Shown here piece by piece: positions 1 to 64,000 of a stretch of DNA of 64,000 nucleotides. A program made the translations under genes and the position numbers. The notes beneath the pieces are model-generated. The model was not told the DNA's origin. It saw nothing but the letters and a program-made list of their open reading frames with translations, and searched no databases. Location: the NCBI GenBank assembly GCA_038525525.1, contig JBCBHO010000003.1:572165-636164 (forward strand), given 5' to 3'. Numbering within the stretch: position 1 is the stretch's first letter; every line of letters begins with the position of its first letter. Source of the stretch: Pseudomonadota bacterium (GTDB lineage: Bacteria; Pseudomonadota; Alphaproteobacteria; Rhodobacterales; Rhodobacteraceae).

Positions 1-1050
1 GCCAGCTGGGCGATCTCGGGATACCTCGCCGTGACCGCGGGGCTTCAGCTCTTGCTCGGGCCGGTATCGGACCGGGTGGGGCGCAGGCCCATCGTGCTCT
101 TTGCCGTGGCCACCTTCACCGTGCTTTCGGTCATCTGCGCCGTGGCGGAGAGCTTTGCCGTATTCTTGACGGCGCGGCTCCTGCAAGGCGTCGTCATCGC
201 GGGCTCCACCATGGCGCTCGCCGCCGTGCGCGACACCGAGGAGCCGCGCGCCGCGGCCCGTCGCATCTCCTGGGTGGCCATGGGTATGGCCATCGGTCCG
301 ATGGTCGGTCCGATGATCGGGGGCATTCTGGATGAGGCCTTCGGGTGGCGGTCGATCTTTTGGGCGTTGGCGGGGGCCGGGGCCGTGCTCACGGGCCTCG
401 TCGGGCTTTCCTGGCGGGAGACGAACATTGCGCGCTCCGCCAGCTTCTCCGCTCAGTTCCGGTCCTATCCGGCGCTTGTGACCTCGCCGGTCTTCTGGTC
501 CTTTTCGGGGGTGATCATCACCGGCGTCGGGTGCTTCTTCGTTTTCATTTCGGGCGCGCCGCTCGTGGCGGAGCGCGTGCTGGAGATCAATTCCGCGCAG
601 CTTGGCCTCGCCATCGGCATCATCACGATGGGCTTTTTCGTGGGCAACGGTGTGTCCGGCCGCGTTGCCGAGCGCGTGGGGCTCGGGCGGATGGTGCTGG
701 CGGGCCGCGTGATCCAGCTGGTCGCGATCACGCTCAACCTCCTGCTCCTCGCGGCCGGGTTCTTCAATCCGCTCACCTTCTTTGGCCTCATGGCACTCGT
801 GGGATTTGGAAACGGGATCGCCAACCCGTCTGCCCATGCCGGGCTCATGTCCGTGGATCCGAAGCTTGCAGGCAGCGCGGCGGGCCTCTCCGGCGCCCTG
901 GTTCTGGCCTTTGGCGCGCTCTTCACGGCGATCTCCGCGCGACTCCTCGAAGGTGGGGCGCCCGCGACGACACTTCTCGTCACGCTCCTCGTCATTAGCA
1001 TCGCCGGGGTGGGGACGGCCTACGCGGCCTTCAAGCTGTCGCGCACGTGA
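1..1050 (+). CDS. MFS transporter, Bcr/CflA-like (5' end outside window)
   Basis: The frame of ORF 31..1050 stays open back to nt 1 (ASWAISGYLA...). The product is a multi-TM protein with the MFS loop motif GPVSDRVGRRP. Confidence 0.7.
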   Translation, partial: ASWAISGYLAVTAGLQLLLGPVSDRVGRRPIVLFAVATFTVLSVICAVAESFAVFLTARLLQGVVIAGSTMALAAVRDTEEPRAAARRISWVAMGMAIGPMVGPMIGGILDEAFGWRSIFWALAGAGAVLTGLVGLSWRETNIARSASFSAQFRSYPALVTSPVFWSFSGVIITGVGCFFVFISGAPLVAERVLEINSAQLGLAIGIITMGFFVGNGVSGRVAERVGLGRMVLAGRVIQLVAITLNLLLLAAGFFNPLTFFGLMALVGFGNGIANPSAHAGLMSVDPKLAGSAAGLSGALVLAFGALFTAISARLLEGGAPATTLLVTLLVISIAGVGTAYAAFKLSRT

Positions 1051-1880
1051 CGGGCGACGAGGGCAGGGTCTTCTTCATGGGCCAGGTGCCCGAGGCCTTC
1101 CAGTTCTATGATGCGGGCATTCTGTAGCCGGGCCGCCGCCTTTCGCGAGACGCCTGGAGGCACGGTGGTGTCGCCGGTCCCCACGAGGAGGATCACCTCC
1201 GCCGCGTTTCGAGGGAAGCGGGCGATGAGCGGTGTCAGGTTCCACGCGGCCATCATGCGCAGGGTCCCGTCGACATGCCGGGGATCGCTGACAAGCGCCT
1301 GGTAGAGCGCGCGCCCCTCGTCATCGAGGGTGGAGCCCGTCGCGTCGAGAAAGCGCCCGATCGAGCCCGCATTGGCCGCGGTGCTCGAGACCATCATGGC
1401 CGTGAAGGGATTGAGCGACATCAGCTGGGCAGCGAGCGGGAAGGCCCAGCCTGCCACACCCTCGAACTTTCCGAGGGCCGCGTTGACCCCGATGACGCGG
1501 TCGCAGAGCCCTGTCTCGGCGAGGCGAAGCGCCAAGGCGCCGCCGGCTGAGTGGCCGATGAGGGCCACGGGAGACCAGCCCTCGCGCTCTGCGAGCGCGG
1601 CGATGTCGCGGGCCATGGGGTCGATCCCATAGCGGCCGGCCAGCTTCGGGCGCGAGAAGCCCTGGCCCGGCAGATCGACGGCGATGCAGCGGTGGTCAGC
1701 GGCGAGGAGGGGCAGGAGGCCGCGCCAGCTTTGCGTTGCGCCGCCCGCGCCGTGGAGAAAGAGGAGGTCCGGCCCGTCGCCCATGATCTGCACGTGCCAG
1801 CGGCCGCCCGCATTTCCGGCGGGAATGAAGCTGCTGTGCGTGGCGTGGGGCCAGACCGCCTTGTGCCGCTCCCAGTCCAT
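1020..1880 (-). CDS. bchO: alpha/beta-hydrolase, magnesium chelatase accessory protein BchO
   Basis: 286 aa with an alpha/beta-hydrolase nucleophile elbow (GHSAGG). It lies directly downstream of bchI-bchD, as in Rhodobacter PGCs. Confidence 0.8.
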   Translation of the reverse strand: MDWERHKAVWPHATHSSFIPAGNAGGRWHVQIMGDGPDLLFLHGAGGATQSWRGLLPLLAADHRCIAVDLPGQGFSRPKLAGRYGIDPMARDIAALAEREGWSPVALIGHSAGGALALRLAETGLCDRVIGVNAALGKFEGVAGWAFPLAAQLMSLNPFTAMMVSSTAANAGSIGRFLDATGSTLDDEGRALYQALVSDPRHVDGTLRMMAAWNLTPLIARFPRNAAEVILLVGTGDTTVPPGVSRKAAARLQNARIIELEGLGHLAHEEDPALVARHVRDSLKAA

Positions 1881-1891
1881 CGCCCGCGCGG

Positions 1892-3532
1892 TCAGGCGAC
1901 GAGCGTGGAGACCGCGTCGCTCATCCGCTCCGCATTGGCGCGGGGCAGCGGAAGATACGTGGCATCCATCGTTTCCGCGAGGGTGCGTAGGCTGCGCTCG
2001 GGCCGCTTGCCGGTGTCGATCACGAGTGCCTCGAGACCCTGCGAGAGGATCACGCGGGCCTGGCGGAGCGCGTCCTGGCCTGCGCGCGTGCGGTCGGCCT
2101 CGCCATCGAGCGCGACGTTCGCGCGTCCATCTGTCAGAAGGATGAGCGTCGGCGTCATGCCCTTGGCCCTGCCCTGCAGCGTGATCTCGGTGGCCGCATG
2201 GAGCCCCGCGGCGAGCGGCGTGCCGCCCCCGCCGGGCAGCGCACCGAGGCGGCGCTTCGTCTGGACGAGGGAGCGCGTGGGTGGCAGGAGCACCTCGGCC
2301 TGCGTGCCGCGAAAGCTCACGAGCGAGACGTGATCGCGTCGCGCATAGGCCTCGCTCAGGAGGATCTCGATGGCGCCCTTGGCCTCCGCCAGCCGCGCGA
2401 GGGCCGCGGAGCCCGAGGCGTCCACGACGAAGACGAGGAGCGTGTCGGACTTCTCCTCGAAGCGCTTCATGCGGAAGTCGCTGCCGCGGATCTCGATGGC
2501 CTTTTCCGCGCCGGTCTGCCGCCTGAGCGCCTGCCAGGGCGCAGCGGCGCGGAGGGTGTCCACGATATCGAGCCGGGTACGCCCATCGTAGGGCGCTGCC
2601 TTCGGCGCGAGGGGGCGGCCCCGGCGGTTGCCCGTGCGCTTTGCACCCTTGCCCGCGCCCGCAGCACCCCGCCGCGCGCGGCGTTGGGCGATCTGGGTCA
2701 GGATGTCGGCTGGAAGGGCGGCGCGCACGGCCTCGAGCAGGATCTCCTGCGGGATGGCGTCGCCCTGATCTTCGGGGTCTCGGCGCTCCTGCTCCTGCTC
2801 TTCATCGGGCGCTGGAGGCTCGGGCGCGTCGTCGGCAGGTTCGGGCAGGCGCGTGGCGCGAGGCGCGAGGGTGAGGATGGCCGCCATCTCGATATCCTCC
2901 GGCGTCACCTCGCGGCGGCGGTGAAGTGTGGCATGGGCCTGGGCAGCCCAGAGGCAAAAGAGCGCGGCGCGCGCGGAGGCAACGCCGAGGCTCTCGGCGA
3001 GGCTCGCGATGGCGACGATGTCCGCCTCCGTGGACCGGACCTCGGCGGCCTCAGGCAGGGTGCCGAAGCCCACGAGCGCATCGCCGCAGGCGATGCCATC
3101 GAGATCGAGATGGAAGGCGAGCCGGTCCGTCACCGTCCGCGTGACGCCTTCATCCTCTGCGGCGCCTTCATCGAGCGCCACCATCCTGTGCCCGGTATCG
3201 AGGGCCTGCGACAGGCGCGCGGCGATCCCTGCCTCGAGCCGCTCTGCCATGGGCACGATCAGGAGACAGGGCTCGGCGAGAAGGCCCCGGCTGCGCACTT
3301 CTCGGCCAGAGCTCAGCGTCGCAGCCAGATCGAGCCCGCCGTCGAGCTGCTCATGGGTGACGCTGAGCGGCACTTTGCGCTGCGGCACGGACAGACGCGC
3401 GAGCCCGTCCATCCAGCGGTCTCGCACCGGTCCGGTGCGGGCCCGGAGGCAGACGCCGCCGAGTCGCGGCTCGAGCGCCAGAAGCTTCAGCGCGAGCAGC
3501 GCGCGCTGCCAGCGCTGCGAGGCCTCGCTCAC
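1892..3532 (-). CDS. bchD: magnesium chelatase subunit D
   Basis: 546 aa. It has an acidic/Pro-rich linker (PEPADDAPEPPAPDEEQEQE) and a C-terminal vWA domain (LLVFVVDASGS). It overlaps bchI by 4 nt. Confidence 0.93.
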   Translation of the reverse strand: MSEASQRWQRALLALKLLALEPRLGGVCLRARTGPVRDRWMDGLARLSVPQRKVPLSVTHEQLDGGLDLAATLSSGREVRSRGLLAEPCLLIVPMAERLEAGIAARLSQALDTGHRMVALDEGAAEDEGVTRTVTDRLAFHLDLDGIACGDALVGFGTLPEAAEVRSTEADIVAIASLAESLGVASARAALFCLWAAQAHATLHRRREVTPEDIEMAAILTLAPRATRLPEPADDAPEPPAPDEEQEQERRDPEDQGDAIPQEILLEAVRAALPADILTQIAQRRARRGAAGAGKGAKRTGNRRGRPLAPKAAPYDGRTRLDIVDTLRAAAPWQALRRQTGAEKAIEIRGSDFRMKRFEEKSDTLLVFVVDASGSAALARLAEAKGAIEILLSEAYARRDHVSLVSFRGTQAEVLLPPTRSLVQTKRRLGALPGGGGTPLAAGLHAATEITLQGRAKGMTPTLILLTDGRANVALDGEADRTRAGQDALRQARVILSQGLEALVIDTGKRPERSLRTLAETMDATYLPLPRANAERMSDAVSTLVA

Positions 3533-4533
3533 GCTCCCATCACCTCTTCGACCACGCGGGTCACCCGCGTGCCGGATCCGGCCTCGTCCAGCGGGTCACG
3601 GCGCAGACGGTGACGCAGGGCAGGGGCCGCGATGGCGGCGATGTGGCCTTGGGTCATGGTGCGCTTGCCGCGGAACGCCGCGAGTGCACGGCCCGCCTTG
3701 AGCAGTGTCAGTTCCCCCCGGAGACCGTCAGAGCCGAGAGCGAGGCAGAGCTCGGCGCATCGCTCGAGGATGCGGGGCGGGGTGACGACCTTTGGCAGGA
3801 GCTTGCGGGCGGCGAGGATCTGATCGCGGATCTTGGCGTCTTCGCCGGACCAGTCACGCATGAAGCCCGCCTTGTCGCGCTCGAACGCGTCGCGGCGCGA
3901 AATAACCTCGATGCGGGTCTCGATGTCCGTGGGCGATTTCACGTCCACGCTGAGCCCGAAGCGGTCCAGCAGCTGGGGTCTCAGCTCCCCTTCCTCCGGG
4001 TTGCCGGAGCCCACCAGCACGAAGCGTGCAGGGTGCCGGATCGAGAGCCCCTCGCGCTCCACGACATTCTCGCCGGACTGTGCCACATCGAGAAGCAGGT
4101 CAACGATGTGATCCTCGAGGAGATTGACCTCGTCGATGTAAAGATATCCGCGGTTGGCCCGTGCGAGAAGCCCGGCTTGGAAGGCCTTGGTGCCCTGGGT
4201 GAGCGCCTTTTCGATGTCGAGCGCGCCGGTGACGCGGTCCTCCGTGGCCCCGAGCGGCAGGTCGATCACGGGGGTGGGCATCTCCACGGGCGCGGCATCC
4301 GCCACGTTCGCCCAGTCCGGGCAGTCCGCATGGGTCGCTGAATTCACGGGGCAGCCCGGCACGGCTGTGATCGGCGGCAGGAGCGCGGCCAGCCCGCGCA
4401 CAGCCGTGGACTTGCCCGTGCCGCGATCGCCGAACACGAGGACGCCCCCGATGGACGGGTCGATGGCCGTGAGGACCATCGCTTGCTTCATCTCGTCCTG
4501 GCCCACGATGGCCGAAAAGGGGAAGGCGGTCAT
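3529..4533 (-). CDS. bchI: magnesium chelatase ATPase subunit I
   Basis: 334 aa AAA+ protein. The N-terminus is FPFSAIVGQDEMKQAM and the Walker A motif is GDRGTGKST. Confidence 0.96.
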   Translation of the reverse strand: MTAFPFSAIVGQDEMKQAMVLTAIDPSIGGVLVFGDRGTGKSTAVRGLAALLPPITAVPGCPVNSATHADCPDWANVADAAPVEMPTPVIDLPLGATEDRVTGALDIEKALTQGTKAFQAGLLARANRGYLYIDEVNLLEDHIVDLLLDVAQSGENVVEREGLSIRHPARFVLVGSGNPEEGELRPQLLDRFGLSVDVKSPTDIETRIEVISRRDAFERDKAGFMRDWSGEDAKIRDQILAARKLLPKVVTPPRILERCAELCLALGSDGLRGELTLLKAGRALAAFRGKRTMTQGHIAAIAAPALRHRLRRDPLDEAGSGTRVTRVVEEVMGA

Positions 4534-5300
4534 GGTGCTCGGTCCTTGAACTTGTCGAGTGGGCTGCGGCCCTCCCAGGCGCCGTGTTCGCCGGTGACAG
4601 CGAAGCGGGCGTAAAGCTCTTCGCGGAACCAGCCACCGTCGCGCACGGCCCGGATCGCGCGGGCATGGGGCCCGTCCTTCCGGGCGAAATCGGCCATGGC
4701 CTCGGGAGATGGCCAGATCGAGAAGGTCACTTGCTGCATCCAGGGCACCTCGCCGATGCCGATCTTGAAGGCCACGTTCTGATCGAGCCCGATGCGTTCG
4801 GAGATGTCCGGCACCCGTTTCCAGAACTTGAGGGCGTTGCGCGGTTTCAGCGCGGCGCGGGTCAGGGCGGCAAGAGGCTTGCCTCCGCGCGGGCCGGGAC
4901 CCTCGGGGCCGCCTTCGCCATCCGGGCCGCCGGAGCCCCGGGGCGGGTGATCAGTGGGCTCGAAGGGCTGTTTTCCTGACCAGTTCCCGCGCGCCTGCGT
5001 GGGCGTGAGATAGACTGTCCAGCTTTCCAGCGCGTGGCGGCGATAGCGGGAGAAGAAGGTCTCCTCCTCCACCCGTTCCTTGGCGGTATCCGCGTCGGGC
5101 CAGGTGCAGAGGATCGCGTAGACGGCCGTGTTTGGAACAGGGGTGAAGCCCTCGCCCGTGCCCGAGCCGCAGAGCTTCCAGAAGCCCACATCCGGAACAC
5201 GGGGCAAAAGCAGCCGTGAAACCCCCATCATTGCGAAGGCCCAGGCTTTCGGTCCTACCCCCGCGAAGCGGAAGAAGGAGAGTGAGACGGTTTGGGGCAT
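4530..5300 (-). CDS. crtA: spheroidene monooxygenase
   Basis: CrtA-like sequence (MPQTVSLSFFRF...GFWKLCGSG...). The start was set at the internal ATG at 5300 because a PpsR palindrome occupies 5316-5333. The ORF track extends to 5390. Confidence 0.82.
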   Translation of the reverse strand: MPQTVSLSFFRFAGVGPKAWAFAMMGVSRLLLPRVPDVGFWKLCGSGTGEGFTPVPNTAVYAILCTWPDADTAKERVEEETFFSRYRRHALESWTVYLTPTQARGNWSGKQPFEPTDHPPRGSGGPDGEGGPEGPGPRGGKPLAALTRAALKPRNALKFWKRVPDISERIGLDQNVAFKIGIGEVPWMQQVTFSIWPSPEAMADFARKDGPHARAIRAVRDGGWFREELYARFAVTGEHGAWEGRSPLDKFKDRAP

Positions 5301-5315
5301 GCGGATTCCCATGTG

Positions 5316-5333
5316 TGTCAGCTTACCCTTACA
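5316..5333. promoter_or_regulatory. PpsR/CrtJ-type palindrome TGT-N12-ACA (crtA/crtI divergent region)
   Basis: TGTCAGCTTACCCTTACA read directly. It lies just upstream of the crtA ATG. Confidence 0.7.
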
Positions 5334-5380
5334 CATTCGCGCAAATATGTGAAGACAAGCCCGGAATTTCTTGCGATAGA

Positions 5381-5398
5381 TGTAAATCAAGGCTGACA
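5381..5398. promoter_or_regulatory. PpsR/CrtJ-type palindrome TGT-N12-ACA (crtI promoter side)
   Basis: TGTAAATCAAGGCTGACA, 15 nt upstream of the crtI ATG. Confidence 0.7.
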
Positions 5399-5412
5399 GT
5401 CAGGACGCTGAA

Positions 5413-6927
5413 ATGACAGACCCAACCAAGGCGATTGTGATCGGCGCCGGGCTCGGCGGGCTCGCCGCTGCCATGCGCCTCGGCGCGAAAGGCTATGCCG
5501 TCACCGTCATCGACCGCCTCGACCGGGTGGGCGGGCGCGGCTCGTCGATCACCAAGGGTGGGCACCGCTTCGATCTCGGCCCCACGATCGTCACCGTCCC
5601 GCAAGTCTATGAGAAGCTCTGGGCCGCCTGCGGGCGCGACTTCCACGCCGATGTGAAGCTCATCCCGCTCGATCCGTTTTACGAGATCCGCTGGCCCGAC
5701 GGGGCGAACTTCTACGCCACGGGCGACACGAAGATCATGGAGACCGAGATCGCGCGGCTCAATCCGGCGGATGTGCCGGGCTACAGGCGTTTCCTCGAGG
5801 ATGCCCGCCGCCGGTATGTCGTCGGGTTCGAGGGCATGGTGGCCAAACCCATGCACCGGCTCTGGGACACGCTCAAGGTGCTGCCGACCTTCGGCCTGCT
5901 CCGGGCCGACCAATCCATTCTGAAGCTCGCGCAAAAGCGCGTATCGGACGAGCGGCTGCGCATGGCGCTCTCCTTTCATCCGCTTTTCATCGGGGGTGAC
6001 CCGATGCACGTGACGTCGATGTATGCGCTTGTCAGTCATCTCGAGAAGGAATTCGGCGTGCACTACGCCATGGGCGGCGTGCAGGCGATTGCCGATGCCA
6101 TGGCGCGGGTGCTCGAGGATCAGGGCGGCGAGATCCGCCTCGGCACCGATGTCGATGAGATCGTGGTCGAGGGTGGACGGGCCACAGGGGTCCGCGTGGG
6201 TGGCCATGTCTGGCGCGCGCCCGTCGTCGTCTCCAATGCCGATGCCGGGCACACCTTTCACAAGCTCCTGCGCAATCACCCGAGGCGCGGATGGAGCCGC
6301 GCCGGCAAGGGGCGGCGGTGGTCGATGTCGCTCTTTGTCTGGTATTTCGGAACCGAGGGAACGCGTGACCTCTGGCGGGATGTCGGACACCACACCATCC
6401 TCTCCGGGCCGCGCTACGAGGGCCTGCTCCGTGACATCTTCATCACGGGCAAGCTCGCCGACGACATGAGCCTCTACCTCCACAGGCCCTCTGTGACGGA
6501 TCCGACTGTCGCGCCCGCGGGCGGAGATACGTTCTACGCGCTCTCGCCGGTCCCGCATCTGGGGCATGGCGGTGTGAACTGGTCGGAGGAGGGCGCGGCC
6601 TACAAGCGGAAGGTGGCGCGCGTGCTCAACGACACGATCCCCGGCTTCCGCGACCACATGACCGAGGAGGTCGTCTTCACGCCCGAGACCTTCCGCGACC
6701 GCTACCGGTCGCCGTTTGGTGCGGGTTTCAGCCTCGAGCCGCGCATCCTTCAATCCGCCTGGTTCCGGCCCCACAACGTCACCCGTATCCCGGGTCTCTA
6801 CCTCACGGGCGCGGGCACGCATCCGGGCGCCGGCGTGCCGGGCGTGGTGTCGAGCGCCGAGGTCCTTGATAGGCTGATCCCCGACGCGGAGCGCCCGGTA
6901 CAGGAGATAAAGGTGGCCGCCGAATGA
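5413..6927 (+). CDS. crtI: phytoene desaturase
   Basis: 504 aa with the FAD fold motif VIGAGLGGLAAA. The CrtI-family sequence is followed by crtB, with an ATGA overlap. Confidence 0.95.
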   Translation: MTDPTKAIVIGAGLGGLAAAMRLGAKGYAVTVIDRLDRVGGRGSSITKGGHRFDLGPTIVTVPQVYEKLWAACGRDFHADVKLIPLDPFYEIRWPDGANFYATGDTKIMETEIARLNPADVPGYRRFLEDARRRYVVGFEGMVAKPMHRLWDTLKVLPTFGLLRADQSILKLAQKRVSDERLRMALSFHPLFIGGDPMHVTSMYALVSHLEKEFGVHYAMGGVQAIADAMARVLEDQGGEIRLGTDVDEIVVEGGRATGVRVGGHVWRAPVVVSNADAGHTFHKLLRNHPRRGWSRAGKGRRWSMSLFVWYFGTEGTRDLWRDVGHHTILSGPRYEGLLRDIFITGKLADDMSLYLHRPSVTDPTVAPAGGDTFYALSPVPHLGHGGVNWSEEGAAYKRKVARVLNDTIPGFRDHMTEEVVFTPETFRDRYRSPFGAGFSLEPRILQSAWFRPHNVTRIPGLYLTGAGTHPGAGVPGVVSSAEVLDRLIPDAERPVQEIKVAAE

Positions 6928-7940
6928 TCGCGCCGGACGACCTCGCCCACTGCAAGGAGGCCATCCGCCACGGATCGCTCTCCTTCCATACCGCCTCTCT
7001 GCTTTTGCCTGCCCGCGTTCGGGACCCGGCGCTGGCGCTCTACGCGTTTTGCCGCTTGGCCGATGACGCAGTGGATCTGGGTGATGACGAGCGGGCCGCT
7101 GTCCTGACGCTCGAAGAGCGCCTCGACCGCGCCTATGCCGGGCGGCCACGCAACACGCCCACCGACCGCGCTTTTGCCGCCATGATCGAAACCCACCAGA
7201 TGCCGCGCGCGCTGCCCGAGGCGTTGCTGGAAGGCCTCGCTTGGGACGCGTTGGGGCGCGAGTACCAGACCCTCAGCGGGGTCATCTCCTACTCGGCCCG
7301 CGTGGCCTCGGCCGTCGGCGCGATGATGGCCGTGCTCATGGGCGTGAGGGATCCCGACGCGCTCGCCCGCGCCTGCGATCTCGGCGTCGCCATGCAGCTC
7401 ACCAATATTGCGCGTGACGTGGGGGAGGATGCCCGCATGGGGCGGATCTACCTGCCACGGGACTGGTTCGTGGAGGCGGGGCTCGATGCCGAAGCCTGGC
7501 TCCGGGATCCGCTGCCCACGCCCGAAATACGCCGCATGACGCGGCGCCTGCTCCACGAGGCTGACAAGCTCTATCGCCGCTCCGAGGCGGGCATGCCGCG
7601 GCTGCCCTTCGCAGCCCGCCCCGGGATCAGCGCGGCACGGCATGTCTATGCCGGGATCGGTGGCGAGGTCCGGCGGAACGGCTACGACGCCGTGTCCCGC
7701 CGCGCGGTGACCTCGCGGGTGCAAAAGCTCGGTTGGCTCGGGCGGGCCCTTGTGCAGACGGCGGGCACGGTCCTGCTGCCGCAGCCGGCCACGCTCTATG
7801 CCCGGCCCTTGCCGGAGGTGGCCTTTCTCGTGGAGGCTGCGGCCACCCGGCGCCCCGCGCCGGGGCGGGCTTCGGCCGTGCTCGATGTCCTTGCCGAGCT
7901 CCGCGCGCGCGACCTGCGTCCGCTGGCGCCCGGCGAATAG
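6924..7940 (+). CDS. crtB: phytoene synthase
   Basis: 338 aa squalene/phytoene synthase family protein (YAFCRLADDAVD, NIARDVGEDA). Confidence 0.95.
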   Translation: MIAPDDLAHCKEAIRHGSLSFHTASLLLPARVRDPALALYAFCRLADDAVDLGDDERAAVLTLEERLDRAYAGRPRNTPTDRAFAAMIETHQMPRALPEALLEGLAWDALGREYQTLSGVISYSARVASAVGAMMAVLMGVRDPDALARACDLGVAMQLTNIARDVGEDARMGRIYLPRDWFVEAGLDAEAWLRDPLPTPEIRRMTRRLLHEADKLYRRSEAGMPRLPFAARPGISAARHVYAGIGGEVRRNGYDAVSRRAVTSRVQKLGWLGRALVQTAGTVLLPQPATLYARPLPEVAFLVEAAATRRPAPGRASAVLDVLAELRARDLRPLAPGE

Positions 7941-7978
7941 TGCCCTAGCTCTGGCCCAAGCCAGAAGGGAGCCCCGTG

Positions 7979-8452
7979 ATGGAGCTGACAGTCTTTCTCG
8001 TCTACCTCGCCGCCTGCTGTGCAGCCGCGGCCACGGGGAGCCTGTTTCCACCGGACAAGTGGTATTTCGAAGAGCTCAAGAAGCCCGGTTGGACCCCGCC
8101 GCCTTGGCTCTTTCCCTTGGCGTGGAGCGCGCTCTACATCGCGTCGGCCGTGGCCGCTGCGCGTGTGGCCGGCCTTGAAGGCGCGTCGTTGGCCACGGCT
8201 TTCTGGGCCCTCCAGATCGCACTCAACACGCTATGGTCGCCCATCTTTTTTGGCCTGAAGAAGCTAGGCCCCGCCATGATTGCCTTGGTCTTCCTCTGGC
8301 TCGCGGTGGTGGCGACATGCGTCTCCTTCGCGCGGCTCGACTGGATCGCTGGCCTTCTCATGGCGCCCTATATCGTTTGGGTGAGCTATGCCGGAGCCCT
8401 CAATTGGTGGATCTGGCGCAATAACGAGGCGGCGCCCGCCCCGCAGAGCTGA
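7979..8452 (+). CDS. tspO: tryptophan-rich sensory protein TspO
   Basis: Five-TM, Trp-rich protein (PGWTPPPWLFPLAWSALY) in the canonical position after crtB. The ATG at 7979 is preferred over the GTG at 7976, with GGGAG 7 nt upstream. Confidence 0.9.
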   Translation: MELTVFLVYLAACCAAAATGSLFPPDKWYFEELKKPGWTPPPWLFPLAWSALYIASAVAAARVAGLEGASLATAFWALQIALNTLWSPIFFGLKKLGPAMIALVFLWLAVVATCVSFARLDWIAGLLMAPYIVWVSYAGALNWWIWRNNEAAPAPQS

Positions 8453-8481
8453 AGCCGCTCAAGCCGTTTCGAAGGGGCGTT

Positions 8482-9405
8482 TCAGCGCCACCTGGCCCTC
8501 CTCGGGACACGCACTGCGAGCATCGGTTTGAGGAGCGGAGATCGAAAGCGCCTCAGATCGAGCGCTTCATGGACGCCCACCGTCTCCTCGCCCTCGATCC
8601 GCGTGCGCACCGCGCTCCGGGAATAGAATGGCGCGTCGAGCATGTTCTGGACCTGATGCGGGAGATAGCCTTCATCGGAGCGGGTCTCGCGTTTCACCGC
8701 CCAGAGCGACCTCCGGAACCGGGTCAGCGGCGGCGTGCGCGACATCACCTCCGCGCCCCCATCCGCGTCAAAGCGGATGGCGGTCGCAAGTTGTGAGCCG
8801 TCGAGCCTGTCGGCGTCGTAGAAACACGCGGCCCCGTCCCCGAGCGGGTATCGACCCCAGCTCCAGAAGCTGAAATCCTGCTCGAGCGCGCGCGTGCCGA
8901 AATTGGCGTCGAAGTAGCCATGGCCCTGCCACTGCCAGCCCGGCGCGTCGAGCTCCACGCTGATCGAGGAGGTGGGCGCGAATGGGCGCCAGACATGGGC
9001 GCCGTCCGGCGTCAGCGGCATCTCCACTTCGGTCATGGCGGCGGGCTTGACCCGCACCTGGCCCTGCACGCGGGAGATCAGGGGCGGGCTCGACACCTCG
9101 TTGATGTCGATGACGAGTTCGTCGCCCGTCCAGCTCATGGAGCTCGGTCCCACCTCGAGGCGATCGGCGGACAGACGCAGTGCGCCTGCGCCTCTGTCGG
9201 TCATCGTGAAGCGCCCGCCTGCGCCGTAGGTCGCGACGTTGATGCAGCAGTGATTTTGCGGGTGGCGCCGCCCGGACCACGCGTACCACGGCGAGAAGAC
9301 CGAGCCGATGAAGCCAATGATGGAAATCGCCCGCGTGCCGCAATCGCTCAGGCCGTCGACATACCACCATGCATAGCCGTTCGGCGGGACGTCGAGGTCA
9401 AAGTT
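8482..9405 (-). CDS. crtC: hydroxyneurosporene synthase (carotenoid 1,2-hydratase); start codon not resolvable
   Basis: The conserved CrtC core begins at FDLDVPPNGYAWWYVDG...IIGFIGSVFSPWYAW. The track ORF runs to 9822, but its upstream part is Arg/Gly/Pro-rich and overlaps crtD. Confidence 0.8.
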   Translation of the reverse strand, partial: NFDLDVPPNGYAWWYVDGLSDCGTRAISIIGFIGSVFSPWYAWSGRRHPQNHCCINVATYGAGGRFTMTDRGAGALRLSADRLEVGPSSMSWTGDELVIDINEVSSPPLISRVQGQVRVKPAAMTEVEMPLTPDGAHVWRPFAPTSSISVELDAPGWQWQGHGYFDANFGTRALEQDFSFWSWGRYPLGDGAACFYDADRLDGSQLATAIRFDADGGAEVMSRTPPLTRFRRSLWAVKRETRSDEGYLPHQVQNMLDAPFYSRSAVRTRIEGEETVGVHEALDLRRFRSPLLKPMLAVRVPRRARWR

Positions 9406-10886
9406 CGGTCCTCCGCGATCGCCGCGGCCACGTGCGCTGCGGAGAGGGTCGCCATGGGCACGCCCGCCCCCGGGTGGGTTCCGCCGCCCACGAGGTAAAG
9501 GCCCCGGAGCTTCGTCCGCGCTGTCGGGCGCGCGAAGGCCGCCATCATCCCATGCGGGCTCTGCCCGTAGAGGGATCCTGCCGATCCGGGGAAGAGCGCC
9601 TCCCACCCCCGGGGTGTCGTCAGCGCGCCGTCGGGTGGCGAGCTCTCGAAGGTCAACCCGAATTGGGCGAGGGTTCGAAGCATCCGTTGGCGACATGTGT
9701 CGATCTCCTTTGCGGCAGGAAAGTCGGCGTCCGCGCGCGGATCGAGCGGCGCGGCGTTCATGATGATCTCGAAGCGCTCGAGGGGCGGTGGGGTGAGCCC
9801 TGTCCCGCGATCCTCGGCGCAAATGTAGAAAGTGGCATCCTCGGGCATCTCGCCCCGCGCCAGCGCGCCGAACTCCGCGGCCGGATCAGCGGCGAAAAAG
9901 ACGTTGTGGTGCACGAGCTCGGGCCCCTCGGCTGCGGCAGCGAAAGCCCAGACACGCGCGGAGAGGCTGCGCCTTTCCAATGGGGCCGCGTCGAGAGCCT
10001 TGGCCGCCGACGGGCCGAGATGCCCGGTGGCCAAGGCGCGAGGATCGCCGTTGAAGACGGCCTCCGTGCACGGGTGCCTCCCGTCGCGGGTGTGGACCGC
10101 GCTCACGCTGCCATCCTGCACCTCCACGCGCGTGACCTCGGCACGGGTTCGAAACGTCACGCCGTGGGCTTCGGCCAGCCGCCGAAGAGAGAGGGCAAGC
10201 TGATGCATGCCCCCCTTGACGCGCCAGACCCCTGCCGCCTCGGAATGCGAAATGAGCGAGAGGATCGCCGGGGACTTAAAGGGCGAGCCGCCCACATAGG
10301 TGGCGTAGCGGCCGAAGAGCTGGCGCAGATGGGGATCGCTGAAGTCGCGCGCGAGCGTTTGCGCCAGCGTTCGGGCCGGGGCCATGGCCCGGATCAGGCC
10401 GGGGTCTTGCAGCACCCGTCCCGTCAGCGCGAGCGGGCGCGGGGACGCCGTCTGCATCATGGGGGCGTCGAAGGCCGCGAAGAGGCGTTCCGCCTTGCGA
10501 GCAAAGCGCTCGTAGTCGCTGCGCGCACGCGCGCCAAAGACGCCGCCGATCTCTTCCGCCGAACGCGCCCTGTCCTGCCAGAGGTCGAGCGCCGCGCCGT
10601 CCCGCCACCAATGGCGCGCGAGGTGCGGCTCCGGCACGAGCGTGATGTGATCCTCGAGATTCTCGCCGATATCGGCGAAAAGCGCGTCGAAAACAGGCTT
10701 CATCGTGAGAACGGTGGGGCCCGTATCCACGGGGCCTGCCTCGGAGGGCAGGACGCGCATCTTACCACCCACTTCCGCGGCGCGCTCCAGCACCAGCACC
10801 CGGCGACCGAGCGCGCGGAGCCTCAGGGCTGCGGCGAGCCCGCCGATACCGGCGCCAATGATGATGGTGCGCTGGTGCGCGTTCAT
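9348..10886 (-). CDS. crtD: methoxyneurosporene/hydroxyneurosporene desaturase
   Basis: 512 aa CrtI-family paralog (IIIGAGIGGLAAA) in the crtD position, divergent from crtE. Confidence 0.9.
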   Translation of the reverse strand: MNAHQRTIIIGAGIGGLAAALRLRALGRRVLVLERAAEVGGKMRVLPSEAGPVDTGPTVLTMKPVFDALFADIGENLEDHITLVPEPHLARHWWRDGAALDLWQDRARSAEEIGGVFGARARSDYERFARKAERLFAAFDAPMMQTASPRPLALTGRVLQDPGLIRAMAPARTLAQTLARDFSDPHLRQLFGRYATYVGGSPFKSPAILSLISHSEAAGVWRVKGGMHQLALSLRRLAEAHGVTFRTRAEVTRVEVQDGSVSAVHTRDGRHPCTEAVFNGDPRALATGHLGPSAAKALDAAPLERRSLSARVWAFAAAAEGPELVHHNVFFAADPAAEFGALARGEMPEDATFYICAEDRGTGLTPPPLERFEIIMNAAPLDPRADADFPAAKEIDTCRQRMLRTLAQFGLTFESSPPDGALTTPRGWEALFPGSAGSLYGQSPHGMMAAFARPTARTKLRGLYLVGGGTHPGAGVPMATLSAAHVAAAIAEDRTLTSTSRRTAMHGGMSTA

Positions 10887-10926
10887 GCGGACCTCCCTCA
10901 GCCAATGTTGACTTTAGACAGCAAAG

Positions 10927-10944
10927 TGTCCAGTTTAATTTACA
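10927..10944. promoter_or_regulatory. PpsR/CrtJ-type palindrome TGT-N12-ACA (crtD/crtE divergent region)
   Basis: TGTCCAGTTTAATTTACA. A degenerate neighbour, TGTTGACTTTAGACAGCA, lies about 20 nt upstream. Confidence 0.65.
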
Positions 10945-11006
10945 GTTGCGTTGTCTGCTTGGGCTGACGCACCCCTATCGCCTGATAGATCCAGGGAGAT
11001 CGCCGC

Positions 11007-11879
11007 ATGGAACAGCGAATCGAGGCCGCCATCGCCGCGGCCATCCGGATCGGGCAGGGGGCGGGTGCTGTCCCCGCCCGGCTATCTGCCGCGCTGGACT
11101 ACGCCGTGACGCCAGGCGGGGCGCGGATCCGACCCACCATTCTGACATCCGTGGCCATGGCCTGCGGAGATGATGCGCCGGAGATCACCGATGCCGCTGC
11201 CGCGGCGCTCGAGCTGATCCATTGCGCCTCCCTTGTCCATGACGACATGCCCTGCTTCGACGACGCGGATATGCGGCGCGGTAAGGCATCGGTCCATCGC
11301 GCCTTTTCCGAGCCGCTGGCGCTCCTCACGGGCGACAGCCTGATCGTGCTGGCATTTGAAATTCTCGGGCGTGCTGCCCCTCGCGATCCCTTGCGTGCTG
11401 CCCACCTGACGGTCGCCCTCGCGCAGCGGACGGGCATGCCCCATGGCATTTGCGCGGGGCAGGGCTGGGAGAGTGAGGCCGAGGTGGATCTCGATGCCTA
11501 TCACCGTGCCAAGACCGGCGCGCTCTTCATCGCTGCAACGCAGATGGGGGCCATCGCTGCCGGGCAGGATCCGGAGCCTTGGGAAGAGCTCGGTGCGCGA
11601 ATCGGGCAGAGCTTCCAGATCGCTGACGATCTGCGCGACGCGCTCTATGACGAGACGGCGCTGGGCAAGCCCGCGGGGCAGGATGACCTGCATGGACGCC
11701 CCAACGCTGTCTCGATGCTCGGTGTCAAAGGGGCCATCGCGAAGCTCGATGACACGCTCGCCGGGGCCATCGCATCGATCCCGCACTGCGCTGGCGAGGC
11801 GATGCTGGCCGAGATGGTGCGGCGGTATGCCGAGCGGCTGACCCCGCTCTTCGCCGCAGCGCGCACCGCCGCCGAATAG
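11007..11879 (+). CDS. crtE: geranylgeranyl diphosphate synthase
   Basis: 290 aa polyprenyl synthase with two Asp-rich motifs (LVHDDMPCFDD, FQIADDLRD). Confidence 0.92.
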   Translation: MEQRIEAAIAAAIRIGQGAGAVPARLSAALDYAVTPGGARIRPTILTSVAMACGDDAPEITDAAAAALELIHCASLVHDDMPCFDDADMRRGKASVHRAFSEPLALLTGDSLIVLAFEILGRAAPRDPLRAAHLTVALAQRTGMPHGICAGQGWESEAEVDLDAYHRAKTGALFIAATQMGAIAAGQDPEPWEELGARIGQSFQIADDLRDALYDETALGKPAGQDDLHGRPNAVSMLGVKGAIAKLDDTLAGAIASIPHCAGEAMLAEMVRRYAERLTPLFAAARTAAE

Positions 11880-11891
11880 CGAGGCGGCCCC

Positions 11892-13031
11892 GTGAACGAT
11901 ACGCGCCGCATTCCCGTGCCCAAGGACGGCGTCGGCCGCTTTGGCCGTGGTCCGCGCGCGTGGCTTCTCAGGCTCGCGTCGAGCCCAAGGTTTCAGGGGT
12001 TCGCTGCCCGCAATCCCCTTCTCGCTCGCAAGGCGCGCCGTGAGGGCGAGGCGATCTTCGATCTCATTGCGGGCTTCGTGAAATCCCAGGTGCTCTTCGC
12101 CCTCGTCGACATGGACGTGCTGACGCGGTTGAGCCACGGGCCATGCGGTGCAGAGGAGGCGGCGCCGGGCCTTCCGGCGAAGAACGCACGCCTCCTCATG
12201 GATGCCGCCTGCGCCACCGGCCTCGTCTCGAAAGGGCGCGCGGGCTATCGCCTCACCACGCGCGGGGCCGCGTTTCTCGCCGTTCCGGGCGGGCAGGCCT
12301 TGGTCCGCCATCACGCGATCTTTTACCGCGATATGACCGATCCGTCCGCGCTCCTGCGAGGGGAGGCGGCGCCCGAACTCGCGCGCTTCTGGCCCTATGT
12401 ATTCGGTGCGGGGGCCGCCGAGGATCCCGATCAGGCGCGCGCCTACTCCGACCTCATGGCGGACACCCAGCGTCTGGTGGCGGATGACACGCTGCGGATG
12501 GTGGACCTCTCTGGGGCCCTCGAAGTGCTCGATGTGGGTGGCGGCACGGGCGCGTTCCTGACAGCGCTGGGGCAGGCGTGCCACGAGCCTCGGCTCCATC
12601 TTTTCGATCTCCCCGCCGTGGCGCCGGGAGCCGAAAGCAGGTTTCGCGCGGCGGGCCTGTCGCAGCGGGCGCGGATCACGCGGGGCTCCTTTCGCGATGA
12701 CCCGCTCCCTACCGGCGCTGACGTCATCACGCTGGTCCGCGTGCTTTACGACCACGACGATGAAACGGTGCGCGCGCTCCTGGAAAAGGCGCGGTCCGCT
12801 CTCCCGAAGGGGGGCCGCATCGTCATTTCCGAGCCCATGACCGGCGGCGCGCAGCCCCATGTCCCGGGGGATGTCTACTTCGCGTTCTACACGCTGTGCA
12901 TGGAGACGGGTCAGGCCCGCTCTCAGGCGCGTATCGCGGAGCTACTCGCCGGGGCCGGATTCGAGCGCATCGAGACGCCGCCCGCGCGGCGCGCCTTCGT
13001 GACATCCGTGGTGACCGCATTCCGTCGCTGA
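11892..13031 (+). CDS. crtF: demethylspheroidene O-methyltransferase
   Basis: 379 aa O-methyltransferase with the SAM motif VLDVGGGTGAF. It starts at a GTG directly after crtE. Confidence 0.88.
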   Translation: MNDTRRIPVPKDGVGRFGRGPRAWLLRLASSPRFQGFAARNPLLARKARREGEAIFDLIAGFVKSQVLFALVDMDVLTRLSHGPCGAEEAAPGLPAKNARLLMDAACATGLVSKGRAGYRLTTRGAAFLAVPGGQALVRHHAIFYRDMTDPSALLRGEAAPELARFWPYVFGAGAAEDPDQARAYSDLMADTQRLVADDTLRMVDLSGALEVLDVGGGTGAFLTALGQACHEPRLHLFDLPAVAPGAESRFRAAGLSQRARITRGSFRDDPLPTGADVITLVRVLYDHDDETVRALLEKARSALPKGGRIVISEPMTGGAQPHVPGDVYFAFYTLCMETGQARSQARIAELLAGAGFERIETPPARRAFVTSVVTAFRR

Positions 13032-13045
13032 ACCTGACAATTCTT

Positions 13046-13063
13046 TGTCCAGTTCAATTGACA
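13046..13063. promoter_or_regulatory. PpsR/CrtJ palindrome 1 of the bchC promoter
   Basis: TGTCCAGTTCAATTGACA. Confidence 0.75.
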
Positions 13064-13071
13064 TACCGATG

Positions 13072-13089
13072 TGTAAGGTTAGACTGACA
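13072..13089. promoter_or_regulatory. PpsR/CrtJ palindrome 2 of the bchC promoter
   Basis: TGTAAGGTTAGACTGACA, 8 bp after palindrome 1. This is the tandem arrangement known for the Rhodobacter bchC promoter. Confidence 0.75.
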
Positions 13090-13159
13090 CTCACAGCCAG
13101 GCCCCCGCTCCGAGTCCCGACTCGCTAGCGCGCGGCACGACGACAAGGGAGCACGACCC

Positions 13160-14098
13160 GTGCACACAACCGCCGTTCTTATGTCCGAGCCAGGCAGGCT
13201 TGGGCTTGAGACCGTGGCCCTCAAGGCCCCGGACGCGGGGGACGTCGTCGTCGAGATTGCGCATTCCGCGATATCGACCGGCACGGAAAAGCTCTTCTAT
13301 TCCGGTGACATGCCGCCCTTCCCGGGCTCTGGCTTTCCGCTCGTGCCCGGCTACGAGGCCACTGGCGCGGTTGTCGAAACCAGCCCCGGCACGGGCCTTT
13401 CCGTGGGCGATACCGTCTTTGTCCCGGGCGCGGATTGCTACGACGGTGCCTTCGGGCTTTTCGGCGGCGCGACGAAACGTTTGGTGACGCCAGCCGCCCG
13501 CGCCGTGAAAATCGATTCTACCATGGGGGCGTCAGGTGCCCTCTTGGCGCTCGCCGCCACGGCGCGCCACGCCCTCGCCGCGCCCGGTGCCGCGCTGCCC
13601 GACCTCATCGTCGGGCACGGCACGCTGGGCCGGCTCTTGGCGCGGCTCACGATCATCGCCGGTGCGCCCGCGCCCGCGGTCTGGGAGATCAATCCCTCGC
13701 GCCGGGGCGCGCGCGACTACGACGTCATCGACCCCGCCAAGGACGAGCGCCACGACTACCGCGCGATCTACGATGCCTCCGGGCAGGGCGCGCTTCTCGA
13801 CACGTTCATCTCGCGCCTCGCCAAGGGCGGCGAGATCACGCTCGCGGGCTTCTACAGCGCGCCGCTTTCATTCGCCTTTCCCTCCGCCTTCCTCAAGGAA
13901 GCACGCCTGCGCGTGGCAGCGGAATGGGACAAGGCCGACCTCGACGCCGTGCGCAGCCTCATCGACAGTGGCGCGCTCGACCTCGACGATCTGATCACCC
14001 ATCGCGCCGCCGCAACGGACGCTAAAGGGGCCTACGAGACCGCGTTCAGCGATCCCGCCTGCCTCAAGATGACCCTCGACTGGAGCGATATCGCATGA
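13160..14098 (+). CDS. bchC: bacteriochlorophyllide a dehydrogenase
   Basis: 312 aa zinc-type alcohol dehydrogenase family protein. It has a GTG start with AAGGGAG 8 nt upstream and lies first in bchCXYZ. Confidence 0.9.
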
Positions 14099-15093
14099 AG
14101 GACGTCCCCAATCTCAAGGACTTCTCGACCCGCCTCCGCGAAGAAGCGAACGAGGATCTGGCCGACGTCATCACCGACGAGCCCACCAAGAAGACGCAGA
14201 TCATCGCGATCTACGGCAAGGGTGGCATCGGCAAATCCTTCACGCTCGCCAATCTCAGCCACATGATGGCCGAGCAGGGCAAGCGCGTCCTGCTCATCGG
14301 TTGCGACCCGAAATCGGACACGACCTCGCTCCTCTTCGGGGGCAAGGCCTGCCCCACGATCATCGAGACCTCCACGAAGAAGAAGCTCGCGGGCGAGGAA
14401 GTCGCCGTCGGCGACGTCTGTTTCAAACGCGGCGGCGTCTTCGCCATGGAGCTCGGCGGGCCCGAGGTGGGCCGTGGCTGCGGCGGGCGCGGCATCATCC
14501 ACGGCTTCGAGACGCTGGAAAAGCTCGGCTTCCACGATTGGGATTTCGACTACGTGCTCCTCGATTTCCTGGGCGACGTGGTATGCGGCGGCTTCGGCTT
14601 GCCCATCGCGCGCGACATGGCCCAAAAAGTGATCCTCGTCGGATCGAACGACCTCCAGAGCCTCTACGTCGCCAACAATGTCTGCTCGGCGGTGGAGTAT
14701 TTCCGCAAGCTCGGCGGCAATGTCGGCGTGGCCGGTCTCGTCATCAACAAGGACGATGGATCGGGCGAGGCGCAAGCCTTTGCCAAGGCCGTGGACATCC
14801 CCGTTCTCGCGTCCATTCCGCAGGACGACGACCTGCGCAAGAAATCCGCCAATTACCAGATCGTCGGCACCGCCGAGAGCCAGTGGGGCGCCTTGTTCGC
14901 CGAGCTGGGGCTCAACGTTGCCGAGGCCCCGCCGGTGCGCCCGCAGCCCCTCACCCAAGATGGATTGCTTGACCTTTTTGATGGCTCGGACACCGGCGCG
15001 GGCGTGGTTCTGGAGCCTGCCACCGACGCGGACATGCGTGGCAAGAACGCCGCGCCGAAAGTGTCGCTCGAGGTGGTCTACGACGATGCGTGA
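14095..15093 (+). CDS. bchX: chlorophyllide a reductase iron protein subunit X
   Basis: 332 aa NifH/BchL-like protein ([17 protein letters not shown]). It has an ATGA overlap with bchC. Confidence 0.96.
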
Positions 15094-15153
15094 GCGCCTG
15101 ATCCTCCAGGCCCTTGGCGGCGCAATGACCCGGGCAGAGGCCCAGGGCGGATC

Positions 15154-16752
15154 GTGCGCGCCGTGAGTTTCGAGGTCAAATACGACGTGGCCGATGAGGC
15201 CCGTGTGGACGCCGTGACCGAGCGCGAGAGCCCGCTGGCACTCGACCGCGCACCGGCCCTGCCGAGCGATCCCGCTGCGCCTGTGGGCTGCCATTCCTCC
15301 GCCGACAGGATGGAGGCCGAGGCGCGCGCCAACGGAAATTCTGAGATGCTCGAGCGCTTTGCCGAGGACTATCCACAGGGCCCGCACGACAAGCCCCAAA
15401 GCATGTGCCCGGCCTTCGGCTCGCTCCGCGTGGGGCTCCGGATGCGGCGGGTCGCGACCGTGCTCTCCGGGTCTGCCTGCTGCGTATACGGGCTCACCTT
15501 CATCAGCCATTTCTACGGCGCCCGGCGCTCGGTGGGCTACGTGCCGTTCAACTCGGAGACGCTGGTGACCGGCAAGCTCTTCGAGGACATCCGCGACAGC
15601 GTCTACAAGATGGCCGACCCCGAGAAGTTCGATGCCATCGTCGTCACGAACCTCTGCGTGCCGACGGCCTCGGGCGTTCCGCTCAGGCTCTTGCCCAACG
15701 AGATCAATGGCGTGCGCGTGGTGGGCATCGATGTGCCGGGCTTCGGCATCCCCACCCATGCGGAGGCCAAGGATGTCCTCGCCGGCGCGATGCTCAATTT
15801 CGCCCGTCAGGAGATCGAGGCGGGCCCCGTGCCCGCGCCCGAGAAGGCGCGCGATGGGCGGCCCACGGTCACGCTTCTGGGCGAGATGTTTCCTGCGGAC
15901 CCGATGATGATCGGCGCGATGCTCGCCCCGCTCGGCCTTGCCGCCGGGCCGGTTGTGCCCTGCCGCGAATGGCGGGAGCTTTACAGCGCGCTCGATTGCG
16001 GCGCGGTGGCGGCCATCCATCCGTTCTATACCGCCGCCATGCGCGAATTCACCGCCGCGGGCAAACCAATCGTCGGTTCCGCTCCCGTGGGCTATGACGG
16101 CACCGCGTCCTGGCTCACGGCCATCGGCGAGGCCTTCGGCCTACCCGCGGCGCGGGTGGATGCCGCCAAGACCGCATTCCTGCCCGCCATAAAGGACGCC
16201 CTCGCGCGGACGCCCATCAAAGGGCGCATCACCCTGAGCGGGTATGAAGGCTCCGAGCTCCTTGTCGCGCGCCTCCTTGTCGAGAGCGGTGCCGATCTCC
16301 GCTACGTGGGCAGTGCCTGCCCCAAGACACCCTATTCCGCCGACGATGCTGCGTGGCTCGAGGCCAAGGGCGTCGAGGTCAAGTTCCGCGCCTCGCTCGA
16401 GGATGACTGCGCCGCCATGGAGGCCCACGACCCTGACCTGACCGTCGGCACGACGCCCGTCGTGCAGAAGGCCAAGGAGCGCGCAATCCCCTCGCTCTAT
16501 TACACCAATCTCATTTCTGCGCGGCCTCTCATGGGCCCTGCGGGGGCGGGATCGCTCGCGACGGTCATGAACGCGGCCATGCAGAACCGGGGTCGCATGA
16601 CTCACATGAAGCGTTTCTTCGAGGGCGTGGGCGGCGGCGACACGGCGGGCGTTTGGGAAGGCGCGCCGAACCTGCGGCCCGATTTCCGCGCCGCTCATCA
16701 GAAGAAGCTCGACAAGCAGGCCCGCGCGGCCAAAGCGGCGGAGATGATCTAG
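15154..16752 (+). CDS. bchY: chlorophyllide a reductase subunit Y (start uncertain: GTG 15154 or GTG 15283)
   Basis: The conserved BchY sequence starts around GCHSS...[22 protein letters not shown]. The first ~43 codons of the ORF are not recognisably BchY. Confidence 0.9.
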
Positions 16753-16779
16753 TGGGCGCGCGTTCAGATATCCGCCGCG

Positions 16780-16866
16780 ATGTGCATCTCGTCCCGGGCT
16801 TGACCCGGGACCTCCGCCTCCCGTTGCGGGCAGAGGCCCCGGATCAGGTCCGGGGCGTGGAGGGCG
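16780..16866 (+). repeat. stem-loop repeat element, copy A (bchY|bchZ junction)
   Basis: Hairpins GTCCCGGG-CTTGA-CCCGGGAC (16791-16811) and GCCCCGGA-TCAGG-TCCGGGGC (16836-16856). It shares a 24-nt identical core with the reverse complement of copy C. Confidence 0.8.
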
Positions 16867-16870
16867 TGCC

Positions 16871-18367
16871 ATGCTAGTGCAGGATCACGACCGCGCGGGC
16901 GGATATTGGGGGGCTGTTTATGCGTTCTGCGCCGTCAAGGGCCTGCAATGCGTGATCGACGGTCCGGTGGGCTGCGAGAACCTGCCGGTGACCTCCGTCC
17001 TCCACTACACTGACGGGCTGCCGCCGCACGAGCTGCCCATCGTGGTGACGGGGCTTGGCGAGGAAGAGCTCGGCCGCGACGGCACCGAGGGCGCCATGAA
17101 GCGCGCCTGGGGCACGCTCGACCCCGCCCTCCCGGCCGTGGTGGTAACGGGCTCCATCGCCGAGATGATCGGCGGCGGCGTCACGCCCCAGGGCACCAAT
17201 ATCCAGCGGTTCCTGCCGCGGACGATCGACGAGGATCAGTGGGAATGCGCGGACCGCGCCATGACCTGGATCTTCACTGAATTCGGGCAAACGAAGGGCC
17301 GCATGCCCCGCGAGGCCAAGCGCGAAGAGGGGTCGAAGCCCCGCGTGAACATCCTCGGGCCGATGTACGGCACCTTCAACATGCCCTCCGATCTCGCGGA
17401 GATCCGGCGCCTCGTCGAAGGCATCGGAGCAGAGATCAACATGACCCATCCGCTCGGCGCGCATGTCGCGGAGATGCGGAACCTCGTCAATGCGGACGTC
17501 AATGTCGTGATGTACCGCGAGTTCGGGCGCGGGTTGGCAGAGCTTCTCGGGAAGCCCTACCTTCAAGCGCCCGTCGGGGTCGAGTCCACCACCAAGTTTT
17601 TGCGGACCCTTGGTGAACTCCTCGGACTCGACCCCGAACCTTTCATCGAGCGCGAGAAGCATTCCACGATCAAACCGGTCTGGGATCTCTGGCGCTCGGT
17701 CACGCAGGATTTCTTTGCCACGGCCTCCTTCGGGATCGTGGCGAACGAGACCTATGCGCGAGGGGTTCGAAACTTCCTGGAGCAGGATCTCGGCTTTCCC
17801 TGCGACTTCGCGGTCGCGCGGTGCCGGGGCAAGAAGACCGACAATGACGAGGTGCGCGCGCTTCTGCACGAGAAGAAGCCGCTCATCGTCTTGGGCTCCA
17901 TCAACGAGAAAATGTACATGTCAGAATTGAAGGCAGGCCATGGTCCGCGGCCCGCCTTCATCCCGGCAAGTTTCCCGGGCGCTGCCATCAGGCGGCACGT
18001 GGGCACGCCCTTCATGGGCTATGCCGGGGCCACTTACCTGTTGCAGGAGGTCTGCAACGGGCTCTTCGACGCGCTCTTCCACATCCTGCCGTTGGGCTCG
18101 GAGCTGGACGCGTCCGAGGCGACACCGACGACGCTGAGGAGCGATTTCCCCTGGGACGAAGACGCCCAGCAGGAGCTCGACCGCATCGTCGCCACCTATC
18201 CGATCCTGACCCGGATCTCGGCGGCCAAGGGGCTGCGCGACCGGGCCGAGAAGGCCGCGCTCGATGCCGGTGCCTCCCGCGTTCTGCGGGAGACGGTGGC
18301 CGCGCTCGCGCAGGACAGACCAGAAGACGCGGCGGCAACGACCGCCGAGGAGGGAGTGACCGCATGA
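16871..18367 (+). CDS. bchZ: chlorophyllide a reductase subunit Z
   Basis: 498 aa. The N-terminus [19 protein letters not shown] is typical of BchZ. Confidence 0.95.
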
Positions 18368-18621
18368 CGGACGCAACAAACGACGTGCCTGTCGAAACGC
18401 CCATGGGCGCCAGCGAAAGCGCTATGAGCCGGATCCGGCGCAGCGCGCCCCGGCGCGAGTACTACGCGTATTTCGCGATCATCTTCGTGGCGGCGCTGCC
18501 GCTCTCGTTCCTGACCTGGGCACTCGCCGCCGGTCGCCAGCTCGCGCTGCCGGAGAAGGGCCCCATCGCCCGGGCATGGAGCCAGGCGCGGATCATCACG
18601 CCGATGATCTTCCATGCGTGA
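18364..18621 (+). CDS. pufQ: PufQ
   Basis: 85 aa single-TM protein between bchZ and pufB. The C-terminal [18 protein letters not shown] resembles the Rhodobacter PufQ motif GPFARAW...ITPEIF. It has an ATGA overlap with bchZ. Confidence 0.8.
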
Positions 18622-18624
18622 GCG

Positions 18625-18680
18625 CCACACGTCCCGGACCTGACCCGGGACCTCGCCCTCCCGACGGGGGCAAAGAACAG
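18625..18680 (+). repeat. stem-loop repeat element, copy B (pufQ|pufB junction)
   Basis: ACGTCCCGGACCTGACCCGGGACCTCGCCCTCCCGACGGGGGCAAAG aligns nearly base-for-base with copy A over ~50 nt. Confidence 0.75.
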
Positions 18681-18872
18681 AATTGGTGGTTGCTGGTCCG
18701 CCTGCCGCCATCACCCATACCCGGGAGCCGCAACGAACGGGTGCCATCGATCTCTCTTCCGGTCCCTCGGGATCTGGGGGGAGGCACCTGACGCGACGTG
18801 TTCTTCGGGGCGCGGCGCGGCGGAACCCGGCCGCGGGGTGCGCGGCGTCAGTCACCTCTCGGAGGTAATACT

Positions 18873-19028
18873 ATGGCTGATAAAACCGACCTGTCCTTCA
18901 CGGGTCTCACGGACGAGCAGGCGCAAGAGCTGCACTCGGTGTATATGAGCGGGCTGACGGTGTTCACCATCGTGGCCGTGGTCGCTCATATCCTGACGTA
19001 CATCAAACTGCCCTGGTTCGCCTGGTAA
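18873..19028 (+). CDS. pufB: light-harvesting 1 beta polypeptide
   Basis: 51 aa: [28 protein letters not shown]...[15 protein letters not shown]. It carries the BChl-binding His, and GGAGG lies 7 nt upstream. Confidence 0.95.
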
Positions 19029-19043
19029 AGGGAGCAGAGACAC

Positions 19044-19199
19044 ATGGCACAGTTCTACAAGATCTGGCTGGTTTTCGACCCTCGCCGCGTTTTCGTGGCG
19101 CAGGGCGTCTTCCTGTTCCTGCTGGCAGCGATGATTCACCTCGTCCTGCTCAGCAACGACACGACCAACTGGTTCACGCTCGCCTTCTCGGGCGGCTGA
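19044..19199 (+). CDS. pufA: light-harvesting 1 alpha polypeptide (not in ORF track, 51 aa)
   Basis: Hand translation gives [51 protein letters not shown]. This closely matches the Rhodobacter PufA N-terminus and TM region with its His. GGAG lies upstream. Confidence 0.93.
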
Positions 19200-19218
19200 G
19201 CCAGCGCGTGGCATGACT

Positions 19219-19250
19219 GCTGCGGGCGGGGCCAGCGCCTCGCCCGCGGC
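19219..19250 (+). promoter_or_regulatory. intercistronic GC-rich stem-loop after pufA
   Basis: CTGCGGGCG...CGCCCGCGG arms, with no U-tract. The position matches the pufA-pufL mRNA-stabilising hairpins known in Rhodobacter. Confidence 0.6.
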
Positions 19251-19329
19251 AAACCCCAATCACGGTCGATCCCCTCTCGCTTAGGTCCGCAAGCCTGCGA
19301 GGGACGCCACCAAGCGGAGATTTTTGAAG

Positions 19330-20160
19330 ATGGCGATGCTATCGTTCGAAAGAAAATATCGCGTCCGCGGAGGGACGCTTGTCGGCGGCGATCTGTTCGA
19401 CTTCTGGGTAGGTCCCTACTACGTGGGCTTTTTCGGTGTGACGACGATCTTCTTCGCCGGCCTCGGCACCCTGTTGATCTTCATCAGCACGGCGCAAGAC
19501 GGTGTGTTCAACCCCTGGCTCATCTCCATCGAGCCCCCCGCGCTCGAATACGGGCTGGGCGCCGCGCCACTGCGCGAAGGCGGGTATTGGCAGCTCGTCA
19601 CCATATGCGCCATCGGGGCCTTCATCAGCTGGATGATGCGCGAAGTTGAGATCAGTCGAAAACTCGGTATCGGCTACCACGTGCCCTTCGCCTTCGGCAT
19701 CGCGATCCTGGCCTATGTGACGCTCGTCGTCATCCGGCCCGTGCTCATGGGCGCCTGGGGCCACGGTTTCCCCTATGGCATCTTCTCCCATCTCAACTGG
19801 GTGAACAACGTGGGCTATGCCTACGGCAACTTCCACTACAACCCCGCCCACATGGTCGCGATCACGTTCTTCTTCACGACGACGCTCGCGCTCGCACTGC
19901 ACGGCGCGCTGGTGCTTTCGGCGGCGAACCCCGGAAAGGGGCTCGAGGCCAAGTCGCCCGACCACGAGGACACGTTCTTCCGTGACTTCATCGGCTACTC
20001 GGTGGGCACGCTGGGCATCCATCGCCTGGGCCTGCTTCTCGCGCTCAACGCGGGCATCTGGTCGGCGATCTGCATCGTGATCTCGGGCACCGTCTGGTTC
20101 GAGGCCTGGGTCGTCTGGTGGGATTGGTATCTCGATCTGCCCTGGTGGGCGGACCTGTAA
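19330..20160 (+). CDS. pufL: reaction centre L subunit
   Basis: [37 protein letters not shown]. The ATG at 19330 is preferred over the TTG at 19324. Confidence 0.97.
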
Positions 20161-20174
20161 GGAAAGGATGCGAT

Positions 20175-21104
20175 ATGCCTGAATATCAAAACATCTTCAC
20201 CCAGGTCCAGGTTCGGGGCGAACCCGAATGGGGCATGGATAACGAGCTCAACCTCATCGAAGAGCGTGCGGGGAGCCCCGGCTTCTCTACCCTCCTCGGC
20301 TGGCTCGGCAATGCGCAGCTCGGCCCCATCTACCTGGGCGGGCTGGGCGTGGTGTCCATCGCAACCGGTGTGGCCTGGTTCTTCATCGTGGGCATGAGCT
20401 TCTGGGCGCAGGTAGACTACTCGCCCGCGCTCTTCCTGCGCGAGCTCTTCTACCTCGCGCTCGAGCCGCCCTTCCCGGAATACGGCCTGTCGATCCCGCC
20501 GCTCAATGAAGGCGGGTGGTATCTCATTGCCTCGTTCTTCCTCTTGATCAGCGTGCTGACCTGGTTCGCCCGGTCATGGATGCTCGCCGATCAGCTCGGG
20601 ATGGGAAAGCATGTCTGCTATGCCTTCGCCTCCGCGATCTGGCTCTTCCTCGTGCTCGGCCTCATCCGGCCGGTGCTCATGGGCAGCTGGTCGGAGGCGG
20701 TGCCCTACGGCATCTTCCCCCATCTCGACTGGACGAACCTCTTCTCGATCACCTGGGGTAACCTCTTCTACAACCCGTTCCACGCGCTCTCGATCGTGTT
20801 CCTCTATGGCTCGGCCCTGCTCTTTGCCATGCACGGCGCCACGATCCTCGCCACTGCACGCTTCGGCGGCGACCGCGAGCTCGAGCAGATCTACGATCGC
20901 GGAACGGCCTCGGAGCGGGCGGGCCTCTTCTGGCGCTGGACCATGGGGTTCAACGCCACGATGGAAGGCATTCACCGCTGGGCCTGGTGGTTTGCGGTGC
21001 TGACAACGCTCACGGGCGGCATAGGTATCCTGCTCACCGGTACCGTGGTGGATGACTGGTTCGCCTGGGCTGTCGAGCGTGGCTACGGCTTCGAACGCTA
21101 CTAA
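20175..21104 (+). CDS. pufM: reaction centre M subunit
   Basis: [20 protein letters not shown]... The start was set at the ATG at 20175, inside track ORF 20118..21104. Confidence 0.97.
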
Positions 21105-21119
21105 AGGGGAGGCTGAGAT

Positions 21120-21359
21120 ATGGCTGACGACAACAACAACCTGCTCGGCATGTCGGAAACACAGCGCATGCGCTACGACATCCTCGGCCTGATGATGAAA
21201 GGCGCGGCCTATGCCGCTCTCCTCCTCATCGCCTGCTGGGCCTTCGTCTATGTCTTCGTGGTGATCAGCTGGTTCCTGCCGCCGGAAAGCCAGGAAGCAC
21301 AGGACCCCACGCCGCTCAGTTTCGAGCTCTCCGTGATCGAGGCCCTGCCCGTCGCGTGA
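21120..21359 (+). CDS. pufX: PufX-like RC-LH1 core complex protein
   Basis: 79 aa single-TM protein immediately after pufM. It has an MMKGA motif before the TM segment and LPPESQEAQDPTP after it, like the LP-x-E-x-QAP-x-P motif of Rhodobacter PufX. Confidence 0.7.
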   Translation: MADDNNNLLGMSETQRMRYDILGLMMKGAAYAALLLIACWAFVYVFVVISWFLPPESQEAQDPTPLSFELSVIEALPVA

Positions 21360-21365
21360 CATTCG

Positions 21366-21392
21366 CCGGGGCGGACGCGAGCCGCCGCCCCG
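21366..21392 (+). promoter_or_regulatory. stem-loop in the puf 3' UTR
   Basis: CCGGGGCGG-N9-CCGCCCCGG, 7 nt after the pufX stop. Confidence 0.5.
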
Positions 21393-21481
21393 GTGCCAAG
21401 TTCGGGTGTCTCATCGGCTTTCGAGGCATCCGTCCCTCGGGGTTTCGACCCCGGTTCCCTTCCTGTTGGCTACAGGACACT

Positions 21482-21516
21482 GGCGCCGCGGAGCATTGCT
21501 CTCGCGGCGCTTTTTT
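21482..21516 (+). terminator. rho-independent terminator of the puf operon
   Basis: GGCGCCGCG-loop-CGCGGCGC followed by TTTTTT. Confidence 0.8.
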
Positions 21517-21584
21517 CTGTCCTACGCCCCGGATGCGGACAGGGAAGCCGCCTTTTGCTAGGCTCTCCGAGGGGAGGGGCAGAC

Positions 21585-21965
21585 ATGGCCGAGACATTCA
21601 CGGGCGGCTGTAAATGCGGGCGCGTCAGCTACAGCGGCACACGCGCCGAGGCGACCATGTTTCGCTGCTATTGCCGCGATTGCCAGCAACTCACCGGCGC
21701 CGGCCATGCCGAGATGGTCCCGCTCCGCGCCGAGGACTTCGAGATCACAGGCAGCTACAGGACCTATCAGATGACCGGCGGGTCCGGACAGGCCACGTGG
21801 AGCGGCTTCTGCGGCGAGTGCGGCGCGCCGCTCACGCGCCGGAGCGCGCGGAACGCGGGCACGATCTATGTCCATGCGGGCTCGCTCCATGATCCCAGCC
21901 GCTACGCGCCTGAGCGCCAGATCTGCCAAGACAGTGCCCAGCCCTGGGACCTGCCCGCCCGCTAG
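21585..21965 (+). CDS. GFA-family (glutathione-dependent formaldehyde-activating / CENP-V-like) zinc protein
   Basis: The Cys pattern CKCGRV...CYCRDCQ...FCGECG is typical of the GFA domain. The start was set at the ATG at 21585. Confidence 0.75.
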   Translation: MAETFTGGCKCGRVSYSGTRAEATMFRCYCRDCQQLTGAGHAEMVPLRAEDFEITGSYRTYQMTGGSGQATWSGFCGECGAPLTRRSARNAGTIYVHAGSLHDPSRYAPERQICQDSAQPWDLPAR

Positions 21966-22028
21966 GGCGCCGAAGCCGGGTTTCATCCCGCCCGGCGCGG
22001 GCTATATACGATCCACGGCGAGGGGCTC

Positions 22029-23036
22029 ATGGACGTACTTTTAGACTTTCTCTTGGGCGTGCTGCTGCAATTTCAGTCCCCGTCTCTCGCGTTCCTGATC
22101 GGCGGCATTCTCATCGCCGCCGCCGGATCGAAGCTCGAGATCCCCGACGCCGTCTACCAGTTCGCCGTGTTCATGCTGCTCATGCGCATCGGTCTCAACG
22201 GGGGCATGGAGATCAGGGATGCTGACCTCACGGTAATCATCCTGCCGGCGCTCGCGGCCTTCGGCCTCGGCGCGCTGATCGTGCTTCTCGGCTGGATCAC
22301 TCTCGCACGCCTGCCCTCCATCGCCCGGGAGGACGCCATCGCCACAGCGGGGCTCTTCGGCGCGGTCAGCGCCTCGACGCTCGGCGCGGCCATGGTCGTC
22401 CTCGAGGCCGAGGGCATCACCTACGAGGCCTGGGTCCCGGCGCTTTATCCCTTCATGGATATCCCGGCGCTCGTGCTCGCCATCGTGCTGGCGGGGCTCC
22501 ACAAGGCGCGCAAGACCGGCGGCGCGGCGGCGCGGATCTCGGTGCGGGCGATCGTCGTCGACAGCCTGCGCGGCGCGGCGCTCTCCGCGCTCATCCTCGG
22601 CCTGCTTCTGGGCCTCTTCACCCGGCCCGAGCGCGTCTTCGAGACGTTCTATGACCCGCTCTTCCGCGGGCTGCTTTCGGTCTTGATGCTCACCATGGGG
22701 ATGGAGGCCTGGGCCCGGCTTTCCGAGCTGCGCCGCGTGGCGCATTGGTACGTTGTCTACGCGATCGCCGCGCCGATCACCCACGGCCTCATCGCCTTTG
22801 GGATCGGCTACGGCATTCACCTCGTCACGGGCTTCTCGCCCGGGGGCGTTGTGCTCCTGGCGATCCTCGCGGCGTCCTCTTCGGATATCTCCGGCCCGCC
22901 GACGCTCCGCGCGGCGATCCCGGCGGCGAACCCTTCGGCCTATATCGGGGCGTCGACCAGCGTCGGCACGCCCATCTCCATCGGGCTCTGCATCCCGCTC
23001 TTCGTCGCGCTCGCGCAGGTGGTCTTCGCGATCTAG
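22029..23036 (+). CDS. SbtA-like (Sbt_1/DUF897) sodium-dependent bicarbonate transporter family permease
   Basis: 335 aa with ~10 TM segments. The N-terminus MDVLLDFLL...SPSLAFLIGGILIAAAGSKLEIPD and overall layout are recalled from this family. A PII-like gene lies adjacent. Confidence 0.6.
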   Translation: MDVLLDFLLGVLLQFQSPSLAFLIGGILIAAAGSKLEIPDAVYQFAVFMLLMRIGLNGGMEIRDADLTVIILPALAAFGLGALIVLLGWITLARLPSIAREDAIATAGLFGAVSASTLGAAMVVLEAEGITYEAWVPALYPFMDIPALVLAIVLAGLHKARKTGGAAARISVRAIVVDSLRGAALSALILGLLLGLFTRPERVFETFYDPLFRGLLSVLMLTMGMEAWARLSELRRVAHWYVVYAIAAPITHGLIAFGIGYGIHLVTGFSPGGVVLLAILAASSSDISGPPTLRAAIPAANPSAYIGASTSVGTPISIGLCIPLFVALAQVVFAI

Positions 23037-23350
23037 ACCTTGAACTTGTGGGGGCGCAGGATCTCCACCGGCATGACGTAGGCGATGCCGGAGTAATTGT
23101 CGAAATAGCGCTCAGCGACGGCCTCGATGATGGCCTCGGCGGCGGCCTTGTCGGCCACGATCACCTCGATACGCACGTTCGTCTGAACGCCTGAAACAGC
23201 CGCGCCCTTGATCCGGCGCATCCCGCGCGAGCCCTTTCCGCCGGCGGGCGTATGGGTATAGCCGGTGGCACCCATTTCCTCCACGATGGCGGCGACCCCG
23301 TCGAGGATGCTGCGCTCCGTGATGATGACAACCTTTTGCGCTGCGTGCAT
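23033..23350 (-). CDS. P-II-like signal transduction protein (SbtB-like partner)
   Basis: 105 aa with a beta-alpha-beta layout and a T-loop-like segment GGKGSRGMRRIKGAAVSG. The start was set at the ATG at 23350. Confidence 0.6.
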   Translation of the reverse strand: MHAAQKVVIITERSILDGVAAIVEEMGATGYTHTPAGGKGSRGMRRIKGAAVSGVQTNVRIEVIVADKAAAEAIIEAVAERYFDNYSGIAYVMPVEILRPHKFKV

Positions 23351-23415
23351 GGCATCCTCCCTCGCGCGGTAGCCTAGGCCACCCCGCGGCGTGGGCAATG
23401 GCTTTTCGTGGGGCC

Positions 23416-23952
23416 TCAGGCCTTCATCAGGCCGCCGAAGATCTTCTCGGAATGCTGCGCGAGGTAGATCCGGATCCACGGCGTGAACCGCTCAGGGCGC
23501 CGCGCGATCTCCGCCTTGAGCTCGTAGAGATCCATCCAGCGCACGTCCGCGACCTCGTCGGGGTTGAGTGCCATGGTCAGGCTCTTGGAGGCCGGGGCGA
23601 TGAAGATATCGGCCACCTCGTGCTCGATGAGCCCGCCGCCCACCTCAGCGCGGTACTCCACGCGGTCGCGGTGCGCGGGGTAAAGCCCGGTGATCCCCAG
23701 CTCGTCATCGAGGCGGCGCACGGCGCAATCGGCCGGGTCCTCGTGCCAGTGGGGATGGGTGCAGCAGGTATTCGCCCAGAGGCCTGGCGTGTGATACTTC
23801 CCGTGTGCGCGTTGCTGGAGCAGCACCTCCATGCCGTCCATGACAAAAACGCTCACGGCCTTATGCTTGAGGCCGCGCTGGTGCACCTCTAGCTTTTCGA
23901 CGGGCGTCAGGACGCCATCGACCCAGGCCGGGATCATATCCATCTCACACAT
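23416..23952 (-). CDS. idi: isopentenyl-diphosphate delta-isomerase, type 1
   Basis: NUDIX-fold Idi motifs (HKAVSVFV, WANTCCTHP, EHEV). It lies downstream of bchP, as in Rhodobacter. Confidence 0.88.
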   Translation of the reverse strand: MCEMDMIPAWVDGVLTPVEKLEVHQRGLKHKAVSVFVMDGMEVLLQQRAHGKYHTPGLWANTCCTHPHWHEDPADCAVRRLDDELGITGLYPAHRDRVEYRAEVGGGLIEHEVADIFIAPASKSLTMALNPDEVADVRWMDLYELKAEIARRPERFTPWIRIYLAQHSEKIFGGLMKA

Positions 23953-25126
23953 GCTCCGGTTTCACGATGCCCATCAGGTGGGCGAGGTTCTTGATGCCGA
24001 TCTTGACGTGGGCCAGAGGCCGCGCCGCCACGAGCTTTTTGTTCATATAGGCCTCGAAGGTGAGGCGCTGCACGTCGACATCATGACACAGGGAGACGAA
24101 GCGCTCGCGGCGCTCGTCGGACTTGTAATAGGCGTCCTGCATGGCGCCGAGGACCTTGAAGACGTTCTTGTGCTCTTTCATGAAGGCGCGCCGCGCCTGG
24201 GCCAGCGCCCGCGCCTCGCCCGTGGCGAGCGCGCTTTCGACGGCGAGAGCGGCCACGCGGCCGCCCATCATGGCGTAATAGATACCCTCTCCAGAGGAAG
24301 GCGCCACGACCCCCGCGGCATCGCCCGCGAGCACGACGTCGCGGTCGTTGTCCCATTTGTCGAGCGGTTTCAGCGGGATGGGCGCGCCTTCCTTGCGGAT
24401 CGTCTCGCAGCCCTCGAGGCCCGAGGCGCGGCGGAGGTCGGCGGTGCGCGCCTTGAGATCGACGCTCATGTCCTCGGTGCCCATGCCCACGCTGGCGGAC
24501 TGGCCGTGGGGAAAGACCCAGCCGTAGAAATCGGGCGAGATGGCCCCGTCATAGACGACGTCGCAGCGCGCGGGGTCGTAGCTGCCGACCTTACCGGGTG
24601 CCTTGATGATCTCGTGATAGGCCACGACGTAGCGGCCTTTGCCCGCACCCGGCACCTCGGCGGCGGCCACGCGGCTTTTCGCCCCGTCGGCGCCGATGAT
24701 CATGCGCGTCTCGAGCGCCACCTCTTCCTTCTGCCGGTCGCGGTAGATGACCTTGGGGTTGGGGCCCGCGCGGTCCACGCGCAGGAAGGTGCCGGTGTGC
24801 CGCTCCGCGCCACTCTCGGCAGCGCGCACACGCAGGAATTCGTCGAAATGCTCCCGGTCGACCATGCCAACGAAGCCGTTCTCGATGGGGATGTCGACCT
24901 GCCGCTGGGTGGGCGAGATCATGCGTGCGGTGTTGATCTTGGCCACGAGCTGCGCGTCGGGGATGTCGAAGTCGGTGATGAGGCGGGGCGGGATCGCGCC
25001 GCCGCAGGGCTTGATGCGGCCCGCCCGGTCGATGAGCGCCACGCGGTGCCCGGTGCGGGCGAGGTCTTCTGCGGCGGTGGCACCGGAGGGTCCGCCCCCG
25101 ACGACGACGACGTCAAACATGTTCAT
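23945..25126 (-). CDS. bchP: geranylgeranyl diphosphate/bacteriochlorophyll reductase
   Basis: MNMFDVVVVGGGPSGATAAEDLAR... spans 393 aa. The rest of track ORF 23945..26365 is an out-of-frame read-through over the upstream gene. Confidence 0.94.
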   Translation of the reverse strand: MNMFDVVVVGGGPSGATAAEDLARTGHRVALIDRAGRIKPCGGAIPPRLITDFDIPDAQLVAKINTARMISPTQRQVDIPIENGFVGMVDREHFDEFLRVRAAESGAERHTGTFLRVDRAGPNPKVIYRDRQKEEVALETRMIIGADGAKSRVAAAEVPGAGKGRYVVAYHEIIKAPGKVGSYDPARCDVVYDGAISPDFYGWVFPHGQSASVGMGTEDMSVDLKARTADLRRASGLEGCETIRKEGAPIPLKPLDKWDNDRDVVLAGDAAGVVAPSSGEGIYYAMMGGRVAALAVESALATGEARALAQARRAFMKEHKNVFKVLGAMQDAYYKSDERRERFVSLCHDVDVQRLTFEAYMNKKLVAARPLAHVKIGIKNLAHLMGIVKPEHV

Positions 25127-26397
25127 TCTCCGGGTTGAAGGGCTTGGCGTTCGGCGGGCTCGGCGACCGCGGCTGGCTGGCCGAGGATGCGCAGCGCCAT
25201 GAGCGCGGCGGCGCAGAAGAGCACCGCTTCGAGCGTGAAGACAGTGGCGTAGGCGGCGGCATCGGGCAGCGCCACGCGAATAAGATCGAGGAGGCCCGTG
25301 GCGAGGAGCCCCGCGGCACCCGCGGCGATGGCCTGTGCGGCGCCGAAGACGCCCATGCGCGTGCCTGTGGCACCCTCGCGCTCCGAGCTCAGCGCCATCA
25401 TGGAGCCCACGGCGCCCACGACGAACATCCCGTTCCCGAGCCCGAGCGCGACGGAGGACGCAACGAGGGGCATCTGCGCGCCGAGCGCGAGGAGCCCGGC
25501 GGCCGAGAGGATGCAGCCTGCCACCGCCCAAGCGCGTAGGCTTCCGATGCGGAAGGCCGACAGTACCCCGGCGAGGAGCATCCCGAGCAGCGCCGCGCCG
25601 TCCTTGCCGCCCGAAAGCTTCGTTGAGTCCTCGGGGGAGAGGCCGTGGACGTGGCCCGCGAAGGGCTCGAAGATGAGCTCGCTCAGGTAGAAGGCGAGGA
25701 TCGAGAGAAAGACGAAGCCCGTGAAGCGCCGCGCGGCGCGGTCCTCCCACGTGGCGCGCAGGGCGGGCATGAGCTCGGTATGCTCCGGCGCGGGGGCTTT
25801 GCCCAGCCGGCGCTCCACGCCCCAGGTCGCCAGGACGCAGAGGAGGACGGCGATGGCGGCCACCGCGCTCACCACCACCACGAGGCGCTCGGGCGAATAG
25901 GGCTCGAGCGCGATACCGGTGCCAATGGAGGCGGCGATGGCTCCCGCGATGAGGAAGAGCCATGCCACGGTCGCCGCCGCGCCTTTGCCGCGGCCGGACG
26001 TGACCGTGGCCAGAAGCGCAAGGAAGGATGTGCCCGCCGCGCCGATCCCGAGGCCGAGGGCCGCGTAGGCCGCGATCCAGATGGCCAAGGCGAGCGAGGC
26101 GGAGCTGCCCGCCACACCGATGGCCCAGGCCGCGGCCACGATTGCGGCGGCGGTGAGCGTGATCCCCCAAAGGATGAAGGGCGTCCGCCCTCCCTTCGCG
26201 TCCGAGCGGTGGCCCCAAACGGGCCGCGTGAGCTGGACGCCGTAGTGAAGCGCGACGAGGAGGCCCGGCAGCAGGGCAGGGAGCGCAAGCTCCACCGTCA
26301 TCAGCCGGTTGAAGAGGTTGACGGGCAGCGCGGCGAGCCCGCCGATGGCGGCATTGACGAGGCAAAGCCGCGCGATGGTGAGCCAGCCCGCGCTCAT
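25123..26397 (-). CDS. PucC/BCD-family MFS protein (ORF428-like)
   Basis: 424 aa, 12-TM protein between bchG and bchP. It is a paralog of lhaA in this window. Confidence 0.82.
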   Translation of the reverse strand: MSAGWLTIARLCLVNAAIGGLAALPVNLFNRLMTVELALPALLPGLLVALHYGVQLTRPVWGHRSDAKGGRTPFILWGITLTAAAIVAAAWAIGVAGSSASLALAIWIAAYAALGLGIGAAGTSFLALLATVTSGRGKGAAATVAWLFLIAGAIAASIGTGIALEPYSPERLVVVVSAVAAIAVLLCVLATWGVERRLGKAPAPEHTELMPALRATWEDRAARRFTGFVFLSILAFYLSELIFEPFAGHVHGLSPEDSTKLSGGKDGAALLGMLLAGVLSAFRIGSLRAWAVAGCILSAAGLLALGAQMPLVASSVALGLGNGMFVVGAVGSMMALSSEREGATGTRMGVFGAAQAIAAGAAGLLATGLLDLIRVALPDAAAYATVFTLEAVLFCAAALMALRILGQPAAVAEPAERQALQPGE

Positions 26398-27293
26398 GCG
26401 AGCCCCCGGAGCGCCACGGCGGCGATCATCATGCCGGCCACATAGGCGCCGACGCCCGGCCCGTTATACCAGGGGGCGAGGCCCTTCGGATCCCGAAGCA
26501 TCCAGGCCATGGCCCAGCCCTGCACCCCGAGAAGTGCGGCAATGGCGGCGGCGTGGCCGGGGCGCCCAAGGGCGAGGAGGAGCGCGATGACGGCGATCTG
26601 CGCGCAGGCCATGACGACACAAGCAAGGCGTGCGGCGCGTTCGGGGCCGAGCGTGACCGGGAGCGAGCGCAGGCCCATCTGGCGATCACCCTCCAAGGCC
26701 TTGAAGTCATTGAGTGTCATGATGCCATGGGCGCCGATGCCGTAGAGCAGGGCCACGGTGATGGTCTCCCAACGGGGCAGGCCCGCCACCATGATGGCGG
26801 CGCCCGTGAACCAGGGCAGGCTCTCGTAAGAGAGACCCACGAGGCCGGGACCCCACCAGCCGGAGCGCTTCGCGCGGACGGGCTCGGCGCTGTAGGCCCA
26901 GGCGGCGATGACGGCGGCCACGGTGGCGCCGAAGCCCCACGGCCCGAGCTGCCAGCCGACGACTAAGGCGAGGAGCGACATGGCCAGCGCGATCCAGAGG
27001 CCCCAGCGGCCGGGGATCCGGCCCGAGGGGATCGGGCGGTCGGGCTCGTTGATGGCGTCCACGTGGCGGTCGCACCAATCGTTGGCGGCCTGGCTCATCC
27101 CGCAGGTGATAGGGCCGGCGAGCACGATCCCGAGGAGCGCCAGCGCCCAGGCCTCAGAAAGGCCCGCGCCCGAGGAGACGATGCCGCAGAGATAGGCCCA
27201 CATGGGCGGGAACCACGTGATCGGCTTGATCAGCGTGAGCGCTGCGACGGGCTCCGGAAACCTGCGAATCTGAAGGGTGCCTGCGGACGACAT
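26394..27293 (-). CDS. bchG: bacteriochlorophyll synthase
   Basis: 299 aa UbiA prenyltransferase family protein (NDWCDRHVDAINEPDRP). Confidence 0.94.
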   Translation of the reverse strand: MSSAGTLQIRRFPEPVAALTLIKPITWFPPMWAYLCGIVSSGAGLSEAWALALLGIVLAGPITCGMSQAANDWCDRHVDAINEPDRPIPSGRIPGRWGLWIALAMSLLALVVGWQLGPWGFGATVAAVIAAWAYSAEPVRAKRSGWWGPGLVGLSYESLPWFTGAAIMVAGLPRWETITVALLYGIGAHGIMTLNDFKALEGDRQMGLRSLPVTLGPERAARLACVVMACAQIAVIALLLALGRPGHAAAIAALLGVQGWAMAWMLRDPKGLAPWYNGPGVGAYVAGMMIAAVALRGLA

Positions 27294-27294
27294 G

Positions 27295-27312
27295 TGTCAA
27301 CTATACTGGACA
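27295..27312. promoter_or_regulatory. PpsR/CrtJ palindrome 1 upstream of bchG
   Basis: TGTCAACTATACTGGACA, starting 2 nt from the bchG ATG. Confidence 0.7.
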
Positions 27313-27317
27313 CAATC

Positions 27318-27335
27318 TGTCCAGCAAGGATTACA
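27318..27335. promoter_or_regulatory. PpsR/CrtJ palindrome 2 upstream of bchG
   Basis: TGTCCAGCAAGGATTACA, 5 bp from palindrome 1. Confidence 0.7.
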
Positions 27336-27356
27336 TTGCCGCACGCGAGTGGGGCT

Positions 27357-27384
27357 GCCACGAATTCTTGCAATAATTCGTGGC
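27357..27384. promoter_or_regulatory. 28-bp near-perfect palindrome/hairpin downstream of ppsR
   Basis: GCCACGAATT-CTTGCAAT-AATTCGTGGC with 10-bp arms. The arm sequence CACGAATT is shared with the hairpin at 41280. Confidence 0.55.
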
Positions 27385-27417
27385 ACTGGGCGGGGCCGAT
27401 TGTCTGGAGTTTCGGGC

Positions 27418-28812
27418 TCAGCCGTCCTTGGCGAGAAGGCCGTATTTGCGCAGCTTCACGTAGAGCGATTGCCGCGAGAGGCCGAGCATCTCCGCGGCGG
27501 CGACGCGATTGTTGCGCGTGAGCTCCACGGCGGTCTCGATGCACATTTTTTCAACGACATCGGTCGTCTCCGACACGATGTCCTTCAAAGAAGCGGAGCC
27601 CACGAGCTCCATGATCGAGCGCATGGCGTCATCGCCCACGGCGACGCCGGGCTTGCGCACGGCCTCCACGCGGGAGGCATCGCGGATCACGAAGACGAAG
27701 CTCGGATGCGCGCGGTCATCGAGGTAGGTGGCGGATATTTCCACGCTCACCGATGCGCCGTATTCTCCGGCAAGCTTGGTGGCGTACATCCGCATCTGCC
27801 CGGCGCGCGCCGCGTTCTCGAGGAGGACCTTGAGGTCCACTGTCCCGCGCGCGAGGTAATCGCCCAGCGACCGGCCTTTGACATTGGTGAGGTGGGTGGC
27901 GTCGGCGAGGCTCAGGAAGCTTTCGTTGGCCGAGCGGATCACCCCCTCGCGGTCGGTAAAGACGATGGCGTCCACGCCTTCCTGATAGAGGCCGGAGAGG
28001 TTCTCGCTCAGCTCGTCGTTGACGGCCTCACTGGATTCGGCCAGCTCGAGGCGGCAGAGCAGGAGACGCTCGCCGGAGGCCCGGAAGACCTTGGGCTGGA
28101 TGCTCACGTCCTTCTGGGAACGGCGCGCCTGGAGGGTCACGGTGCGGCGATCATCGGCGATGGCCGCGTTGGTCAGGCTCTCCAGGAACTCTCCGCGCCG
28201 GCGGCCCTCGAACTCCTGCGCGAAGGCGTGGCCGAGGATGTCGTCCCGCTTCCCGCCGAGCATTTTTGCTGCAGCGGCGTTAAGATCCGTCACGCGCCCG
28301 TTGGAGACCTGCACGAAAACGAGCGCCTCGGCGGTCGTCTCCATGAGCACCCGGTAGCGCGTGTCATATTCGCGCTGCGTCTCGTAATCCCGCTCTAGCG
28401 CGATCTGCGCCTTCACCAATTGTTGCTGCATTTCAGCGATCGGGCGCAAGTCGCGGCCCAGCATGAGGAGCGCACCATCGGGGGTGATTCGGTGAAACGT
28501 GTACCGGATCGGGAATTCCCACGCCTTGCGATCGAGGTGATTGAGCTCCACCGCTCGGCCTGCATCGGGCCCGCCGAGCGCCGCCAGTTTGGCATCGAGC
28601 TTGGGCACGCTTTCGGGCGTGAGCACATCGCGGACATTGCGCCCCTCCCAGTGCTCGACCGTCTCGAGGGATTTCGTATCGCGGTTCACGAGAACCGACA
28701 GGATCGTGGCGTCCGAGGAGATCACCAGCGACAGGTCCGAGGCCGAGGAGATGATACCGCCCAACATCTCTGGGGCGATCAAGGGGATCGACCCGGTGGA
28801 CCAGTATTTCAT
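27418..28812 (-). CDS. ppsR: photosynthesis gene repressor PpsR/CrtJ
   Basis: 464 aa from MKYWSTGSIPLIAPEML. It has PAS domains and a C-terminal Fis-type HTH, RNNRVAAAEMLGLSRQSLYVKLRKYGLL, nearly identical to Rhodobacter PpsR. Confidence 0.93.
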   Translation of the reverse strand: MKYWSTGSIPLIAPEMLGGIISSASDLSLVISSDATILSVLVNRDTKSLETVEHWEGRNVRDVLTPESVPKLDAKLAALGGPDAGRAVELNHLDRKAWEFPIRYTFHRITPDGALLMLGRDLRPIAEMQQQLVKAQIALERDYETQREYDTRYRVLMETTAEALVFVQVSNGRVTDLNAAAAKMLGGKRDDILGHAFAQEFEGRRRGEFLESLTNAAIADDRRTVTLQARRSQKDVSIQPKVFRASGERLLLCRLELAESSEAVNDELSENLSGLYQEGVDAIVFTDREGVIRSANESFLSLADATHLTNVKGRSLGDYLARGTVDLKVLLENAARAGQMRMYATKLAGEYGASVSVEISATYLDDRAHPSFVFVIRDASRVEAVRKPGVAVGDDAMRSIMELVGSASLKDIVSETTDVVEKMCIETAVELTRNNRVAAAEMLGLSRQSLYVKLRKYGLLAKDG

Positions 28813-28865
28813 CCCCCGCGAGGTCACGGGGCCAAACTCGGTGGATTGATCTGACGCGTCATCGT

Positions 28866-29696
28866 CTAGCCCCCCGAACCCGAGTGTCCTGGCGGCGCGA
28901 CGGCGCGCACTGGGATCGTCAGCCCGCATGCCCTCAAGGCCTCTTCTGGATTGTTTGATACGTAATCGGCACCGGTGAGTGTCTTGATATCCGTGTCTAT
29001 GTCCATCACCGAACCGCCGAGCACGATAGGCGTGTTCGACCGCGATGCGGTCCGGATACAATTCACTATATCCCGGATCGATTCAAGCCTCTGCGACGAG
29101 GCCGCGGAGATAAGCACGGCGTTGTAATCATGGGTTTCTACGAGCTCTGACAGCTCGCCGAGGCCGAGGCCGAGCGCCATGTGCGGCGCGATGCCGAAGC
29201 GGCGCAGCTGATCGGCGAGCACGCTGGCGCCAAGCGTATGGTAGGCGTCCTGCGGGACGGCCACGAGCACACTTTGCGCACCCGGGTCTGTGACCTGCGG
29301 CGCGCGCATGTCTCTGAGCATGGCCTGCAAGCGTGCTGAGCCGATCGTGACATCGGCAAAGCTCATCTGGTCTTCGCACCACGCCGCGCCGAGCTTCTGG
29401 GCGGCGGCGGGAATGTAGCGATCCACGACCTTCGCGCGGCTCACGCCGGCAGCGGTAAAGCGCGCGAGAACGGCCTCGCGTGGCGCGTTGTCAAAGCACA
29501 TGACAGCTGCAATGAGCTCTTCGAGCAGGTCTTCGCGAAGCGCACTTCGCGACACGTTGGAATTGGATGCAACAACAGACAGCACCCGCGAAGCGAGCGC
29601 TTCGACGGTGCCTGGTGCACCTCGACCGCCGGACACTCCAGCGCCAAAGTTGGCTGGCTTTCCCGTTGAACGGCCCTGGTCTGGGCCTTCGGACAT
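28866..29696 (-). CDS. ppaA: cobalamin-binding antirepressor PpaA/AerR
   Basis: It has a B12-binding-domain-like C-terminal half and lies upstream of ppsR. The start was set at the ATG at 29696 because a PpsR palindrome lies inside the longer track ORF. Confidence 0.75.
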   Translation of the reverse strand: MSEGPDQGRSTGKPANFGAGVSGGRGAPGTVEALASRVLSVVASNSNVSRSALREDLLEELIAAVMCFDNAPREAVLARFTAAGVSRAKVVDRYIPAAAQKLGAAWCEDQMSFADVTIGSARLQAMLRDMRAPQVTDPGAQSVLVAVPQDAYHTLGASVLADQLRRFGIAPHMALGLGLGELSELVETHDYNAVLISAASSQRLESIRDIVNCIRTASRSNTPIVLGGSVMDIDTDIKTLTGADYVSNNPEEALRACGLTIPVRAVAPPGHSGSGG

Positions 29697-29797
29697 CAAT
29701 ACGTTCCTCAAGGTCTCGCGCACCGCATCTCGCCACCAGGATTGGTGGGCGTGGGCTGCGGACCTACGGGTATCAGTCTCCCGCACTGTCTCTCCAT

Positions 29798-29815
29798 TGT
29801 CAAAACACTTTGACA
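29798..29815. promoter_or_regulatory. PpsR/CrtJ palindrome (ppaA promoter side)
   Basis: TGTCAAAACACTTTGACA. Confidence 0.7.
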
Positions 29816-29944
29816 TTTCATCCCCTCCCGCAGGGCGCTCGCGGCCCCTCCTGATAGGTGATGCGCGTCCTGTCCCGCTGCAAGGCGGGGCGTCAATGCG
29901 CCCGGCGTCCCCGCCCTTGCGCCCGAAAGTGTCAACCTTTCAAG

Positions 29945-29962
29945 TGTAAGCTTAACTTGACA
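29945..29962. promoter_or_regulatory. PpsR/CrtJ palindrome (bchF promoter side)
   Basis: TGTAAGCTTAACTTGACA, preceded by a TGTCAA half-site at 29930. Confidence 0.7.
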
Positions 29963-29982
29963 CTCAATCTCACGACCCATAG

Positions 29983-33507
<3,525 letters not shown>

Positions 33508-33518
<11 letters not shown>

Positions 33519-36500
33519 CCTCGATCATAGCATCTACCGCGTCGTGATCGTGACGCTGGACCACCACGCGGCGGGCCCGGCGGCGCGTGCACTTCCGGCG
33601 CTCGAGCGCGATTTCCCGGGGCTCGAGGTCTCCATCCATGCCGCGGCGACCTGGGCCGAGGACCCGGCTGCGCTCGAAGAGACGCGCCTCGCCGTGGCGT
33701 CCGCCAATATCGTCGTCGCCAACCTCCTCTTCCTCGAAGAGCACGTGGAGGCCATCGCCGCCGACATCGCCGCGCGGCGGCCCGCGCTCGACGCGCTGGT
33801 GGGCGTGGTGGCTGACGAGAAGATCGTGAACATGACGCGCATGGGCGATCTCGACATGTCCGCGCCCTCCTCGATGGCCATGGAGCTGCTCAAGAAGCTG
33901 CGCCCGAAGAAGGGCGCCAAGGCCTCCGGCGAGAGCCACATGCGCATGCTGCGGCGGCTGCCGAAGATCCTGAAATTCATCCCCGGCAAGGCGCAGGACC
34001 TGCGCGCGTACTTCCTTTCCATGCAGTACTGGCTGGGTGGGTCGGACGACAACATCCGGGAGATGATCCGATTTCTCGTGGATCGTTACTCGGGCCATCG
34101 GTTTGCCCCCGTGGCCGTGGCGGCGCCGGTGGATTACCCTGAAGTGGCGCTCTACCACCCCGACCTGCCGGGGCTCGGCATCACGACGGAGCTTGCCGAC
34201 TTGCCGCCCGTGGAAGGCGCGGTGGCCACGGTGGGGCTGCTCATGCTGCGCTCCTACGTGCTGGCCTCCGACACCGCGCATTACGCCGCCGTCATCCGTA
34301 GCTTCGAGGCGTGCGGGATGCGGGTCATCCCGGCCTTTGCGGGCGGGCTCGACGCGCGCCCGGCGATGGGGGCCTATTTCGAGGGGATCGACGCGCTCGT
34401 CTCGCTCACCGGGTTCTCCCTCGTGGGCGGTCCGGCCTACAATGACAGCGATGCCGCCGTGGCGGTTCTGAAGCGGCACGACGTGCCCTATGTCGCTGCC
34501 CATCCGCTGGAATTCCAGACCCTCGAGCAATGGGACGCCTCCCCCCAGGGCCTCGGCCCGGTAGAGACGACGATGCTCATCGCTCTCCCGGAGATCGACG
34601 GCGCGACCAATCCTACCGTCTTCGCCGGTCGGCACGATCCCGATCCCGCGCGGCCCCATGAGCGGGCCATGGCGCCCTGCAACGAGCGGGTGACGGTGCT
34701 GACGGAGAAGGTCGCCCGCCTCGCCGCGCTCCGCCGGAAGCGGAATGCGGAGAAGAAGGTGGGGATCGTGCTCTTCGGCTTCCCGCCCAATGCCGGGGCG
34801 GTGGGCACGGCGGCCTATCTCAGCGTCTTCGAGAGCCTCTACAACACGCTCCACCGGATGGCGGCGGAGGGCTATGACCTCACCCCGCCAGAGAATGTGG
34901 AGGCGCTGCGCGACGCGGTGCTGAAGGGCAATGCGGCGACCTACGGCCAGGAGGCCAATGTCGCGGCCCATGTGAGCGCCGATCACATCGTGCGCCACAC
35001 GCCACCGCTCGCCGAGATCGAGGCCGTGTGGGGCCCTGCGCCCGGCAAGGTGCAGTCCGATGGGCGCGGTGTCTTCGTGCTGGGCGCGGAATTCGGGAAT
35101 GTCTTCGTGGGCGTGCAGCCGGCCTTCGGCTACGAGGGCGACCCCATGCGGCTCCTTTTCGAGAAGGGCTTCGCGCCGACGCACGCCTTCGCGCAGTTTT
35201 ATCTCTGGCTGCGGAACACGTTCGAGGCCGATGTGCTCCTCCATTTCGGGATGCATGGGGCGGCGGAGTTCATGCCGGGCAAGCAGGCCGGGCTCGGCGG
35301 GCGAGACTGGCCGGACCGGCTCGTGGGCGAGATGCCCAATGTCTACCTCTACGCGTCGAACAACCCGTCCGAGGCGACGCTCGCCAAGCGGCGCATGAAT
35401 GCCGTCACGGTCACCCACGTAACGCCGCCACTGGCGACGTCGGGCCTCTACAAAGGGCTGGCGGAGCTGAAGGATTCGCTCACGCGCTGGCGCGGCATGG
35501 TCGATGGGCCCGCACGCGATGACATGGTGAGCCTCATCACCGATCAAGCTGCAGCGGTGGACATGACGGGCGCGCCCGAGGACCTCTGGCTCGCGCTCCT
35601 CGAGACGCAGGACGCGCTCATCCCAGACGGGCTTCACGTGCTGGGGCGGCGTCCGAGCGACAGCGAACTGCAAGGCTATCTCGCCGTCATGGCCGATCAG
35701 ATGCCCGAGGCGCTGAGCCGCGCGGCGGCGCATCTGAATGGCGACGCGGAGATGACGGGCCTCATGCGCGCCCTGTCGGGGCGCTTCATCGCGCCGGTGC
35801 CCGGTGGCGATCTCGTGCGCTCGGGCGAGGTGCTTCCCGCAGGCCGCAACATCCACGCCTTCGATCCCTTCCGGATGCCCACGGCCTATGCGCTCCGCGA
35901 CGGGCAGGCGCAGGCGGAGCTGCTCTTGGCCACGCAGGAGGCGCTGCCGCGCTCGGTGGCGCTCGTGCTCTGGGGTTCCGACAACATCAAGAGCGATGGC
36001 GGCCCCATCGCCCAGGCGTTGGCGCTCATGGGCGCCAAGCCGCGTTTCGACAACTTCGGGCGGCTGTCGGGCGCGGACCTCGTGCCGCTGGCTGAGCTTG
36101 GGCGCCCGCGCATCGATGTCGTCATGACGCTCTCGGGCATTTTCCGCGATCTCCTGCCACTGCAGACCCGGATGCTCGCGGAGGCCGCTTGGAAATGCGC
36201 CTCGGCCGACGAGCCGCTCGAGCAGAACTTCGTGCGCGCCCATGCGCTGGCCTATGCCGAGAAGACGGGCTGCGCGCTGGAGGAGGCGGCCTTGCGCGTC
36301 TTCTCCAATGCCGAAGGCGCCTACGGCTCGAACGTGAACGTGCTGGTGGACCAGGGGGGCTTCCACGACGAAGACGAGCTCGCCGACGCCTACCAGGCGC
36401 GGAAGTCTTTCGCCTATGGCCGCGACGGCAAGGCCCAGGCCCAGCGCGCGCTCCTCGACGAGGCGCTGGCGGACGTGGACGTGGCCTACCAGAACCTCGA

Positions 36501-37014
36501 AAGCGTCGAACTCGGTGTCACCACGGTGGACCATTACTTCGACACGCTGGGCGGCATCGCCCGCGCGGTGAAGCGCGCCAAGGGCGGCGTCGAGCCCGCT
36601 GTGATGATCGGGGACCAGACCACAGGGTCGGCCAAGGTGCGGACGCTCCGCGACCAGGTGGCGCTCGAGACGCGCACGCGCAGCCTCAATCCGAAATGGT
36701 TCGAGGGGATGCTGAAGCACGGCCACGAGGGCGTGCGCCAGATCGAGGCGCAGGTGACGAACACGATGGGCTGGTCGGCGACGACGGGCCAGGTGGAGCC
36801 ATGGGTCTACGAGCGTATCTCGGAGACCTTCGTGCTCGACGACGCCATGCGCGACCGCCTGAGCCAGCTCAACCCGCAGGCCTCCATGCGCATGGCGCAG
36901 CGGCTGCTAGAGGCCTCCGATCGCGCCTATTGGCAGCCGGACGCGGCGACGCTCGAGGCCCTGCAGGACGCAGCCGATGCGCTCGAGGACCGGCTCGAGG
37001 GGGTGGGGTCATGA
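33508..37014 (+). CDS. bchH: magnesium chelatase subunit H
   Basis: 1168 aa CobN/BchH family protein. It overlaps the bchB end. Confidence 0.97.
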
Positions 37015-37027
37015 TCTCGACGCTCAC

Positions 37028-38909
<1,882 letters not shown>

Positions 38910-38924
38910 GCGGTCTACCCCTCT

Positions 38925-39010
38925 CTGGATCGCGCCCCGGCCCCCGAGCCGGGGCCTCCTGGCGTGGGTCGGGAGAGGTCCCGGATCAGGTCCGGGACGT
39001 GGGGCGCTGA
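38925..39010 (-). repeat. stem-loop repeat element, copy E (bchM|lhaA junction)
   Basis: Hairpins GCCCCGG..CCGGGGC (38934-38955) and GTCCCGGA-TCAGG-TCCGGGAC (38978-38998). It is co-linear with copy C. Confidence 0.78.
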
Positions 39011-39028
39011 TGTCCAGGGAGGTCTCCC

Positions 39029-40468
39029 ATGGCTAAGGCGCGGCATCCTCTGACGCAGTTCACGATCGGCATGCTGCCGTTCTCGGATGCTGTCTCCGAC
39101 GCGCTGCCGCTGCGGCAGCTGCTGCGCCTCTCGCTTTTCCAGGTGAGCGTGGGGATGGCGGCGGTGATGCTGCTCGGCACGCTCAACCGCGTGATGATCG
39201 TGGAGCTCGGCGTCGCCGCATGGATCGTGGCCGTGATGATCGCGCTGCCGGTCGTGTCCGCGCCGTTTCGCGCGCTCCTCGGCTTCCGCTCCGACACTTA
39301 CCGCTCCGCGATCGGCTGGAAGCGGATCCCCTTCCTCTGGTTCGGCTCGCTCTATCAGTTCGGCGGGCTCGCGATCATGCCCATGGCGCTCGTGATCCTC
39401 GGCGAGGGCAAGCAGGCCATCGGCCCCGAATGGGTGGGGGAGGCGGGCGCCGCGCTCGCATTCCTGCTCACCGGGCTCGGCATGCACATGACGCAGACAG
39501 CCGGATTGGCACTCGCCGCCGACCGCGCCACGGAGGAGACGCGGCCCCGCGTCGTGGCGCTCCTTTACGTGATGTTCCTCCTCGGGATGGCGGTCTCGGC
39601 GGTCATCGTGGGCTCGCTCCTGCGAGAGTTCTCGGAACTGCGACTCGTTCAGGTGGTGCAGGGCGCGGCGGTGGTGACGCTGGTGCTCAACGTGATCGCC
39701 CTCTGGAAGCAGGAGCGCGTGACGCCCATGACCCGCGCGGAGCGGGAGGCCCCGCGCCCGAGCTTCCGCGAAGCGTGGGGCGATTTCGCCAAGGGCGGGG
39801 CGGCGGGCCGGCTCCTCGTCGTGGTCTTCCTCGGCACCATGGCCTTCAACATGCAAGATGTCCTTCTCGAGCCCTATGGCGGCGAGATCCTCGGCCTCTC
39901 CGTCTCGGCGACCACGCTGCTGACGGCCCTGTGGGCCGCGGGCGCCTTGCTGGGCTTCGCACTGGCCGCGCACAAGCTGACACGCGGCCAGAGCCCCTAC
40001 CGCATGGCGGGCTGGGCGCTTGTCGCAGGCCTTGTGGCCTTCTCCGCCGTCATCTTCGCCGCGCCGATGCAATCGGGCGTGCTCTTTTTCATCGGCGCGA
40101 GCCTCATCGGCTTCGGGGGCGGGCTCTTTGCCGTGGCCACGCTCACCGCTGCCATGACGATGCCCGCCGAGGGCTTCGCAGGCCGTGGCCTTGCGCTCGG
40201 CGCCTGGGGGGCCGCGCAGGCCACCGCGGCCGGGCTTTCCATCGCCATCGGGGGGACCGTCAGGGACCTCGTCAATTCCGCCTCCGCCACCGGCCTCTTC
40301 GGCCCGGCGCTGGCTGATCCCGCAACCGGATACTCGGTCGTCTACCACACCGAGATCGGTCTGATGTTCGCAACATTGATCGCTCTGGGCCCGCTCGCGC
40401 GGTTCCAGCGCACGAACCCGAACCCTGGGGACGGAAGGCCGCTTGGCCTTGCCGACTTCCCCACCTGA
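39029..40468 (+). CDS. lhaA: LH1 assembly protein LhaA (PucC/BCD-family MFS)
   Basis: 479 aa, 12-TM PucC-family protein between bchM and puhA. Confidence 0.87.
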   Translation: MAKARHPLTQFTIGMLPFSDAVSDALPLRQLLRLSLFQVSVGMAAVMLLGTLNRVMIVELGVAAWIVAVMIALPVVSAPFRALLGFRSDTYRSAIGWKRIPFLWFGSLYQFGGLAIMPMALVILGEGKQAIGPEWVGEAGAALAFLLTGLGMHMTQTAGLALAADRATEETRPRVVALLYVMFLLGMAVSAVIVGSLLREFSELRLVQVVQGAAVVTLVLNVIALWKQERVTPMTRAEREAPRPSFREAWGDFAKGGAAGRLLVVVFLGTMAFNMQDVLLEPYGGEILGLSVSATTLLTALWAAGALLGFALAAHKLTRGQSPYRMAGWALVAGLVAFSAVIFAAPMQSGVLFFIGASLIGFGGGLFAVATLTAAMTMPAEGFAGRGLALGAWGAAQATAAGLSIAIGGTVRDLVNSASATGLFGPALADPATGYSVVYHTEIGLMFATLIALGPLARFQRTNPNPGDGRPLGLADFPT

Positions 40469-40486
40469 CCACGAAAGGAATACGCC

Positions 40487-41269
40487 ATGGTCGGTGTCGA
40501 ATTTTGGGGAAACGTAGACCTTGCCTCGGTCGCCATCTGGTCGTTCTGGGGCTTCTTCGCGTTCCTGATCTACTACCTTCAGACGGAGAACATGCGGGAG
40601 GGCTACCCGCTGGAGAACGACGAGGGCGAGCGCGCGGGCAACCAGGGCCCGTTCCCGGTGCCGTCGCCGAAGACGTTCCACCTGCCCCATGGGCGCGGTG
40701 ACGTGACGGTGCCGTCCGAGGAGAACGAGGCCGCGCATCGCCGCGAGGATCTCGCGCTCGTCAAGATGGGCACGGCGCAGGGTTCGCCTTTCATGCCCAC
40801 GGGCGATCCGATGAAGGATGGCGTGGGCCCGGCCTCCTGGACACCGCGCCGCGACGTGCCCGAGCTCGACGGCAAGGGGCACCCGAAGATCGTGCCCATG
40901 GCCACGCTCGATGCCTTCACCGTGTCCGCAGGGCGCGATCCGAGGGGTCTCATCGTGCAGGCGGGTGACGGCGAGCCCGTGGGCGTCGTCAGCGACATGT
41001 GGATCGACGAGCCCGAACAGCTCGTGCGGTATCTCGAGATCGAGCTCACCGACCAGATCGGCGGCGGCAAGCGCCTCATCCCCATGACGCTCGCCGTCAT
41101 CAAGCGTGATCGCGTGAAGGTGCAGTCGCTCTTCGAGGAGCATTTCGCAGGCATCCCCGCGACGGCCTCGCCCACCCAGGTGACCTGCCTCGAGGAGGAT
41201 AAGATCTCCGCCTACGTCGCCGGCGGCAAGCTCTACGCATCCGAGGCGCGGCTCGAGCCGCAACTCTGA
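40487..41269 (+). CDS. puhA: reaction centre H subunit
   Basis: 260 aa with an N-terminal TM segment ([33 protein letters not shown]) and a PRC-barrel C-terminus. Confidence 0.96.
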
Positions 41270-41279
41270 CAACAGGGCC

Positions 41280-41303
41280 CACGAATTTCTTCGGAAATTC
41301 GTG
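41280..41303 (+). promoter_or_regulatory. perfect 10-bp stem with a TTCG tetraloop between puhA and puhB
   Basis: CACGAATTTC-TTCG-GAAATTCGTG, 10 nt after the puhA stop. No U-tract follows. Confidence 0.6.
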
Positions 41304-41332
41304 TCCCCGGTCCGCAAACCAGGAGACCAGAC

Positions 41333-42010
41333 ATGGCCACATTGATCGAGAACGACGACGATTTCGCCTTCGACCACGCGCCGGGCTTGCCCGAGGCGCT
41401 GCCGGAGGGGGAGGAGATCCTCTGGCAGGGGCGCCCCCGCGTGGTGCCGCTGGCGCGACAGTCGCTCTGGCTCGATTGGGTGATCGGCTATTTCGTGCTG
41501 ATTACGCTGTGGCGGATCGGGGCCTCCCTTGCAGACTTCACCGTGGCCGAAGCGCTCGGCCACGGTGTGCCCCTCGTCCTCCTCGGGGCGGCTGCTGTTT
41601 TGGTGATCCTCTTCATCGCCTGGCTCCAGGTCCGCGGGACGATCTACACGCTCACCTCCCGCCGGGTGGTGATGCGCATCGGGGCCGCGCTGCCGATCAC
41701 GCTCAACCTGCCTTACCAGTGGCTTGAGAACGCGGGGCTCGAGACCCGCAAGGACGGCACCGGCACCATCGCGCTCCAACTAAAGGGTGAGAGCAAGGTC
41801 TCTTACCTGATGGCCTGGCCGCATTTGCGCCCCTGGCGCATGGCCCGGCCGGAACCCGCCCTCCGCTGCATACCTGACGCCGCCAAAGTCGCTGAGATTC
41901 TGGCCACCGCAGCGGAGGCGCGGGTCTCCGACGCCTCATCCATCAAAGTCGCACCCGCCGCCGCAGCCTCGAGCGCGGCCCCGGGCGGTGCGGCGGTCCC
42001 AGCGGAGTGA
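41333..42010 (+). CDS. puhB: photosynthetic complex assembly protein PuhB
   Basis: 225 aa with two TM segments and a bPH-like layout, in the conserved position after puhA. Confidence 0.82.
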   Translation: MATLIENDDDFAFDHAPGLPEALPEGEEILWQGRPRVVPLARQSLWLDWVIGYFVLITLWRIGASLADFTVAEALGHGVPLVLLGAAAVLVILFIAWLQVRGTIYTLTSRRVVMRIGAALPITLNLPYQWLENAGLETRKDGTGTIALQLKGESKVSYLMAWPHLRPWRMARPEPALRCIPDAAKVAEILATAAEARVSDASSIKVAPAAAASSAAPGGAAVPAE

Positions 42011-42507
42011 AGCCCATGACCGATTTCAATCACCACACCACGCTCGCCCACGAACAGGCCAAGCTCGTGCGTCGCGACAAGGAGATGATCCCCCTCGTCC
42101 TCGTGCGCGCCATGTTCGGCCTGGCCATCGTCTCCGTGGCACTCGTGGCCTTCGCCCGCCTCACGGACCGTCCGCTCGTGGGCCAGCCCACGCAGCCGCC
42201 CATCGTGGCCGAGCGGGTCGTCTACCTCGCGCCCGGCACGCATCGCGGCACCTACATCCTGACCGATGAGGCCGGCGCGCTTCTGGTGGATTCCACCGTC
42301 TATAAGGCTGGCTTCCTCGGCGCGGTGGGCCAGGCCATCGAACGCCGCCGCAAGATAACGCGCTCGGACACGTCCGCGCCGCTCACCCTCGTGCGCCGGG
42401 ACACCGGGCGCATCGATATCGTCGACCCCACCTCGGATTTCTCCATCGAGCTCCACGGCTACGGGTCCGACAATATCGCTCTCTTCGCCGGGCTTCTGCC
42501 CGAATAA
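42007..42507 (+). CDS. puhC: photosynthetic complex assembly protein PuhC
   Basis: 166 aa single-TM protein. It overlaps puhB by 4 nt, in the conserved position. Confidence 0.82.
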   Translation: MKPMTDFNHHTTLAHEQAKLVRRDKEMIPLVLVRAMFGLAIVSVALVAFARLTDRPLVGQPTQPPIVAERVVYLAPGTHRGTYILTDEAGALLVDSTVYKAGFLGAVGQAIERRRKITRSDTSAPLTLVRRDTGRIDIVDPTSDFSIELHGYGSDNIALFAGLLPE

Positions 42508-42532
42508 CCCCTTTCCAAGAGGAGTTGGAACC

Positions 42533-42829
42533 ATGGGAATACTCACACGCGACAGGGAAACCGCACCCTGCACGGTGACCGTGAGCCACCGCTTTGAAGA
42601 GCTTTCGGCCCACGTCAAATTCAACAACGGCGCCGTCATCCACCCGGGAGACAGCGTCCTCGTCCACGGGAGCGAGATCATGGCGCCCTACGGCGAGGTG
42701 GTGGAAGAGGACCGCACCGCCACCATCACCCGCGCCTCCGCGCTCGAGCGTCTCTGGACGCGCTCCACGGGCGATCTCGAGTTCATGGAGCTTTGCGAAT
42801 TCTCGTTCTCCGAGGAGGTGATGTCATGA
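42533..42829 (+). CDS. small conserved protein upstream of acsF (BciE-like cyclase accessory subunit candidate)
   Basis: 98 aa soluble protein with GAGGAG upstream. Its stop overlaps the acsF ATG (ATGA). The position equals that of the alphaproteobacterial gene reported as required for AcsF activity. Confidence 0.55.
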   Translation: MGILTRDRETAPCTVTVSHRFEELSAHVKFNNGAVIHPGDSVLVHGSEIMAPYGEVVEEDRTATITRASALERLWTRSTGDLEFMELCEFSFSEEVMS

Positions 42830-43974
42830 ACGTGCAGAACCCCAAACACATGAACGGCAACCATTCCGAGACGTCGCTTCACGGCACGAACGAAGCGCTG
42901 AGCGAGATCGCCGAGCGCGGCGCAGTGAAAAGCGATGCAGAGGCCACCGAGGTGGCCATGCAGGACACGCTGCTCACGCCGCGCTTCTACACCACCGACT
43001 TCGACGAGATGGACGCCATCGACGTCACCTCTGTGCGCGCGGACTGGGACCAGCTCATTGGCGAGATGGTCGCAGATCCCAACAAGGGGCACTTCAAGAA
43101 GAACGAGGACTGGGACCACGTGGACTGGGACGGCATGGAGCCCAAGCTCAAGGCCGAGTTCATCGACTTCCTGATCTCGTCCTGCACGGCGGAATTCTCC
43201 GGCTGCGTGCTCTACAAGGAGATGAAGCGGCGGGGCTCCAACAAGGACATCACCCAGCTCTTCCAGCTCATGGCCCGCGACGAGGCCCGCCACGCGGGCT
43301 TCATCAACGACGCGCTGCGCGAAGCGGGGATCAAGGTGAACCTGGGCTTCCTGACCCAGCAGAAGAAGTACACCTACTTCCGGCCGAAGTTCATCTACTA
43401 CGCCACCTATCTGAGCGAGAAGATCGGCTACGCGCGCTACATCACGATCTTCCGCCATCTGCAGGCGAACCCTGAGCACCGCTTCCACCCGATCTTCAAG
43501 TGGTTCGAGGAATGGTGCAACGACGAGTTCCGCCACGGCGAGGCCTTCGCGCTTCTCATGAAGACGGACCCGAAGCTCACGCAGGGCGGCAACCGGCTCT
43601 GGATCAAGTTCTTCTTGACGGCGGTCTATTCCACCATGTGGGTCCGCGACCATCAGCGCCCCGCATTCCATGCGGCGCTCGGCGTCGATGAGGAATGGTA
43701 CGGGCAGGAGGTCTTCACCAAGACATCCGAGCTCACGAAGCAGATCTTCCCCTTCACGCTCGACATCGACAGCCCGCGCTGGAAACCGGCGCTGCGGCGG
43801 ATGGAGAAAGCGTCGCGCCAGGTGGCGCGGGGCAAGAAGGCGGGCGGCCTGGGCGGTGCCCTCGACCGCGTGCTGGGATCCGCCAAGGCCGCGGCGGCGT
43901 TCGTGGCGCTCTACACGATCCCCGTTGTGCGCCATGAGGTGCCGGAGAGCACGCGGCTGGAGCCGGCCTACTGA
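42826..43974 (+). CDS. acsF: aerobic Mg-protoporphyrin IX monomethyl ester oxidative cyclase
   Basis: Di-iron protein with motifs DTLLTPRFYTTDFDEMD, ARDEARHAGF and CNDEFRHGEAF. Confidence 0.94.
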   Translation: MNVQNPKHMNGNHSETSLHGTNEALSEIAERGAVKSDAEATEVAMQDTLLTPRFYTTDFDEMDAIDVTSVRADWDQLIGEMVADPNKGHFKKNEDWDHVDWDGMEPKLKAEFIDFLISSCTAEFSGCVLYKEMKRRGSNKDITQLFQLMARDEARHAGFINDALREAGIKVNLGFLTQQKKYTYFRPKFIYYATYLSEKIGYARYITIFRHLQANPEHRFHPIFKWFEEWCNDEFRHGEAFALLMKTDPKLTQGGNRLWIKFFLTAVYSTMWVRDHQRPAFHAALGVDEEWYGQEVFTKTSELTKQIFPFTLDIDSPRWKPALRRMEKASRQVARGKKAGGLGGALDRVLGSAKAAAAFVALYTIPVVRHEVPESTRLEPAY

Positions 43975-44005
43975 TGGCGGGCCGCGCGCGCCTTGACACA
44001 TCGGA

Positions 44006-44024
44006 TCTGGGGCTCTGCCCCAGA
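44006..44024 (+). promoter_or_regulatory. intercistronic stem-loop between acsF and puhE
   Basis: TCTGGGGC-TCT-GCCCCAGA. Confidence 0.45.
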
Positions 44025-44062
44025 CCCAGATGTATGTCGCGAAGGATCAAGGGGTGCGCTCC

Positions 44063-44872
44063 ATGACGGCCCTCGCGGCTCTCCTCGTCGCGCTCATGGC
44101 GTGGTGGGTGGGGACGGGTGTGATCCTCCTCGCCGTGCGCCGTGCTGATGTGGCGGGCGCTGGGCCGCTCGGGCTCGTGCTTGGCGGTCTGCCGTTCCTC
44201 GTGTTCGGGCTCGTGGGAGTGCCGGTGGCAGCGGGCGATGCCAGCGTGGCGGGGCTCTACGGAGGCTTCTTCGCGGCGCTGGCGCTTTGGGGCTGGATCG
44301 AGCTTTCCTTCATGTCGGGGCTCATCACCGGGCCGAACCGGGCGCCTCTGGCGCCGGGCGCCACGGGGCTTGCGCGGGTCTGGGCGGCGTGGTGGGCCGT
44401 GGCCTGGCACGAAGTGCTGCTCCTCGCGGGGCTCGTCTACGTCCTGTGGGCCACCGCCGACGGCGCGCAAGCCATGGCGGGCTGGACCTTCGGCGTGCTT
44501 TACGGCGCGCGGGTTTTGGCCAAGCTCAACCTCTTTCTCGGCGTGCCGGGCATCAACCACGATGCCGTGCCGCGCGCGCTCTCGCATATCCCGTCCTACT
44601 TCAGGCAGGGGGATCCCTCGGTCCTTTTTCCAATCTCCGTCATCATCCTCTCGCTGGGCACGGCGCTCTGGCTCTCCCGGCTCGCGGGGGCGGGAAGCGT
44701 GGAGGAGACGGTCACCTTCGGATTGCTGTCCGCGCTCACGGGGCTCGCGCTCCTCGAGCACTGGATGATGCTCCTGCCCATGGCGGACACGAAACTATGG
44801 CGCTGGCTCATGCCCTCCCGCGGCGAGGCGCGCCCAACTCCCGGTCAACCCGGCCCCCAAGAACAGGGATAG
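44063..44872 (+). CDS. puhE: photosynthetic complex assembly protein PuhE
   Basis: Polytopic membrane protein after acsF. The ATG at 44063 (AAGGGG 8 nt upstream) is preferred over the ATG at 44030, which abuts the hairpin. Confidence 0.8.
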   Translation: MTALAALLVALMAWWVGTGVILLAVRRADVAGAGPLGLVLGGLPFLVFGLVGVPVAAGDASVAGLYGGFFAALALWGWIELSFMSGLITGPNRAPLAPGATGLARVWAAWWAVAWHEVLLLAGLVYVLWATADGAQAMAGWTFGVLYGARVLAKLNLFLGVPGINHDAVPRALSHIPSYFRQGDPSVLFPISVIILSLGTALWLSRLAGAGSVEETVTFGLLSALTGLALLEHWMMLLPMADTKLWRWLMPSRGEARPTPGQPGPQEQG

Positions 44873-44875
44873 ACG

Positions 44876-46087
44876 ATGAACTTCGACCAGATTTTTGAAG
44901 ACCAGTTGAAGACGTTGAAAGACGAAGGAAACTATCGGTACTTCGCCGAGCTCGAGCGCTGTTGCGAGAAGTTTCCCAAGGCCGCCAATCACGGCCCCGA
45001 CGGGGTGCGCGACGTGACCGTCTGGTGTTCCAACGACTATCTCGGCATGGGCCAGAACCCGAAGGTCATCGCCGCCATGCAGGAGGCCGTTGCGCGCTGC
45101 GGCACCGGCGCGGGCGGGACACGCAACATCTCGGGCACGAACCACGATCACCTGCTCCTCGAGCGCGAGGTGGCCGATCTCCACGGCAAGGAAGCGGGTC
45201 TCCTCTTCACCTCGGGCTACATCTCGAACTGGGCCACGCTGTCGACCTTGGGCGCGCGCATCCCCGATGTCGTTATCTTCTCCGACAGCGAGAACCACGC
45301 CTCCATGATCGAGGGCATCCGGCATTCGAAGGCCGACAAGGTGATCTGGAGGCACAACGACGCAAAAGACCTCGACCGCAAGCTCGCCGCGGTGGGTGAC
45401 CGCCCCAAGCTCGTCGCCTTCGAGAGCGTCTATTCCATGGATGGCGACATCTGCCCCATGGAGGAGATCCTCGATGTCTGTGAAAAGCACGGCGCGCTGA
45501 CCTACCTCGACGAGGTCCATGCCGTGGGCATGTACGGGCCCCGCGGCGGCGGCGTGAGCGAGGAGCGCGGGCTGGCGCATCGCATCGACATCATCGAGGG
45601 CACGCTGGGCAAGGCTTTCGGCTGCGTGGGCGGCTATATCACGGGCTCCGCAGCCATCTGCGACTTCGTCCGGTCCTTCGCCTCGGGCTTCATCTTCACC
45701 ACGGCCCTGCCGCCCGCCGTGGCCGCCGCGGCGCGTACCTCCATCGCGCATCTCAAGGAGAGCCAGATCGAGCGGGCCGGGCAGCGTCGGCAAGTGGCCA
45801 AGCTCCGTGCCGCCCTCGAGCGCGCGGGCATCCCCTACATGAAGAACGAGAGCCACATCGTGCCAGTCATGATCGGGGATCCGAAGAAGACCCGGATGAT
45901 CTCCGACTACCTGATGGAGACGTTCGGCATCTATGTGCAGCCGATCAACTACCCCACCGTGCCCAAGGGGACGGAACGGCTCCGCTTCACGCCCTCGCCG
46001 CTTCATTCCGACGCCGAAATCGAGCGATTGGCCGGTGCGCTCAGCACGCTTTGGGAACAATGCGCGCTCGCACGCGCTGTAGCATAG
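44876..46087 (+). CDS. hemA: 5-aminolevulinate synthase
   Basis: 403 aa: [28 protein letters not shown]... The PLP-lysine context is SVYSMDGD...TLGKAFG. Confidence 0.95.
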
Positions 46088-46182
46088 CAAGACGCATAAA
46101 ATTTCCCCAGAATGTGGACGGGCGGCCTTTACCCCAGCCTTCGCGCGGCTAGGTGCCTCCACGGAACGCAAAGGAGTACACT

Positions 46183-46692
46183 ATGAAACTCACACGTCGT
46201 GAACAGCTTGCCCTCATGGGCGGCGCACTGACCGCAACGGCCCTCCCGGCCTCCCTTTCCGCGGACAGTCACGCGGCCGCCGAGCCGACGACGCACGTCG
46301 TCGAGATGCTGAACCAGGATCCCGACAACCCGCGCGAGCGCCAGATCTATTCACCCGCAGTGCTGCGCATGCAGCCGGGCGACACCGTGCGCTTTGTCTC
46401 CGTGGACCGGGGTCACAACGCCCAGTCCAACGAAGACTATTCGCCAGAGGGCGGCACCGAATGGGCGTCTGCCATCAACGAGGACTTCGAGGTCACGATC
46501 GACGTCGAAGGTGCCTACATGTACGAGTGCCAGCCGCACGCGTCCGCAGGCATGATCGGCCTCCTGCTCGTCGGCGATGTCTCGGGCAACTACGAAGATC
46601 TCAAGGGTGAGCGCTTCCGTGGCCGGGCCCGCCAGCGCGCGGAGCAATATTTCGAGGAGGCGGACGCCATCCTCGCGGAAGAATCCGCGTAA
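46183..46692 (+). CDS. pseudoazurin (type-1 blue copper protein) with a Tat-like signal peptide
   Basis: The copper ligand pattern is H(DRGHN)...C-QP-H-ASAG-M. The signal is MKLTRREQLALMGGALTATALPASLSA. AAGGAG lies 6 nt upstream of the ATG at 46183. Confidence 0.82.
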   Translation: MKLTRREQLALMGGALTATALPASLSADSHAAAEPTTHVVEMLNQDPDNPRERQIYSPAVLRMQPGDTVRFVSVDRGHNAQSNEDYSPEGGTEWASAINEDFEVTIDVEGAYMYECQPHASAGMIGLLLVGDVSGNYEDLKGERFRGRARQRAEQYFEEADAILAEESA

Positions 46693-46713
46693 CCGCGCCG
46701 GATATCCTGGAAG

Positions 46714-46740
46714 CGGGGGCCCTCAGGGGCCCCCGTTTTC
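46714..46740. terminator. rho-independent terminator between convergent genes
   Basis: CGGGGGCCC-TCAG-GGGCCCCCG followed by TTTT. Confidence 0.7.
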
Positions 46741-46803
46741 GTTTGGGGTTAATCAAGGTCGTGTGTGAGGTGAATTGGGGCGTTGGATCGCCATGCTGGC
46801 CGA

Positions 46804-47403
46804 TCACCAGAAGCGCAATCGTTCCCACGTCGTCACCGCGTCGAGCGTGAGCGGCGCGTCAGGGCCCACGGATACGGTGCGCGCGCTGATTTCCCGGCCC
46901 TCGAGGAATTCGGTCATCTCGACCTCCATCTCTCGCGGGAAGGTAAGCGAGAGCGGCGCGCGCCCCTCTACGTCCCACGCGATGAAGCCCGCGTAAGTCG
47001 ACAGCTCTCCCAGCTCGAAGCGCGCATTGGGATCGGTGACGTTGCAGACCGCCATGGCGATCCAGCCGTCGATCGGATCATCGAAATCCACAGGCAGACT
47101 GTCGGGATGCACCATGAGCGACATGGCCTCCACCAGCGCGATCTCTCCGCCGATTACCGTTTCGATATCCGCCCAGAGCTCGTCGCCATAGATGTAGGTC
47201 CCCTCGCGGAAGGGCGCGATGTCCACGAGACCCTCTGCATCGAGAAAGCCTGCCGGCAGCGGCGCGAGCAACGCCTCCGTCTCCAGCGTCTCGAACTTGA
47301 CGAACATCTCAACCCCGCGCTCCGTCCGGTCGACGAGAAGCGTCAGGTCCGCCGCCGAAGCAGGCAGGGACGTGGAAAGAAAAAGGGCGAGCGTCGTTCG
47401 CAT
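46804..47403 (-). CDS. secreted acidic hypothetical protein
   Basis: 199 aa with a Sec signal peptide (MRTTLALFLSTSLPASAADL). The frame looks coding-like, but I recognise no family. Confidence 0.55.
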   Translation of the reverse strand: MRTTLALFLSTSLPASAADLTLLVDRTERGVEMFVKFETLETEALLAPLPAGFLDAEGLVDIAPFREGTYIYGDELWADIETVIGGEIALVEAMSLMVHPDSLPVDFDDPIDGWIAMAVCNVTDPNARFELGELSTYAGFIAWDVEGRAPLSLTFPREMEVEMTEFLEGREISARTVSVGPDAPLTLDAVTTWERLRFW

Positions 47404-47581
47404 GCCCCATACTTATGGGACAAGTGGGCGCTGACAACACCCCGCCGCCCTTTGCGATTGCTGGGAACCCGCCCGTGCCGTACACCCCACGCGACGAGGT
47501 GAACCACCCAGCACGGAGGGCCCCGCGCGCCGACCCAAGACGGGGGCGCAGAGGGCCGCGTCAGACGCGCCGCGCGGGCAG

Positions 47582-48229
47582 ATGGGACGGATGATGAGGC
47601 CATACGAGCGCGACCCGGCGGCGATCTATGCCCAGAGCTTTGCGACCGTGCGGAGCGAGGCCCGCCTCGAGCGCTTCCCGCCCGATATGGAGCCGCTTGT
47701 GATCCGGCTAATCCATGCCTGCGGGATGGTGGACATCGCCGATCGCTTGGCTTTCTCGCCGGATGCAGCAAGTGCGGGGCAGGCCGCGCTGGCGCAGGGC
47801 GCGCCCATTCTCTGCGATTGCGAGATGGTGGGGGCGGGCATCATCCGCCGCACGCTCAAGGGCAACGATGTCATCGTGACGCTCAACGAGACAGGCGTCC
47901 CCGCCGACGCCAAGGCCCGCGGGACGACGCGGAGCGCGGCCGCCGTGGAGCTCTGGAGCCCGCAGCTTGAGGGCGCGGTTGTGGCCATCGGCAACGCACC
48001 TACCGCGCTCTTTCACCTGCTCGAGATGATCGAGGCCGGCGCACCGCGCCCCGCCGTGATCCTCGGCTTTCCCGTGGGCTTTGTCGGCGCGGCTGAAAGC
48101 AAGGCCGAGCTCGCCGGCAATCCGCGCGGATGCGCCTTCGTCACCCTACGCGGGCGCCGCGGCGGCTCGGCCATGGCCTCGGCGGCGGTCAACGCGCTCG
48201 CGGCGGGTCTCGATGGAGGCGTCGCATGA
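47582..48229 (+). CDS. cobH: precorrin-8X methylmutase
   Basis: 215 aa with AAIYAQSFATVRSEARLERFP...IRLIHACGM, typical of CobH/CbiC. Confidence 0.9.
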   Translation: MGRMMRPYERDPAAIYAQSFATVRSEARLERFPPDMEPLVIRLIHACGMVDIADRLAFSPDAASAGQAALAQGAPILCDCEMVGAGIIRRTLKGNDVIVTLNETGVPADAKARGTTRSAAAVELWSPQLEGAVVAIGNAPTALFHLLEMIEAGAPRPAVILGFPVGFVGAAESKAELAGNPRGCAFVTLRGRRGGSAMASAAVNALAAGLDGGVA

Positions 48230-49410
48230 GCCTTCATGTCATTGGCATCGGCGCAAGCGGGCTGGAGAGCCTCGCGCCCTCGGCCCGTGCCGCGCTCGAT
48301 GCGGCGGAATTCATCGTGGGCGGTGCGCGTCACCATGCCCTCACGGCCACGATCGAGGCCGAGCGGATCTCGTGGCCCTCGCCCTTCGACGCGCTGGTCT
48401 CTCAGCTCGAAGACCTCGTCGAGCGGCGCGTAGCCGTCCTCGCCACGGGCGATCCACTCTGGTTCTCTGTGGGTGAGAAGCTCGCCAAGGCGTTCCCGGG
48501 CGCGGTCTTCCACCCGCAGCTTTCGGCCTTTCAGCTCGCCGCCGCGCGCATGGGCTGGCCGATGGGCGCAGTAGAGAAGCTCAGCATTCACGGGCGGCCC
48601 GTGGAGGTAATCCTGCCCTTCCTGCGCCCCGGGGGGCGGCTCCTCCTCCTCACAAGCGGGTCCGAATGTCCGGGCCGCGTGGCAGAGCTCCTGGTCGACC
48701 GTGGCTTTGGCCGCTCGATGCTGACCGTGCTCTCCGATCTTGGGGGGGACGAGCGCCGCATCGCGTGCACCGCCGAGGACTGGAAGGACCCGGCGCCCAG
48801 TTTCCACACGCTGGCCCTAGACCTCGTCGCCGGAGGCGATGCGCAGGTTTTGCCGCGGAGTTTCGGCCTGCCTGACGAGGCCTTTGACAGCGACGGGACC
48901 ATGACGAAGCGCGAGATTCGCGCCCTGACGCTCGCGGCCCTTGCCCCGGCGCCGCGCGCTCTTCTCTGGGATGTCGGCACGGGAGCGGGCTCCGTGGCCA
49001 TCGAATGGATGCGCGCGGCGCGGGGCGCGCGGGCCATCGGCATCGAGCCCCGCGCGGAGCGGCGCGCCCTCGCCGCCGCCAATGCCACGGCCCTCGGCGT
49101 GCCGGGGCTTGAGTTCGTCGCGGGAGACGCCCCGGCGGCGCTCGAGAGTCTTCCCGCCCCGGACGCCATCTTCTTCGGCGGGGGCCTGTCCGAGCCAGCA
49201 TTCACGCGCGCCTGGAACGCGCTGAAGCCCCATGGCCGCCTCGTGGCCAACGCGGTCACCCTCGAAACCGAGGCGACCCTCGCGGCGCTACACGGGGAAC
49301 ATGGAGGCGCACTCACGCGGATCTCGATCCAGCGCGCAGAGCCTGTGGGCCGCCTGACTGGCTGGAAACCCGCCATGCCCGTGACCCAGCTTACCCTGGT
49401 GAAGCCGTGA
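48226..49410 (+). CDS. cobL: precorrin-6Y C5,15-methyltransferase (decarboxylating)
   Basis: 394 aa from MSLHVIGIGASG, with fused CbiE and CbiT-like halves (LWDVGTGAGSVAIE). It has an ATGA overlap with cobH. Confidence 0.88.
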   Translation: MSLHVIGIGASGLESLAPSARAALDAAEFIVGGARHHALTATIEAERISWPSPFDALVSQLEDLVERRVAVLATGDPLWFSVGEKLAKAFPGAVFHPQLSAFQLAAARMGWPMGAVEKLSIHGRPVEVILPFLRPGGRLLLLTSGSECPGRVAELLVDRGFGRSMLTVLSDLGGDERRIACTAEDWKDPAPSFHTLALDLVAGGDAQVLPRSFGLPDEAFDSDGTMTKREIRALTLAALAPAPRALLWDVGTGAGSVAIEWMRAARGARAIGIEPRAERRALAAANATALGVPGLEFVAGDAPAALESLPAPDAIFFGGGLSEPAFTRAWNALKPHGRLVANAVTLETEATLAALHGEHGGALTRISIQRAEPVGRLTGWKPAMPVTQLTLVKP

Positions 49411-50114
49411 CGGCGCCCGGCACGCTTTATGGCGTGGGCGTGGGTCCCGGCGACCCCGAGCTCATGACCCTCAAGGCCGCGCGCCTCATCTCGGCCTGCC
49501 CGGTCATCGCCTATCCGACGCTCGCGGGCGCCGAGAGCTTCGCCCGCCGCATCGCCCGGGACCTCATCACCGAGGAGCACGCGGAGATCACAATGGACGT
49601 GCCCATGACGCCGGAGCGCGCGCCGGCCCAAGTTGCCTATGACGAAGGCGCGGAGAGGATCGCTGGCGCGCTGCGGCGCGGGCAGGACGTGGCTTGCCTC
49701 TGCGAGGGCGACCCCTTCTTCTACGGCTCTTTCATGTATATTTTCGCTCGCCTTGCATCGGAATTCGACACATTTGTCATTCCCGGCATCACGAGCGTCA
49801 CGGCCTGCGCGGCCCGCGCGGGGATGCCGATCGCAGCGCGCAACGAGCGTGTGACGGTGCTGCCCGGCCCGCTCCCGGAAGCGGAGCTCGAGGCGCGCAT
49901 CGCCGGGGCCGAAAGCGTCGTCATTATGAAGATCGGGCGCCATCTCGCCAAGATACGCGGCGTGATGGAGCGGCTCGGCGTGCTCGGCGACGCCGTGTAC
50001 GTGGAGCGCGCCACGCTGCCCGAGGAGCGCGTTCTGCCCCTCGCGGAGGCCCCCGATCCCGCGCCATACTTTTCCATGATCCTTCTTACGAAAGGGGCCG
50101 ATCCATGGCTCTGA
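49407..50114 (+). CDS. cobI: precorrin-2 C20-methyltransferase
   Basis: 235 aa tetrapyrrole methylase (LYGVGVGPGDPELMTLKA) with a GTG start overlapping the cobL stop. Confidence 0.88.
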   Translation: MTAPGTLYGVGVGPGDPELMTLKAARLISACPVIAYPTLAGAESFARRIARDLITEEHAEITMDVPMTPERAPAQVAYDEGAERIAGALRRGQDVACLCEGDPFFYGSFMYIFARLASEFDTFVIPGITSVTACAARAGMPIAARNERVTVLPGPLPEAELEARIAGAESVVIMKIGRHLAKIRGVMERLGVLGDAVYVERATLPEERVLPLAEAPDPAPYFSMILLTKGADPWL

Positions 50115-51907
50115 CCCCCGTCATCCTTGCGCTGTCTGCGTCCGGCGCGCCGGTGGCGCGGCGCATCGCAGAGGCCCTCGGGGCCCCGGTCCATGGCCGC
50201 GCCGGACGCGTGGAAAAGGCGGATGCCTTCTTCGACAATGCCCTCGATCACGCGCGCGATCTCTTTGCCGCCGGGCGGCCGATCATCGGGGTTTGCGCGT
50301 CTGGCATCCTGATTCGCGCCGTGGCGCCGCTCTTGGCCGACAAGCGCGCCGAGCCACCTGTGATCAGTGTCTCCGACGATGGGCGCGTCGTGGTGCCTCT
50401 CCTCGGCGGGCATCGCGGTGCCAACCGTCTGGCGCGCGACATCGCGGAGGCCCTGGGCGGGACAGCGGCGGTGACGACGGCGGGAGATGTCTCCCTCGGT
50501 GTCGCGCTCGACGAGCCGCCCGCCGGGTGGCGGCTGGCCAATCCGGAGGCCGCACAGGGGGCGATGGCCGCGCTTCTGAGCGGCGGCGGGGCGCGGATCG
50601 AGGGGGCTGCGCCGTGGCTCGATCTGCCGGAGGGGGATGCCGTGACGATCGCGGCCACGGACGCGCCCGCGCCCGGGGCGACGCTTCATTTTGCGCCGCT
50701 GCGGGTCTCGGTGGGCGTGGGCTCCGCGCGGAATTGCGACCCCGCCGAACTGGAGGAGCTCGTCCTCAGTGAACTGGCTGCCGCCGGGATCGATCCCGCG
50801 GCGGTTCATTCGGTGAACACCATCGCGCTCAAGGCCGACGAGCCCGCCATCCTCGCGCTGGCAAAGACGCTGGACGCCCCCCTGCGCCTCTTCTCCTCTG
50901 AAGAACTCGAAGCGCAGAGCGCCCGCATTAAAACGCCATCCGACATCGTTTTCGCGGAAGTGGGGACGCATTCCGTCGCCGAGGCTGCCTCGCTCTGCCA
51001 GTCGAAGACGTCGGTGCTCCTGCGGCCCAAATCCAAGACGCGGAACGCCACCTGTGCAATCTCTCGTGCGCCGGAGCCGCTGACAGCTCTGAAAGGCCGC
51101 CCGCGGGGCCGCCTCTCGATCGTGGGCATCGGCCCGGGGCAAGCTTCCTGGCGGACGCCGGAGGTGAGCCGCCTCGTCGCCGACGCCGAAGAGCTTGTGG
51201 GATACGGCCTCTATATCGACTTGTTGGGCCCGCTCGCGCAGGGCAAGGCGCGCGCGGATTTTCCGCTCGGCGGGGAGGAGGCGCGCTGCCGCTACGCGCT
51301 CGAACGGGCCGGGGAGGGGCGCAACGTGGCCCTCGTCTGCTCCGGCGATGCCGGGATCTACGCCATGGGGGCCCTTGTCTTCGAGTTGCTGGACCGGACC
51401 GACCACGGGGTGGGCGATGCCGCACGCCGCGTGGAAGTGATCTGCTCTCCCGGCGTCTCTGCCCTTCAGGGCGCGGCCGCCCGGGCCGGGGCGCCGCTGG
51501 GCCACGATTTCTGCGCCATCTCGCTGAGTGACCTGCTGACGCCGCGCGAAGACATCCTGCGCCGCATTCAGGCGGCGGCGGAGGGAGACTTCGTGATCGC
51601 GTTCTACAATCCGGTGTCGCAACGGCGGCGCACCCTTCTTGCGGAGGCGCGGGACATTCTCCTCGCCCACCGACCGCCGGAGACGCCCGTGATGCTGGCA
51701 GCGTCGCTGGGCCGGCCGGAGGAGAGCGTGCGCTACCGGCCACTGGCCGAGCTCGACGTCGACGAGGTCGACATGCTGACGACCGTGCTCGTGGGATCGT
51801 CCCAATCGAGGCTTGCTACGCTGGGCGAGGGGCCGCGGATGTACACGCCGCGCGGCTATGCGCGGAAGATAGATGGCGATTTGAGCGTGATAGGGGGCGA
51901 TAAATGA
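50105..51907 (+). CDS. cobJ: fused CbiG-like hydrolase / precorrin-3B C17-methyltransferase
   Basis: 600 aa from MALTPVILALS. The CbiG N- and C-domains are followed by a tetrapyrrole methylase domain (LSIVGIGPGQASW). The start lies inside track ORF 49694..51907. Confidence 0.82.
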   Translation: MALTPVILALSASGAPVARRIAEALGAPVHGRAGRVEKADAFFDNALDHARDLFAAGRPIIGVCASGILIRAVAPLLADKRAEPPVISVSDDGRVVVPLLGGHRGANRLARDIAEALGGTAAVTTAGDVSLGVALDEPPAGWRLANPEAAQGAMAALLSGGGARIEGAAPWLDLPEGDAVTIAATDAPAPGATLHFAPLRVSVGVGSARNCDPAELEELVLSELAAAGIDPAAVHSVNTIALKADEPAILALAKTLDAPLRLFSSEELEAQSARIKTPSDIVFAEVGTHSVAEAASLCQSKTSVLLRPKSKTRNATCAISRAPEPLTALKGRPRGRLSIVGIGPGQASWRTPEVSRLVADAEELVGYGLYIDLLGPLAQGKARADFPLGGEEARCRYALERAGEGRNVALVCSGDAGIYAMGALVFELLDRTDHGVGDAARRVEVICSPGVSALQGAAARAGAPLGHDFCAISLSDLLTPREDILRRIQAAAEGDFVIAFYNPVSQRRRTLLAEARDILLAHRPPETPVMLAASLGRPEESVRYRPLAELDVDEVDMLTTVLVGSSQSRLATLGEGPRMYTPRGYARKIDGDLSVIGGDK

Positions 51908-52671
51908 AGGTTTATTTCATCGGCGCGGGTCCGGGCGACCCTGATTTGCTGACTCTCAAGGCGGCCAAGCGGATCGCGGCCTGCCCCGTCTGCCTCTATG
52001 CCGGTTCGCTCGTGCCCGAGGCGGTGGTGGCCGGCGCGCCTGAGGGTGCCCGCGTTCTCGACACCGCGCCCATGACGCTCGAGGAGACCCATGGCGAGAT
52101 CCTCGCTGCGCAGCGAAAGGGGCACGACGTAGCGCGGGTGCATTCCGGGGATCCCTCCCTTTACGGCGCGATTGCAGAGCAGATCCGGCTCCTGCGCAGG
52201 GAAGGGATTGACTACGAGATCATCCCCGGCGTCCCGGCCTACACCGCGGCAGCGGCGGCGTTGGGCCAGGAGCTCACCATCCCGGAGGTCGCGCAGTCCA
52301 TCGTGCTCACGCGGATGTCCATGAAGTCGACCGGCATGCCGGAGCACGAGACTTTAACGAATTTCGCCAAGTCACAAACGACAATCGCCATACATCTCGC
52401 CATTCGTAATCTCCGGGAGATCGAGCGCCAGCTCATTCCGGAATACGGCGCTGATTGCCCCGTGGCCGTCATTTATCGCGCGAGCTGGCCGGATGAGCTC
52501 ATTTTGCGGGGCACGCTCGGCGATATCCGCGAAAAGGTGCGCGCAGCGAAGATCACGCGAACCGCGCTGATTCTCGTCGGTCCGGCCCTCGGCGAGATCA
52601 CCGATTTCAAGGACAGCGCGCTCTATGATCCCAAGGAAGAGCACATTCTGCGTGTGAAAAAGGGCGCATAA
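51904..52671 (+). CDS. cobM: precorrin-4 C11-methyltransferase
   Basis: 255 aa with MKVYFIGAGPGDPDLLTLKA. Confidence 0.92.
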   Translation: MKVYFIGAGPGDPDLLTLKAAKRIAACPVCLYAGSLVPEAVVAGAPEGARVLDTAPMTLEETHGEILAAQRKGHDVARVHSGDPSLYGAIAEQIRLLRREGIDYEIIPGVPAYTAAAAALGQELTIPEVAQSIVLTRMSMKSTGMPEHETLTNFAKSQTTIAIHLAIRNLREIERQLIPEYGADCPVAVIYRASWPDELILRGTLGDIREKVRAAKITRTALILVGPALGEITDFKDSALYDPKEEHILRVKKGA

Positions 52672-52769
52672 CTCCGCTCGAACGCGGGAAAAAGCGTGAA
52701 AGTGCATCATTGCCCATGACTCGTGTCGCCCGCGGCTTAGTTTGGCGCGGGGTGATTGGAGTATGCGAG

Positions 52770-53126
52770 ATGACGTATCTTTCTGATGAGGTGAGGGCGA
52801 GCCTTGAGGCGGCGCGCGCCAAGAAGGCAAAGCGGCGCTCGAGGCTGCGTGTGGAAGCAGGCAATGCATATTTTCCCGTGTTGCGGCTTTGGGATGATGG
52901 CTTCGCCGTGGATCGGGATGACGCGCAAGGCCTGCGTGGTCTTGTGGATCTCTACGATGGCCCGCGGCACCTTTATCAGGCGCTGATCGTCACGACCTCG
53001 GAGCTGGGTGGAGAGCGCGTGTTCGAGTTCAAGCGCAATACATCCGCAGCGGATGCTGCGCCGCTGGATTACGCGCGCGAGGCGCCGCAGCCGATCGCTT
53101 TGCTGCGCAGCGAAACGCAGCGATAA
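52770..53126 (+). CDS. hypothetical protein
   Basis: 118 aa from MTYLSDEVRASL, with GGAG upstream. I recognise no family. Confidence 0.4.
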   Translation: MTYLSDEVRASLEAARAKKAKRRSRLRVEAGNAYFPVLRLWDDGFAVDRDDAQGLRGLVDLYDGPRHLYQALIVTTSELGGERVFEFKRNTSAADAAPLDYAREAPQPIALLRSETQR

Positions 53127-53132
53127 TCGTCT

Positions 53133-54311
53133 CTACTGAAGATCGGAGAACGCTGCCGCGAGGCGTTCGGTCGCCTCGATGACGCGCGCGCGCGGCGTCG
53201 CGATGTTGAAGCGTAGGAAGCTGTCGCCACCTTTGCCGAAGGTTGGTCCGTGATTGACGGCGATTTTAGCTGACTTCTCGACGCGATCGGTGAATTCCTT
53301 GCGCTTCATCCCGGTGCCCGAAAAGTCCACCCAGCTCAGGTAGGTGGCTTCCAGAGGCATCGACGCGAGGCCCGGGATCGCATTCACTGCCTCGTCGAAG
53401 GTCCGCCGGTTGCCGTCGAGATAGGCGCACAGATCATCGACCCATGTGGCGCCCTCCGGAGAATAGGCCGCAGTCGCCATCGCGAGCCCGAAGGCATTGG
53501 CCGACGTGCCGAGCGCCATCATGCGCTTGGAAAAGGCCCCGCGCAGGTCCGCATCCGGGATGATGACATTGCCCACATGGGCACCGGCGATGTTGAACGT
53601 CTTCGTCGTGGCCGACAGCATCACGAGGCGGTCCTCGATCCCGCTGATATGGGCCATGGGGACATGCGTCGCGCCGAAGGTCAGGTCGCGGTGGATCTCG
53701 TCCGCGACGATGATGAGATCGTGACGCCGCGCAAACGCTGCCACGCCTTCGAGCTCCTCCCGCGTCCAGACACGCCCGCCGGGATTGTGCGGCGAGCAAA
53801 GGATGAGGAGCCGTTCGTGGCCCTTCATCTGCGCGTCATAGGCCTCGAAATCCATCTCGTAGCGGCCGCCCGCGTTCACGAGCTCGAGCTCGACCATGTC
53901 CCGCTCGGCAGCGCGGATGACGCGGCCAAAGGCATGGTAGACCGGGGAAAAGACGACGACGCCCTCTTGCGGTTTCGTGTAGGTATCCACGCAGAGGCCG
54001 ATGGCGTTGACCAACCCGTTGGTCGAAAGGATCCAGCTCGGGTCGATCTCCGTGTCGTGGCGGGTCTCTGACCACCATTTCACCGCCGCTTGGTAGCGCG
54101 CCGTGTCGCCGTAATAGCCGTAGATTCCGTGCTGGAGCATGGCGCTCAGCGCGTCTTGCACGACCTCCGGCGGGCGGAAATCCATGTCGGCCACCCACAT
54201 CGCCAGACCATCTTCTTTCGAGACGCCATAGACCTGCTCCATCAGGTCCCATTTCAAACAGTCGGTGTCGCGGCGCTCGATCATCTGATCGAAGGGCGAG
54301 TCAAAGCTCAT
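53133..54311 (-). CDS. PLP-dependent aminotransferase, MalY/PatB-like C-S lyase
   Basis: It has DCLKWD near the N-terminus, SPHNPGGRVW, and a PLP-lysine context of SATTKTFNIAG. The start was set at the ATG at 54311 (AAGGAG 7 nt upstream). Confidence 0.82.
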   Translation of the reverse strand: MSFDSPFDQMIERRDTDCLKWDLMEQVYGVSKEDGLAMWVADMDFRPPEVVQDALSAMLQHGIYGYYGDTARYQAAVKWWSETRHDTEIDPSWILSTNGLVNAIGLCVDTYTKPQEGVVVFSPVYHAFGRVIRAAERDMVELELVNAGGRYEMDFEAYDAQMKGHERLLILCSPHNPGGRVWTREELEGVAAFARRHDLIIVADEIHRDLTFGATHVPMAHISGIEDRLVMLSATTKTFNIAGAHVGNVIIPDADLRGAFSKRMMALGTSANAFGLAMATAAYSPEGATWVDDLCAYLDGNRRTFDEAVNAIPGLASMPLEATYLSWVDFSGTGMKRKEFTDRVEKSAKIAVNHGPTFGKGGDSFLRFNIATPRARVIEATERLAAAFSDLQ

Positions 54312-54399
54312 CGGCATCTCCTTTGCACCGATAGGTAACGGTCGCGCAGGGGGCTGCAAGGGGTTTGCGGGGGGCAGAGCCATCTACTATGTGCAGCCC

Positions 54400-54924
54400 A
54401 TGAGCATCCGACCGATCCTGATCCACCCTGACCCGCGACTGAAGAAGGTGGCCGAGCCCGTAAGCGAGATCACGGACAAGCTGCGCGTGCTCGCCGAGGA
54501 CATGCTCGAGACGATGTACGACGCACCCGGCATCGGGCTCGCCGCGCCGCAGGTAGGGGTGGGCGTGCGCATGATCACGATGGATTGCGTCAAGGAGGAG
54601 GGCGCCGATCCGCGCCCCATGGTGCTCCTGAACCCGGAGGTCATCGCCACGTCCGACGAGATGACGACCTACGAAGAGGGCTGCCTCTCCATCCCCGAGC
54701 AATACGCCGATGTCGAGCGCCCGGCGGAGGTGGATGTCCGCTGGATGGGCCTCGACGGCGAGACCCATGAAGAGCATTTCGACGGGCTCTGGGCCACCTG
54801 CGTCCAGCACGAGATCGACCACCTCGATGGCAAGCTCTTCATCGACTATCTCGGCCCGCTCAAGCGCCAGATGATCACGCGCAAGATGCAGAAGCTGAAG
54901 CGCGAGAAGGCCCGCGCCTCGTGA
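54400..54924 (+). CDS. def: peptide deformylase (copy 1, canonical)
   Basis: All three motifs are present: [17 protein letters not shown] and QHEIDHLDG. Confidence 0.93.
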   Translation: MSIRPILIHPDPRLKKVAEPVSEITDKLRVLAEDMLETMYDAPGIGLAAPQVGVGVRMITMDCVKEEGADPRPMVLLNPEVIATSDEMTTYEEGCLSIPEQYADVERPAEVDVRWMGLDGETHEEHFDGLWATCVQHEIDHLDGKLFIDYLGPLKRQMITRKMQKLKREKARAS

Positions 54925-55382
54925 TCCGGCCGCTGGTGTTGCACCCCGATCCGCTGCTCGCGGAGGCATCCGCGCTCGTGCGTGCCTTCGACGAGGATCT
55001 GGCCGGCCTCGTGCGGGATCTCTTCGACACGATGTACGATGCGCCGGGCCGGGGCCTCGCAGCCGTGCAGATCGGGCAGATGCGGCGTGTCTTCGTGATG
55101 GATGCGGGCTGGAAGGAGGGCGCGCCCACGCCGCGCGTTTTCGTCAATCCCGTCATCACCGATCACACCACCGCGCTTGCCACCCACGAGGAGGGCTGCC
55201 TCTCCATCCCCGACACGCCCCGCCGCGTTTCGCGCCCGGCGGAGGTCACCTTGGCCTGGCAGGACGAGCACGGGATACCCCACGAGGGTACCTTTACGGG
55301 CTTCGAGGCGGCCTGCGTGCAGCATGAATTCGACCATCTTGAGGGCAAGACGATCCTCGATCATCCCGAGGCGCCCGCGTGA
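54921..55382 (+). CDS. peptide deformylase paralog (copy 2)
   Basis: Motifs [17 protein letters not shown] and QHEFDHLEG are retained. The GTG start overlaps the stop of copy 1. Confidence 0.82.
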
Positions 55383-55870
55383 GCGTCCGCCCCTGCCTGC
55401 CCTGGCCGCACAAGAGCCTGCGCACGCCCGCCGCGCCAGTGGAGGAGATCACCGAGGAGATCCAAGCGATCTGGGCGGACATGATCGACACGATGGAGGC
55501 GATGCCCGGGATCGGCCTTGCCGCGCCGCAGATCGGCGTGGGCCTCCGCCTCGCTGTCGTCGATGCGAGCCGGGAGCGAGGCAAGGCGATCCGGATGGCC
55601 AACCCGGAGGTGCTGCATGCCTCCTTGGAGGAGGTCATGGGCGAGGAAGCCTCTCCCAACCTTCCCGGCGTCTCGGCCAAGGTGAAGCGGCCGCGCGCCG
55701 TCACCGTGCGATATCTGAATGCGCAGGGCGTCTGGGACAGGCAGGAGCTCGTGCTGCAATGGGGCCGCTCCGTGCAGCACCAGATCGACCACCTCAACGG
55801 GCGCATGTATTTCGACAATCTGAGCCGCGTGAAGCGCGACATGCTCCTGCGCAAGGCGGGGCGCCGCTGA
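55379..55870 (+). CDS. peptide deformylase-like paralog with degenerate active site (copy 3)
   Basis: Motif 1 ([10 protein letters not shown]) is kept. Motif 2 reads EEASPNLPG, with no Cys. Motif 3 reads QHQIDHLNG, with Glu replaced by Gln. Confidence 0.75.
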
Positions 55871-56763
55871 TGCGCGTGGTCTTCATGGGCTCGCCCGATT
55901 TCTCTGTCCCGGTGCTCGAGGCGCTGGCGGCGGAGCACGAGATCGCCTGCGTCTATTGCCAGCCACCCCGGCCTGCAGGGCGCGGCAAGAAGGACCGCCC
56001 CACGCCTGTCCACGCCCGGGCGGCGGCTTTGGGCCTCCCCGTCCGGCACCCTGTTTCGCTGCGCAGCGAAGACGCGCAGGCGGAGTTCTCTGCGCTCGAG
56101 GCCGATATCGCCGTCGTGGTGGCCTACGGGCTCATCCTGCCGCAGGCTGTGCTCGACGCGCCGCGCCTCGGCTGCCTCAATATCCACGCCTCGCTTCTGC
56201 CGCGCTGGCGCGGGGCCGCGCCGATCCACCGCGCCGTGATGGCGGGCGACGCGGAGACGGGCATCTGCATCATGCAGATGGAGGCGGGGCTCGATACCGG
56301 CCCCGTTCTCCTCAGCGAGGGCACGCCCATCGGCGCGGAGGAGACGACAGGCGACCTCCACGACCGGCTCTCGGCCATGGGCGCGCGGCTCATCATGGTG
56401 GCGCTTGCCCAGCTCCCACTGGAGCCGGAAGCGCAGCCGGAGGAGGGCGTGACCTACGCCGAGAAGATCGCCAAGGACGAGACCCGCGTGGACTGGACCC
56501 GCCCCGCGGCGGAGGTGGATGCGCATATCCGCGGTCTCTCGCCCTTTCCGGGCGCGTGGTGCGAGATGGATGGCGCGCGGGTGAAGCTCCTGCGCTCGCG
56601 GCTCGCCGCAGGGCAGGGCGCACCGGGCCACGTCTTGAGTGGCCTGACAGTGGCCTGCGGTGACGGTGCGGTCGAGATCCTCGAGCTGCAAAAGGCGGGG
56701 AAGCGCGCGACGCGCGCGGTGGATTTCCTGCGCGGCGCGGCGCGGCCTGATCGTCTGACATGA
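55870..56763 (+). CDS. fmt: methionyl-tRNA formyltransferase
   Basis: 297 aa from [19 protein letters not shown]. The start lies inside track ORF 55102..56763. Confidence 0.94.
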
Positions 56764-57248
56764 CACCCGAAGAGGCCATCGCCTGGTTCGACAGCCTCCC
56801 ACCCGCCACGGAGGCAGACATGCTCGGGAGCTGGCGCGGGGAGGAACTGCCCACCGGGCATCCCATGGACGGTCTCCTCGCCGCGTCATACTGGCAGGGG
56901 AAGCGCTTCGAGGGGCCGGACGCTGTGCATCCCCTGATCCACGCCGTCCCGCTCTGGGGCGCGCGCTCGCTCAACCCACGCTTCCTGCCGCTCCGGCTCA
57001 TCACGGGCCTCCCGGCGCGCGACACGCTGCTCAGGCTCACCTTCCCCCTCCTCGCGCCGCTCTTCTTCACGTCGAAACCCCGCGCACGGCTACGCACGCT
57101 GCGCTTTCGGGGGCGCGATCACGCGGCCATGTGTTATGACGCGCAGCCCATCAACGACGTCTTCGCCAAGATCGGCGAGGACGAGCTTCTCGGCTGGATG
57201 GATTTCAAGGGCATGGCGCAGCCCTATTTCTTCAAACTCACCCGCTGA
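56760..57248 (+). CDS. DUF4334/GXWXG domain protein
   Basis: 162 aa with a GSWRG motif near the N-terminus and a layout recalled from the GXWXG+DUF4334 family. Confidence 0.55.
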
Positions 57249-57639
57249 GCGCGTCGCGGGCGGCCGTCAGCACGGCATCGAAGGGAGGCTCGAAGGGCCC
57301 GGGCTCCGCGAGGTCGTGCCACCAGAACTTGAAGAGATGCCCGCCATCGTCCGCGCAGACGTGCTGGAAACGCTCCGGCACCGGCCCGCGGACGCGGGTG
57401 AGGATGAAATGCCAGCGCTCGCCGGGCCAGATGTCGTCCCGCACGGTGAGTTCGAGGGCCGAGATCGCCTGCAGCCCGCTTTCCTCCCAGAGCTCGCGCG
57501 CCGCCGCCCGCGTTGGGTGTTCACCGTCCTCGATGGTGCCTTTCACGATCTGCGCGCCCGTCACGGGATGGGTGAAGGCCAGGAGGCGCAGGGGATCGCC
57601 CGCCGGATGCAGGACGAGGGGGGCGACCTTCCCGATCAT
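57238..57639 (-). CDS. NUDIX hydrolase
   Basis: NUDIX box [23 protein letters not shown]. Confidence 0.8.
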
Positions 57640-58088
57640 GGCTTGAAGGGCGCCATGCCTGCGCGGGCCAGCTCGTCGGCGCGTTCATTCTCCGGGTGGC
57701 CCGCATGGCCTTTGACCCACTCCCAGGTGACGTCGTGGCGCGCGCGGGCGGCATCGAGCCGCTGCCAAAGCTCCACGTTCTTGACCGGTTTTTTCGCGGC
57801 GGTCTTCCAGCCCCGCGCCTTCCAGCCGTGGATCCAGGAGTTGATGCCGTCCTTCACGTAAGAGGAATCCGTGACAAGCGTCAGCTTCGTGGCCCGCTCC
57901 AGCGTCTCGAGCGCGGTGATGGCGGCCATGAGCTCCATGCGGTTGTTGGTGGTCTGGGCCTCCCCGCCCGATAGCTCGCGGCGCTTTACCTCGGTCTCGC
58001 CCTCGCGCGCGATGAGTAGCACGCCCCAGCCGCCGGGCCCCGGGTTTCCGCTGCAGGCGCCGTCCGTGTAGGCGAAGAGCTCAGCCAC
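57636..58088 (-). CDS. rnhA: ribonuclease HI
   Basis: 150 aa with [16 protein letters not shown] and TNNRMEL. Confidence 0.95.
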
Positions 58089-58671
58089 GCTTCACCGCCC
58101 GAATGAGAATGAAGGGGGAGACGTCGCCCGCGAGACCTGCCTCCTCGCCCTCGTGCTCCCACACCGCCTCGAAGCCCGCGTCTTCAAGAGCTGTGAGCAG
58201 CTCTTCGCGGCTGAAATAGCTGTAGAAGCGGCCAATCCCGTCCCGCTTCTCGCCAGTGCCGAGTTTCATGCCGAGATGGAGCACGCCTCTGGCCGTCAGC
58301 GCCGCGGCGATGGCCGCGATATGTCCGGCGAATTCTGCTCGAGGCGCGTGGAGGAGGGAGAAGGAAGCGAAGACACCGTCGAAGCCGCTGGCTTCTTTCA
58401 GGGCGTCGAACGTGGCCACGCGGGCGGCGACGCCGGGTGCCTCGGCGGCTGCGATCATCTCCGGGCTCGCGTCCCAGGCGTGGGTCTCGAAGCCGCGCCC
58501 GGCCAGATAGCGCGCCGCATGGCCCGGCCCGCAGCCGAGGTCCAGCACGCGCCCGCCTTCGGGCAGCGCATCGGCGAAGGCGATGAGCGAATCTGCGGGC
58601 TCGGGCTTCACCAGCGCTTCGTATTCAGCCACTCGGGTCGCATAGGCGGCGAGGGTCTCTTCGTCGCTCAT
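58081..58671 (-). CDS. class I SAM-dependent methyltransferase
   Basis: 196 aa from [10 protein letters not shown], with the motif VLDLGCGPG. The upstream part of track ORF 58081..59448 is an out-of-frame artefact. Confidence 0.78.
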
Positions 58672-59126
58672 CCGAGGACCCCGGCCAGCAATCCCGCCGT
58701 GAGCGAGGCGATGACAAGCGCCGTCAGGAGCAGGCGCAGCTGCATCCACCAATCGGGCGTCAGCCCCCGGCGATAAAAGAGGTAGTCGAGCGCGAGCAGC
58801 CCCGCGAAGCCCACGATAAGCATATCCGCCGAATTGTCGGCCCCGCGCCCCACGAAGAAGAAGCAGAAGAGCGCGGGCAGCGTGGAGAGCGCGTATCCCC
58901 AGCCCTGCCAATCCCCGGCTTTCGTTGCGAAGCCCCAGAGCACGCCGGACATGAAGCTCAGTATGATCGTGCCATACCAGAGCTGTACGAAGGGGCCGAT
59001 GAGGCGCGGGTTGAGATAAGGCAGGACTGCGGCCCCGATCTCCGGGAGAAGCGTCGTCAGCGCACCCCAGAGGAAGGGCAGCACCCCGGCGAGGCCGAGA
59101 AGGAGGGCAGAACGTGGGACAGTCAT
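58668..59126 (-). CDS. DUF3429-like membrane protein
   Basis: 152 aa with ~5 TM segments. The family call is from recall only. Confidence 0.5.
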   Translation of the reverse strand: MTVPRSALLLGLAGVLPFLWGALTTLLPEIGAAVLPYLNPRLIGPFVQLWYGTIILSFMSGVLWGFATKAGDWQGWGYALSTLPALFCFFFVGRGADNSADMLIVGFAGLLALDYLFYRRGLTPDWWMQLRLLLTALVIASLTAGLLAGVLG

Positions 59127-59147
59127 GGGCCGGGGTATAGCGCAGCC

Positions 59148-59759
59148 TCAGGCACGTTCCATGGCCAGCCGCCCCGCTAGGAGCGCGAAGACCCCGGCAA
59201 AGGAGCGGTTGAGCCATGTCAGGACCCGCTCGGAGCCGAGGATAAAGGTCCGTACCCGCGCGGCGAAGGCGCCATAGAGCAGGAAGACCGCGTAGGTCAT
59301 GGCCATGAAGACCCCGCCCAGCGTGGCCATCTCGAGCGTCGCCGTGGCCGGATTGCCCGACAGGAAGGGCGGCAGCAGCGCAAGAAAGAAGATCGAGAGC
59401 TTGGGGTTGAGGATGTTGATGAGCGCGCCGCGGCGCGCGATGCGCCAAGGATGCTCGGGGCGGGGATCAGCCTCTATGGAGAGCGCGCCGCCGGCCCTTA
59501 GCGCCTGCCAGGCGAGGTAGAGCAGGTAGGCCACGCCTGCGAACTTCACGACCTGGAAAGCCAGCGCCGACGCGTGCAGGAGGGCCGCCAGCCCGAGCGC
59601 TGCGGCAAGGAGATGCGGGACGATCCCGAAGGTGCAGCCCAGCGCGGCCCAGCTCGCCGCCCGGGCGCCGCGCCCCAGCCCCACCGCCAGCGTGTAGATC
59701 ACGCCCGTGCCCGGGGCTATGACGACGACGAAGGCGGTGATGAGGAATTGCACGGACAT
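59148..59759 (-). CDS. LysE/RhtB family amino-acid exporter
   Basis: 203 aa from MSVQFLITAFVVVIAPGTG. The length and N-terminal motif are typical of the LysE family. Confidence 0.8.
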   Translation of the reverse strand: MSVQFLITAFVVVIAPGTGVIYTLAVGLGRGARAASWAALGCTFGIVPHLLAAALGLAALLHASALAFQVVKFAGVAYLLYLAWQALRAGGALSIEADPRPEHPWRIARRGALINILNPKLSIFFLALLPPFLSGNPATATLEMATLGGVFMAMTYAVFLLYGAFAARVRTFILGSERVLTWLNRSFAGVFALLAGRLAMERA

Positions 59760-59831
59760 GGGGAGGCTCCTTTGCCCGCACTCAAGCACAGCGCGCAGCA
59801 GCGCGCCAATGAATAGCGTTGATGCTTAAGT

Positions 59832-60119
59832 TCAGCGTTGCGTCTGCAGGATCTCGATGAGTTCCGAGAACTTCGCCCTTTGCTCGCCCGGATCGCCGCT
59901 CTGGATGGCGTCTTCCACGCAATGGGCGGCGTGATCCTCGAGGATCAGCTTTTCGACGCCTTTCATGGCCGCGCGGATGGCGGCCGTCTGAAGCAGCACG
60001 TCCACGCAGTAGCGTTCCTCTTCGATCATCTTGGAAATGCCGCGAACCTGCCCTTCGATGCGCTTGAGGCGCCCGAGCGCCGCGTCCTTGTTGCTCTGCA
60101 TCTTGTGCCTCTCACTCAT
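59832..60119 (-). CDS. CsoR/RcnR/FrmR-family metal-sensing repressor
   Basis: ~90-95 aa with LKRIEGQVRGI, YC and H-x3-C (DHAAHC), giving an x-C-H-C ligand pattern. An alternative ATG lies at 60101. Confidence 0.8.
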   Translation of the reverse strand: MSERHKMQSNKDAALGRLKRIEGQVRGISKMIEEERYCVDVLLQTAAIRAAMKGVEKLILEDHAAHCVEDAIQSGDPGEQRAKFSELIEILQTQR

Positions 60120-60136
60120 ATACCCTATAGGGGTAT
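60120..60136. promoter_or_regulatory. candidate CsoR-type operator
   Basis: ATACCC-TATA-GGGGTAT: a G/C tract flanked by AT-rich inverted arms, in the divergent intergenic region. Confidence 0.5.
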
Positions 60137-60158
60137 ATAGTATCCACACGAGGTCACC

Positions 60159-60665
60159 ATGGCAACCTACCACGTGCGCCAGGACGGGCGCGGGAAAAGC
60201 ATCGCTGATTACTGGCCGCTTATCGCGCTGGTGGGGGTCTCGGTGCTCGCGGGCGCGGCGCTCGCGGCGCAGGGGATGGCGTGGATGCCCGCCTTCATGG
60301 GCGTCTTCCTCATCATCTTCGCGCTGCTCAAGATCTTTGACCTGAAGGGCTTCCGCCGTGGGTTCAAGATGTATGACTTGCTCGCGCGGCGCGTGCCGAA
60401 TTACGCGTTCGTCTATCCGTTTATCGAGCTTGGGCTGGGGCTCGCTTACCTGAGCGGCGTGGCGCCCACTGTTGTGCAATGGGCAACCGTGGCGGTCTTC
60501 AGCTTCGGGACCCTCGGGGTCATTTCCGCGCTCCGCCGGGGCCTCGACATCGATTGCCCCTGCATGGGCTCGATCCTGTCGGTGCCGCTTTCCACCGTCA
60601 CGCTGACGGAGGATCTCTCCATGGTGGCGATGGCGGGCCTGATGCTGGCAGGCCTCGCCGCCTGA
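60159..60665 (+). CDS. MauE/DoxX-family membrane protein
   Basis: 168 aa with 4-5 TM segments and a CPCMG motif. It is divergent from the CsoR-like gene. Confidence 0.55.
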   Translation: MATYHVRQDGRGKSIADYWPLIALVGVSVLAGAALAAQGMAWMPAFMGVFLIIFALLKIFDLKGFRRGFKMYDLLARRVPNYAFVYPFIELGLGLAYLSGVAPTVVQWATVAVFSFGTLGVISALRRGLDIDCPCMGSILSVPLSTVTLTEDLSMVAMAGLMLAGLAA

Positions 60666-61253
60666 TCACTCCTCCTCGGAGTTCGCTTCCACGCGGCGTT
60701 CGACGCGTGGCTCGTCCCGCGGCTCGCGCGGCGGGCGCCCGATGACGTCCTTCAGCTCGTCGAGCTCGATGAAGTTGTCGGCCTGCCGGCGCAGTTCATC
60801 GGCGATCATGGGGGGAGAGGAGCGAATGGTGGAGACCACGCTCACCCGCACGCCCCGGCGCTGCAGCGCCTCGATCAGCGGGCGGAAATCCCCGTCCCCG
60901 GAGAAGAGCACGATGTGATCGATGTGCGGTGCCAGCTCCATGGCATCGACCGTGAGCTCGATATCCATGTTGCCCTTGACCTTCCGGCGGCCTTGGCTGT
61001 CGGTGTATTCCTTGGCCGGTTTGGTGACCATGGAAAAGCCGTTGTAATGCAGCCAATCCACCAGCGGGCGAATGGGAGAGTATTCGTCGTTTTCCAGCAG
61101 CGCCGTGTAATAAAAGGCGCGCAGGAGTTTGCCGCGGCGCATGAATTCCTGCCGCAAGAGTTTGTAGTCGATGTCAAAACCAAGTGCCTTGGCGGCCGCG
61201 TAAAGGTTCGACCCATCGATGAACAGCGCGAGCCGTTCGTCCCGATAAAACAT
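60666..61253 (-). CDS. NYN-domain (LabA/DUF88) protein
   Basis: ALFIDGSNLY...NMDIELTVDAM...IVLFSGDGDFRPL. The start was set at MFYRDERLALF. Confidence 0.78.
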   Translation of the reverse strand: MFYRDERLALFIDGSNLYAAAKALGFDIDYKLLRQEFMRRGKLLRAFYYTALLENDEYSPIRPLVDWLHYNGFSMVTKPAKEYTDSQGRRKVKGNMDIELTVDAMELAPHIDHIVLFSGDGDFRPLIEALQRRGVRVSVVSTIRSSPPMIADELRRQADNFIELDELKDVIGRPPREPRDEPRVERRVEANSEEE

Positions 61254-61338
61254 GATGTGTCCTTCCAACCGCGCCTGTGAGAGGACGGTGAGTGGGGGTC
61301 CGTCCGCAGCGCTGAGCCATAATTTAGGATTATTCTAA

Positions 61339-61932
61339 GTGTCACAAGCCAAGAATCACGTGCCCCGACGTCGGCGCTATCTCGTGGCCCTGGGCGCAAA
61401 CCTCCCATCTTCTTATGGCGAACCGGAAATTTCGCTGCGCCATGCGGTGAACTTTTTTGCCCAATATGATTGCGATCTCGTGAAATTGAGCAGGTTTTTC
61501 GCGACGCCAGCCTTTCCGGCGGGGAACGGCCCAGACTACGTGAATGCCGCCGCGGAAATAGACGGTCCGGGCGATGCGGCGGATATGCTGGCGCGTCTGC
61601 ATGCGATGGAGGCGGAGTTCGGCAGGGCGCGGGAAGAGCGCTGGGGCCAGCGCGTGCTCGATCTCGATCTGCTGGCCGCGGGTGAGGCGGTCTTGCCCGA
61701 TGCGGAAAGCCATGCCGCCTGGCGCAAGCTGCCGCTGTCGGAGCAGATTGCGCGCACGCCCGACGGGCTCGTTCTCCCCCACCCACGCCTGCAGGACCGC
61801 GCCTTCGTGCTCGTGCCCCTCGCCGAGATCGCGCCCAACTGGCGGCATCCGGTGCTCGGGCGTAGCGTGCGCGAGATGCGCGACGCGTTGCCGGCAGCGG
61901 ATCTCGAGGACGTGACGCCGCTTGGCGACTAG
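61339..61932 (+). CDS. folK: 2-amino-4-hydroxy-6-hydroxymethyldihydropteridine diphosphokinase
   Basis: HPPK motifs (LVALGANL, RWGQRVLDLDLL, LPHPRLQDRAFVLVPL) with a GTG start. Confidence 0.86.
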   Translation: MSQAKNHVPRRRRYLVALGANLPSSYGEPEISLRHAVNFFAQYDCDLVKLSRFFATPAFPAGNGPDYVNAAAEIDGPGDAADMLARLHAMEAEFGRAREERWGQRVLDLDLLAAGEAVLPDAESHAAWRKLPLSEQIARTPDGLVLPHPRLQDRAFVLVPLAEIAPNWRHPVLGRSVREMRDALPAADLEDVTPLGD

Positions 61933-62003
61933 GGTGTTTGCCCTTGCACTTTTTCACTTGACAGCCTATTGCAGCCGCTCACCCCACAGGCATTGGAGCA
62001 CCC

Positions 62004-62357
62004 ATGGCCCGCGTCACCGTTGAAGATTGCGTCGATAAAGTCCCGAACCGCTTCGAGCTCGTCATGCTCGCAGCCCATCGTGCGCGGGAAATCAGCTCCG
62101 GCGCGCCGCTGACGCTGGACCGCGACAACGACAAGAACCCCGTCGTGTCGCTGCGCGAGATCGCCGAGGAGACGCAATCCGCCGAAGAGCTCCGCGAGCG
62201 TCTGATCGAGTCCAACCAGACCCAGATCGAGATCGACGAGCCCGAGGACGACAGCATGTCCCTTCTCATGGGCGCCGAGCAGGACAAGCCTGCCGACGAT
62301 GACCTCAACGATGAGAAGCTCCTGCGCGCGCTTATGGAAGCGCAAGGCCAGAAGTAA
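62004..62357 (+). CDS. rpoZ: RNA polymerase omega subunit
   Basis: [28 protein letters not shown]. Confidence 0.96.
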
Positions 62358-62365
62358 GAGCGCCA

Positions 62366-64000
62366 TGGCGCTGGACCTCGCCGGGCCCGAGGCCCTTCTC
62401 GACCGCGTCCACGCCTACAACCCCCGCGCCGACGGGGCGCTCATCGCGAAGGCCTATGCCTTTGGCAAGGAGATGCACGAGGGGCAGATGCGCCGCTCGG
62501 GCGAGCCCTATTTCACCCATCCCGTGGCGGTGGCCGAGATCCTCGCAGAGCAGAAGCTCGACGACACGACCATCGTCACGGCGCTCCTCCATGACACGGT
62601 CGAAGACACCCGCGCGAGCTATACGCAGGTGGCCGAGCAATTCGGCACCGAGATTGCCGAGCTCGTCGACGGTGTCACCAAGCTGACCCAGCTGCAGCTT
62701 TCCTCCACGGAAACGAAGCAGGCGGAGAATTTCCGCAAGCTCTTCATGGCGACGTCCCGAGATATCCGCGTGGTGCTCGTGAAGCTCGCCGACCGTCTCC
62801 ACAACATGCGCACCATGAAAGCCATGCCGCCCGAGAAGCAGCAGCAGAAGGCGCGGGAGACGATGGATATCTACGCGCCGCTCGCGGGCCGGATGGGCAT
62901 GCAGTCCATGCGCGAGGAGCTCGAGGATCTCTCCTTCATCGTGCTCAATCCCGACGGGCGTCATTCGATCATCCGCCGCTTCATCTCGCTTCAGAAGGAG
63001 ACAGGCGACGTGATGACGAAGATCATCGCCGACATCCGCGCGGAGATGCAGAAGGAGGGGATCGAAGCCGAGGTCGCCGGGCGCGCGAAAAAGCCCTATT
63101 CGATCTGGCGCAAGATGCAGACGAAGCAGCTCAGCTTCTCGCGCCTTTCCGACATCTACGGCTTCCGCGTCATCGTGCGGTCCGAGGCCGATTGCTACCG
63201 CGCGCTGGGTGCCATCCACCAGCGTTGGCGCGCCGTGCCCGGGCGCTTCAAGGATTATATCTCCCAGCCGAAGACCAACGGCTACCGGTCGGTGCACACC
63301 ACCGTCTCCGGTCGCAATGGCCGGAAGGTGGAGGTGCAGATCCGCACGCAGGAGATGCACGAAGTGGCCGAGTCGGGCGTGGCGGCGACGTGGTCCTACC
63401 GGGATGGCGAGCGCGTGGAAAACCGCTTTGCCGTGGACCCCACCCAGTGGATGGAGCGCATCTCCGAGCATTTCGATGTCGACGCCGATGACGAGGATTT
63501 CCTCGAAGCGGTCAAACTGGAGATGTACTCGGACCAGGTCTTCGCCTTCACGCCCAAGGGCGACGTGATCCGCCTCCCCAAGGGCGCCACACCGCTCGAT
63601 TTCGCCTACGCGGTCCACACCCGCATCGGGAACCAGACGGTGTCAGCCAAGGTCGACGGGATCCGTGTCCCGCTCTGGACCCGGCTCAGAAACGGGCAGA
63701 GCGTGGAGATCATCACCGCCGAGGGCCAGCGCCCGCAGGCCACCTGGATCGACATCGCCTCCACCGGCCGCGCCAAATCCGCCATCCGCCGTTCGCTGCG
63801 CGAAGAGGACCGGCAGCGCTTCATCAAGCTCGGCCGCGAACTCACCCGCACGAGCTTCGAGGCCGTGGGCCGTTCGGCGACGCTCAAGGCCCTGCGCACG
63901 GCGGCCAAATCTCTGGGCATCGAAAGTGCCGACGAGATGCTCGCGCGCGTGGGCGCCTCGGAGCTCGCCTCCCGCGAGGTGGTGCAGGCGGTCTATCCCG
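62366..64000 (+). CDS. spoT: bifunctional (p)ppGpp synthetase/hydrolase SpoT/Rel (3' end outside window)
   Basis: Hand translation from the ATG at 62366 gives MALDLAGPEALLDRV...GEPYFTHPVAVAEIL...LLHDTVEDT (HD domain). The frame is open to the window end, and the gene lies downstream of rpoZ as usual. It is absent from the track because no stop codon lies in the window. Confidence 0.93.

Follow-up and report, generated by a model that had tools for sequence, protein, structure and literature searches.

A REP/BIME-like palindromic repeat family as the probable source of stem-loops between photosynthesis genes of a Rhodobacteraceae bacterium

When the same stem-loop recurs between the cistrons of a photosynthesis gene cluster, is it a control element that belongs to the cluster, or a repeat that has settled there as it might have settled elsewhere? 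The question is raised by a 64,000-nucleotide stretch of contig JBCBHO010000003.1 (assembly GCA_038525525.1; Rhodobacteraceae), referred to below as the window. A first-pass annotation, made from the letters alone, had flagged five loci (copies A to E) as carrying one element, had placed the family at junctions of the photosynthesis superoperons, and had remarked on its likeness to REP/BIME elements. Here, we describe the anatomy of these copies, their presence at the same junctions in related genomes, and their distribution beyond the photosynthesis genes, and we weigh the explanations that these data allow.

Hairpin units in the window

The five loci are a genuine repeat family. The pattern GYCCCGGR-N5-YCCGGGRC matches the window exactly at six places, whereas shuffled sequence leads one to expect 0.00 matches, so that the motif is indeed more frequent than chance would make it. 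The 24-nt run said to be shared by copy A and the reverse complement of copy C, GTCCCGGGCTTGACCCGGGACCTC, is exact at 16791 (+) and 33303 (-), and it recurs with 2-3 mismatches at 18631, 37035, and 38975. A repeat search of the window recovered the alignment of A with B (83% identity over 46 nt), that of C, D, and E, and the co-linearity of C and E, which have a variant left-hand unit in common. A covariance model of the unit, trained on 34 copies from other genomes together with eight of the window units and run with filters off, placed nine hairpin units at the five loci with scores of 28-45 bits (Table 1); the left unit of copy C reached its score even though it was outside the training set. 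Because the next match scores just 16.7 bits, we conclude that the window holds no further copies, and neither this search nor a scan with up to six mismatches and simulated controls turned up further degenerate copies in it. All five loci thus lie where they had been placed, except that copy C, previously drawn from 33235 to 33350, is shorter at both ends.

Table 1. Copies and hairpin units in the window, with covariance-model scores and the state of the same site in related genomes (locus labels beginning with L are our own)
Feature	Position	Strand	Site	Description	Score (bits)	Same site in relatives
Copy A	16787..16860		bchY-bchZ spacer	composite		absent from closest genome (L123), unrelated unstructured 155-nt spacer instead; independent composites in L011 and L175
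Copy A, left unit	16787-16815	+		T/A-type, loop CTTGA	42.4	
Copy A, right unit	16832-16860	-		C/G-type, loop TCAGG on + strand	45.3	
Copy B	18627..18675	+	pufQ-pufB	single unit, 18627-18655	40.0	present in L123 (closest genome) and L124
Copy C	33260..33330		inside bchB	composite		present in closest genome only; absent from 85% orthologues (L122; P0003 orthologue 523 aa)
Copy C, left unit	33260-33289	+		decayed	28.1	
Copy C, right unit	33302-33330	-			43.4	
Copy D	37031..37104		bchH-bchL spacer	composite		present in L121 (closest genome); unrelated repeat in L122 and L210; Shimia ponticola (L211) bears its own composite
Copy D, left unit	37031-37059	+			38.8	
Copy D, right unit	37076-37104	-		divergent loop GTGCG	30.9	
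Copy E	38930..39002		bchM-lhaA spacer	composite		kept in L121 and L122; genes overlap in L210 and L212
Copy E, left unit	38930-38959	+		variant C/G-type, 6-nt loop	29.6	
Copy E, right unit	38974-39002	-		T/A-type	43.7	

The unit is ~29 nt long and can be written CNCG-G(Y)CCCGGR-CYTGA-YCCGGG(R)C-CTC, with an 8-bp GC-rich stem around a 5-nt loop. The 8-bp stem had been recognized from the outset, and the loop proposed with it, CYTGA or TCARG, holds generally, with the right unit of copy D as an exception. The idea of a single unit with conserved flanks needs to be revised, since each of the copies A, C, D, and E consists of two units in opposite orientation, with a gap of 13-17 nt (16 nt in copy A) and the CCTC...GAGG sides turned inward. 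Copy B, which begins 6 nt past the pufQ stop and ~220 nt ahead of pufB, has one unit and, after it, a small CCCUCC..GGGGGC hairpin that resembles the spacer of copy A. A CACG flank is common to the window copies and forms a shared flank signature. Of the length of the bchY-bchZ, bchH-bchL, and bchM-lhaA spacers, the copies account for 61-68%.

The inverted-pair composite is also the commonest form in other genomes, mostly with 14-42 nt between the 19-nt cores of its units. Two types of unit can be told apart, a C/G-type (GCCCCGG...CCGGGGC) and a T/A-type (GTCCCGG...CCGGGAC), and strict composites, viewed strand by strand, combine one of each in 49 of 61 views, a tally in which most elements are counted from both strands. 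Tandem arrays of at least three units ~55-110 nt apart, which resemble BIME clusters, were seen in Rhodovulum and Rhodobacteraceae genomes (L043:3696-3932, L095:3841-4025, L002:2822-3035).

As RNA, the copies are predicted to form very stable hairpins (-24 to -58 kcal/mol). Copies A (-57.6 kcal/mol, z = -3.98) and D (-48.4 kcal/mol, z = -3.06) each fold as a single long hairpin; copy E reaches -57.4 kcal/mol (z = -3.43) and copy B, with its one unit, -24.4 kcal/mol. A composite pair can form either two separate hairpins or a single long one, and the hairpins lie just upstream of the ribosome-binding site of the next gene without covering it. A separate observation is a stretch of bchZ (17535-17581, +) that matches the Rfam family PhotoRC-I, probably by chance: In a 2.2-kb search, it scores 21.9 bits (E = 0.0096), below the gathering score of 45.

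Photosynthesis junctions and reading frames in related genomes

An exact-protein look-up of BchZ found no record; relatives were located by way of BchB homologues and identical PufA and PufB proteins. The closest genome, GCA_038533575.1, has a BchB that is 97% identical and DNA that is ~95% identical; in the next relative, GCA_038528385.1, BchB is 85% identical, and the closest named species, Shimia ponticola, stands at 78%. A comparison of orthologous junctions had been proposed as a check on the family, and it reveals presence and absence that vary from site to site (Table 1) rather than a conserved feature of photosynthesis clusters. Copy A is the clearest case. The window and the closest genome diverge only over roughly 16740-16900, with identities of 92-100% per 100 nt leftward to ~16700 and rightward from ~16960, and of 84% in the block 16860-16959. 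Viewed as a test for MITEs, filled and empty sites differ by replacement of the whole spacer and not by a clean insertion with a duplication. At the site of copy B, L126-L128, whose PufB is identical, have a different hairpin pair in the first ~50 nt after pufQ, and the remainder of the pufB leader is conserved.

A broader comparison comes from 80 related metagenomic clusters (BchZ 83-88% identical; 464 kb), in which the family was found only twice, in L175 and L186, where it lies at bchX-bchY and bchY-bchZ. In 52 of 76 clusters, bchY and bchZ overlap through TGATG; the other 24 have a spacer of 55-169 nt, and just one of these spacers (L175) holds the family, while the rest have different sequences, several of them recognizable unrelated repeats of at least one other family. 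Since a stop/start overlap is the usual state of the bchY-bchZ and bchM-lhaA junctions, the spacers there are derived. Photosynthesis junctions of this sort accept inserts of many kinds, and our family has entered them several times independently.

A second, unrelated repeat family occupies the same photosynthesis-cluster junctions in relatives. It consists of a GGGGGC..GCCCCC hairpin and, behind it, a tail resembling CCCCGRGGTATTTTTGG..AAGATGAAG, and was seen at bchH-bchL (L122:15085-15150), at bchN-bchB (L122:9975-9995), at L210:13095-13150, in L084, L105, L112, and L119, and in the bchY-bchZ spacers of L137, L158, L177, L195, L198, L200, L201, and L204. The BchB linkers TPRRFNGKM, SGGSISGKK, and PSGGSTEHK may be in-frame remnants of this second family. 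Short tandem repeats such as cgtcggtattacgtcggtattgcgtcggt are found in the bchY-bchZ spacers of L142, L188, L190, and L158.

Some copies lie within reading frames. Copy C had been placed inside bchB, and it is indeed translated in frame, in a linker between the conserved HHGG motif and the C-terminal region, ahead of the conserved C-terminal helices; both orthologues and solved structures show that this linker varies in length and sequence. BchB is 542 aa long in the window and 514-515 aa in most orthologues. The same protein has a further 10-residue insert at residues 258-268 (32661-32693), common only to the 97% orthologue. The DNA of this insert, GCCGGGCTGAAGCCCGGCCTCC, forms a small palindrome with CCTC after it and looks like a truncated unit; with a score of just 11.2 bits (E = 1.5), any kinship to the unit is conjectural. 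In Shimia ponticola (GCA_007995215.1), a composite at L211:14872-14959 is read as a ~35-residue C-terminal tail of BchM, which has 256 aa there and 216-222 aa elsewhere, and the stop codon of which overlaps the GTG start of lhaA. The unit in this tail translates to EVPGQARDV, the same peptide as in the BchB insert of the window.

Proteins outside the photosynthesis cluster show similar insertions. A CarB with a copy (L023:3474-3492) has 13 extra residues relative to E. coli CarB in an inter-domain loop, and these contain VPGLTRD, the translation of the unit. The unit in ValS (L104:2929-2947) lies within sequence that is extra relative to the Thermus enzyme, and units are in frame in CobN (L059:686-758) and Nnr (L013:5270-5288). 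Overall, a rough screen put about half a dozen of 114 elements, or about 5%, deep in coding-like frames.

Distribution across genomes and the readings it leaves

The distribution of the family does not support the proposal that it is placed at photosynthesis superoperon junctions. When each species was represented by one genome and scanned for AGGTCCCGGRN5YCCGGGAC, at least 120 loci matched, and the family loop (TCARG or CYTGA) is present in 88 of the matches listed. Among these, photosynthesis clusters account for two loci, too few to call enrichment, and the remaining 86 of the 88 are not photosynthesis clusters. Family-bearing loci among the matches listed are mostly from Rhodobacterales, in about 20 named genera that include Roseovarius, Marinovum, Rhodovulum, Tabrizicola, Loktanella, Yoonia, Tropicibacter, and Wenxinia; further carriers are Hyphomonas, Henriciella, Roseibium, and one Devosiaceae genome. 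Matches from Streptomyces, Sphingobacterium, and similar organisms have loops unrelated to the family and are accordingly regarded as chance. There are at least several family loci per genome among the matches listed, and the 88 loci contain 20 extra elements in 668 kb, about one per 33 kb. The genome with the 85% identical BchB, a close relative, has copies at dctP-dctQ and between rpe and a DeoC-like gene.

Within the window, all five loci do lie in the photosynthesis part, as had been stated. This clustering is not significant (P ~0.17), because the cluster covers ~45 of the 64 kb. With five loci per 64 kb in the window versus about one extra element per 33 kb in the other family-bearing loci and three elements per 464 kb in the related photosynthesis clusters, a modest enrichment of the family in photosynthesis clusters is possible.

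By rough gene calls, most copies are intergenic, and units fall between co-directional genes in 75 cases, convergent genes in 38, and divergent genes in four. Their orientation relative to the transcript shows no strand bias (40 vs. 35, p = 0.64). Composites with near-identical spacers recur whole within one genome (L021, L041, and L112), and composites are found on Roseovarius, Salipiger, Marinovum, and Tropicibacter plasmids, most of them without annotation. Only four matches were found in 2.9 million viral contigs, and this near-absence indicates that the family is not mainly phage-borne. A search of the whole window against Rfam gave no match at gathering thresholds, and at permissive E-values the elements drew only chance matches to microRNA hairpins far below threshold. 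Six 17-mers of the element had no occurrence in the literature searched, and none of the papers there describes elements of the REP, REPIN, or MITE type from Rhodobacterales. Elements of this kind are well known; of the present family we found no description, either in Rfam or in the literature searched.

Among the rival explanations, the least improbable is that the photosynthesis superoperons have the copies as dedicated cis-regulatory RNA hairpins, which would govern segmental mRNA stability or processing in the manner of the Rhodobacter capsulatus pufA-pufL hairpins. All five loci are in polycistronic photosynthesis operons and fold very stably, copy B sits in a slot after pufQ where relatives bear another hairpin pair, copy E is retained in the 85% relative, and inserts have been acquired repeatedly at the same junctions. 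There is also a precedent in the puf mRNA, for which segmental stability through RNase E sites and stabilizing structures is established (PMC6238624). We nonetheless consider this reading unlikely. The family is missing from 78 of the 80 related clusters, copy A is missing from its own junction in a genome with ~95% identical DNA, and the genes at two of the junctions commonly overlap outright (bchY-bchZ in 52 of 76 clusters, bchM-lhaA in L210 and L212). Further, copies in other genomes are mostly outside photosynthesis clusters and have no strand bias relative to transcription, one window copy is within a coding sequence, and the closing pair of copy B on the mRNA strand is an A.C mismatch rather than a wobble.

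A palindrome that is highly conserved, loop included, over several orders might instead be a site at which a dimeric host protein binds duplex DNA; a nucleoid protein, gyrase, or a photosynthesis regulator would be candidates, and E. coli BIMEs do bind IHF and gyrase. One argument against such a site is the pattern of change within the stem. In a set of 42 units, standard pairs occupy 96.7% of the stem positions; the loop-closing pair is AU in 20 units, GC in 14, CG in four, and UA in one, the second stem pair is CG in 31 and UA in nine, and the observed covariation was matched by none of 500 shuffles. Such compensatory changes imply that a hairpin is maintained in RNA or single-stranded DNA and not the sequence alone; taken with the coexistence of two unit types within one element, they point to base pairing rather than base-specific recognition. 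In addition, the family avoids divergent intergenic regions, which bear promoters, and its unit does not match TGT-N12-ACA, the consensus of PpsR/CrtJ. We rejected this explanation as highly improbable.

Equally poor, or slightly poorer, are the prospects of intrinsic terminators or attenuators between cistrons. GC-rich hairpins after stop codons, often between convergent genes, would look like terminators, but no T run follows any of the nine window units, the downstream genes of these operons must be expressed, one copy is translated, and both hairpin orientations occur; this reading, too, was rejected. Chance palindromes around CCCGGG sites, which a GC-rich window with many inverted repeats might be expected to produce, can be dismissed with near certainty, given that no matches are expected in shuffled sequence, that loops, flanks, and spacers are conserved, and that stem matches outside Alphaproteobacteria have unrelated loops.

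A probable REP/BIME-like family

We consider it likely that the copies belong to a family of palindromic, non-coding repeats that is of the REP/BIME (REPIN) kind and is spread across Rhodobacterales and some other marine Alphaproteobacteria. A photosynthesis-specific control element is not supported. The suggested likeness to REP/BIME elements was apt in that the family is palindromic and multi-copy, forms inverted pairs of two unit types, lies outside genes or at their 3' ends, and is gained and lost.

Like enterobacterial REP/BIME elements and Pseudomonas REPINs, the family consists of short imperfect palindromes that recur at many places among the genomes compared, at gene 3' ends and between co-transcribed genes, avoids promoters, and varies in presence between close relatives. 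Like the Y and Z REPs of BIMEs, its two slightly different units stand in inverted pairs with a short spacer and, like a REPIN, the pair can fold into one long hairpin (copies A and D) and is copied whole. The differences are equally clear. There is no sequence similarity to REP, BIME, or REPIN elements, and the family is flanked by C(C/A)CG...CCTC where REPs have GTAG. REP and REPIN elements are associated with RAYT genes, whereas a search with E. coli RayT as query (tblastn) found no match in the window, in ~1.7 Mb of loci, or in Rhodobacterales plasmids; this is a weak test for a mobilizing enzyme. In Alphaproteobacteria, RAYT Group 1, more widespread than any other RAYT group, is reported to be rare (PMC5581495). 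The host range of the present family is also wider than that of a REP unit, which tends to be confined to one species or genus, in that its unit is common to several orders.

Three other systems invite comparison. Rickettsia palindromic elements (RPEs) are, like some of our copies, in-frame palindromic inserts at tolerant positions of proteins, positions of the kind represented here by the BchB linker, the CarB inter-domain loop, ValS, CobN, Nnr, and the BchM tail. RPEs are ~100-150 nt long, however, and our elements 21-75 nt; the sequences are probably unrelated, the host group differs, and most copies of our family are intergenic, only about 5% of those examined having looked coding. The puf mRNA hairpins of R. 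capsulatus and R. sphaeroides are stable hairpins in a polycistronic photosynthesis transcript, and copy B lies in the pufQ-pufB leader, where relatives bear other hairpins. They differ from our family in being conserved in position with demonstrated effects on transcript stability, while the present elements are repeats that occur at many places across genomes and are missing from most related clusters. RIME and other rhizobial mosaic repeats are alphaproteobacterial, intergenic, and built of palindromes, with no known transposase; their sequence is another, their units are larger, and their host group is not the same.

If the copies are REP/BIME-like repeats, a composite would spread whole, as an inverted pair with its spacer, perhaps through a transposase that recognizes single-stranded hairpins or through recombination. 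Copies would settle where their sequence is tolerated, at gene 3' ends, between co-transcribed genes, and in flexible linkers and tails of proteins, as a selfish repeat may be expected to persist only at sites where the damage is slight. In the lineage of the window, the photosynthesis cluster would have received four composites and one single unit, passengers that are presumably co-transcribed with the superoperons as stable hairpins. By analogy with REPs and with the stabilizing structures known in puf mRNA, two effects on these transcripts might be expected: Translation of the neighboring genes could be uncoupled, and 3'-to-5' exonucleases could be blocked, so that the upstream mRNA segment would be longer-lived. 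Any effect of the elements on mRNA stability is probably secondary. Most relatives are without the elements, so the photosynthesis cluster does not need them, and the tight overlap of genes at these junctions in most relatives means that a role in mRNA stability is not required. Copy B is perhaps an exception, given that relatives also have some hairpin pair in the slot after pufQ.

Two features fit less simply with a selfish repeat. REP families tend to be species- or genus-specific; with a unit conserved over several orders, the hairpin could serve a conserved host function. Moreover, the repeated invasion of photosynthesis junctions and the presence of hairpins in the slot of copy B would also fit selection for a hairpin there. 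A bolder version of the REP-like reading can be built on these features, although taken as a whole we find it doubtful. It would have a REPIN-like family, hitherto undescribed, whose sharing across orders points to a conserved or often-transferred recognizer, perhaps of a non-RAYT kind; which repeatedly splits stop/start overlaps in operons, the photosynthesis superoperons among them; some copies of which, such as that after pufQ, may have been recruited to stabilize mRNA; and which, like RPEs, is tolerated in frame in essential proteins (BchB, CarB, ValS, and CobN).

The simpler reading, of a REP/BIME-like family carried mainly as passengers, has consequences for how such clusters are interpreted. 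Elements of ~70 nt account for the odd spacers in photosynthesis operons that are otherwise tightly coupled, and for differences in the length of BchB and BchM, and in annotation they should not be taken for conserved regulatory sites. As a repeat with in-frame coding copies and no known transposase that is shared across Rhodobacterales and beyond, the family would bring the REP/REPIN and RPE phenomena into a marine group of ecological importance, and it would supply natural pairs of presence and absence in which the effect of an inserted hairpin on operon expression can be compared.
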